From NCBI GenBank assembly GCA_947385185.1, contig CANDJX010000001.1, positions 1 through 39,712 on the forward strand: DNA of 39,712 bases, in the 5' to 3' direction. Position 1 is the first letter of the stretch. The number at the start of each line of letters is the position of its first letter. The notes under the pieces are model-generated. The model did no database searches. It saw only the letters and a program-made list of their open reading frames with translations, and was not told the origin of the DNA. A program made the translations under genes and the position numbers. The DNA comes from an uncultured Clostridia bacterium. GTDB lineage: Bacteria; Bacillota; Clostridia; Christensenellales; Pumilibacteraceae. Shown piece by piece: positions 1 to 39,712 of the stretch.

Positions 1-47
1 CTACACTGACAAGCACACTCTTTCCCTACACGACGCTCTTCCGATCT
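1..47 (+). other. Illumina P5/TruSeq adapter remnant (non-biological sequence)
   Basis: Bases 1-6 CTACAC match the end of P5 (..GATCTACAC). Bases 7-14 TGACAAGC sit where the 8-nt i5 index goes. Bases 15-47 ACACTCTTTCCCTACACGACGCTCTTCCGATCT are the exact 33-nt TruSeq read-1 primer site. Confidence 0.93.
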
Positions 48-1145
48 CGCGACAGCGCCTGCGCCGACGCTTATTATCATGCACTTTTCCCGATCCGCCA
101 CAAGACAAACCCTTGACCCGAGAAGATAACCGATAGGCGATATCAACAAAACACCCGAAAGTATGCGTAAAACGTATGCTGAATTTATATATACGTCTCC
201 GTAAATCGCACATACCGCAAAATCCGCAACAAACTGAATGCCTATAATCATCGGAACGGCAACGAGCACGATTATTTTGAGCGTTTTCGTCAAAAGCCTG
301 TTGAATTCTTCGAAATTGTTTTCTTTATAACAATAAGAAATTCTCGGGACGATAACCATAGTAAACGTATTTACGATCTGAAGCAATATTCTGTTGATTT
401 TACTCCCATAAGAATAAAACGCAACATTCGAATCCTGACAGAATATTCCAAGCATCGTTGTGTCTACCAGCGTATATATTTCTATCGCGAGATTAACGGC
501 AACAAGCATAAATATCGGCTTCATATGTTGCCTGAAGCTTAATCCGTGCATGGTGAACTTTACGAATTTTTTTGCATGCAGAACGTTCAGAATATAATTT
601 CCCGCCGTACCGATAACCGTAACGGCGGCATATATCAAATAGTCTTCCGTCCCTCGAACGAATATTACCAACAATACAAACGACAACAGTTTGAAAACAA
701 TATTCCTGATCGATATAAAAGAAAATTCTTCGAGTCCCTCATATAGCCAGGAATTATTTAACGCATTCAACGCTATCGCTCCGCCCGTAATGAGATATAA
801 CGGATAGTTTTCGCGAAAAGAAGGGACGGAAAAAATAAGAACGATATATGCGGATAAGAAAAATATCGTGGAAATAAAATTGATTATGCACAATTCGGAA
901 TAAATTTTACTGAGTTTTCCGTAACTGTTGCGAACCTTCGCTATTTCTCGCAAACCGTAAGTCGGAATTCCGAGAAATGCGAATATTACAAAATACGAAG
1001 CTATATTCTGCGCATATGCAACTTGACCGATAACGTCGGGTAACAATACCCTTGCGACATATATTCCCGTTATAAACGGAAACAATACGTTCAGCACGTT
1101 ATAAATCAAATAAAATATACTGTTTTTCGCAAGTGACTTTGCCAT
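48..1145 (-). CDS. wzx: Wzx-type polysaccharide flippase (MOP/Polysacc_synt family), 3' end truncated by contig end/adapter
   Basis: Hand translation from ATG at 1145-1143 gives MAKSLAKNSIFYLIYNVLNVLFPFITGIYVARVLLPDVIGQVAYAQNIASYFVIFAFLGIPTYGLREIAK... It stays open to the contig edge, is multi-TM throughout, and is preceded by in-frame TAA TAG. It is not in the supplied ORF track. The last 16 codons of the open frame (1-47) read through adapter. Confidence 0.75.
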
Positions 1146-1255
1146 GACCTATTATAATCTTCTTTTTCCGTTTTTTCTCTAATCTCCCCGCGGTTTGTAT
1201 ACTCAATCGAAACATTCATAAATTTATTTCACAATCGATATTTCGTAATATTAAT

Positions 1256-2473
1256 CTACAATAAAAGCTTTTTTGCGCAAAAATTATTTCTTCCGCCGCC
1301 CGGCTTATAACTCGCGGCTCTCTTGAAAAATACGGGAACGCACGAATAAACCAATGCAAAAGTATATCCCGATAAAATAAACATATTATCGAAAAACATC
1401 AAAAGCAATATGCAACATAAAATCGAATTCGAAACAATAAATAATTCGCTTCTTTTCTCGGTAAGTTTTCCGACAAAAAACACCAATGCCGCCAAACAAA
1501 TCAAAAGAAAAAACATTCCGCCGAAGCCGCCGTATTTATAAACGCCGGCAAAACCGGTACATACCGTAAGCAAGGGCTGTGCGAGAGCGAAGGAAGTGTC
1601 AACCGACGGAAAAATCCTTTTCGAAACGGCATCGGGAAAGATAAAATATAAAAAACCTTCGAGATTATATGTCGGAGCGACATTCAGAACCTGATCGTTA
1701 AGATTCCCCAAAGGCGATACTATATAAACGTACGCCCAACTGAATTCCTTCGGTATAAAAGCCGGGAATTTACTAATATCAATATGCGCAACGCCGATTA
1801 TATAAGAACTGTCGTCCCAATGCGCTCCGCTTCGGATATTGCCGAACACGCCGAATCCCCAAAGAACAAAAATGCCAAACAAAACTACTATTACGAAATA
1901 TCTGATCTTAAGCTTTTTGAACGCCGACAATTTCATCAGCGTACACATGATGATAACGTTCAATAAAACAGCTCTGTTATATAAAGTTATCAGAAAAAGA
2001 CAGACAAACAAGCTGAGCAAAAGAAATTGCCGTCGCTGTTTTCTTTCCTTTTCATAAATAAAACAATAGAAAAAGTAAACTACGGCAAATTCGGCAAAAG
2101 TAACCAAAAAAACATGAAACGTAGGTATCCCGATAAAATCTTTATAAGTGAAAACCGAACCGGTAAGCTCGTCGATAATGGGAACGTGTCCTTCGTACAG
2201 AAATTCCGCCATAAAACCGACGATTATTATGATCGTCATCCATCTTATCAGCTTTTTTGAAGGTCTATGAAAATTTATTTTATGTCTTTTCAATATTTTC
2301 GAATATAATCGGCCGAATACGAACGAAGAACAAATCGCAATAATCAAAAACAATAATAATTGACCGTCCAAAGCGCTGTATAAAGTAGTCCATTGTAATT
2401 GAAATAATATCAATACAATAAACCAAACAAATGAAAACCAATAAAAAGGATTTAGAAATATGTGTTTATACAC
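1256..2473 (-). CDS. Wzy/EpsG-like oligosaccharide repeat-unit polymerase (polytopic membrane protein)
   Basis: 405-aa ORF, very hydrophobic with about 10 predicted TM stretches. It sits between the flippase and the glycosyltransferases. GTG start at 2473 with GAGG 7 nt upstream. AT-rich like its neighbours. Confidence 0.6.
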   Translation of the reverse strand: MYKHIFLNPFYWFSFVWFIVLILFQLQWTTLYSALDGQLLLFLIIAICSSFVFGRLYSKILKRHKINFHRPSKKLIRWMTIIIIVGFMAEFLYEGHVPIIDELTGSVFTYKDFIGIPTFHVFLVTFAEFAVVYFFYCFIYEKERKQRRQFLLLSLFVCLFLITLYNRAVLLNVIIMCTLMKLSAFKKLKIRYFVIVVLFGIFVLWGFGVFGNIRSGAHWDDSSYIIGVAHIDISKFPAFIPKEFSWAYVYIVSPLGNLNDQVLNVAPTYNLEGFLYFIFPDAVSKRIFPSVDTSFALAQPLLTVCTGFAGVYKYGGFGGMFFLLICLAALVFFVGKLTEKRSELFIVSNSILCCILLLMFFDNMFILSGYTFALVYSCVPVFFKRAASYKPGGGRNNFCAKKLLL

Positions 2474-2489
2474 GCTTGCCTCGTTACAA

Positions 2490-3398
2490 TTACAATTTAT
2501 TGAAAATTATCTTGAGTTTCAATATGAAATTATGTTTGCGCTTTTTATGCTTTTTTCCAAAACAAAGCTTTCGTTTATACTTGAACTTTTTTTTATAATC
2601 GCGCAAATAGATTAAGTCATTATAATAATCCCGATCTATTTCGTCACCGTATCCTTCAATAAGCTGTTCGGCGAGCTTTGATTGCCCGCCTTTATACCCG
2701 AAAAATTTTTTTATATTTCCGAGCGTCCATTTTTTCTTGTTTGATCCGATTTGATTCGTTCCGTGCTGTCGGTATAAAATATACGCATTCCTATCGTAAA
2801 CGTAATTTGCCGTATACGCGGCTATCAAAAAAAGCCAATAATCGTGAAGTCTGATCCCTTGCGGATAATATTTCTGTGCATGCACCTTAAACGTTCTGTC
2901 GAAAACCACCGTACAACCGGTCGCGATATTCTCGAACATAAAATTATTCTTATTGCATTTCTCGATACTTTCGTCCTCTTGCATTCTTATTCGTTCAAGC
3001 TTTTCGTTCACTACATATAAGTTCGAGCAATACAGTATCCCGTTCGGATTATCCATTTGCTTGTTTTCGATAATTTCAACGGCTTTATATAACTTTTCGG
3101 GCAACCAGACGTCGTCCTGATCGCTAAACGCATAATAATCATAATCGTCGTCTTCTACGGAAAAAAATAAGTCAAGAAAATTATATGTAAAATTTTTGTT
3201 TGTATCATTGACGGAAAATTCGAAATTATCATACTTATTTTTATATTCGCTCAAAATTTCCGGCGTCGTATCCGTGGAGCAGTCATCGGAAACTTTTACG
3301 AAAACGTCGACTCCCTTCTGTGACAAAATACTATCCAGCTGTTCTCTCAGATACTTTTCTCCGTTATATGTTCCGACCATTACCAAACATTTTTTCAT
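2490..3398 (-). CDS. Family 2 glycosyltransferase (rhamnosyltransferase-like)
   Basis: N-terminus MKKCLVMVGTYNGEKYLREQLDSILSQ...VSDDCSTD and a later SDQDD motif are typical of GT-A/GT2 enzymes in O-antigen/CPS loci. Confidence 0.75.
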   Translation of the reverse strand: MKKCLVMVGTYNGEKYLREQLDSILSQKGVDVFVKVSDDCSTDTTPEILSEYKNKYDNFEFSVNDTNKNFTYNFLDLFFSVEDDDYDYYAFSDQDDVWLPEKLYKAVEIIENKQMDNPNGILYCSNLYVVNEKLERIRMQEDESIEKCNKNNFMFENIATGCTVVFDRTFKVHAQKYYPQGIRLHDYWLFLIAAYTANYVYDRNAYILYRQHGTNQIGSNKKKWTLGNIKKFFGYKGGQSKLAEQLIEGYGDEIDRDYYNDLIYLRDYKKKFKYKRKLCFGKKHKKRKHNFILKLKIIFNKL

Positions 3399-3399
3399 A

Positions 3400-4263
3400 T
3401 TACGCGTTCTCTTTCTTTCCTTTTCTCATCCCCAAATATCTTGCCGTCATATCGGGCAACCATCTGAAAATTACGGGAATATTAAAACCTTTTAATGCCT
3501 GACCCAATACATAAAATGCAAGTTTCATCCCGGTATCCGTCGTTTTATAACCGTCGAATTCGGGGTGTTCCGCAAACCATTTGCCCGTCGCGTAATACCG
3601 CTTATACAACTGCCTAAGCGTAAATTTATGCGAATGCTCCACAACCGCCGTTGCGACGTAAGCCTTTTTGTATCCGGCTTCGATTATTTTTTTCGCATAA
3701 TACATATCTTCGCTCATCATCATAGGAATATCGTCGTATCCGTTCAATTCGATGAACGTCGGTCTGTAATATGCCGCAAACGCGTCCGACGCGAAAAAGG
3801 CTTTTAACTGCAATTCTTCAATATCTTCCGCCGAAACGTCAAATGATTCATTTCCGTAATTCTTTTTCCTTACGTAATATTCGATATTCTTTTTTTTACA
3901 GATCTGCCGACCGTAAGCATAAACGACTTCTTCGTTTATTGCCGACGCCAATTCGAATATCGCCCGACTGTCGAAAAGTATAACGTCCTGCGAGAGCATA
4001 ATCACTATATCGTTTTTGCAACGCTTTCGCATAGCATACGATCGCGTCAGAGAGTGCGAAAACTCATCGAGCATTACGGTAAAATACGTATATCCCGCTT
4101 CGGTTATTTTTTTCTTGACTTCCGAAGTATCCCCGTCTTCCGTAATCGCAAAAACAACCGTTCCGAAATTAACTTTTTCCTGCGTTCTTAACCCTTCGAA
4201 CAATGAATCAATATACTTGTCTGCACGATGAAGGGGACAGACGATGTCAACCGTAATATCCAT
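3400..4263 (-). CDS. GT2-like glycosyltransferase
   Basis: The ORF is 3400-4296. I prefer the ATG at 4263 (MDITVDIVCPLHRADKYIDSLFEGLRTQ...) because it overlaps the rfbC stop as TAATG, suggesting translational coupling. SQDVILFD resembles a GT-A DxD region. Confidence 0.6.
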   Translation of the reverse strand: MDITVDIVCPLHRADKYIDSLFEGLRTQEKVNFGTVVFAITEDGDTSEVKKKITEAGYTYFTVMLDEFSHSLTRSYAMRKRCKNDIVIMLSQDVILFDSRAIFELASAINEEVVYAYGRQICKKKNIEYYVRKKNYGNESFDVSAEDIEELQLKAFFASDAFAAYYRPTFIELNGYDDIPMMMSEDMYYAKKIIEAGYKKAYVATAVVEHSHKFTLRQLYKRYYATGKWFAEHPEFDGYKTTDTGMKLAFYVLGQALKGFNIPVIFRWLPDMTARYLGMRKGKKENA

Positions 4264-4862
4264 TAAAACGTAAACGTATCCTTTATTCCCGACCACTTGC
4301 GGTCTTTATCCGAAAGTATGAGAGAGCTGCCGCCGGGCATCGTATAACCGTCCGCAGATGCAGTGCCGTTATATTTACCGATCACGCCCCAATCGATACC
4401 TATTTCCGGATCGTTCCAGGCAAGACCGCCTTCGTCGCCCGGATGATAAAAATCGGTCACCTTATAACAGAACTCGGCGACGTCGCTGAGCACAAGAAAC
4501 CCGTGCGCAAAACCTTCGGAAATATAAAATTGTTTTTTATTTTCCTCTGTGAGCTCGACTCCGTACCACTTACCGAACGTAACGCTGTTTTTTCGCAGAT
4601 CGACGGCAACGTCGAAAACGCGTCCCTTGATGACACGTACGAGTTTCCCCTGCGGATATTCTTTCTGAAAATGCAAGCCGCGGAGTACTCCCTTAACGGA
4701 CATACTCTGATTATCCTGCACGAAATTCATATTAAGTCCGCATTCTTCCATATCGCGTTTGTTATACGTTTCCATGAAATAACCGCGACTATCGCCGTGT
4801 ACGGCGGGTTCGATTATATAAAGCCCTTCTATCGGGCATTTTTCCACTTTAATCTGTCCCAT
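4263..4862 (-). CDS. rfbC: dTDP-4-dehydrorhamnose 3,5-epimerase
   Basis: GLYIIEPAVHGDSRGYFMETY, LRGLHFQ and GFAHGFLVLSD are RmlC cupin signatures. Confidence 0.93.
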   Translation of the reverse strand: MGQIKVEKCPIEGLYIIEPAVHGDSRGYFMETYNKRDMEECGLNMNFVQDNQSMSVKGVLRGLHFQKEYPQGKLVRVIKGRVFDVAVDLRKNSVTFGKWYGVELTEENKKQFYISEGFAHGFLVLSDVAEFCYKVTDFYHPGDEGGLAWNDPEIGIDWGVIGKYNGTASADGYTMPGGSSLILSDKDRKWSGIKDTFTF

Positions 4863-5724
4863 TTGTTACTCCCAACGCAATCAAATATCTTTTCAACGCG
4901 TCTTTCCATTCCGGCAGAGGTCTGAACCCGTTCTCTGTAAGCTTGCTCTTGTCCAGCCTGCTGTTAAACGGCCGAGCCGCTTTGGATATGCCGTATTCGG
5001 CGGTCGTTACGGGCACGACTTCGGCGGCATAACCTGCCTGCCTGAAAATTTCTTTCGTAAACTCATACCAGCTTATATAGCCGCCCTCGTTCGTAGCGTG
5101 ATAATACCCGTACTTATCGCTTTCCGCCATATCGACGAGAAGCCTTGCCAGATCGTAAGTATAAGTCGGAGTCCCGATCTGATCGCAGACGACGCGGACG
5201 GAATCATGCGTTTTTCCGACGTTCAGCATGGTCTTTATAAAATTCTTGCCGTTCAGCCCGAACGCCCATGCAATACGAACTATGAAATATTTTTCGAGCG
5301 TTCCCGACACGGCGAGTTCTCCCTCGAGTTTGGATTTCCCGTACACGCTGAGCGGTCCGTAATCCTTGCAGTCCGCTTTCCACGGTTCGGTCCCCTGCCC
5401 GTCGAATACGTAATCGGTGGAGATATAAATCATTTTCGAGCCCGACTTTTTACACTCGTCCGCGATATTTTTCGTCCCGCCCGCATTGATCGCGTAAACT
5501 TTCGGAACGTTTTCGGGGTCTTCGGCCGCGTCTACGGCAGTCCACGCGGCGCAATGGACGACGACCTGCGGATTGACCTCCGCAAAAGTCCGTTTTACGC
5601 TTTCGGCGTCGGTAATATCCATTTCTTCGATATCGACGCCTACCGCTTCGTGTCCGCGTTTATTCAATTCGTTTACGACGTCGTGACCGAGTTGCCCTCT
5701 GACGCCGGTTACCAAAACTTTCAT
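4849..5724 (-). CDS. rfbD: dTDP-4-dehydrorhamnose reductase
   Basis: MKVLVTGVRGQLG Rossmann N-terminus, YGKSKLEGE (YxxxK), and its position in the rfb block. Confidence 0.92.
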   Translation of the reverse strand: MKVLVTGVRGQLGHDVVNELNKRGHEAVGVDIEEMDITDAESVKRTFAEVNPQVVVHCAAWTAVDAAEDPENVPKVYAINAGGTKNIADECKKSGSKMIYISTDYVFDGQGTEPWKADCKDYGPLSVYGKSKLEGELAVSGTLEKYFIVRIAWAFGLNGKNFIKTMLNVGKTHDSVRVVCDQIGTPTYTYDLARLLVDMAESDKYGYYHATNEGGYISWYEFTKEIFRQAGYAAEVVPVTTAEYGISKAARPFNSRLDKSKLTENGFRPLPEWKDALKRYLIALGVTNGTD

Positions 5725-6743
5725 TTACGATTCCCGTACATTTTTTCATAGTAATCGCGGTATTCGCCCGAAACTATGGGTTCCCACCACGACTTGTTTT
5801 CAAGATACCATTCGATCGTTTTTTTAATGCCGTCCGCGAATTTCGTTTCGGGCAGCCAACCGAGCTCGTCATGTATCTTCGTCGGATCGATCGCATAGCG
5901 CATATCGTGTCCCTTTCTGTCCGTAACGTACGTAATAAGACTTTCCGGCTTACCGAGCGCGCGACAGATCATTCTGACGATATCGATATTCTTCATTTCG
6001 TTATGCCCGCCGACGTTGTATACCTCGCCCGCTCTGCCTTTGTGAATGATGAGATCGATAGCCTTGCAATGGTCTTCGACGTACAGCCAGTCGCGCACGT
6101 TTTCCCCCTTGCCGTAAACGGGCAACGGCTTATCCGCAAGAGCGTTTGCGATCATGAGCGGAATAAGTTTTTCGGGGAAATGATACGGACCGTAATTGTT
6201 CGAGCACCGCGAAATCGTCACGGGCAGACCGTACGTCCTGTAATACGCGAGAACGAGTAAGTCCGCGCTCGCTTTCGACGAACTGTACGGACTGCTTGTG
6301 TGCAACGGAGTTTGTTCGGTAAAAAACAAATCGGGGCGGTCGAGCGGCAGATCGCCGTAAACCTCGTCTGTCGACACCTGATGATACCGCGTTATACCGA
6401 ACTTACGGCAAGCGTCCATAAGGGTAGCCGTACCTATAATATTGGTCTGAAGGAATATCCCGGGGTCTTCGATAGAGCGATCGACATGGCTTTCCGCCGC
6501 GAAATTCACGACTATGTCCGGCTTTTCCTCTTCAAAAAGTTTATATACAGCCGCCCGGTCGCAGATGTCCGCTCTGACGAAACGGAATTTCGGGTTGTCC
6601 ATAACGGGGGCAAGCGTCGAAAGATTGCCCGCATAAGTCAGCTTATCCAGACAGACTATACGGTAATCCGGATATTTTTTCAGCATATGGAATACGAAAT
6701 TGCTTCCTATAAATCCGGCGCCGCCGGTCACTATAATTGTCAT
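5721..6743 (-). CDS. rfbB: dTDP-glucose 4,6-dehydratase
   Basis: IIVTGGAGFIGSNF, STDEVYG and YSSSKASAD motifs. 340 aa. Confidence 0.95.
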   Translation of the reverse strand: MTIIVTGGAGFIGSNFVFHMLKKYPDYRIVCLDKLTYAGNLSTLAPVMDNPKFRFVRADICDRAAVYKLFEEEKPDIVVNFAAESHVDRSIEDPGIFLQTNIIGTATLMDACRKFGITRYHQVSTDEVYGDLPLDRPDLFFTEQTPLHTSSPYSSSKASADLLVLAYYRTYGLPVTISRCSNNYGPYHFPEKLIPLMIANALADKPLPVYGKGENVRDWLYVEDHCKAIDLIIHKGRAGEVYNVGGHNEMKNIDIVRMICRALGKPESLITYVTDRKGHDMRYAIDPTKIHDELGWLPETKFADGIKKTIEWYLENKSWWEPIVSGEYRDYYEKMYGNRK

Positions 6744-6759
6744 TCGGTTCTCCTTGAGC

Positions 6760-7656
6760 TTAATACAATCCGTCGAGGAATTTGCCGTCGATTACGTCTT
6801 TGAGGTATTGTCCGTATTGGTTTTTCGCCATGGACTCGCAAAGTTTCAGTACTTGTTCTTTCGTTATCCACCCGTTAAGATACGCTATCTCTTCGAGACA
6901 GGCAACTTTACGGTGTTGATGCGATTCGACCGTCTTTATGAAGTTGGTCGCGTCGACAAGACTTTCGTGCGTGCCGGTATCGAGCCAAGTAAATCCCTGT
7001 CCGAGAATTTCGACGTGAAGTCTGCCCTGTCCGAGATAGATTTTGTTCAGATCCGTGATTTCGTATTCGCCGCGCTCGGACGGTTTGAGTGCCTTTGCAT
7101 ACTCGACGACTTTGTTATCATAGAAATACAGCCCCGTCACGCAATAATTGCTTTTGGGATTTTTCGGCTTTTCGCGAAGCGTCGTAGCCTTACCCGTTTC
7201 GTCGAACTCGACGATACCGAACCGTTCCGGATCGTCGACGTAATATCCGAATACCGTCGCGCCCTCGCCGCGCCTTGCCGTATCTACGGCTTTGCGAAGT
7301 CTTTTGTTCAGTCCGTGTCCCGCGAAAATATTATCCCCGAGCACCATCGCGACGTTATCGTTACCGATAAATTCTTCGCCGATGACGAACGCCTGCGCCA
7401 GCCCGTTCGGTTCTTCCTGTACCTCGTAACTGAGTCTCAGCCCGAGTTCTTTTCCGTCGTGGAACAGCTTTTCGAAACGCGGGGTGTCCTCCGGAGTGGA
7501 AATAATTAAAATTTCCCGTATGCCCGCGTTCATAAGGACGGACATCGGGTAATAGATCATCGGTTTGTCGTAAATCGGCAACAGCTGTTTGCTGGTCACC
7601 CTCGTCAGCGGATACAACCTCGTACCCGAGCCGCCTGCCAGAATAATGCCCTTCAT
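6760..7656 (-). CDS. rfbA: glucose-1-phosphate thymidylyltransferase
   Basis: [18 protein letters not shown]...[16 protein letters not shown] is the canonical RmlA N-terminus. Confidence 0.95.
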
Positions 7657-7670
7657 TCGTAAACTCCTTG

Positions 7671-8771
7671 TTACTTCGCGCCCTTATGTCTGACGACACC
7701 GGCTATTGTTTTGAAAACGATTTTTATATCCAACCAGATCGAGCAGTGATCTACGTAATACAACTCCATTTTCTGACGTTCGCCGCTGTCGTATGTACAG
7801 TTGCTGCGCCCGTTCGCCGCCCACCAGCCGATCATGCCCGGCTTGACGGACAAAAGCTTATCCGCATACGCGCCGTATTTTTCTTCCACTTCTTCGCGCA
7901 TAAGCGGTCTCGGTCCTATAACCGAAATTCTGCCCGTGAAGATCGCCCATATGTTCGGAAGCTCGTCAAGGCTTGATTTGCGCAAAAATTTACCGACTTT
8001 CGTTATCCTCGGGTCGTTGTCTATTTTGTATTCGCGCTTGTATTGCTCAAGCTGTTCGGGCGTAAGCATATCCTCGAGTTTGTCCGCGTTCTTTTTCATA
8101 CTGCGAAATTTCGGGATATAAATATCCTTGCCTTTCTTGCCCACCCGCTTATGCCTGTAAAAAACCGTACCGCCGTCGCTGCATTTAACGACAACGGCGA
8201 GAATAAGATACAACCAGGAAAAAACGATCAGAAACAATCCCGACGAAACTATATCAAATGTCCTTTTCGTGAAAAGGTAACACCCGTATGCGAATTTATT
8301 GCGCTTTCTCGGTGTCAGAGAAATTTCTGCCGGAATAACCGCGGGCGTATCGTCCTCGATAATTTCGGCTTCGAGAATTTCGTCCTCGCCGAATACTGCG
8401 GAATCGACATATTCCGTTTCCGAAACACTTTCGGTTTCGTTCGTCGCAGACAACGCGGTTCCGGGCGTTACCGGTTCATCGGTAATTTCGCTCGTCGCGG
8501 ATTCGGACTCTGCGTCGGTTGCAGGTGCGAACGAAAGAAATTCCGTTCCGCTTTCGGTCGCCTCTCTTTCGGTCTCATCGGCGAAGCGGCTTTCGGGCGT
8601 TGCCGATTCGCGAGCTTCCGTTTCGTCGGCGGCGATTTCGCTCGTCGGAACGTCCGCGTCAGGCGCCGATTCTATCGACGGTATGCAAAAATCCGCGGGT
8701 TCGCCCCCGACTGCGTCTTCCGTCGCAACGGACTCGACTTCATTGTCAGCAATACCGATATTTTTTTCCAT
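7671..8771 (-). CDS. Initiating phosphoglycosyl (bacterial sugar) transferase with a long acidic N-terminal extension
   Basis: The C-terminal ~200 aa ([17 protein letters not shown]...[22 protein letters not shown]...) match the Bac_transf/PglC-WbaP catalytic domain. I prefer the ATG at 8771 (MEKNIG, GGAG upstream), because the track start at 8891 lies inside the promoter -10/TSS. Confidence 0.8.
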
Positions 8772-8895
8772 TACCTGCTTGTCGCTCCGAACTTTTCTCC
8801 CGCCGTCTGCGCCGCGCCGATATTTATAAGGCTTGCCAAACCGAATAAAAACAGCGCAAACAGGCGCACACCGCCTTGTATACAATAGCATTTTA

Positions 8896-8924
8896 ATTAT
8901 AACAAAAGAGTATGTTTAAGTCAA
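8896..8924 (-). promoter_or_regulatory. sigma-A type promoter of the polysaccharide operon
   Basis: The minus strand reads TTGACT (8924-8919), a 17-nt spacer, then TATAAT (8901-8896). Confidence 0.6.
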
Positions 8925-9245
8925 GCACGGAACAGTAATATTATTGTGTCACTTCCTGTCACCAACTTATCATAAAGCAACAAATATCTTATTATTCACG
9001 CCCGTCGAGGATGAAAAATCCGCTCGGGCGACGACTCCGAGGTCCGGAAATTGCTCATCTGCGGCGCGGCATACTCCGAAAAACGCAAAAAACGCCGAAA
9101 TAACGGGCAAACTCCCGTCTTAAAAAAATTTTTTCGGTTTTTTGAAAATTCATGACACTTTTTGCCCTTCAAATCCGTCTATATATATGGAGGGGGTAAA
9201 GCCGAAAACGCAAACGATAAAGCCTGCGGAGGAAAACAAATCCAT

Positions 9246-9623
9246 ATGGAAGAAGATTCCAAAACAATAAATCCAAAATTCAGAAAGGGCAAAATTTTCG
9301 GCAACGAAACGTATTTCGCGGACGTCGAGAAACGTATGCGTCGGGCGGTGAATGGCAAAGACATCCCGAAATACGCGCACGATTACAAAGCGCTTCTGAA
9401 TACGTACATATATTGGAAAGCGTACGACGCAATGAACGCTACGTCCATGGCGCGCAATTTCAACGCGATGTATATGTCTGAGGAAAATTTCTCGAAAACC
9501 GTATACGATTTCACAGAGGAGCTGTCGATCGGCGAAACGACGTTGCTCAGACACCGCCGTTTATACGCAAAGACTTTTGAATATTTCGCAAGCTTGCACG
9601 ACGGGTTCGACTTCGGAACGTAA
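9246..9623 (+). CDS. Small hypothetical protein with a C-terminal HTH-like segment
   Basis: GGAGG at 9228-9232 precedes the ATG at 9246 (MEEDSKTINPKF...). The C-terminal LSIGETTLLRHRRLYAKTF looks like a helix-turn-helix. I recognise no family. Confidence 0.45.
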   Translation: MEEDSKTINPKFRKGKIFGNETYFADVEKRMRRAVNGKDIPKYAHDYKALLNTYIYWKAYDAMNATSMARNFNAMYMSEENFSKTVYDFTEELSIGETTLLRHRRLYAKTFEYFASLHDGFDFGT

Positions 9624-9745
9624 TCCGTAAAGCGGCGGGATCCGTGCCGCAAAACCCTGTTCGCGACTGAAGCCAAAAGCGACTGCGACGCAACGTTTCG
9701 CCCGCCCGTAAAGTGAAAACAGCCGCTATGCATAAACTTAAAAAT

Positions 9746-9767
9746 CCCGACGCTTGTCGGGGTTTTT
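9746..9767. terminator. Bidirectional rho-independent terminator
   Basis: CCCGAC-GCTT-GTCGGG hairpin with an A-run upstream and a T-run downstream. It lies between the convergent 9246-9623 (+) and 9792-10505 (-) genes. Confidence 0.7.
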
Positions 9768-9791
9768 AAGCATTATGAGTTTTATCAAAGC

Positions 9792-10505
9792 TCATACGAA
9801 AATTTCGTTTATAAGTCCGAGGAAGCGTTCTTCGGTCAATTCCATTCCTTCGTCCGCGGTACCGACCTCCTCGACGTCGACATAATATCTGATTTCGCCT
9901 ATATCGAAACGGGCAAACGCGTGAATATGCGACTCGTCCTCGCGGAGCTCGTATTTTATGTTGTTCCCCGCCGCGACAATCGTTTTACCGAGATTGCTAT
10001 ATTCGGTTTCGCCAAAATAATCGTAATCGGGCGATAATACGATGTCATAACTCAGAAAGAAATACTCGTCTCCGCTCATAAGCAAACAATTGGATATAAA
10101 ATATGCCAATAACACTCTGTCTTCTTTATCTTCATCGGAATATATTTTATCCACCCGGTCTATCTGTATATTATCCGAAATGTCCGGCAAATAGATGCGT
10201 TCGTCGCTTTGCACTTCTTCGAGGGTCGTTCTTTCGGCTAAGCCGCTCGTAGCGCCGTAACGCTTCGGCGGCTTAACGGAATAAATTATACAAAACATCA
10301 CGAGCAAAGCCACGATAACAACGAGAGTCGCCGAAAAGCAAACGCGCATAACCAACGCTCCGTCGCCTGCCCGAACGCTTTCGACGCGGGAACCGCGCGA
10401 CGTATCGAGCGGAACATTATGCGCCGCCGCCCAGTCGCCGAAGGACTCTTTCGGGGCTTCGCAATCTTTTTTTATCGCTTTGCGTAATTTTCTTTCCAGA
10501 CTCAT
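9792..10505 (-). CDS. Single-pass membrane protein, anti-sigma-factor-like
   Basis: Layout is ~55 aa cytoplasmic N-terminus, one TM (VCFSATLVVIVALLVMFCIIY), then a ~160-aa extracytoplasmic domain. It is the last gene of the ECF sigma cassette. No zf-HC2 motif is visible. Confidence 0.45.
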   Translation of the reverse strand: MSLERKLRKAIKKDCEAPKESFGDWAAAHNVPLDTSRGSRVESVRAGDGALVMRVCFSATLVVIVALLVMFCIIYSVKPPKRYGATSGLAERTTLEEVQSDERIYLPDISDNIQIDRVDKIYSDEDKEDRVLLAYFISNCLLMSGDEYFFLSYDIVLSPDYDYFGETEYSNLGKTIVAAGNNIKYELREDESHIHAFARFDIGEIRYYVDVEEVGTADEGMELTEERFLGLINEIFV

Positions 10506-10554
10506 AAATTCACTCGTGAAAAAATTTTTACAGATATTCGCGCGGCTTTCGTTC

Positions 10555-11469
10555 TCAATAAATATTTATCGAATATCCGTCGTCTACGGTGCAGAAGCCG
10601 CCCGTAAGCCGTACCGTTGTCAATAAATCGTATTCCGAAAATCCGGAATTGACGTGTAAGAACTTTTCTTCGCGGACAAGACTGCCCGCCGCATTGAAAA
10701 ACCTGTATACCGCATATCCGTATGCCGTAAGCGTATGCGCGCCGGTCGCTCTCGTATTTGTCATCGTCGCCGTGCCTCCGGAAACGATCAAATTCGTAAG
10801 CTCGAAACCATCGACGAATATAGTTACAAGTTTTCCGCTTTCAAGCGCGCTCTTATACTCGCTCTCGTTCAAAGCTCCGTTGTATACGCTCGAAATCGAC
10901 GCGGTGCGACCTTTACCCGAAACATACGACTGCATACCGGATATGTATCCGCTTACGGAAGTTCCCATGCCCGTACCCGTACCCATTGCGGCGGCAAGCT
11001 CGAGAAACATAGCGTCCACCTGCGCGTTTTGCGGTCTGTAGATATACCTTCCCCCGAGCGAGATACCGGAATGATTGGGGATCAGCTCGTCATACAGGCG
11101 GTCGAAATGTCCGATTACCGCACCGCCCGCCGTGACGGCGCAACCGTCCGAAACGTTTTCCGCGATATACGGCGGCAAAGAGTAAGGGTTTTTATATTCC
11201 TCGGTCTCGACGCGGCTGTAAGACACCGTTTCGGTGTACGTATTCGTTATCGTCCCGCCCAGCGGCATAATGCCCGACGCGGCGTAAGTTTTTTCATTCG
11301 TTTCCGTTTCGGCGGCGAACGCTTCGCTCGCTCGCGGTAAGGTCATCGTTCCGACGCAATTAAGCGCGACGAGCATAAGGGCGAAAACGATCGCAATAAA
11401 AAACGTGCCTGCAAATTTCTTTTCCATTTGTTTTAATCTCCCGAAAATTTTGCTATTTTCCTTCTTCAT
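10555..11469 (-). CDS. Secreted papain-fold cysteine-peptidase-like protein (C10/C39-like)
   Basis: Signal/anchor FAGTFFIAIVFALMLVALNCVG...ASEAFA. A candidate catalytic Cys lies in SDGCAVTAGGAVIGHF and a candidate His in GAHTLTAYGYAVY, the pattern seen in streptopain/C39-like folds. This assignment is from memory of those motifs only. Confidence 0.4.
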   Translation of the reverse strand: MKKENSKIFGRLKQMEKKFAGTFFIAIVFALMLVALNCVGTMTLPRASEAFAAETETNEKTYAASGIMPLGGTITNTYTETVSYSRVETEEYKNPYSLPPYIAENVSDGCAVTAGGAVIGHFDRLYDELIPNHSGISLGGRYIYRPQNAQVDAMFLELAAAMGTGTGMGTSVSGYISGMQSYVSGKGRTASISSVYNGALNESEYKSALESGKLVTIFVDGFELTNLIVSGGTATMTNTRATGAHTLTAYGYAVYRFFNAAGSLVREEKFLHVNSGFSEYDLLTTVRLTGGFCTVDDGYSINIY

Positions 11470-11591
11470 TTATCCCTTCCATTATATAGACGGAAAAGAA
11501 AGGCAAAAAAGCTCGTCATTTTTCGAATTATTCAAAATATGTCTGATTTTTTACAAAATTGTCACAAAGCCGTCACCCGATAACCTCTATG

Positions 11592-12107
11592 CTATACGTT
11601 TTTCAGATAAAAAGCCAGTCTTGACCGTGAAGATATTATATCGCGCTTGACCGTACTCAAAGAGATCCCGAGGTCATCGGCGATCTCGTCGTAATTATAT
11701 CCGTAAGCATAGTGTAAAAGGAGTACCATGCGCACGCGCCTGTCGAAATGACTGAGCGCTTCGCCGAACTCAAGCGACCTTTCGAGCTTCGGATCACAAA
11801 TCGCGTTATCCACGATTTCGTCGTCGACAATCACGATATTGTTCTGCCTGATATAATCCACGACCGCATTTTTCGCCGCCGAGTACATCCAGGCGTTCGG
11901 ATTGTCGATATACCCGTACTTGTCCGCGTTTTCGAAAATACGGCACATCAGATCGGACGCCATATCCTCGGCAACGTCCTCGTCCCGTATCATTGCCAGA
12001 ACCGTAGTTCGCAATCGTTTGTAATAATGCTTGTAAAAACGCGCCATGCCGCGACTGTCTTTATCTCGTATCATGCGCAAGCAGTCGTTAAATTCCTTTG
12101 CGGTCAT
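11592..12107 (-). CDS. ECF-type sigma-70 family RNA polymerase sigma factor
   Basis: Region-2-like DNPNAWMYSAAKNAVVDYIR and region-4 HTH YDEIADDLGISLSTVKRDI. I prefer the ATG at 12107 (GGAAAAGG upstream). The track start 12170 has its SD directly abutting the ATG. Confidence 0.8.
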   Translation of the reverse strand: MTAKEFNDCLRMIRDKDSRGMARFYKHYYKRLRTTVLAMIRDEDVAEDMASDLMCRIFENADKYGYIDNPNAWMYSAAKNAVVDYIRQNNIVIVDDEIVDNAICDPKLERSLEFGEALSHFDRRVRMVLLLHYAYGYNYDEIADDLGISLSTVKRDIISSRSRLAFYLKNV

Positions 12108-12199
12108 TACCTTTTCCTTCGGATAAAAACAATACGGAATCGCTTTTCGTCGGCGCAAAACGCCGACCATCTCCCTTACCCTTACTTTTCTTTATTTTC

Positions 12200-12228
12200 A
12201 TTTTACAATATTTCGGGCGATATGTCAA
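12200..12228 (-). promoter_or_regulatory. sigma-A type promoter upstream of the ECF sigma gene
   Basis: The minus strand reads TTGACA (12228-12223), a 17-nt spacer, then TAAAAT (12205-12200). Confidence 0.55.
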
Positions 12229-12298
12229 CGATTTGCGATTTTTTCCGCTTTTATCCGACTTAATTCCCCGCCGACCGACATTTAAGACATATACGACA

Positions 12299-12327
12299 CA
12301 AAAAAATCGCCGATTGTTTCGACGATT
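12299..12327 (-). terminator. Rho-independent terminator of the two-component operon
   Basis: The minus strand reads AATCGTCGA-AACAA-TCGGCGATT (one mismatch) followed by TTTTTTTG. Confidence 0.6.
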
Positions 12328-12343
12328 TTACATAATTTTACAT

Positions 12344-12373
12344 TGTGGATAACTTTCGTGGATTTGTGGATAA
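12344..12373 (+). promoter_or_regulatory. Two perfect DnaA boxes (TGTGGATAA) in direct orientation plus a degenerate one between them
   Basis: TGTGGATAA at 12344-12352 and 12365-12373, with CGTGGATTT between them. The site lies between the HK stop and its terminator. Confidence 0.65.
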
Positions 12374-12415
12374 CTCCGTTTTCCGATTCAAGCCCGCCCG
12401 AGGCGGAAATTACTT

Positions 12416-13981
12416 TCATTCTTTTTCGGCGAGCGGAAGTTCGAACCAGAAATTGCTCCCCTTGCCCTTTTCGCTCGCAACGCCGTAAGTCGCCCCGTGC
12501 AGATCGAGAATGGATTTTACGATACTGAGTCCGAGTCCGGAACCGACCACGCGGCGTTTGTCCTGCAGAAGCCTGTAGTACTTGTCCCATACGGTGGAAA
12601 GTTCCTCCTCCGTCATGCCCTTTCCGCTGTCTATAACTTCGACGCGCGCCGACTGTCCTACCGCGCGGCACCGCACCGTAACGGTTTTGTCCTCTCCGGT
12701 ATAGTTCATCGCATTGCCGAGCAGGTTGTATATTACGCGGTCTATGCGATCGCCGTCGGCGCGTACGAGCAGGCGGCGGGCTATGTCCGTTTTGAACACA
12801 TACCCCTTCGTTTCTTCCATTATGCCGAAGTTATGCACGGTCGCGCGCAATTTCGCCGCAATATCCACGGCGCTTTGGTGCAGTTCGAGCACGCCGGCTT
12901 CGAGCTTGGAAAGCTCTATGACCTCGGTTATGAGTGACGTAAGCCGATCGGTTTCATCGATTATGATCTGCGCCTGTTTGGCGCATTTTTCCTTGTTTCC
13001 GCCGGATATGTCGCGTATCATTTCGCTGTACGCGCGGATCATTGTAAGCGGTGTTTTCATATCGTGCGACACGTTCGCAAGCAAGTCGCGGCGGAAACGG
13101 TTGTTGCTTTCCACGTCGTCGAACGCCTTGTTGAACGCCGCGCTGAGTTCGTTTATTTCGCTGAGCTTTGTGTTCGTTGCGAGCGGAGCGCGCCTTTTCC
13201 CGCGCGAATCGTGCATTACGCGCACGGTAAGTTCGCGCATCGGGCGGGCGGCGATGCCCGAGCCGAAATACGCGACGAAGACGCTTATCACCAGACAAAG
13301 CGCGGTTATGACCGCAAGCTGTCCGACGAGAGTATTGCGCGCCTGACCGAAGGACGGCAACGCCGACGAAACGTAAATGAATATCTCCTCTCTGTCGATC
13401 ACCGTGCAAAAGCCGTAAACGACGATATCCGCGGCTATGCCTTCCGCGTTAAGCGTATTCGTGACGAACCCCTCGTTATACCCCGTCAGGCGTCCGAGAT
13501 AATAGTCGAGAAGCGCGCTGTCCAGTCCGCCCACGGTCACTCCGGCATTAGGCGTGGCGGCGTAGCGCACGGTCGCGTCCCCGACGTCGTTCAGCGTAAA
13601 GACGACGACGTCCACGCCCTCCTCGGTCGCGAAATTGTCTATATAATTCCCGATAGCGTTCGGGTTTTTGAGTGAATAATCGATATACCCCTCGGAAAGC
13701 CGCTGTCCCGCCGCCGCGATCTCGTTCTCCTGAAAATACACGTAAAGCGTGGAATAGAAAATAAGCTCGTATATCCACATGATGGCAAGCATCGCCACGG
13801 TCATGAACACGAACGTAAGCCACAGATTGAAGCGTATGGATCTGAAACGCGGAAAATGATGATACCGTCCGAGTACCACCCGTTCCGTTTTCGCCCGGGT
13901 TTTTTCCTGTTCGGGCGAAAAAACAAGCTCGTGCATTCCACCCGGCTTGTCCTTTTCGTTTTGCTCGCTTACGTTTTCCAT
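12416..13981 (-). CDS. Sensor histidine kinase (two TM segments, HisKA + HATPase_c)
   Basis: H-box VSHDMKTPLT, N-box NLLGNAMNYT, G-boxes DSGKGM and GSGLGLSIV. Confidence 0.9.
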   Translation of the reverse strand: MENVSEQNEKDKPGGMHELVFSPEQEKTRAKTERVVLGRYHHFPRFRSIRFNLWLTFVFMTVAMLAIMWIYELIFYSTLYVYFQENEIAAAGQRLSEGYIDYSLKNPNAIGNYIDNFATEEGVDVVVFTLNDVGDATVRYAATPNAGVTVGGLDSALLDYYLGRLTGYNEGFVTNTLNAEGIAADIVVYGFCTVIDREEIFIYVSSALPSFGQARNTLVGQLAVITALCLVISVFVAYFGSGIAARPMRELTVRVMHDSRGKRRAPLATNTKLSEINELSAAFNKAFDDVESNNRFRRDLLANVSHDMKTPLTMIRAYSEMIRDISGGNKEKCAKQAQIIIDETDRLTSLITEVIELSKLEAGVLELHQSAVDIAAKLRATVHNFGIMEETKGYVFKTDIARRLLVRADGDRIDRVIYNLLGNAMNYTGEDKTVTVRCRAVGQSARVEVIDSGKGMTEEELSTVWDKYYRLLQDKRRVVGSGLGLSIVKSILDLHGATYGVASEKGKGSNFWFELPLAEKE

Positions 13982-14000
13982 CTTCCGGATAATTCCCGCG

Positions 14001-14660
14001 TCAGAGCACGAGTTTATAGCCTACGCCGCGCAAAGTGAGGATCTTGTCGCGGTAAGGTCCGAGGTTGGACCTCAGCATCTTTATGTGCGTGTCCACCGTG
14101 CGATCCTCGCCGAAGAAATCGTAGCCCCATACGTCGGCAAGCAGTTGCTCGCGCGGGATGGCGATTCCGGCGTTTTTGACCAGATAAAAGAGCAGATCAT
14201 ACTCGCGCGGGGTAAGATAAACTTTCTCGCCGTCCACGTATACCGCTCTGCCCGCAATGTCGATTTCGAGTCCGTCGGACACTACTTTTTTGCTCGCGCT
14301 CTTTCCGCGGCGAAGCACCGCGCCTATGCGCGCGACCACCTCTTTGGGCGAAAACGGTTTCGTGACATAATCGTCCACGCCGATTTCAAACCCGAAAAGT
14401 TTGTCGTATTCTTCCGAACGCGCCGAAAGCATGATGACGGGCACGTCCTTTTCCTTTCTTATTTCTTTGACCGCGCTGTAGCCGTCGAGCTTGGGCATCA
14501 TGACGTCCATGATAATTATATCGTAATCGCCTGCCTTGGCTTGCTTTATCGCGTCCATGCCGTCCACTGCCTCGCCTATTTCGTAACCGTCAAGTTCGAG
14601 ATATTCGCGGAGTACGTCGCGTATCCCCTTCTCGTCGTCCACAATCAGAATTTTTGCCAT
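14001..14660 (-). CDS. OmpR/PhoB-family response regulator
   Basis: MAKILIVDDEKGIRD...MDVMMPKLDG receiver domain and a C-terminal winged helix (LTPREYDLLFYL...RGVGYKL). Confidence 0.92.
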   Translation of the reverse strand: MAKILIVDDEKGIRDVLREYLELDGYEIGEAVDGMDAIKQAKAGDYDIIIMDVMMPKLDGYSAVKEIRKEKDVPVIMLSARSEEYDKLFGFEIGVDDYVTKPFSPKEVVARIGAVLRRGKSASKKVVSDGLEIDIAGRAVYVDGEKVYLTPREYDLLFYLVKNAGIAIPREQLLADVWGYDFFGEDRTVDTHIKMLRSNLGPYRDKILTLRGVGYKLVL

Positions 14661-14700
14661 TTTTCAGGTTTGCCCCCTTTTTCGATTTGTATTTACGCGC

Positions 14701-15648
14701 TTATGCGACAAGCGCGGCTATTCCCGTGACGGCATATCCCGCGGCAAGAGCAATCGCCACAAGCGCGCCGGTCACGGCTATGTTTTCTTTTAAGTTCTTA
14801 TTATCCTTGAACAGAACGGCGATACCGAATCCCGCGTTGACCGTCAGTCCCGCCACCGCGGCGCCGAGAGTCAGCGATCCGCCGGCAAACATTTCGGTGA
14901 TCATAACGCTGGCGGCGCAGTTCGGGATCAATCCGACAAGTACGGCGAAAATCGGCTGTATGTACGTTCCTTTCGCCATAAAATCCGCAAAAACCTCGTC
15001 GCCGCCCGCCGAAAATATAACAGTACCGAGCGCAAAGTTGACAAAAAAGACAAAAAGCGTTATAGTAATGGTATGAATCACGGGGTGCTTGAAGTATTTG
15101 TCGAATATCTCCGCCGCCCCACGGCGTTTTTCGCGTACGGCGTGCTCCTCATGATCATGATCCTCGTGTCCGTCGCCGCCCGGAGTATGCCCGCAACAAC
15201 CGTGATCGTGCGGCATTTCCGCTTCGTCGTAAACGCTCAGTTCCCTTTTACGGAACGCGAAATTGAAAACGTATCCGACGACGAGAGCAAGCGCAACCTT
15301 CGCTCCGACGAGCAGTCCGAGCTTTGACCATACCGACGGATCGGCCACCGAACTGCCGAGCAGAATGGGGAGAGCTTCGTCGCTCGTTGCGATAAACACC
15401 GCGAGAAGCGTACCGATACGGATATATTTTTTGGAATACAGTTCGCTTGCGACGACCGAAAATCCGCATTGCGGCAACAGAGCGACTCCCGTGCCGACGA
15501 GCGGCGCGAGTCCGCCGCGAAGAGCGCCGCTGCGCTTGATACCGTTCAGCTTCCCCGACTCGAACAAGCCGATGAGCATATGAACGAGAAATAAAAAAGG
15601 GATCAATAAAGCGGTATCTTTTAACGAATCGAGAAGTACGTCCGACAT
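14701..15648 (-). CDS. Polytopic permease with a His/Cys-rich loop, putative metal transporter (ArsP_2-like)
   Basis: Pseudo-repeat motifs LPQCGFS and IPNCAAS in TM regions. The central loop is HDHGCCGHTPGGDGHEDHDHEEH. The family name is recalled from memory. Confidence 0.5.
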   Translation of the reverse strand: MSDVLLDSLKDTALLIPFLFLVHMLIGLFESGKLNGIKRSGALRGGLAPLVGTGVALLPQCGFSVVASELYSKKYIRIGTLLAVFIATSDEALPILLGSSVADPSVWSKLGLLVGAKVALALVVGYVFNFAFRKRELSVYDEAEMPHDHGCCGHTPGGDGHEDHDHEEHAVREKRRGAAEIFDKYFKHPVIHTITITLFVFFVNFALGTVIFSAGGDEVFADFMAKGTYIQPIFAVLVGLIPNCAASVMITEMFAGGSLTLGAAVAGLTVNAGFGIAVLFKDNKNLKENIAVTGALVAIALAAGYAVTGIAALVA

Positions 15649-15802
15649 TTCCTGTCCTTATATTTTATTATAACTTTCGCCGTATGTCAAGTTTTTTTCG
15701 GTTTCGGTATATACTTAATATATATTTAAGAATAACGAATTATATTTAATATACGGCATATTTTGAAAAAGCCCGAATAAAAACACGGTTTCGGAGGAAT
15801 TT

Positions 15803-17416
15803 ATGAAAAAAACCGGGAAAAAAATAATCGCGCTCGCGCTCGCCGCCGCGCTTATGACTACCGTCATGCTTACGGCGTGCTCGTGCAGCCGGTATAAACA
15901 CGATACGTTCGACTATGACGAGCTCGAATACCGCCGTCCGAACTATGCGGCGCTCGACCGGGCGTTCGAAAAGGCGGACAGATACGTAAACGGCAGCGCA
16001 ATGCAGCTCGTCGACGCGTTGAACGAAGTCAGCGACGGACTGAACGAAATGTCTTTCGCTTATTCGTACGTTTCGATCGAGTACAACAAAGACACCGTGC
16101 GTTGGCGCGACGATTATCTGACCCTTTCCGCAAAATATAACGAGGCGTTCCAGAAGTATTACGATATAATATACAAAGTCCTCGAAAGCGATAATTCGTC
16201 GCTGCTCGACGGCTGGAGCGAAGAAGACAAAGCGTTCATCCGCGACCGTCACGAGGTCATGTCCGACGAATACGTCGCGCTTCAGAACGAAATCGACGGT
16301 CTTATCGCCGAATACACCGCGCTCGAGGGCGAAGAAAAGGCTTACGCCACGGCGGCCGCCGAAATCCTTATAGAGCTTGCGGCGAAAAACAACGAACTCG
16401 CCGCGCTCGAGGGGTACGACAACTACGTCGATTACGCTTACGAGTCGTACTACGAGCGCGATTATACCGTAGCGCAGGTCGAAGAACTCTGCGACGCGTT
16501 CAAAACCCATCTTTCCCCCCGGCTCGATTCGTACGTAACTGCGACGGGCGACCCGAACGAGAACTTTTACGGCTATGCGAACGACCTTTCGAGGGGCAAA
16601 GAACTCGTGCGCGAATATACGACCGAGATCGGAAAATATATGACCGAAGCATACGACTACATGGTAGAATGCAACCTGCATTACGAAGCGACCAACGCAA
16701 AGAATCCCAACGGCTACGGCGGCGCGTTCACGACCTTGCTGTACGGTTACGACGCTCCGTATATGTATCAGATGTGTTCGGGCGGATATAGCGACATTTC
16801 CACGTTCGTACACGAATTCGGGCATTTTACCGCGTTCTACAACCTCGGCAACACCGGGTCGGCTACGCTCGACATAAACGAGATACAGTCGCAGGCGAAC
16901 GAAGCGCTGTTCATGCCGTATTATAAACGGCTTTACACCGAGGAGCAGGCGGCGAAGATCGAGAAACAGGAGCTTTTCCGCTCCGTGTACTGGTCGGTGC
17001 TCATGGGCTGTCTGTTCGACGAATTCCAGCGCGAAATTTACCTCAGACCCGAGGTTTACGACACGCCCGAAGCCGTGAACGCGCTGTTCGCGAAACTGCT
17101 CGAGGACTATAACGCCACGGCGCTGTACTCGAAAACGCAACTGCAATATTGGTGGGCGGAAGTCCCCCACACCTTCCAGTCCCCGTTCTATTATATCAGC
17201 TACGCCGTTTCGCAGCTCCCCGCGCTTATCATCTACGAGGACTCCGTTTCAGACAGGAACGCGGCGATAACCGAGTATAATTATATCCAGAATTACGGCG
17301 ACGGAACTTATACGTTCAACGAACTTCTCGACCGCGCCGGAGTCGCTTCGCCGTTTAAGACAGAAACGATCTCGTCCCTCGCGGCGTTTCTCGACAGCCG
17401 TCTTATCGCGGCGTAA
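15803..17416 (+). CDS. Lipoprotein, M3-family (oligoendopeptidase-like) zinc metallopeptidase
   Basis: Lipobox MLTAC after the signal peptide, HEFGH zinc motif (VHEFGHFTAFY), GGAGG SD upstream. Confidence 0.75.
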   Translation: MKKTGKKIIALALAAALMTTVMLTACSCSRYKHDTFDYDELEYRRPNYAALDRAFEKADRYVNGSAMQLVDALNEVSDGLNEMSFAYSYVSIEYNKDTVRWRDDYLTLSAKYNEAFQKYYDIIYKVLESDNSSLLDGWSEEDKAFIRDRHEVMSDEYVALQNEIDGLIAEYTALEGEEKAYATAAAEILIELAAKNNELAALEGYDNYVDYAYESYYERDYTVAQVEELCDAFKTHLSPRLDSYVTATGDPNENFYGYANDLSRGKELVREYTTEIGKYMTEAYDYMVECNLHYEATNAKNPNGYGGAFTTLLYGYDAPYMYQMCSGGYSDISTFVHEFGHFTAFYNLGNTGSATLDINEIQSQANEALFMPYYKRLYTEEQAAKIEKQELFRSVYWSVLMGCLFDEFQREIYLRPEVYDTPEAVNALFAKLLEDYNATALYSKTQLQYWWAEVPHTFQSPFYYISYAVSQLPALIIYEDSVSDRNAAITEYNYIQNYGDGTYTFNELLDRAGVASPFKTETISSLAAFLDSRLIAA

Positions 17417-17438
17417 AAGTCAAAAATAAAAGGAAAAT

Positions 17439-17477
17439 AAGCAGGCGTTACTTTTCCGGTAATGCCTGCTTGTTTTT
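17439..17477 (+). terminator. Rho-independent terminator
   Basis: AAGCAGGC ... GCCTGCTT stem followed by GTTTTTA. Confidence 0.7.
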
Positions 17478-17538
17478 ATAATATGAAAAATAACCTTTCG
17501 GTTGTGATTTTTTACTTTTATAAGTTATTCTATAATAA

Positions 17539-18684
<1,146 letters not shown>

Positions 18685-18722
18685 TTTTTCGTATTGTTAT
18701 ATTGTGTTCAAATGTTTATTAT

Positions 18723-18851
18723 TGTGGATAACTTGTGGATAAATACTTAATATCGGGGAATAAACGCTAAAATTTTCCGATTGGACTTTTCAAGTTATCC
18801 ACACGAAAAACAATAAAAACCCCGCTGTTTTGTGCACATCGGTGTGGAAAA
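18723..18851. promoter_or_regulatory. DnaA-box cluster (three perfect boxes plus one 1-mismatch box)
   Basis: TGTGGATAA at 18723-18731 and 18734-18742 (2-nt gap), TTATCCACA at 18795-18803 (opposite orientation), TGTGGAAAA at 18843-18851. A ~100-bp extremely AT-rich block (18870-18979) follows. Confidence 0.7.
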
Positions 18852-18979
18852 ATTTTCGTACATTTTGGGTAATTAAATCATTACAAAATACTATATATTG
18901 TGCTTTTATGAATTATACACATTTCCACGCGGTATATTAATACATATAAATAAAAAATACATAAAATAAATAATAAACT

Positions 18980-19615
18980 ATGAGCAATACGGAAACATAC
19001 AAAAAACTTTACGACATACTTTCGGTGTATAACTCGAAATTCAATCTTACGGCAATCAAAAATTACGAGGATTATAAACTGAAACATATAGAGGACAGCA
19101 AACTCGGATTGCCTTTTGTAAACGGTAAAGTTCTCGATATAGGAAGCGGAGCAGGGTTTCCCGCGCTCGTGCTTAAAATAGAAAAACCCGAACTCGACGT
19201 AACGATGATAGACAGCGTGAGAAAAAAGGTCGATTATCTCAATTTTGCCGTAAATGAACTTGAACTGAAAAATATACGGGCTATACATTCGCGGGTCGAA
19301 GATCTGAAAGAAAAAGAAATTTTCGATACCGTAACGGCGCGCGCCGTGGCAAGACTCAACGTGCTTGCGGAATACGCTTTGCCGTTTGTGAAGATAGGCG
19401 GAGTATTCGTCGCATATAAAGCGGACGATTGCGAGGAAGAAATAAACGAGGCGAAAAAAGCAATAAAGACGCTCGGCGGAAAAATAGAAAAAGCGGAGAG
19501 TATTGCTCTGTCCGAAGACACGGTCAGAAAAATCATAGTCGTAAGAAAAATCGGAAGATCTCCGTCGGTTTATCCGAGGGGAGGAAACAAGCCGCGCAGC
19601 AATCCGATAGTGTGA
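18980..19615 (+). CDS. rsmG: 16S rRNA (guanine527-N7)-methyltransferase
   Basis: LDIGSGAGFPALVLKI SAM motif, ARAVA, and GidB-like length (211 aa). Confidence 0.9.
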   Translation: MSNTETYKKLYDILSVYNSKFNLTAIKNYEDYKLKHIEDSKLGLPFVNGKVLDIGSGAGFPALVLKIEKPELDVTMIDSVRKKVDYLNFAVNELELKNIRAIHSRVEDLKEKEIFDTVTARAVARLNVLAEYALPFVKIGGVFVAYKADDCEEEINEAKKAIKTLGGKIEKAESIALSEDTVRKIIVVRKIGRSPSVYPRGGNKPRSNPIV

Positions 19616-19627
19616 TTATTTTTTCAC

Positions 19628-19668
19628 TTGACATTATGATTAGATAGTGTTAAGATATTTGTGGATAA
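19628..19668 (+). promoter_or_regulatory. sigma-A promoter with a DnaA box over the predicted TSS
   Basis: TTGACA (19628-19633), a 17-nt spacer, TAAGAT (19651-19656). A perfect TGTGGATAA at 19660-19668 runs into the AAGGAG SD. Confidence 0.55.
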
Positions 19669-19679
19669 GGAGATTGTTT

Positions 19680-20174
19680 ATGACCGACAGACAGAGAAAT
19701 TTGGTTTTGAACGCGATCAAGATGGGCGGAGTATTCATCAGTTGCGGCACGGGAAACAAAATAAATATAATGGACACTCATTGGGGAACGCTCGGAAGAA
19801 TGTGGAACCGCGACGTGTTCGTTCTTCCCGTTCGTAAAAAGAAATACTCTCACGAACTTATTACGAAAAATATGAGCTTTGTAGTCAACGTTCCCACAAC
19901 CGATATGACGAACGAACTTATCCGTTGTTCGAATATGTCCGGACACGATACGGATAAATTCAAAGAATTCGGATTTAACGCCGTTCCCGCAAAACTCGTC
20001 AAATCGGTAGGAATCGAAGAATGCGACATCCAGCTCGAATGCAAAGTGGTTTATATGGCGGAAATGCATAAAAGCAAACTTAACCCCACCATCGCGCAGG
20101 ATATGTATATAGACAGAGAATATCATACGCTTTTCTTCGGAGAAATAGTGAGGAGTTCGTTCAAAAAACATTGA
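19680..20174 (+). CDS. Flavin-reductase-like (FMN-binding split-barrel) domain protein
   Basis: FVVNVP...CSNMSGHDTDKFKEFGF...ECDIQLECKVV...HTLFFGEIV follows the flavin_reduct domain pattern. The ATG at 19680 has an AAGGAG SD. Confidence 0.55.
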   Translation: MTDRQRNLVLNAIKMGGVFISCGTGNKINIMDTHWGTLGRMWNRDVFVLPVRKKKYSHELITKNMSFVVNVPTTDMTNELIRCSNMSGHDTDKFKEFGFNAVPAKLVKSVGIEECDIQLECKVVYMAEMHKSKLNPTIAQDMYIDREYHTLFFGEIVRSSFKKH

Positions 20175-20197
20175 TTGAAATATAGTCTGATAAAAAA

Positions 20198-20229
20198 AGA
20201 GCACGGAATTTTGTTTCCGTGTTCTTTTT
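20198..20229. terminator. Bidirectional rho-independent terminator
   Basis: AGAGCACGGAA-TTTTGT-TTCCGTGTTCT hairpin (one mismatch) flanked by A7 and T5, between convergent genes. Confidence 0.7.
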
Positions 20230-20300
20230 GATTTTTGTATCGGATATATTTATTTTTTGCTGTCGCAAATAAACTGTTTTTAATTGTTTCCGGCGCTTTT

Positions 20301-20684
20301 TTACTTGAATTTATGTCCGCAATAAGGGCAGAATTTGTCGGTTTCTTCTCTCGGAGAGCCGCAAGTCGGACATTTTTTGCCGTCCGAAGCGCTTGCTTCC
20401 GTGTCATGCGTTTCTTCCGGATATTTTTCGTTTTGCGTCGGAGTATCGTACCCGAACGGATCTATGCGTTTTCTTCTCGGCGCGGGAGGTGTATCGAAAA
20501 AGTCGTGCGACGTATGTCCGTATCCGGAACCGTTATAATATCCTTGATCGGGACGCCTGACGGAATTCCGGTTGTTGCGTTTATTTCTTTTTACCGTCTT
20601 TACTATAAAACCGATCAGTACGGAAATAAAAACGACGGCAAAAACAACGCCGAATATTATAAGTATCATTACATCTTCATCCAT
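20301..20684 (-). CDS. Small membrane protein with a C-terminal zinc ribbon
   Basis: N-terminal TM ILIIFGVVFAVVFISVLIGFIV and C-terminal CPTCG...CPYCG. GAGAGG SD. Confidence 0.6.
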   Translation of the reverse strand: MDEDVMILIIFGVVFAVVFISVLIGFIVKTVKRNKRNNRNSVRRPDQGYYNGSGYGHTSHDFFDTPPAPRRKRIDPFGYDTPTQNEKYPEETHDTEASASDGKKCPTCGSPREETDKFCPYCGHKFK

Positions 20685-20727
20685 AACACAGCCTCTCGAT
20701 TATTATACTTTGAGAAAAGAGTTTTTG

Positions 20728-22419
20728 TCAATCGTTTGACAGTCTTAAGAGAAGCGCGTCGATTTCTTCGCACGCGGTTTTGAGCGCGCCTTCCCCGAGC
20801 GGATCTTTCAGTCCGACGCTTTGCACAAGCTGCCCGAAAGGAAGCTCTCCGCCTTTCCCGAGCAACGTCATATAAAGCTCAAACGCCGATTTGTAATCTT
20901 TTTGCGACCGTACGAGAATCTGATGAGCTACAGACTGCGAAAGGCAATAATCTATATAGTACATAGGATTTTCATAGATATGCATCTGGTATTGCCAGCG
21001 CGTACCGTTTTCTATATACGGGATTCCTTTTGTGGAAAGGTATGGACGATAATAAATGTCCAGTTTTTGCCACTCTTTATTCCGTTCAGACGGCGTCATG
21101 TCCGGATTTTCATAGCAGATTTCCTGAAATTCGTCCACCATTGCGCCGTACGGAATAAACGTAAGAGAACTCATAAGGTGCATATATTTATAATCCTGCG
21201 CGCGCTTTCCGAAAAATTTATCCATATATTTCCATGCCAGAAATTCCATTGCCATCGAATGAATTTCCGCTACCGACATGGTCCCGAGATTCAGTTCGTA
21301 ATCGACGTTGTTTTCGAACATTTTATAGTATGCGAGAGCGTGCCCGGCTTCATGCGTCAGCACGTCCACGTCGCCGCTCGAGCCGTTAAAGTTGGCGAGT
21401 ATAAAAGGCTGTTTATAGTCGTCTATCGACGTGCAATATCCCCCGCCCCACTTGCCTTTTCTCGCATACACGTCGAAGGCGTCCGCGGCAAGCATGGAAT
21501 CAATGAACGCGCCCGTTTCTTCGCCCATGTCGCGGTACATTTCGCGCGCAGCGGCGAACATTTGCTTCGGACTCAATATCGGTTCGGGATTTCCTTCCTT
21601 AAAACAGATCTCGTTGTCGTACAACATGATTTCGTCCAACCCGAGCTTTGCCGCGATCGATTTTTTGTGTTTCGCAACGAGCGGCGTAACGTCCGACGCG
21701 ACGGCGTCACGGAATTTGCCTATTTCTTTTCGTCCGTAAGAGTATCTGCCCATCTGGCAATCGCCCATTTCCGCGAACGACTTAAATCCCATTTTACGCG
21801 CCATTTTCGCACGCACGCGTACCAATTTATCGAAAATTCCGTCAAGACTGCCGGAGATTCCCGAAAGGGTTTTTCCGAGCGCTTCCATGGACGCGCGGCG
21901 GATCTTTCGGTCGCGATCGTCGAAGTATTTGCGAAGCACCGAAAGCGGCATTTCCCGTCCCTTGAACTCGAACGTTGTTTCGCTCATGAGCCGATCGTAT
22001 TCGGTCACCAGGCGGCTTTCTTCCACAAGCTCGGGAATGATTTTCTCGTCCATTATCCCGAGCTCAAGTTCATAAACTTTCGCAACGTTCGGATTCATCA
22101 GTCCGAGAGCCTCGGACAGGTGCGGGTTACTTAAAAACGCGCGGTTGAATTCCACCGCCGCAGACGAAAATCGCGGCGAATTTTCGTCGTAGTACGTCTT
22201 TTCGCCCAAATAAAATTCGTCGGAAGTGTTGAGCGTAAAACGAATATAGCAAAGGGAAGACATGGTCTGTATTTTCTTCGCCTCTTCGATGCATTCGTTT
22301 CTGATCTCCGACATTTCGCGTCCGCTCGCGGCTTTTCTCATTCTTTCGGTCAGTTTTTTTACCGTTTCGCACGCGCGGTCGACGTCGATTCGTTCGTACT
22401 TCATCTCACTGATTTTCAT
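20728..22419 (-). CDS. pepF: Oligoendopeptidase F family (M3B) metallopeptidase
   Basis: HEAGHA zinc motif (LTHEAGHALAYY). The N-terminus MKISEMKYERIDVD is typical of this family. I chose the ATG at 22419 because a consensus promoter lies immediately upstream, inside the longer track ORF. Confidence 0.85.
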   Translation of the reverse strand: MKISEMKYERIDVDRACETVKKLTERMRKAASGREMSEIRNECIEEAKKIQTMSSLCYIRFTLNTSDEFYLGEKTYYDENSPRFSSAAVEFNRAFLSNPHLSEALGLMNPNVAKVYELELGIMDEKIIPELVEESRLVTEYDRLMSETTFEFKGREMPLSVLRKYFDDRDRKIRRASMEALGKTLSGISGSLDGIFDKLVRVRAKMARKMGFKSFAEMGDCQMGRYSYGRKEIGKFRDAVASDVTPLVAKHKKSIAAKLGLDEIMLYDNEICFKEGNPEPILSPKQMFAAAREMYRDMGEETGAFIDSMLAADAFDVYARKGKWGGGYCTSIDDYKQPFILANFNGSSGDVDVLTHEAGHALAYYKMFENNVDYELNLGTMSVAEIHSMAMEFLAWKYMDKFFGKRAQDYKYMHLMSSLTFIPYGAMVDEFQEICYENPDMTPSERNKEWQKLDIYYRPYLSTKGIPYIENGTRWQYQMHIYENPMYYIDYCLSQSVAHQILVRSQKDYKSAFELYMTLLGKGGELPFGQLVQSVGLKDPLGEGALKTACEEIDALLLRLSND

Positions 22420-22425
22420 ATTTAT

Positions 22426-22454
22426 ATTGTATATTTTTTCTCCGGCTTTGTCAA
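22426..22454 (-). promoter_or_regulatory. Consensus sigma-A promoter of pepF (leaderless configuration)
   Basis: The minus strand reads TTGACA (22454-22449), a 17-nt spacer, TACAAT (22431-22426), 6 nt (ATAAAT), then ATG (22419). Confidence 0.65.
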
Positions 22455-23438
22455 TGCTTTTTGCGCACATCGATGCAATTCGATTATGTTTTAATAACAA
22501 TTGCTCGAATGTCAATAAATGTCTATTTTTGCAAAATGATGTCACATTTTTTCATATTATCGCAAAAACATAGCAATACGATATTTGATATTAAAAACAT
22601 ATCATTATGAATTATTATTTTCAAAACAATATCATATTGATAATTATTAAAATATAACTTGTTGCAGTTATGAAATTTTGATTTTTGAATTTGCTGACGG
22701 AAATTTTGATTTTTTGAGAGGATACGGGATAAATCATGCGCAGGCGACTGAATTACTTGGCTATGCTTCGGCGCGATTCCGAAAAAATTTCAAAATATCC
22801 GAAAATTCGGGAGCAAAAGACAAAAAGTAACGATATGATTTCATAACAATTCGAAATTTTATTGTTTTTTGACGGGAAATTTTCGTTTAATTTTTGGGAT
22901 TTTGCAAAATAAGTTATTATTTAATAATTATTTTTCCTGTCTATATTGACCACGCCGCGCTTTTCTGAACGTTAACTGCCTGATTTTGCATAAAAATTCC
23001 GGATCTCTACAATTGACGGCGACGGCTTCTTATATAATTTTCGTCGATTTGTCTGTTTTAGAGCGACCTTCGGACGTTTTTGCTCTGTGGCGTTCTTGCC
23101 GGCGCGCAATTTTGCTTTTCGTTTCTGCTTTTAGATAGCGTAATTCCGAATTTCGCCCGCTTTTAGTCGTTTGCGCTGCTTTTGGATGCTTCGAAGAATC
23201 GGTTTTGAGTTCAAAGTTTCGCGTTTCTTTATGCCATATTTTGTTATCTATAATGTTTCGAGCGTTTGATCCCGCCTCTGTATAATAAGCGGTCGTTGTT
23301 TGCGCGCACGAACGGCTTTTTGTTTTGCAAATTTTAGATTTTTGTTGTCCGTATTCTTTTATTTGTTACGGACGGCGACTTGGTTTTTGCAGTGATCGGA
23401 CCGGATACCGAATGACGTGGTGCATAAGTTTTTTGCAT

Positions 23439-23458
23439 TGTGGATAACTTGTGGATAA
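23439..23458 (+). promoter_or_regulatory. Tandem DnaA-box doublet
   Basis: TGTGGATAA at 23439-23447 and 23450-23458. The 22-mer ATTGTGGATAACTTGTGGATAA is identical to 18721-18742. Confidence 0.7.
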
Positions 23459-24082
23459 CCGTTTCGAAGCGGGTAAAATCGTGAGAAAATCGGCGATTTC
23501 TAACAGAATACGCATTATTTTTTTCGCATATTTTCATTGGCTTCCGAATTTTTCAAAATAAAGTTATGAAATAGTAATCATTAGATTGTTTTATCTATGC
23601 GCTATTGGTTTTTACTGTCTTTTTGCCCGTTTTTTGACCTTAATTTTGCCGTAGATTTCGATTTTCTTAAAAAATCGGGCGATTGTCGAACGACGATTTT
23701 CGGAACCTCGATGAATTTGAAATTTTTTATTCTTGTTTGAAAAATTCATTGTGGTTTCGTATCAAAAATTTTTTTGTTAAGCTCATGAATTTTGACTTGA
23801 ATTGTTCTGACGATCATAAAGATTCCGCAAAAGATCCCGCGGCGTTTGGAAAAATTTTTTGCTCCGACATTTTGCCTGAATGCTTACGGCAATGAAAATC
23901 TTTGTATTCGTGACGTTCACTTTTTTGCCCGGATTTCAGGTGTCGAGATTTTTGCGGACGATGCGATTTGACGTTTGATTTTTGGATTGCGATTTCGTTT
24001 ATCCATTGTGCGTTTTTGGCGAGCTTTATTTTTGTTGCCGAGGTTGCTGAAATTTTAGCTTCGCGGCTTTTGGAAGTCGAAA

Positions 24083-24098
24083 TGTTTCACGTGAAACA
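24083..24098. promoter_or_regulatory. parS: parS centromere-like site (perfect palindrome)
   Basis: TGTTTCACGTGAAACA matches the Firmicute parS consensus TGTTNCACGTGAAACA. Confidence 0.85.
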
Positions 24099-24182
24099 TT
24101 CTCTGCTTTCCCCGAAAAACACTGTTTCTCCTGAAAAGAGTTATCGCACGGGAAGGATGAAAATTCGATCGAATAGGTGTTA

Positions 24183-24198
24183 TGTTTCACGTGAAACA
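24183..24198. promoter_or_regulatory. parS: parS centromere-like site (second copy)
   Basis: An identical TGTTTCACGTGAAACA exactly 100 bp from the first. Both copies are extended to ATGTTTCACGTGAAACAT. Confidence 0.85.
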
Positions 24199-24836
24199 TC
24201 AGGGTGACTCTACATCGATCAATCAAAAAAGAAAAGCGAACATACCGCATATGACACACGAAAAATTCTGTGGGTTTGTAAACGTTCGGGCATGGAAAAG
24301 GTAATCCGGGATCCATGCGAAGAATAAAATAATGTGTGGTTTTGCTAAGCGTTCGGTAGAAAATGAAAGTCCGTCAATGAATAAAAGCGCGGAAAAATTT
24401 ATTCATGCCGCGTTACCGAAGGCAATAAAATTCAGGGCGTTTCAATACTGAAACAACGCGAGGAATGCGGATGAAATTGCTTGAGCCATGCCTCGGAAAA
24501 TGAAATCGGGCAATCCCGTTTAACGGTAAAAGCGATATGAAAAAACGGTATTATTTGTCTGCCTTACACGGATCCGATAAGATCTCTTACTCCAAAATGA
24601 AGTATAAAAAGCAGGAAGAAAACGCGGCGATTTCGGCAATGCCGTATTGCCCGGGACCACGAGCCGATAAAGATCAAGGCGCTTTATCAAAATTTACAGG
24701 TGCGTCGATGACGGCAAAAAGACGTTAAGGTTTGCGGCGACGACTATCATACGCCCGCTGTTGCGATTTATGCGGCAATAATTATGACGTTTATTCGGTT
24801 ATAAAATATTGCAAAAAATGCTTCGGGTGAGCTATT

Positions 24837-25030
24837 GTGACGTTTGTCCGCACCGACTTGCGCACGGTCTTTTGCCGCTCGGATTCCGAGATAATGACAC
24901 GCGGAAAAAGTTTCGAAGAAGTGCTGCGACGGTTGACTGCACCGACTTGTACGCGGTCTTTTGCCGCTCGGATCTCGAGATATTGACACGTAACAATGTC
25001 TTAGAAAAGCCGCCACGACGGTTTGTCCGC
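24837..25030 (+). repeat. Tandem repeat, ~89-90-bp unit, two copies plus a truncated third
   Basis: 24844-24901 versus 24933-24990 differ at 8 of 58 positions (hand alignment). The unit restarts at ~25013-25030 (GACGGTTTGTCCGC) and then diverges. Each unit contains the short palindrome CTCGGA-T-TCCGAG or CTCGAG. Confidence 0.75.
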
Positions 25031-25098
25031 GCAAGCCCATGCACACGCCTTAAGTCGATCGGATTGTGTGCGAAGCATGGGCGAGTCCATATGCGGCG

Positions 25099-25133
25099 CA
25101 AAAGAAAAGGCGCGGGATTTATACCCGTGCCTT
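25099..25133 (-). terminator. Rho-independent terminator of parB
   Basis: The minus strand reads AAGGCACGGG-TATAAAT-CCCGCGCCTT (9 bp plus one mismatch) followed by TTCTTTT. Confidence 0.65.
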
Positions 25134-25212
25134 CCGAAAATCGTTGTGACTTTCAAAACCTTTTAGGCGTTTTTTTACGAAAAATCTTTTATCGAAACTT
25201 GCGGCAAGCTGC

Positions 25213-26130
25213 TTAATTCTCCGACGGTTCCGCGTCCGTTTCCGCGTCTTGCTTTTTGTATTCCTCGAGCACTTGCATGAGCTGATGTATGCGGTCGAGG
25301 TCGTCCGAAGAATAATAATCGATATAAATTCGTCCCTTGCGATCGTTGCCGAAAACCGTAACTTTGGTCGAGAACACTCTTTGAAGCCTCTCCACCATAT
25401 CTTTAAGCTCCAACGACTGTGCGGGCGGTTTCGGCTTGGCTGCAGGCGGATTATTGAACGCTTTGACGAGTTTTTCGAAATCGCGCACCGTCATTTTTCC
25501 GCCCACGGCTTTTTTGGCAAGCTCGAGCTGTGCAAGCTCGTCTTTGACGGTGACGAGGCATCTTGCGTGCCCTTCCGAAAGTTCGCCGCCGGCAACCAGA
25601 TCGATAACGGCGGAGGACAGGGAAAGAAGTCGAAGCGTGTTTGCGACGGCGGGTCTTGACTTTCCGATTCTGTCCGCAACCTGCTCTTGCGTGTACGAAT
25701 AGTCGTCCATCAATTGTTTGATTGCATTCGCGACTTCGATCGGGTTCAGATCCTCGCGCTGAAGATTTTCAATCAAAGAAATTTCCTTGACTTCTTTTTC
25801 GGAATAATTCCGCACGATAGCGGGGATGGTAACAAGTCCGGCTTTGCGTGCGGCGCGCCAACGCCGCTCCCCGGCGATAATCATATATCCGTCGCCGTGT
25901 CCGACCAGAATTATAGGTGATATGACTCCGTGCACCCGAATGCTGTTGGCAAGCTCGAGCAATGCGGCTTCGTCAAAGTGCTTGCGGGGCTGATTTTCGT
26001 TCGGGACGATTTTCGACAGTTCGATTTCCTGCGCCGAATTGCCGGAAGCGTTGCTTTCGCTTTCGAGGTCAATATCTCCGAACAATGCTCCGAGTCCGCG
26101 ACCGAGTCCGTGTTTTCCTGCCATTATCAA
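25213..26130 (-). CDS. parB: Chromosome partitioning protein ParB/Spo0J
   Basis: GLGRGLGALF N-terminus, the GERRWRAA CTP-binding/arginine patch, HTH QEQVADRIGKSRPAVANTLRLL, GGAGGA SD. Confidence 0.93.
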   Translation of the reverse strand: MIMAGKHGLGRGLGALFGDIDLESESNASGNSAQEIELSKIVPNENQPRKHFDEAALLELANSIRVHGVISPIILVGHGDGYMIIAGERRWRAARKAGLVTIPAIVRNYSEKEVKEISLIENLQREDLNPIEVANAIKQLMDDYSYTQEQVADRIGKSRPAVANTLRLLSLSSAVIDLVAGGELSEGHARCLVTVKDELAQLELAKKAVGGKMTVRDFEKLVKAFNNPPAAKPKPPAQSLELKDMVERLQRVFSTKVTVFGNDRKGRIYIDYYSSDDLDRIHQLMQVLEEYKKQDAETDAEPSEN

Positions 26131-26158
26131 ACTTCCTCCGTGAATTACTTTTTATCTT

Positions 26159-26187
26159 ATTATATATAAAACCGACGCGCTTGTCAA
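26159..26187 (-). promoter_or_regulatory. sigma-A promoter of parB
   Basis: The minus strand reads TTGACA (26187-26182), a 17-nt spacer, then TATAAT (26164-26159). Confidence 0.6.
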
Positions 26188-26540
26188 GGTCGAACGGGGA
26201 ACTATATCGAAATATTTTCGGGCGCGGCGAAAAATATCGGAAATTTCCGCCCGTACGTCGGAATTATATTCGCGCGCTTTATAACGGGGGGGGGAATAAG
26301 CGCTCGGGACATACGCCTCATGCGTACGTTAGGAGCGTAGGTCGCCGCAATCGCGTCCATAGCGCACGATCGCGTAAGAAAAATATAAAGCGTCGGATTA
26401 TAGCGTCTGCGCGCCGAAATAATCGATTTCGGGATAGCCGAAATGGCGAACAAATTTATTTGCACCGACGGCTCGCGCAATTTTATCCATATTTCATGCG
26501 TTCCGGGTTTTCGGTATTGCTACCGCGTATAATGCCGCAC

Positions 26541-26725
26541 CCGACGTTACGCCTGCGTTCTCGGGGGGGGCGATCGATTGTGCATGACTCTCGGTCGTCC
26601 TGCCGAACGTTGCATCCGACGCTACGCCCGCGTTTTCGGGGCGCGTCTGATTGTGCATGACTCTCGGTCGTCCTGCCGAACGTTGCACCGACGTTGCGCC
26701 TGCGCTCTCGGGCGCGCCCGACGTT
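26541..26725 (+). repeat. GC-rich tandem repeat, 72-75-bp unit, about 2.5 copies
   Basis: Units start with CCGACG at 26541, 26616 and 26688. A 39-nt core GATTGTGCATGACTCTCGGTCGTCCTGCCGAACGTTGCA is identical at 26576-26614 and 26649-26687. The segments between cores also resemble each other. Confidence 0.8.
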
Positions 26726-26784
26726 CCGAATAAATAAAAAGCCGCAATCGAATAATTAACACCAAAAATCGACCGAATAAAAAC

Positions 26785-26813
26785 TTTACATTTGCATTAA
26801 ATTATGGTACAAT
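26785..26813 (+). promoter_or_regulatory. Extended -10 sigma-A promoter of the SDR gene (leaderless configuration)
   Basis: TTTACA (26785-26790), a 17-nt spacer, TGgTACAAT (-10 at 26808-26813), 6 nt, then ATG at 26820. There is no SD. Confidence 0.65.
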
Positions 26814-26819
26814 TCAGAT

Positions 26820-27611
26820 ATGGAAAAAGAGAAAAAAATCGTAGTCATTTCGGGCGCGACCTCGGGGCTCGGAATGGCGATCGCAAAAAGATTCGAGGCC
26901 GACGGACATATAGTATGCAACCTTGCGCGCTCGTGCCGTGACAACGGATTCGATTATAAATGCGACGTGACCGATCCCGAGCAGGTGGCGTCCGCCGTAG
27001 GGAAGATCGGCGAAAGATACGGGCGCATAGATATTCTCGTAAACAACGCGGGGATCGGGATCTCCGGCGCGACCGAATTGATCCCCATGGACGATATACG
27101 CAGAGCAATGGAAGTGTCGTATTTCGGTTCGCTTATGCTGACGCGTGCTTGTCTCGGGTTTATGCGCAAGGGCGCGCGGATAATTTTTATGAGTTCCATT
27201 GCCGGACTGACGGCAATCCCGTTCCGTTCGGTTTATTGCTCGGCGAAAGCGGCAGAGCTCATGCTCGGCGAATCGCTCCGCATGGAATTGTCGCAGACCG
27301 GCATTTCCGTCGTGACCCTTTGTCCTGGCGAAATAAAAACCAACTTCTCCGCAAATAAGATTGCCGACGTACAGACCACGGAAAGATACGGCAGGCGTGT
27401 AACCAACGCGCTCGAAAAAGTTTCGAGCCGCGAAGGCAAGCGCATGTCTATAGACAAAGTGATCGGTAAGATTTATAAGATTTGCACGCGCGGCAGAAAA
27501 GCAATGTATATCATCGGCGGCAAATATAAATTCCTGTATTTCGCAAAACGCATAATGCCGACAACCGCATATCTGAAGCTTACGGATAAAACGCTCGGCG
27601 GCAGGGAATAG
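26820..27611 (+). CDS. Short-chain dehydrogenase/reductase (SDR)
   Basis: ISGATSGLGMAIA (TGxxxGxG), NNAG, and YCSAKAA (YxxxK). Confidence 0.9.
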   Translation: MEKEKKIVVISGATSGLGMAIAKRFEADGHIVCNLARSCRDNGFDYKCDVTDPEQVASAVGKIGERYGRIDILVNNAGIGISGATELIPMDDIRRAMEVSYFGSLMLTRACLGFMRKGARIIFMSSIAGLTAIPFRSVYCSAKAAELMLGESLRMELSQTGISVVTLCPGEIKTNFSANKIADVQTTERYGRRVTNALEKVSSREGKRMSIDKVIGKIYKICTRGRKAMYIIGGKYKFLYFAKRIMPTTAYLKLTDKTLGGRE

Positions 27612-27888
27612 TCATATAAATAATTATGATTTCATAACTAAATTGCGACGATTGTACGAGGAGAAGGACGTCGCTTGCGGATGTGATTAAAACGAGGTGA
27701 AAAATCGTATTGATCGCTCGACGGAGTAAAAATCATAATGAGCGCGCGGGCTTATCCGGATAAGCCGAAGGTCGGAGAAAAATCCCTCTTACCGCACGAA
27801 GGCTTTTGTCGGAATTATTAAGTAAACCGACTCGTTTATCGAATTATACTTGATATTAAATCATAACTTAATTGTGGCTGGTAATAAA

Positions 27889-29307
27889 ATGAGAACCGAA
27901 AAAACGATTAAAAAATCCATTGCGACCGCATTCGCGGTTATGCTCTCGATCGTTATCGCGCTTGCGGCGGCGTTTGCTTTTTCCTTTGCCTCGCCGATTT
28001 ACGAGCCGAAAGCCGCGGACGGCAACGTTCTGACTTTGCATTTTATCGATTGCGGGCAAGCGGACGCGTGCATTATAGAGTTCCCCGACGGGAAGAATAT
28101 GCTTATCGACGCGGGCGATAACGGCGACGACAGTTGCGGCAAAGTCGTCGGTTACATAGAAAATCTCGGTATTACCGAATTCGATTATTTTATAATGACG
28201 CACGCCGACGAGGATCATATCGGCGGAGTGGACGAGGTGTTCGGCGGAACGCGCACCGCGAAGAAGATATACCGTCCGTCGCAAATAGCGGATCATAAAA
28301 GCGACGAAACGTACAAAGATCCCGCGGAGGACAAAAGCGGCAAATACGGTTTCTCGTTCGATGTTTCGTCCGTCGCCGTAAATAAACGTAAAACGACGGC
28401 GACGTATCGCAACGCGCTGTCCGTAGTGTACGGACTCGAAAATTCGGAAGTATACGTGACCGATCCCGCGAACGACGAAATCAATCATATAGAAAATTCG
28501 GTCACGGTAAACGGCGCGTCCGCGACGTATACTTTTGATTTCTATTCGCCGCTCGGCGTTTCATATTCGGACGACAACGATTATTCGCCCATAATGGTGC
28601 TCTCTTACGGCGGGCGCAACGTCGTGCTTTCGGGCGACGCCGAAAAGGAGAACGAAAAAGAGTTCGTCGCCAAAGTAAACAGCGCGACGGACGCCGACAG
28701 CAGGTATGACAGATTCGACGACAAGTTCCACGGCGACATAATAAAAATGGGACATCACGGCAGTTCCACGTCGTCGAGCGAAGCGTATCTCGACATAATG
28801 ACCGACCCGTCGCGCATAAATAATACATATACGGTATTCAGTTGTAACGACGAGATCCCGAGCAATAGATACGCGCACCCGCACCATGAAACGCTTCAGC
28901 GCGTTATGGATATGGGCTTCAGCGCCGAGCGCATAGTCCGCACCGATCTGAACGGAAACCTTCGTTTCGACATTCGTTCCACCGGCGAGATGACGTTTAC
29001 CGCGGAGCGCGAAAGTACCGTGACCGCAGCGCTCACTTCGGGCAGCAGCAGTACGCGCCCGGAAAAAGTGATTGCGGATAACAGCGCCGATCCCACCGAG
29101 CCGAACGGTTCTCCCATTACTTCGGACAACGAACCGACGGGCAATCCCGTTATCGATTTCTTTCTCGGTCTTACCGTACCGCAACGGGTAATTGCCGTCG
29201 TTATCGTCGTAGTCGTCGTCGCGCTTATCGTAACGGCTGTCGTAATCTGTATCAGACACAGTCGAAAAACAAACCGACCGTCGAAGCGAAAGCGCCGTCG
29301 CAGATAG
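27889..29307 (+). CDS. Membrane-anchored extracytoplasmic metallo-beta-lactamase-fold hydrolase (ComEC C-terminal-domain-like)
   Basis: N-terminal anchor/signal, LTLHFIDCGQADACIIEFPDGKNMLIDAGD, THADEDHIGG, MGHHGS, and a C-terminal TM VIAVVIVVVVVALIVTAVVICI followed by a basic tail. ATG at 27889. Confidence 0.75.
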   Translation: MRTEKTIKKSIATAFAVMLSIVIALAAAFAFSFASPIYEPKAADGNVLTLHFIDCGQADACIIEFPDGKNMLIDAGDNGDDSCGKVVGYIENLGITEFDYFIMTHADEDHIGGVDEVFGGTRTAKKIYRPSQIADHKSDETYKDPAEDKSGKYGFSFDVSSVAVNKRKTTATYRNALSVVYGLENSEVYVTDPANDEINHIENSVTVNGASATYTFDFYSPLGVSYSDDNDYSPIMVLSYGGRNVVLSGDAEKENEKEFVAKVNSATDADSRYDRFDDKFHGDIIKMGHHGSSTSSSEAYLDIMTDPSRINNTYTVFSCNDEIPSNRYAHPHHETLQRVMDMGFSAERIVRTDLNGNLRFDIRSTGEMTFTAERESTVTAALTSGSSSTRPEKVIADNSADPTEPNGSPITSDNEPTGNPVIDFFLGLTVPQRVIAVVIVVVVVALIVTAVVICIRHSRKTNRPSKRKRRRR

Positions 29308-29459
29308 ACGTCGGGAAACGCCCGTGCCCGTCGGGACGATCGCTTTTTTCGGGAGACCAAAGCGTCGGGTAAGTGACGCCGAGTATGCCCGAAATGTCGG
29401 GATTGGTTGTCGTTGCGAAAAAAATTTCATGTAAAATGGAAAATTTCGCAAAAAAGGTA

Positions 29460-29487
29460 TTGACATTTTGAAAGATTATGATATAAT
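29460..29487 (+). promoter_or_regulatory. Strong extended -10 sigma-A promoter upstream of the GH3 gene
   Basis: TTGACA (29460-29465), a 16-nt spacer, TGaTATAAT (-10 at 29482-29487). Confidence 0.65.
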
Positions 29488-29548
29488 GGTTAAAGTATGA
29501 TGATAAAGAGAGAAAATGATGAAACGGAATATCTGAATTGACGGAACG

Positions 29549-29584
29549 CCGCCGCCCGTTTTCGGGTTGCGGTCTTTTGCGTTT
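29549..29584 (+). terminator. Intrinsic-terminator-like hairpin inside the GH3 leader (possible attenuator)
   Basis: CCGCCGCCCG-TTTT-CGGGTTGCGG (9 bp with one mismatch and one G-U pair) followed by TCTTTTGCGTTT. Confidence 0.5.
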
Positions 29585-29673
29585 ATCTATATTATCATAC
29601 GCCGAATCATATTTATAGGAAGAAAAGAAAAATCTGAACCGCGGACGGACTATCTGTCACGCAAAAAGGAACG

Positions 29674-32331
29674 ATGATGAAATATAAAGAACTGATCGAC
29701 AAACTGACGCTGGAAGAAAAAGTCGCCCTTACTTCGGGCAAAGACTTCTGGCAGTCCGTCGGAATCGACCGCGACGGTGTTAAAGTCCCGTCGATGTTTT
29801 TGTCCGACGGTCCTCACGGAATTCGTAAACAGGCAGCCGCCGCGGATCACCTCGGACTCAACGCCTCCATTCCCGCGACGTGTTTCCCGACTGCGGCAAC
29901 GATGGCTAACAGCTGGAATGACGAACTCGGCGAGGAAATGGGTAAAATGCTCGGCGAAGAAGCGGTGGACGAAAAAGTCAACGTCCTGCTCGGACCCGGG
30001 ACAAACCTCAAGCGCAATCCCCGTTGCGGAAGAAACTTCGAGTATTTCTCCGAAGATCCCTTGCTCGCCGGAAAAATGGCGGCGGCGTACATACGCGGAA
30101 TTCAGTCCAACGGCATTTCCGGTTGCGTAAAGCATTTTGCGCTCAACAATCAGGAAGAACGCCGTATGGTCGTCGATACCGTAGTGGACGAACGCACCAT
30201 GCGCGAACTGTATCTGACCGCGTTCGAAATCGCGATCAAAGAGGGTCGGCCGTGGACGATCATGTCGTCGTACAACATGATAAACGGCACGCATACGAAC
30301 GAGAATATCCATCTTATGCGCGACATACTTCGCGACGAATGGGGATATGAAGGCGTAGTCGTTACCGACTGGGCGGGCTGCAACGACAGAGTGCAGGGAC
30401 TTATCGCGGGCAACGAGCTTGAAATGCCGAGCTGCCTGTATTCCAATCAGGATCTGTATAAAGCGCTTACCGAAGGATACAAGATCCCGGACAATCTCGA
30501 CAAGACCCGTCCGGGCGGACAGTATGCGCGTATCGTCGAGGCGTTCAAGGACGGAAAGCTCGACGAAAAATATCTCGACGAGGCTCTCGACCGTTTGCTC
30601 GAGCTTATATTCAGAACGGACAAGGCGTTCGAGGGTCGTCCCGAAGATAAGCCGCTTCGCGTCGTGCGCGTGGACGAACACCACGAAATGGCGAAGAAAT
30701 GCGCCCGCGAATGCATAGTGCTCCTCCGCAACGAGAACAATACGCTGCCTCTTGCCGGCGGCACGAGCGTCGCGGTAATCGGCGACTTTGCGAAAGTGCC
30801 GCGTTATCAGGGCGCGGGATCGTCCGTGGTCAATCCGACCAAGCTCGATTCTCCGCTCGTTTGCCTCGGCTTCGGTATCGATAAATACGAAAAGAATCCT
30901 CTCCCCGACAGCCGCGACAAAGTGACGACTATCGGCGACAATATTTACGGACTTAAGATCGCGGGTTACGAGCCCGGCTTCGACCGTTACGGCAAAAAGA
31001 ACAACGGACTTATCAACAAAGCCTGCGCGCTTGCCGACAAAGCGGACGTAGCTCTCGTATATCTCGGACTCGACGAAGTCACCGAAGCGGAAGGTCTCGA
31101 CCGCTCGGATATAAAGATACCTCAGCCGCAGATCGACCTCATCGACGCGCTTGCAAAGAAAGGCAAGAAGATCGTCGTCGTGCTTTCGTGCGGCTCGGCG
31201 GTAGAGCTCCCGTTCGCAGACAAAGTGGACGCGATCGTTCACGCGTATCTCGGCGGACAGGCGATTGCCGAAGCCGTGCTCGACGTTATCGTAGGCAAAG
31301 TCAATCCTTCCGGAAAACTTGCCGAAAGCTATCCTTACGAATATAAGGATTGTTCGAGCGCGTCGCATTTCCCGGGCAAGGAGCGGAGCGTGGAGTACCG
31401 CGAAGGAATGTACGTGGGTTACCGTTATTACGAAACCGCGGGCGTTCCCGTGCGTTATCCTTTCGGCTTCGGACTGTCGTATACGACGTTCGAATACTCG
31501 GACCTGAAAGTGGATAAGTCGGGCGCGACGTTCTCGATCAAGAACGCCGGCGACCGCGACGGCGCGGAAGTCGCGCAGTTATACGTCGGGCTGGACGGCG
31601 CGAAGATATTCCGTCCCGTAAAAGAACTCCGCGGATTCAAGAAAGTGTTTATCAAGGCGGGCGAAACCGTCAAAGTCACTATACCGTTCGACGAAAGGAC
31701 GTTCCGTTATTTCAACGTCGACACGGATAAATGGGAAGTCGAAGGCGGCGATTATAAGATCATGATCGGCGCGTCGGTCGCGGACATCCGCCTGACCGAA
31801 ACGCTTGCCGTCGCAGGCACGACCGAAGTCAATCCTTACGACGCAAAAGCGCTCGCTTCGTATTATGCGGGCAAAACCGCCGACGTTTCCACCGAGGAGT
31901 TCAAAACGCTTCTCGGCGCGGACAAATACGACGCCGCGATCGAAAACGGCGAGGAGCCGCAGAAGAATACTTATCCGTTGCCCGATCCGGGATATAAGTT
32001 CTATAAACGCAAGCGTATGATCATACATTACAACTGCACCGTCGCAGACCTGCGTTATTCCAAGCGTTGGTTCGGTCGCGTATTCTCGGGCGGCGTCCGT
32101 TTCCTCAAATCGTTCATGTGGGCGGTAGGAAACAGAACGCTGTCGAATACTCTCGTTATGGGCGTGGTACATCAGCCTATGCGCGGTATGGCGAAGTTCG
32201 CGGGAATGAACAGGGCGCAGATGGACGGACTGATCCTCATGTGCAACGGCAAGTTCTTCAGAGGGCTTAAGCAGCTTACGAGCGGCAAGACCAAAGCCGA
32301 GCGCAAGGCGGCGAAAGGTAAGAAAAAATAA
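29674..32331 (+). CDS. Glycoside hydrolase family 3 beta-glucosidase with a basic C-terminal extension
   Basis: SDGPHGIRK, KHFALNNQE, VVTDWAG (nucleophile region), a fibronectin-like C-terminal domain, then a ~120-aa K/R-rich tail. Confidence 0.9.
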   Translation: MMKYKELIDKLTLEEKVALTSGKDFWQSVGIDRDGVKVPSMFLSDGPHGIRKQAAAADHLGLNASIPATCFPTAATMANSWNDELGEEMGKMLGEEAVDEKVNVLLGPGTNLKRNPRCGRNFEYFSEDPLLAGKMAAAYIRGIQSNGISGCVKHFALNNQEERRMVVDTVVDERTMRELYLTAFEIAIKEGRPWTIMSSYNMINGTHTNENIHLMRDILRDEWGYEGVVVTDWAGCNDRVQGLIAGNELEMPSCLYSNQDLYKALTEGYKIPDNLDKTRPGGQYARIVEAFKDGKLDEKYLDEALDRLLELIFRTDKAFEGRPEDKPLRVVRVDEHHEMAKKCARECIVLLRNENNTLPLAGGTSVAVIGDFAKVPRYQGAGSSVVNPTKLDSPLVCLGFGIDKYEKNPLPDSRDKVTTIGDNIYGLKIAGYEPGFDRYGKKNNGLINKACALADKADVALVYLGLDEVTEAEGLDRSDIKIPQPQIDLIDALAKKGKKIVVVLSCGSAVELPFADKVDAIVHAYLGGQAIAEAVLDVIVGKVNPSGKLAESYPYEYKDCSSASHFPGKERSVEYREGMYVGYRYYETAGVPVRYPFGFGLSYTTFEYSDLKVDKSGATFSIKNAGDRDGAEVAQLYVGLDGAKIFRPVKELRGFKKVFIKAGETVKVTIPFDERTFRYFNVDTDKWEVEGGDYKIMIGASVADIRLTETLAVAGTTEVNPYDAKALASYYAGKTADVSTEEFKTLLGADKYDAAIENGEEPQKNTYPLPDPGYKFYKRKRMIIHYNCTVADLRYSKRWFGRVFSGGVRFLKSFMWAVGNRTLSNTLVMGVVHQPMRGMAKFAGMNRAQMDGLILMCNGKFFRGLKQLTSGKTKAERKAAKGKKK

Positions 32332-32452
32332 ATAAAATACCGCGTTTTGTTTCCGTAAAGTTTCGCAAGTAGGGGATGATGATTGCGTGGGTACGGAAAA
32401 AGCGCGAAGCCTTAACTAAAAAAATAAACCGATAAAAAGGAGAAAGGAAAAA

Positions 32453-33610
32453 ATGGAAAAAGAAAACGAAGCTCCCGCAGAGGAGCAGGTCGCGGACGTT
32501 ACGGACGCGCCCGCCGCGGCAAAACTTTTGTCCGCAGACGAGATCGTGAGTGAAATCAAGCCTCTGTCGAGCAACGGTTTCCTTGCTTTCTTTCAGAAAA
32601 TATGGCGCGCCTGGCTCGGCGTATGGTACAACTTCAGCGAAAAGCATCCGAAGCTGTCCAAACTGCTTTATCAGATCGTATTCTTTATCGTATTCAGCGA
32701 AGGCGTAACGATCTGGCAGTTCCTCGTAATGACGTTCCTGCCGCACGCGTTTGCCGGACTCGCAAGCGTCGAATTCGTTTGGCCGGCTGTAAATCTCGGC
32801 GATTTGACTTATACGCTCGACGGCGTGACAAAGCCTTTACAGTTCGCTATATTCAATGAACCCGCACAATTGCTTGCCGACGGTACGTACAACGTAAACG
32901 CCGGACTCGGGAATTTCATTGCATTCGAGATTGCGGTATTCACCGCGCAGATCATCAACTTCCCGCTTCAGAGAAACATCACGTTCAAGTCAAAAGGCAA
33001 CCCTTACTGGCAGGCAATGTGGTATTTCATCGGCTGGGTACTCGTGTCCGTATTCACGAATGCGACCTGGGGTATCATCGCTCCGTTCGTAAGAGACCTT
33101 TGGGCGTGGCCGGCGGCAGGTTGGAACCTTCTCAAGACGGTCATCACCGGCGGTCTGTCCATGCTCGTATTCTTCTTCATATTCCTTATAATCTTCCCCG
33201 ATGCGAACAAAGTCGCAAAGAGCGCGAGAGGCAAGGCGGATATGGCTAAGGCTACGAACGAAAGCGAAGAAAAGATCGCGAAGCTCGAGCTTAAAGCCGT
33301 AAGAAAAGAGGAAGCCGCAAAGCTGTTCAACGGCAGAAGCGAAAGATATCAGGCGGTTTCGGTCGCAAACAGCCGCGCCGTAGCGTTCGAGGCGATCGTA
33401 AGAAATACCGAAAAGATGAAAGCCGAAGCCAAGACGGACGAGGAAAAGGCGAAAGCCGAGGCAATGGAAGCGCGTATCTCCGAATATCAGGAGAGAGCGA
33501 CCGTAGCTATCGAAGCGAAGCGCAAAGCCGTCGCCGCTTACGACAAGATCGTAGCCGACGTCAAGGCGGCGCGCGAAGCTCGCGGAGAAGACACTTCCAA
33601 AGTCGCATAA
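32453..33610 (+). CDS. GtrA-like polytopic membrane protein with a long K/E/A-rich coiled-coil tail
   Basis: Four or more TM segments with INFPLQRNITFK, as in the GtrA family. The C-terminal ~135 aa are charged and Ala-rich. AAAGGAG SD. Confidence 0.4.
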   Translation: MEKENEAPAEEQVADVTDAPAAAKLLSADEIVSEIKPLSSNGFLAFFQKIWRAWLGVWYNFSEKHPKLSKLLYQIVFFIVFSEGVTIWQFLVMTFLPHAFAGLASVEFVWPAVNLGDLTYTLDGVTKPLQFAIFNEPAQLLADGTYNVNAGLGNFIAFEIAVFTAQIINFPLQRNITFKSKGNPYWQAMWYFIGWVLVSVFTNATWGIIAPFVRDLWAWPAAGWNLLKTVITGGLSMLVFFFIFLIIFPDANKVAKSARGKADMAKATNESEEKIAKLELKAVRKEEAAKLFNGRSERYQAVSVANSRAVAFEAIVRNTEKMKAEAKTDEEKAKAEAMEARISEYQERATVAIEAKRKAVAAYDKIVADVKAAREARGEDTSKVA

Positions 33611-33877
33611 CCGTAATTTTCGGGACATATAATGAGGGAGCGCGCAAAACCGTGCGCGCCGGATAAGGATAAGGAAAAATGACGGCAATATTGCCACATG
33701 GAAAAAGGATGAGAACAGGAACCCGAACTTAAGATCCGGAAGCCGCGCGGAAATTATTTCCGCGTGGCTTTCGCGGGTTATTACGAAACGGGTAAAATTA
33801 TCGGATCTCGGATCGGTCGGTCGCGTAACGTAGGCGGTCGATTCGGAAAATATAATCATATAAGGGGTATAGAAACA

Positions 33878-35062
33878 ATGAAAAAGAAACAATGCGTTGC
33901 AATGCTTCTTGCGGGCGGACAAGGGTCGCGGCTCAAGGCTTTGACTACGACCGTGGCAAAGCCCGCGGTTTCGTTCGGCGGGAAATACCGCATAATCGAC
34001 TTTCCGCTGTCTAACTGCTCGAACTCGGGCATAGACACCGTGGGCGTCCTGACGCAGTATCAGCCGCTTGTTCTGAACGAATACATAGGCACCGGCGAGT
34101 CGTGGGACCTCGACCGCAAAAACGGCGGCGCGCACGTACTGGCGCCGTATCAGGCAAAGAAAGGCGCGCGGTGGTACGAAGGCACCGCGAACGCGATTTA
34201 TCAGAACATTCAGTTCCTCGATAAATACGACAGCGAACACGTCCTTATTCTTTCGGGCGATCATATTTACAAAATGGATTACTCGAAAATGCTCGCTCAG
34301 CATATCGAAACGGACGCGGACATAACGATCGCCGTTATCGACGTTCCCATGGACGAGGCATCGCGTTTCGGTATCATGAGCTACGACAAGAATTTCCGCA
34401 TTTTCGATTTCGCCGAAAAGCCGAAAGAGCCTAAGAGCAATCACGCGTCGATGGGCGTCTATTTGTTCAAAAAAGACGTGCTCGTGCGTATGCTTACCGA
34501 GGACGACGCGGATCCGGACAGCGAAAAAGATTTCGGAAAGAATATTATTCCGAAAATGCTTGCCGAAAATATGCGCGTGTTCGCTTATCAGTTCGAGGGA
34601 TACTGGAAGGACGTCGGCACGCTCAAGAGCCTGTGGGAAGCCAACATGGATCTGCTCGGCATCAATCCCGTGTTCTCGCTGTACGACGGCGCGTGGAAGA
34701 TATATTCGGGTAACGACGCATATCCGCCCGCGTTGCTCCTTACCAAAAACGGCTGCGTTACGAACAGTATCGTCACCGAAGGCGACATAATCTCGGGCAG
34801 AGTAGTCAACTCCGTTATCGGCGAGGGCGTTACGATCGGCGAGGGCGCGGTGATCGAAAACTCGGTCGTATTCAGCGGCACGGTGATCGGCGCGGGATCG
34901 AAACTCTCTTACGCCATTATAGACGAGAACGTAACCGTCGGCGAGAACTGTATCGTCGGCGAGGGCAAGGCAAGCCCGGACAAGATTACGCTTATAGGCA
35001 GAAACTCCGTCGTTCCCGACGGAACGACGCTCGATTGCGGCAGTATAACGGAGGCGGAATAA
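33878..35062 (+). CDS. glgC: Glucose-1-phosphate adenylyltransferase
   Basis: [42 protein letters not shown], with ATG at 33878 after AAGGGG. The track ORF starts further upstream on an alternative codon. Confidence 0.93.
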
Positions 35063-35063
35063 T

Positions 35064-36176
35064 ATGAAAGCTCTCGGTATAATTTTTTCCAATATTCACG
35101 AACGGGATATTCCCGAACTCACGAAAGTGCGTACGCTTGCGTCCGTGCCTTTCGGCGGAAGATACCGTCTGATCGATTTCGTGCTTTCGAATATGGTCAA
35201 CAGCGGCATTACGAATATAGGTATAATCGCGAAGTATAATTATCAGTCGCTCATGGACCACGTTCAGAGCGGAAAGAGCTGGGGACTCGCGCGCAAAAAC
35301 GGCGGCCTTACGATCCTTCCTCCGTTCAACGACGCTTCGGGCGGCGGAGTATTCAACAATCGTTTCGAGGCGATTAAGAGCGTAAGCAGTTTCATTCGTC
35401 ACAACGAAGCGGATTACGTAGTCATGGCGGATTGCGACATCGTATGCAATATCGACCTTGCTCCCGCGCTCAAAGCGCATGAAAAGAATAACGCCGACAT
35501 CACGCTCGTTTACCGAAAAAAGAAAATCGACGCCTCGGATACATACCGTCTTGTCCTCGATACGGACGCAAACGGCAAGGTCACCAAAGTGAATATGAAC
35601 GACGGCGCCGCAGGCGAGAAAAAGGTTTACACCGATTTCATGATCATTTCGCAGCGTAAACTGATGTATATCATCGAAAACTCGGACAAATGGGGAATCA
35701 AATCGTTCTCGCGCGACATTCTTTCGAACATAAAAGAATACAGCGTTTACGGGTACGAACAGGACGGATATTACGCCGCGATTAACAGCCTGACCGATTA
35801 TTACAAGCATTCTATGGATCTTCTCGATCCCGACGTCGTTCGCGAGCTTTTCTATAAGGGCGGAGCGGAGATATACACGAAGGTGCGCGACTCCGCTCCG
35901 GCGAAGTTTACCGACACCGCGCTCGTGCGCGATTCCATGATCGCCGACGGGTGCATTATCGAAGGCGAGGTCGAGAATTCGATCATATTCCGCGGCTGTC
36001 ATATAGCCAAAGGCGCGAAAGTGACGAATTCGATCATCATGCAGGATTCGCGCATAGATACCGGATCGACTCTGAATTGCGTCATAATGGATAAAGCGGC
36101 GCACGTTCTGGACGGGCGGTTGCTTTCCGGACACCCGACGCATCCTTATTACATCGAGAAAGAAAGCGTTATATAG
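35064..36176 (+). CDS. glgD: Glucose-1-phosphate adenylyltransferase regulatory subunit GlgD
   Basis: Paralogue of GlgC (VPFGGRYRLIDFVLSNMVNSG) that lacks the GGxGxRL motif. It lies immediately downstream, with TAAT ATG spacing. Confidence 0.85.
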   Translation: MKALGIIFSNIHERDIPELTKVRTLASVPFGGRYRLIDFVLSNMVNSGITNIGIIAKYNYQSLMDHVQSGKSWGLARKNGGLTILPPFNDASGGGVFNNRFEAIKSVSSFIRHNEADYVVMADCDIVCNIDLAPALKAHEKNNADITLVYRKKKIDASDTYRLVLDTDANGKVTKVNMNDGAAGEKKVYTDFMIISQRKLMYIIENSDKWGIKSFSRDILSNIKEYSVYGYEQDGYYAAINSLTDYYKHSMDLLDPDVVRELFYKGGAEIYTKVRDSAPAKFTDTALVRDSMIADGCIIEGEVENSIIFRGCHIAKGAKVTNSIIMQDSRIDTGSTLNCVIMDKAAHVLDGRLLSGHPTHPYYIEKESVI

Positions 36177-36192
36177 AATCATACTGACGCAA

Positions 36193-36230
36193 ACAGCGGC
36201 GGCGCAAAATATGCGCGGCCGCTGTTTTTT
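36193..36230 (+). terminator. Rho-independent terminator of glgCD
   Basis: ACAGCGGC ... GCCGCTGT stem with an inner GCGCA/TGCGC pairing, followed by T6. Confidence 0.75.
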
Positions 36231-36289
36231 GCGAAACGGCTCGTTGCGCTTGCATAACGTCACGGTTTTTTTGAAAATCACGCAGATAT

Positions 36290-36319
36290 TTGACTATTAA
36301 ACTTCCGGTGTGGTATAAT
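36290..36319 (+). promoter_or_regulatory. Extended -10 sigma-A promoter of the three-gene ATPase cluster
   Basis: TTGACT (36290-36295), an 18-nt spacer, TGgTATAAT (-10 at 36314-36319), then a GGAGGA SD. Confidence 0.6.
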
Positions 36320-36341
36320 CCGTACAGACGGAGGACGGTTG

Positions 36342-37259
36342 ATGAAAGTCGGAATACCGAGAGCGTTGCTGTATTATAAAAACGAAAAATTTTGGACAAC
36401 GTTTTTCGATACGCTCGGAATTGAATATATTATCGGACCCGAAACGACGAAAGAGATCATTGCGCGCGGCACGCATTTGTCCGTGGACGAAACGTGTCTG
36501 CCGACGAAAATTCTGCTCGGGCAGGTCGATTGGCTTATAGGCAGGTGCGATTACGTGTTTTTGCCGCGCGTCGAGTTTGCATACGGTTACGGAATGTGCA
36601 CGAAGTTTCTCGCGCAGACCGATCTGGTCGCAAACGTGTTCCGCGGCCGCGACGTAAAGCTGTTGTTTTATAATATCGGGAACAAAAAACTTCTGACCGA
36701 GCGCAAAGCCGTGCGCCGCATGGGCAAATATCTCGGACTTAAGAGCGCGAACGTGAAATACGCTTACGACGTAGCGAAACAGGCTCAGCAATATTACGAA
36801 GTTTTCCGCGCCGAAACGCAGGAAAAGACCTTGCGCGAAACGGATAAGATAAAAGTGCTCGTTGTCGCGCACGCATACAATATCGGCGACGCATATATCG
36901 GTCGCCCCATTCTTCGCGCGCTTGCCGGGCTCGGAGTCGAACCGATTATCGCCGAGTATGCCGACGCAAGGCAGTGTATCGGCGCGTCCAAAGAAGTGAC
37001 GCGCACCATGCCGTGGGCGTACAACCGTCACCTGATGGGCGCGATACAACTTATGAAAGACAAAGTCGACGGTGTCGTACTGTTGACTACGTTCCCGTGC
37101 GGTCCGGACAGCATGGTCAACGAGCTTATCGTCCGCGAGTATAAGCAGCTTCCGATTATAACGCTTACAATCGACGCGCAGGACGCGACCGCCGGAATCG
37201 AAACGCGGCTGGAAAGTTTTGTGGATATAATAAATTTCAAACGGGAGGGCGCGCAATGA
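36342..37259 (+). CDS. Acyl-CoA-dehydratase-activase-related protein (DUF2229-like), function unknown
   Basis: The N-terminus MKVGIPRALLYYKNEKFWTTFFDTLG is, from memory, characteristic of the uncharacterised domain fused to BcrAD_BadFG ATPases. Conserved Cys lie in DETCLPTK and TFPCGPDS. Confidence 0.6.
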   Translation: MKVGIPRALLYYKNEKFWTTFFDTLGIEYIIGPETTKEIIARGTHLSVDETCLPTKILLGQVDWLIGRCDYVFLPRVEFAYGYGMCTKFLAQTDLVANVFRGRDVKLLFYNIGNKKLLTERKAVRRMGKYLGLKSANVKYAYDVAKQAQQYYEVFRAETQEKTLRETDKIKVLVVAHAYNIGDAYIGRPILRALAGLGVEPIIAEYADARQCIGASKEVTRTMPWAYNRHLMGAIQLMKDKVDGVVLLTTFPCGPDSMVNELIVREYKQLPIITLTIDAQDATAGIETRLESFVDIINFKREGAQ

Positions 37260-38332
37260 ATACCGATATACTCGCTTGTTTCCCGCAGTGGGCGAATTAC
37301 GCGCCCGCGTTCAAATATCTTTGCGAAAAAGGCTTCGACGTAAAATATCTCACGCCGCCGCCCATAACCCGCCGCACGCTCGAGCTGGGGAGTAAATACA
37401 GCCCCGATTACGTCTGCGTGCCGTTCAAGTACTGTCTGGGCTGTTATCTCGAGGTGCTCGAAATGGGCGCGAACTGTCTTATGCAGATTTTCGGGAATTG
37501 CCGTCTGAACTTTTACGGCGAGCTTGCCGAACGCATATTGCGCGATATGGGATACGAATTCTCGTTCTTCAATATGGCGGACATCGATTTTACGTCACCT
37601 AAGTCGATATTCGAGCATTTCCGCATAATCAATCCCGAAATGACGCTTTTGCACGTTCTGCCCGCCTGGAGAACGACGTACCGCATGATCGAAATGATTG
37701 ACGAGTTCGAGGACTATCTGCGCCGTAACGTGGGATTCGAGGCGAACGAGGGCGAACTCGACGGCGTTTATCGCGAATTCCTGAAGAAATGCGAGGACGT
37801 GCCGAGCGGTAAAGCGCTTAAAAAACTTTATAAGGAATATCGCGAACGCCTGCATTCCGTAAAGACGACGAAACCCGACCGTACCGTCAAGGTCGGAATG
37901 ATAGGGGATTTCTATACGGCGCAGGAGCCGTTCAGTAATTATTTCATGGAACGCGAGTTCGCCAGATTCGGAATGGAAATTTTCCGAAGCATGAACGTGT
38001 CCAATACACTTGTGCATAACAGATACAAGGACAGACTGCATTACGGCAAGAAGTATGCGAAATATTATATAGGCGGGACGAGTAATTTCTCGGTCGCGGA
38101 AGCGCTCGAGTTCGCAAACGCGGGCGTGGACGGCATAATACAGGTCAAGTCGTTCGGCTGTACGCCGGAAGTCGACGCGATCCCGATCCTGCAGAACATA
38201 AGCAGAGATTACAATATTCCCATTCTGCATTTCAGTTTCGACTCGCAGACGGGCGAAGCGGGAATAAAAACCAGACTCGAGGCGTTCTACGATATGGTGG
38301 AAGCGCGCAAGCATAAGGACGAAAAACAATGA
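37256..38332 (+). CDS. 2-hydroxyacyl-CoA-dehydratase-component-like protein, function unknown
   Basis: Cys-rich motifs YVCVPFKYCLGCY and KSFGCTPE. The ATGA overlap with the upstream gene suggests translational coupling. Confidence 0.55.
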   Translation: MNTDILACFPQWANYAPAFKYLCEKGFDVKYLTPPPITRRTLELGSKYSPDYVCVPFKYCLGCYLEVLEMGANCLMQIFGNCRLNFYGELAERILRDMGYEFSFFNMADIDFTSPKSIFEHFRIINPEMTLLHVLPAWRTTYRMIEMIDEFEDYLRRNVGFEANEGELDGVYREFLKKCEDVPSGKALKKLYKEYRERLHSVKTTKPDRTVKVGMIGDFYTAQEPFSNYFMEREFARFGMEIFRSMNVSNTLVHNRYKDRLHYGKKYAKYYIGGTSNFSVAEALEFANAGVDGIIQVKSFGCTPEVDAIPILQNISRDYNIPILHFSFDSQTGEAGIKTRLEAFYDMVEARKHKDEKQ

Positions 38333-39282
38333 AAGCATATCTCGGCATAGACATAGGTTCGATCTCGACCAAAGGCGTCGTGATCGACAAAGACAACAAT
38401 ATACTCGCAAGCGAGTATCTCTGGACGGAAGGCGATCCAATGGGCGCCGTAAAGCGTCTGCTCAAAGTCCTCGAGGGCAAGCTCGTCGGTTCGGACGCGG
38501 AGATCGCAGCCGTCGGCACGACGGGGAGCGCGCGTAAGCTGATCGGCGTGATTACCGACGCGGCAGTCGTCAAAAACGAAATCACCGCTCATGCCGTAGG
38601 TACAATCACCCTCCATCCAGACGTTGCGACGATTTTCGAAATCGGCGGGCAGGACTCCAAAATAATCATCATAGAAAACGGCTTCGTCGTAGACTATGCC
38701 ATGAATACGCTCTGCGCCGCGGGCACGGGGTCGTTCCTTTCCAGTCAGGCGCACCGTCTCGGCGTGTCCGTGGAGGACTTCGGCGAAATCGCGCTTACGA
38801 GCAAAAACCCGACCAACATCGCCGCACGCTGTACGGTTTTCGCCGAAAGCGATCTCGTGCACAAAGCGCAGATCGGGCACAAAAAAGAGGATATAATCGC
38901 GGGGCTTTGCAAAGCCGTCGTATCGAATTATATCAATAATATCGGTCGCGGCAAGCGCATAAAACCGCCTGTGGTCTTTCAGGGCGGCGTAAGCAAGAAC
39001 GTGGGCGTGAAAAAAGCGTTCGAGGACGAAGTCGGTTGCGAAGTCACCGTGGACGAAAACGGACATCTTATGGGCGCGTTCGGCGTGGCGGTACTCGCGC
39101 GCAGAAGCGGAAAGGAGAAACCGTTCTCGTTCGACGTCGCCGACGCAGAATTCCGCACGAAAGGTTTCGAGTGCCCGAAGTGCGCCAATCATTGCGAAAT
39201 AATTTGCGTCTACGGCGGGGATAAGCTCATCGATTCGTGGGGAAATAAGTGCGACAACGGCGCGGTAAGAGTCAACCGCTGA
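38329..39282 (+). CDS. BcrAD/BadFG (HgdC-type) ATPase, putative electron-transfer activase, with a Cys-rich C-terminal extension
   Basis: Actin-fold phosphate-1 motif LGIDIGSISTKGVV, cluster-ligand-like Cys in NTLCAAGTGSF and ARCTVFAESD, and a C-terminal CPKCANHCEIIC. ATGA overlap with the upstream gene. Confidence 0.8.
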   Translation: MKAYLGIDIGSISTKGVVIDKDNNILASEYLWTEGDPMGAVKRLLKVLEGKLVGSDAEIAAVGTTGSARKLIGVITDAAVVKNEITAHAVGTITLHPDVATIFEIGGQDSKIIIIENGFVVDYAMNTLCAAGTGSFLSSQAHRLGVSVEDFGEIALTSKNPTNIAARCTVFAESDLVHKAQIGHKKEDIIAGLCKAVVSNYINNIGRGKRIKPPVVFQGGVSKNVGVKKAFEDEVGCEVTVDENGHLMGAFGVAVLARRSGKEKPFSFDVADAEFRTKGFECPKCANHCEIICVYGGDKLIDSWGNKCDNGAVRVNR

Positions 39283-39393
39283 CGTTATCCGCCGACGACC
39301 ACAATATATTGCGGTCGGGCGGACGGCGGGGCACAAGTCGGGGTTTAAGGAAAATATTTATTAAAAATTTTTGAAAAAGTTTGCGTAAAATGC

Positions 39394-39422
39394 TTGACTT
39401 CCTTGCTCAAATAAGGTATTAT
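39394..39422 (+). promoter_or_regulatory. sigma-A promoter near the contig end
   Basis: TTGACT (39394-39399), a 17-nt spacer, then TATTAT (39417-39422). Confidence 0.5.
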
Positions 39423-39428
39423 AAGCGA

Positions 39429-39546
39429 GCTGTCACTTGAGACGGCGGCTTGTTATTTGGACTACGTATTTAGAAGCATAAATACCTCTGGCGTAACAGG
39501 ATATCAAAATCATTCCGATATTTGATATGTGGTTATGCCTTTTTTT
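39429..39546 (+). ncRNA. Candidate ~118-nt small RNA or cis-regulatory leader (unclassified)
   Basis: It lies between the promoter above and a long imperfect hairpin (GCATAA...ATATCAAA...TTTGATAT...TTATGC) followed by a T7 run at 39540-39546. I recognise no Rfam family by eye. Confidence 0.2.
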
Positions 39547-39712
39547 GCGCCCTTTTTGCGAAGAATAGCCGTGAAATAACAGCCTCATGAGCCGAAAACG
39601 CTTCGTTCGCAGTCGCGGACGGGCGATCGGATATAAACCCCGACTGAATCGGTCGAAGGGCAACATCGTACATTGACAACTACATAGAGTAAAGCAAATT
39701 ATCAAGGTATAG

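What the first reader, a model, noticed from the sequence alone, without database searches (positions are those of the whole stretch)
22546..25212. 2.67-kb gene-free region in an otherwise tightly packed window
Every other gap in the window is 0.7 kb or less. Here the longest ORF in any frame is 135 aa, and it runs through a tandem repeat. The region contains several elements:
- Two very AT-rich blocks (about 22560-22720 and 22840-22945).
- The DnaA-box doublet (23439-23458).
- Two perfect parS sites.
- An 89-bp tandem repeat.
- Thirteen copies of the hexamer TTTTGC on the plus strand between 22900 and 23960 (hand count), far more than one hexamer should show in ~1 kb.

Candidate explanations are an origin/centromere organising region, a locus of non-coding RNAs, or heavily decayed genes. 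I could not find SD+ATG small genes of convincing length.
Basis: partly seen in the sequence, partly recalled or inferred. Interest (0 to 1): 0.7.

Follow-up and report, generated by a model that had tools for sequence, protein, structure and literature searches.

The report
Gene-free parS and DnaA-box spacer beside parB
The 2.7-kb empty stretch is real non-coding DNA next to an orphan parB gene, holding the chromosome's two ParB docking sites (parS), a conserved pair of DnaA boxes and easily melted AT-rich DNA; the parts are ordinary, but the size and fast turnover of the spacer across related gut Clostridia are unusual.

Summary
The gap is also present in two independent assemblies, so it is not an artefact.

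I found no evidence of genes or known RNAs:
- Six-frame Pfam and Rfam searches found nothing.
- Phage and plasmid DNA searches found nothing.
- The two longest ORFs have no credible homologues.
- No reading frame is conserved in relatives.

What the gap does contain:
- the parB terminator;
- two perfect 18-bp parS palindromes 100 bp apart;
- a tandem consensus DnaA-box doublet that is near-invariant across the clade;
- four AT-rich blocks, one of which is the least stable duplex in the window;
- the pepF promoter;
- fast-evolving spacer.

The same layout, parB then two parS then a DnaA doublet then pepF, recurs in every relative that carries pepF downstream of parB. The gene-free interval ranges from 0.6 to 5.2 kb. 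One species has more than 10 kb of gene-free DNA.

My best reading is an origin-proximal ParB/SMC loading site plus an auxiliary DnaA-binding module. The gap doublet fails the DnaA-trio (BUS) test. A five-box cluster in the mnmA-rsmG intergenic region (18685-18979) passes it and is the better oriC candidate. No dnaA gene lies in the window.

I put the probability that oriC unwinds inside the gap at about 0.25. The interest is moderate.

The parts
22425..22454 (-). pepF (M3 oligoendopeptidase) promoter, TTGACA-17-TACAAT. The ATG at 22419 lies 6 nt after the -10 element, so the mRNA is probably leaderless.
   Evidence: scores it 11 of 12. The same arrangement is present in L001. pepF Pfam assignment is.
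22473..22732 (.). AT-rich block 1 (25% GC or less per 100 bp), containing a 29-bp tandem repeat at 22564-22635. It includes the least stable 80-bp duplex of the whole window (22580-22659) and a local cumulative GC-skew minimum at 22661.
   Evidence: It is 65% identical to L001 12217-12452.
22813..22952 (.). AT-rich block 2. It contains the element ATAACTTATTTTGCAAAAT, which recurs at 23552-23581 and in the gaps of relatives.
   Evidence: repeats D7, I1. Matches are found in L001, L023, L025, L026 and L027.
22900..23960 (+). T-rich spacer (40% T) with 13 copies of TTTTGC. No longer motif surrounds the copies.
   Evidence: The word is also enriched on both strands in the gaps of L023, L026 and L027.
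23024..23121 (.). Hypervariable patch with 17 of the 57 differences from strain L031. Further patches lie at 23754-23805 and 24430-24449.
23419..23458 (-). Tandem consensus DnaA boxes, TTATCCACA-AG-TTATCCACA (23458-23439), plus a third two-mismatch box TTATGCACC (23427-23419), all in the same orientation.
   Evidence: The 22-mer AGTTATCCACAAGTTATCCACA is conserved in L001, L023, L025, L026, L027, L029 and L030. The 200-bp bin 23382-23581 has no differences from L031.
23513..23822 (.). Two AT-rich blocks (23513-23612 and 23703-23822) on the parB side of the doublet. The segment 23437-23633 is the only interior block alignable with L001.
   Evidence: (70-72% identity).
24082..24099 (.). parS site 1, the perfect 18-bp palindrome ATGTTTCACGTGAAACAT.
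24182..24199 (.). parS site 2, identical to site 1 and exactly 100 bp from it.
   Evidence: Two or more perfect or near-perfect (≤2 mismatches) parS follow parB in all relatives.
24836..25013 (.). 89-bp tandem repeat of two copies at 74-78% identity. It has no significant secondary structure. One Logan contig (L010) breaks here.
25100..25134 (-). Intrinsic terminator of parB: a GC-rich hairpin followed by UUUUCUUUU.
   Evidence: the 116 nt after the parB stop fold with z = -2.2. Weak Rfam matches fall on the same hairpin.
25213..26124 (-). Orphan parB (ParB_N, HTH_ParB and ParB_C domains). No parA lies beside it.

Best explanation
The gap is non-coding DNA in the origin-proximal part of the chromosome of an uncultured gut Clostridia bacterium (Christensenellales/Pumilibacteraceae-like).

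It is a composite, read from parB towards pepF:
1. The parB terminator.
2. About 0.9 kb of spacer.
3. Two perfect parS palindromes. ParB, encoded next door without a ParA partner, would load here as a clamp, spread over flanking DNA and recruit SMC condensin. This step is inferred from what is known of the family.
4. About 0.6 kb of spacer.
5. A tandem pair of consensus DnaA boxes 11 bp apart, with a third weaker box and conserved AT-rich flanks. This should be a high-affinity DnaA-binding module. It most likely acts as an auxiliary DnaA-box cluster that titrates DnaA or delivers it to a nearby origin, rather than as the unwinding site. This is also inferred.
6. About 0.5 kb of spacer.
7. Two very AT-rich blocks and the pepF promoter.

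The DNA between these islands carries no detectable information. It evolves fast and changes length freely between species.
For: Non-coding:
- No ORF over 135 aa.
- No Pfam hit in six frames.
- No Rfam hit.
- No phage or plasmid similarity.
- The longest ORF matches only its own locus in another strain.
- The parS-spanning ORF gives only spurious hits to repeat proteins.
- No frame-specific conservation with relatives.
- The gene caller calls nothing in this interval in L009.

parS and ParB:
- Perfect sites and ParB domains.
- The parS sites downstream of parB are conserved in 13 related loci.
- ParB without ParA is known from S. pneumoniae, where ParB spreads more than 5 kb from parS (PMC4488948).

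DnaA module:
- The doublet is conserved across the clade while its flanks are not.
- Its 200-bp neighbourhood is invariant between strains, whereas other 200-bp bins carry up to 17 differences.
- In the L023/L030 and L026/L027 strain pairs the doublet segment is 99% identical, while adjacent spacer drops to 78-90%.
- B. subtilis has DnaA-box clusters outside oriC that restrain initiation together with Spo0J/Soj (PMC3245932).
- A distal DnaA box can act at a great distance from the trios (PMC6669920).

Origin-proximal context:
- Eight perfect DnaA boxes lie in 39.7 kb, against about 0.3 expected.
- Genes diverge, minus strand on the left and plus strand on the right.
- GC skew changes sign here.
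- rsmG lies nearby.
Against: - No experiment shows ParB or DnaA occupancy.
- B. subtilis DnaA-box clusters hold more boxes than the two or three seen here.
- The gap holds the least stable duplex in the window and a local GC-skew minimum. That fits an unwinding site.
- In relative L025 the gap has two converging doublets around AT-rich DNA, and one of them passes the BUS scan. The module may therefore be an origin in some lineages.
- The strand asymmetry is unexplained. The gap is A+C-rich on the parB-sense strand, and the bias is stronger than at four-fold sites of neighbouring genes.
- The TTTTGC excess is also unexplained.
Confidence: 0.6

Rival explanations
1. The gap contains the replication origin itself. 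DnaA bound at the doublet and at weaker boxes would open the AT-rich repeats at 22546-22732. The parS sites would then sit a kilobase or so from oriC, and parB would be the only head-on gene.
For: - The least stable 80-bp duplex of the window is at 22580-22659.
- It overlaps AT-rich tandem repeats.
- A local cumulative GC-skew minimum falls at 22661, and the skew flips at the pepF-proximal end of the gap in WIN, L001, L023, L028 and L029.
- The AT-rich DNA lies 3' of the TTATCCACA-oriented boxes, as in E. coli and B. subtilis (my recollection of those sequences).
- The gene-orientation pattern fits.
- L025 has a BUS-like converging doublet arrangement in its gap.
Against: - There are only two perfect boxes plus one weak one. 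Sites with 2 or fewer mismatches are not enriched: 14 observed against 10.5 +/- 2.9 expected.
- The AT-rich block is about 780 bp from the doublet.
- No run of three or more DnaA-trios lies within 16 nt of either box (criteria from PMC8287927).
- The mnmA-rsmG intergenic region has five boxes in 200 bp, a conserved BUS-like module and the second least stable duplex.
- The more distant relative L002 has the AT-rich DNA upstream of pepF but no DnaA boxes. The AT-rich block may therefore belong to pepF regulation.
- Four-fold-site skews are too weak to locate the origin.
Confidence: 0.25
2. The gap encodes one or more novel non-coding RNAs, for example a long G+U-rich transcript on the plus strand running from the pepF-proximal AT-rich region towards parB. 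Transcription-linked mutation bias would then account for the strand asymmetry.
For: - A consistent G+T excess on the plus strand across the gap and in the gaps of all relatives. This is the direction expected for a non-template strand.
- parB has its own terminator, so any transcript in the gap would be independent of parB.
- Clustered, partly paired substitutions around a small hairpin at 23060-23085 between strains.
Against: - No Rfam match even at E<=10.
- Promoter-like sites are not enriched, 11 against 7.0 +/- 2.5. Terminator-like sites are below expectation.
- Tested segments fold no better than shuffles.
- The sequence is unalignable between species with 75-88% ParB identity, apart from protein-binding motifs.
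- Length varies from 0.6 to more than 10 kb.
Confidence: 0.08
3. The gap is the decayed remains of genes or of a mobile element that once sat between parB and pepF.
For: - The parB-proximal 1.2 kb has near-genomic GC, 45%.
- The interval gains and loses kilobases between relatives.
- Gene callers call small Pfam-less ORFs in some relatives.
Against: - No Pfam domain in any of six frames, in the window or in the three parB-sense frames of 4.9 kb of the L027 desert.
- No integrase, transposase or repeat termini.
- No hit in phage or plasmid collections.
- No protein-level conservation between gaps.
- The A+C-rich strand composition differs from the purine-rich coding strands here.
- A gene-free interval at the same position in at least eight species is hard to explain by independent decay.
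Confidence: 0.06
4. The region is an assembly artefact or a chimeric join.
For: It contains tandem repeats. Some short-read contigs break at 24860 and at 26605.
Against: Two independent assemblies from other sequencing runs span it colinearly at 99.99% and 98.3% identity. The same architecture appears in relatives.
Confidence: 0.01

Closest known systems
Chromosomal ParB-parS centromere without ParA, as in Streptococcus pneumoniae (PMC4488948; review PMC7022226)
   Same: - Consensus 16-bp parS palindromes lie in the origin-proximal region next to parB.
- parB has no parA partner.
- The expected role is ParB nucleation, spreading over kilobases and SMC loading.
   Different: - Here both sites sit 1.0-1.1 kb downstream of the parB stop, inside a gene-free interval. 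They are not inside or beside genes.
- The interval is expanded and hypervariable across the clade.
- ParB binding has not been tested.
DnaA-box clusters outside oriC in Bacillus subtilis (Okumura et al. 2012, PMC3245932)
   Same: - Consensus DnaA boxes are clustered in intergenic DNA near the origin, and several such clusters lie within a few tens of kb.
- The proposed role is binding DnaA to restrain or tune initiation, in functional interplay with Spo0J.
   Different: - Only two perfect boxes plus one weak box are present here.
- The module is physically next to parS.
- No titration or regulatory effect has been shown.
Bacterial oriC with the basal unwinding system: DnaA box, spacer of 16 bp or less, DnaA-trios, AT-rich element (PMC6669920, PMC8287927)
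   Same: - Tandem DnaA boxes in one orientation with AT-rich, easily melted DNA on their 3' side.
- Location at a gene-orientation and GC-skew switch.
   Different: - No DnaA-trios lie next to the gap doublet.
- The AT-rich block is about 0.8 kb away.
- No dnaA gene is within 14 kb on one side or 25 kb on the other.
- A better BUS-like module lies 4.5 kb away, upstream of rsmG.

Membership tests
Chromosomal parS/ParB centromere | 16-bp palindrome matching TGTTNCACGTGAAACA | tested here: met
   Two perfect sites at 24083-24098 and 24183-24198. No other site with 3 or fewer mismatches occurs in the window.
Chromosomal parS/ParB centromere | Cognate ParB with N-terminal, HTH and dimerisation domains encoded in the genome | tested here: met
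   25213-26124 (-) carries ParB_N, HTH_ParB and ParB_C.
Chromosomal parS/ParB centromere | Sites conserved at the same position in relatives | tested here: met
   One to four perfect or near-perfect (≤2 mismatches) parS lie downstream of parB in L001-L005 and L023-L030.
Chromosomal parS/ParB centromere | ParB occupancy and spreading, and SMC recruitment | not testable with these tools
   This needs ChIP-seq in the organism or a heterologous host.
oriC (DnaA-dependent chromosomal origin) | Cluster of several DnaA boxes | tested here: inconclusive
   The gap has two perfect boxes plus one two-mismatch box. Sites with 2 or fewer mismatches are not above chance. The mnmA-rsmG intergenic region has five boxes with 1 or fewer mismatches in 200 bp.
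oriC (DnaA-dependent chromosomal origin) | DnaA box followed within 16 bp by three or more DnaA-trios (BUS; PMC8287927) | tested here: not met
   Neither gap box passes my scan. The box at 18913 passes with a 12-nt spacer and trios ATA TTA ATA, conserved in L001 and L023. The box-to-trio orientation used in the scan rests on my recollection of the B. subtilis sequence.
oriC (DnaA-dependent chromosomal origin) | Intrinsically unstable AT-rich unwinding element beside the boxes | tested here: inconclusive
   The least stable 80-bp duplex of the window lies in the gap at 22580-22659, but about 780 bp from the doublet.
oriC (DnaA-dependent chromosomal origin) | Position at the strand-compositional and gene-orientation switch | tested here: inconclusive
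   A local cumulative GC-skew minimum is at 22661 and the window-wide minimum is near 17410. Four-fold-site skews are weak and noisy.
oriC (DnaA-dependent chromosomal origin) | Linkage to dnaA, which is usual in Firmicutes but not universal | tested here: not met
   No dnaA is in the window or within 10 kb of parB in L023-L030.
oriC (DnaA-dependent chromosomal origin) | Initiation activity: marker frequency, autonomous replication or in vitro unwinding | not testable with these tools
   No read-coverage data or experiments were available.
DnaA-box cluster outside oriC (B. subtilis type) | Consensus DnaA boxes clustered in origin-proximal intergenic DNA, separate from the unwinding site | tested here: inconclusive
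   The tandem consensus boxes are intergenic and conserved. Whether they are separate from oriC depends on the unresolved position of the origin.
Structured non-coding RNA (Rfam families) | Match to a covariance model, or a conserved and stable structure | tested here: not met
   No hits at gathering score. Only five chance-level hits at E<=10. Folding z-scores range from -1.0 to +1.1, apart from the parB terminator.
Pseudogene or mobile-element remnant | Recognisable protein or DNA homology | tested here: not met

The most novel reading that the evidence does not exclude
In this clade of gut Clostridia the replication origin may have separated from dnaA. It would then be a multi-part structure built around an orphan parB: DnaA-box arrays upstream of parB in some species, then parB, then the parS pair, then a conserved DnaA doublet with AT-rich DNA. 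All of this sits in a gene-free interval that is kept clear of genes while its sequence turns over faster than synonymous sites. The interval reaches more than 16 kb around parB in one species. On this reading the empty DNA is a selected landing and spreading zone for ParB, SMC and DnaA, not junk.
Probability: 0.2. Interest if true: 0.7.

Novelty: new variant of a known kind. Interest (0 to 1): 0.45.

Why it matters
parS sites, DnaA-box clusters and AT-rich elements are textbook parts, so the gap is largely explained. Three things are still worth a specialist's attention.

- A gene-free interval persists at one syntenic position, parB to pepF, across at least eight species. Its length runs from 0.6 to 5.2 kb. 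One species, which lacks pepF in the stretch retrieved, has more than 10 kb of gene-free DNA. This is unusual for bacteria, which normally delete unused DNA.
- Within species, parts of the interval diverge much faster than neighbouring genes (78-90% against about 99% identity). The parS and DnaA islands stay fixed.
- No dnaA gene lies near any of the DnaA-box clusters. The origin of these uncultured Clostridia may therefore be dnaA-unlinked, which is uncommon in Firmicutes.

If the spacer is functional, it would offer a natural system for asking how much flanking DNA ParB/SMC loading needs.

Tried and rejected
- rRNA or other known RNA in the large deserts of relatives: none found by Rfam or ARAGORN.
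- Pseudogenes: six-frame Pfam of the window gap, and of the three parB-sense frames of 4.9 kb of the L027 desert, found nothing.
- Small conserved proteins: fragment tblastn between gaps gave only DNA-level matches in several frames.
- CodY boxes upstream of pepF: one three-mismatch site in the gap, at chance level.
- TTTTGC as a binding-site array: the enrichment is real, but no extended motif and no regular spacing appear. The word is enriched on both strands in the deserts of relatives. I treat it as a word bias of this non-coding DNA, cause unknown.
- Helical phasing of A-tracts: a peak at 11.25 bp looked significant against shuffles. With a finer period grid, coding tiles reach the same power, so I rejected it as a distinguishing feature.
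- Locating the origin by skew: four-fold-site skews are weak and gene-specific. Cumulative minima in 20-40 kb pieces depend on individual genes.
- Structure in the 89-bp repeat: none.
- Similarity to mobile elements: none.
- Hits of the parS-spanning ORF to 1600-aa proteins: these are summed chance matches to internally repeated proteins.
- Walking the long contigs of relatives to find dnaA: not possible under the look-up rules.
Full report
**Observation.**
- The interval 22546-25212 has no ORF longer than 135 aa. That ORF (24809-25216, +) runs through the tandem repeat.
- The conserved start of the left-hand gene, an M3 oligoendopeptidase (pepF), is the ATG at 22419. It lies six nt after a near-perfect TTGACA-17-TACAAT promoter that is also present in the closest relative. 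The true gene-free interval is therefore 2.79 kb.
- The next largest gap is 689 bp.
- The two AT-rich blocks have 21% GC against 48% for the window.
- The DnaA boxes at 23439-23447 and 23450-23458 are perfect.
- The parS sites are perfect 18-bp palindromes exactly 100 bp apart.
- The 89-bp repeat has 2.1 copies at 74-78% identity.
- TTTTGC occurs 13 times on the plus strand in 22900-23960 against 3.2 expected. No dinucleotide shuffle out of 1000 reached 13.
- The region is not a misassembly. A Logan contig from another run is 99.99% identical across 15213-26605. A contig from a different strain is 98.3% identical across 21982-25405.

**Context.**
- The window comes from an uncultured Clostridia bacterium. 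ParB is 88% identical to a Christensenellaceae-labelled MAG and 65-72% identical to Pumilibacteraceae and other Clostridia MAGs.
- Genes left of about 15.7 kb are all on the minus strand. Genes right of 26.8 kb are all on the plus strand. GC skew changes sign between them.
- The right-hand flank of the gap is parB (25213-26124, -) with no parA beside it.
- There is no dnaA gene in the window.
- Eight perfect DnaA boxes occur in 39.7 kb, where about 0.3 are expected. They fall in three intergenic clusters plus one site inside a gene:
  - 12344-12373;
  - 18723-18921, in the mnmA-rsmG intergenic region, with five boxes of 1 or fewer mismatches;
  - the gap doublet;
  - a single site at 19660.

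**The gap is not genes and not a known RNA.**
- Six-frame translations give no Pfam match at E<=1 beyond two chance-level hits.
- Rfam gives nothing at gathering score and only five chance-level hits at E<=10.
- There are no tRNAs.
- There is no similarity to phage or plasmid records.
- The 135-aa ORF matches only the same locus in strain L031.
- The 96-aa ORF that spans both parS sites gives only summed chance matches to internally repeated 1600-aa proteins.
- Stop-free fragments of the gap, searched against the gaps of relatives, match only where the DNA itself is conserved, and in several frames at once.
- Promoter-like and terminator-like sites are not enriched.
- The 116 nt after the parB stop fold into a good intrinsic terminator at 25100-25134 (-). 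The rest of the gap is therefore not simply a parB 3' UTR.

**Comparative anatomy.** I retrieved the parB locus from relatives with 72-88% ParB identity.
- Wherever pepF follows parB, the interval between them is gene-free:

| Locus | Gene-free interval |
|---|---|
| L002 | 0.6 kb |
| L001 | 1.5 kb |
| window | 2.8 kb |
| L023, L024, L030 | 2.75 kb |
| L025 | 3.35 kb |
| L028 | 4.5 kb |
| L029 | 5.15 kb |

- In L026 and L027, two assemblies of one species, about 6 kb upstream and more than 10 kb downstream of parB contain no ORF over 181 aa. They also contain no Rfam family and no tRNA, and the parB-sense frames of a 4.9-kb sample give no Pfam domain.
- In the closer relatives (L001, L023-L030) the order of landmarks is the same: parB, then 0.2-1.2 kb, then two perfect or near-perfect parS, then spacer, then AT-rich blocks, then the doublet AGTTATCCACAAGTTATCCACA (degenerate in L028) usually with a third box 12-28 nt beyond, then pepF where it is present. 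The more distant loci L002-L005 keep the parS sites after parB but lack the doublet.
- Apart from these motifs the gaps are mutually unalignable.
- Only the closest relative, L001, aligns with the window inside the gap. It does so over the doublet with about 200 bp of flank (70-72%) and over the pepF-proximal AT-rich region (65%).

**Evolutionary rate.**
- Between strain pairs whose genes are 98-99.8% identical, spacer segments fall to 78-90% identity. Segments containing the doublet stay at 99%.
- Between the window and strain L031 there are 54 differences in the gap (1.9%) against 3 in 631 coding bases.
- These differences are clustered. Seventeen lie in 23024-23121, ten in 23754-23805 and five in 24430-24449. 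None lie in 23382-23581 (doublet) or 23982-24181 (parS 1).
- The gap is therefore a set of conserved islands in fast-changing spacer.

**Is it the origin?**
- Points in favour:
  - The least stable 80-bp duplex of the whole window is at 22580-22659, inside AT-rich tandem repeats.
  - A local cumulative GC-skew minimum falls at 22661. In most relatives the skew also flips at the pepF-proximal end of the gap.
  - The AT-rich DNA lies on the 3' side of the TTATCCACA-oriented boxes, as in E. coli and B. subtilis. This last point rests on my recollection of those sequences.
- Points against:
  - Only two perfect boxes and one weak box are present, and relaxed boxes are at chance level.
  - The AT-rich block is about 780 bp from the doublet.
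  - I applied the published criterion for the basal unwinding system: a DnaA box, a spacer of 16 bp or less, and at least three NAN trios (PMC8287927). Neither gap box passes.
  - The box at 18913 in the mnmA-rsmG intergenic region does pass. It reads TTATACACA, then a 12-nt spacer ending in a GC cluster, then ATA TTA ATA, then AT-rich DNA up to the rsmG start.
  - That module is conserved with the same spacing in L001 and L023. It adjoins the second least stable duplex of the window and four more boxes.
  - That region is therefore the better oriC candidate. The same sequence could, however, simply be a DnaA-controlled rsmG promoter.
- Skews at four-fold degenerate sites are too weak to decide.
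- My estimates for the unwinding site are about 0.25 in the gap, about 0.4 in 18685-18979, and the remainder elsewhere.

**Most likely mechanism.**
- Shown:
  - perfect parS sites next to an intact ParB gene;
  - a conserved tandem pair of consensus DnaA boxes;
  - a terminator, a promoter and AT-rich low-stability DNA;
  - no coding or known RNA content.
- Inferred from the families:
  - ParB loads at the two parS sites, spreads over neighbouring DNA and recruits SMC. The model is ParA-less S. pneumoniae, where ParB spreads more than 5 kb (PMC4488948; PMC7022226).
  - DnaA binds the doublet with high affinity. The module then either titrates DnaA, like the oriC-proximal DnaA-box clusters of B. 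subtilis that act together with Spo0J (PMC3245932), or delivers DnaA to a nearby unwinding site. Distal boxes can act at great distances (PMC6669920).
- Not explained:
  - why the spacer is so long and persists across species;
  - why it is A+C-rich on the parB-sense strand, more strongly than neighbouring four-fold sites;
  - why TTTTGC/GCAAAA is over-represented.

**Novelty and score.** What is new is the arrangement. An orphan parB is embedded in an expandable, hypervariable, gene-free interval that carries parS and DnaA boxes and is unlinked to dnaA. This holds across a clade of uncultured gut Clostridia. I rate it a new variant of a known kind, with moderate interest (0.45).

Noticed in passing
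window 18685-18979 (mnmA-rsmG intergenic region): Five DnaA boxes lie here: perfect at 18723, 18734 and 18795, and one-mismatch at 18843 and 18913. The doublet is identical to the one in the gap. There is a BUS-like module: TTATACACA, a 12-nt GC-ended spacer, ATA TTA ATA, then AT-rich DNA up to the rsmG ATG. It is conserved in L001 and L023 and adjoins the second least stable duplex of the window. This is the best oriC candidate, or else a DnaA-controlled rsmG promoter.
   Followed up: partly
window 12344-12373: Three DnaA boxes at 11-bp spacing (TGTGGATAAC TTTCGTGGATT TGTGGATAAC, the middle one degenerate) lie in the intergenic region upstream of an ECF-type sigma factor gene (11592-12170, -). 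The arrangement resembles B. subtilis boxes 6 and 7.
   Followed up: no
window 26131-26819: This is the second largest gap (689 bp), between parB and an SDR gene. It is GC-rich, with G-runs and a 73-bp tandem repeat (26565-26687). Two Logan contigs end at 26605. Relatives L023, L026, L027, L029 and L030 carry 3-10 DnaA boxes at this position, but the window and L001 do not.
   Followed up: partly
L026 and L027, 3.8-20.9 kb: In a species with 75% ParB identity, about 6 kb upstream and more than 10 kb downstream of parB have no ORF over 181 aa, no Rfam family and no tRNA. Eight to ten perfect DnaA boxes sit within 500 bp upstream of parB. There is a 1-kb stretch at 29% GC. The word TCAGTATA/TATACTGA is strongly enriched. 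The two assemblies are 78-95% identical here against 98-99.8% in genes.
   Followed up: partly
window 22419-22454 (-): The pepF promoter -10 element ends 6 nt before the ATG, which implies a leaderless mRNA. This is conserved in L001. The ORF list's GTG start at 22545 is probably wrong.
   Followed up: partly
window 15803-20174, compared with L023 16.9-20.9 kb: The block mnmA-rsmG-flavin reductase is inverted relative to parB and pepF in the window and in L001. In L023 and L030 the mnmA, rsmG and flavin-reductase genes are co-oriented with parB and pepF. This points to a local inversion next to the putative origin.
   Followed up: no
window 23060-23090: The small hairpin AGAGC-GACCTTCGGAC-GTTTTTGCTCT is followed by a T-run. 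Strain L031 differs at ten positions in a way that keeps a shifted hairpin (GCC-TTCA-GGC). This could be a short terminator or a protein site, or it could be coincidence.
   Followed up: partly
window 19660-19668 (-): A perfect DnaA box lies just inside the 5' end of the flavin-reductase ORF. It also passes the permissive BUS scan, which shows how low the specificity of that scan is.
   Followed up: no
window 25213-26124 and all related loci: parB is orphan throughout this clade. No parA/soj or noc gene lies within 10 kb, and the classical rnpA-yidC-jag-mnmE-mnmG-rsmG-noc-soj-spo0J block is dispersed.
   Followed up: partly
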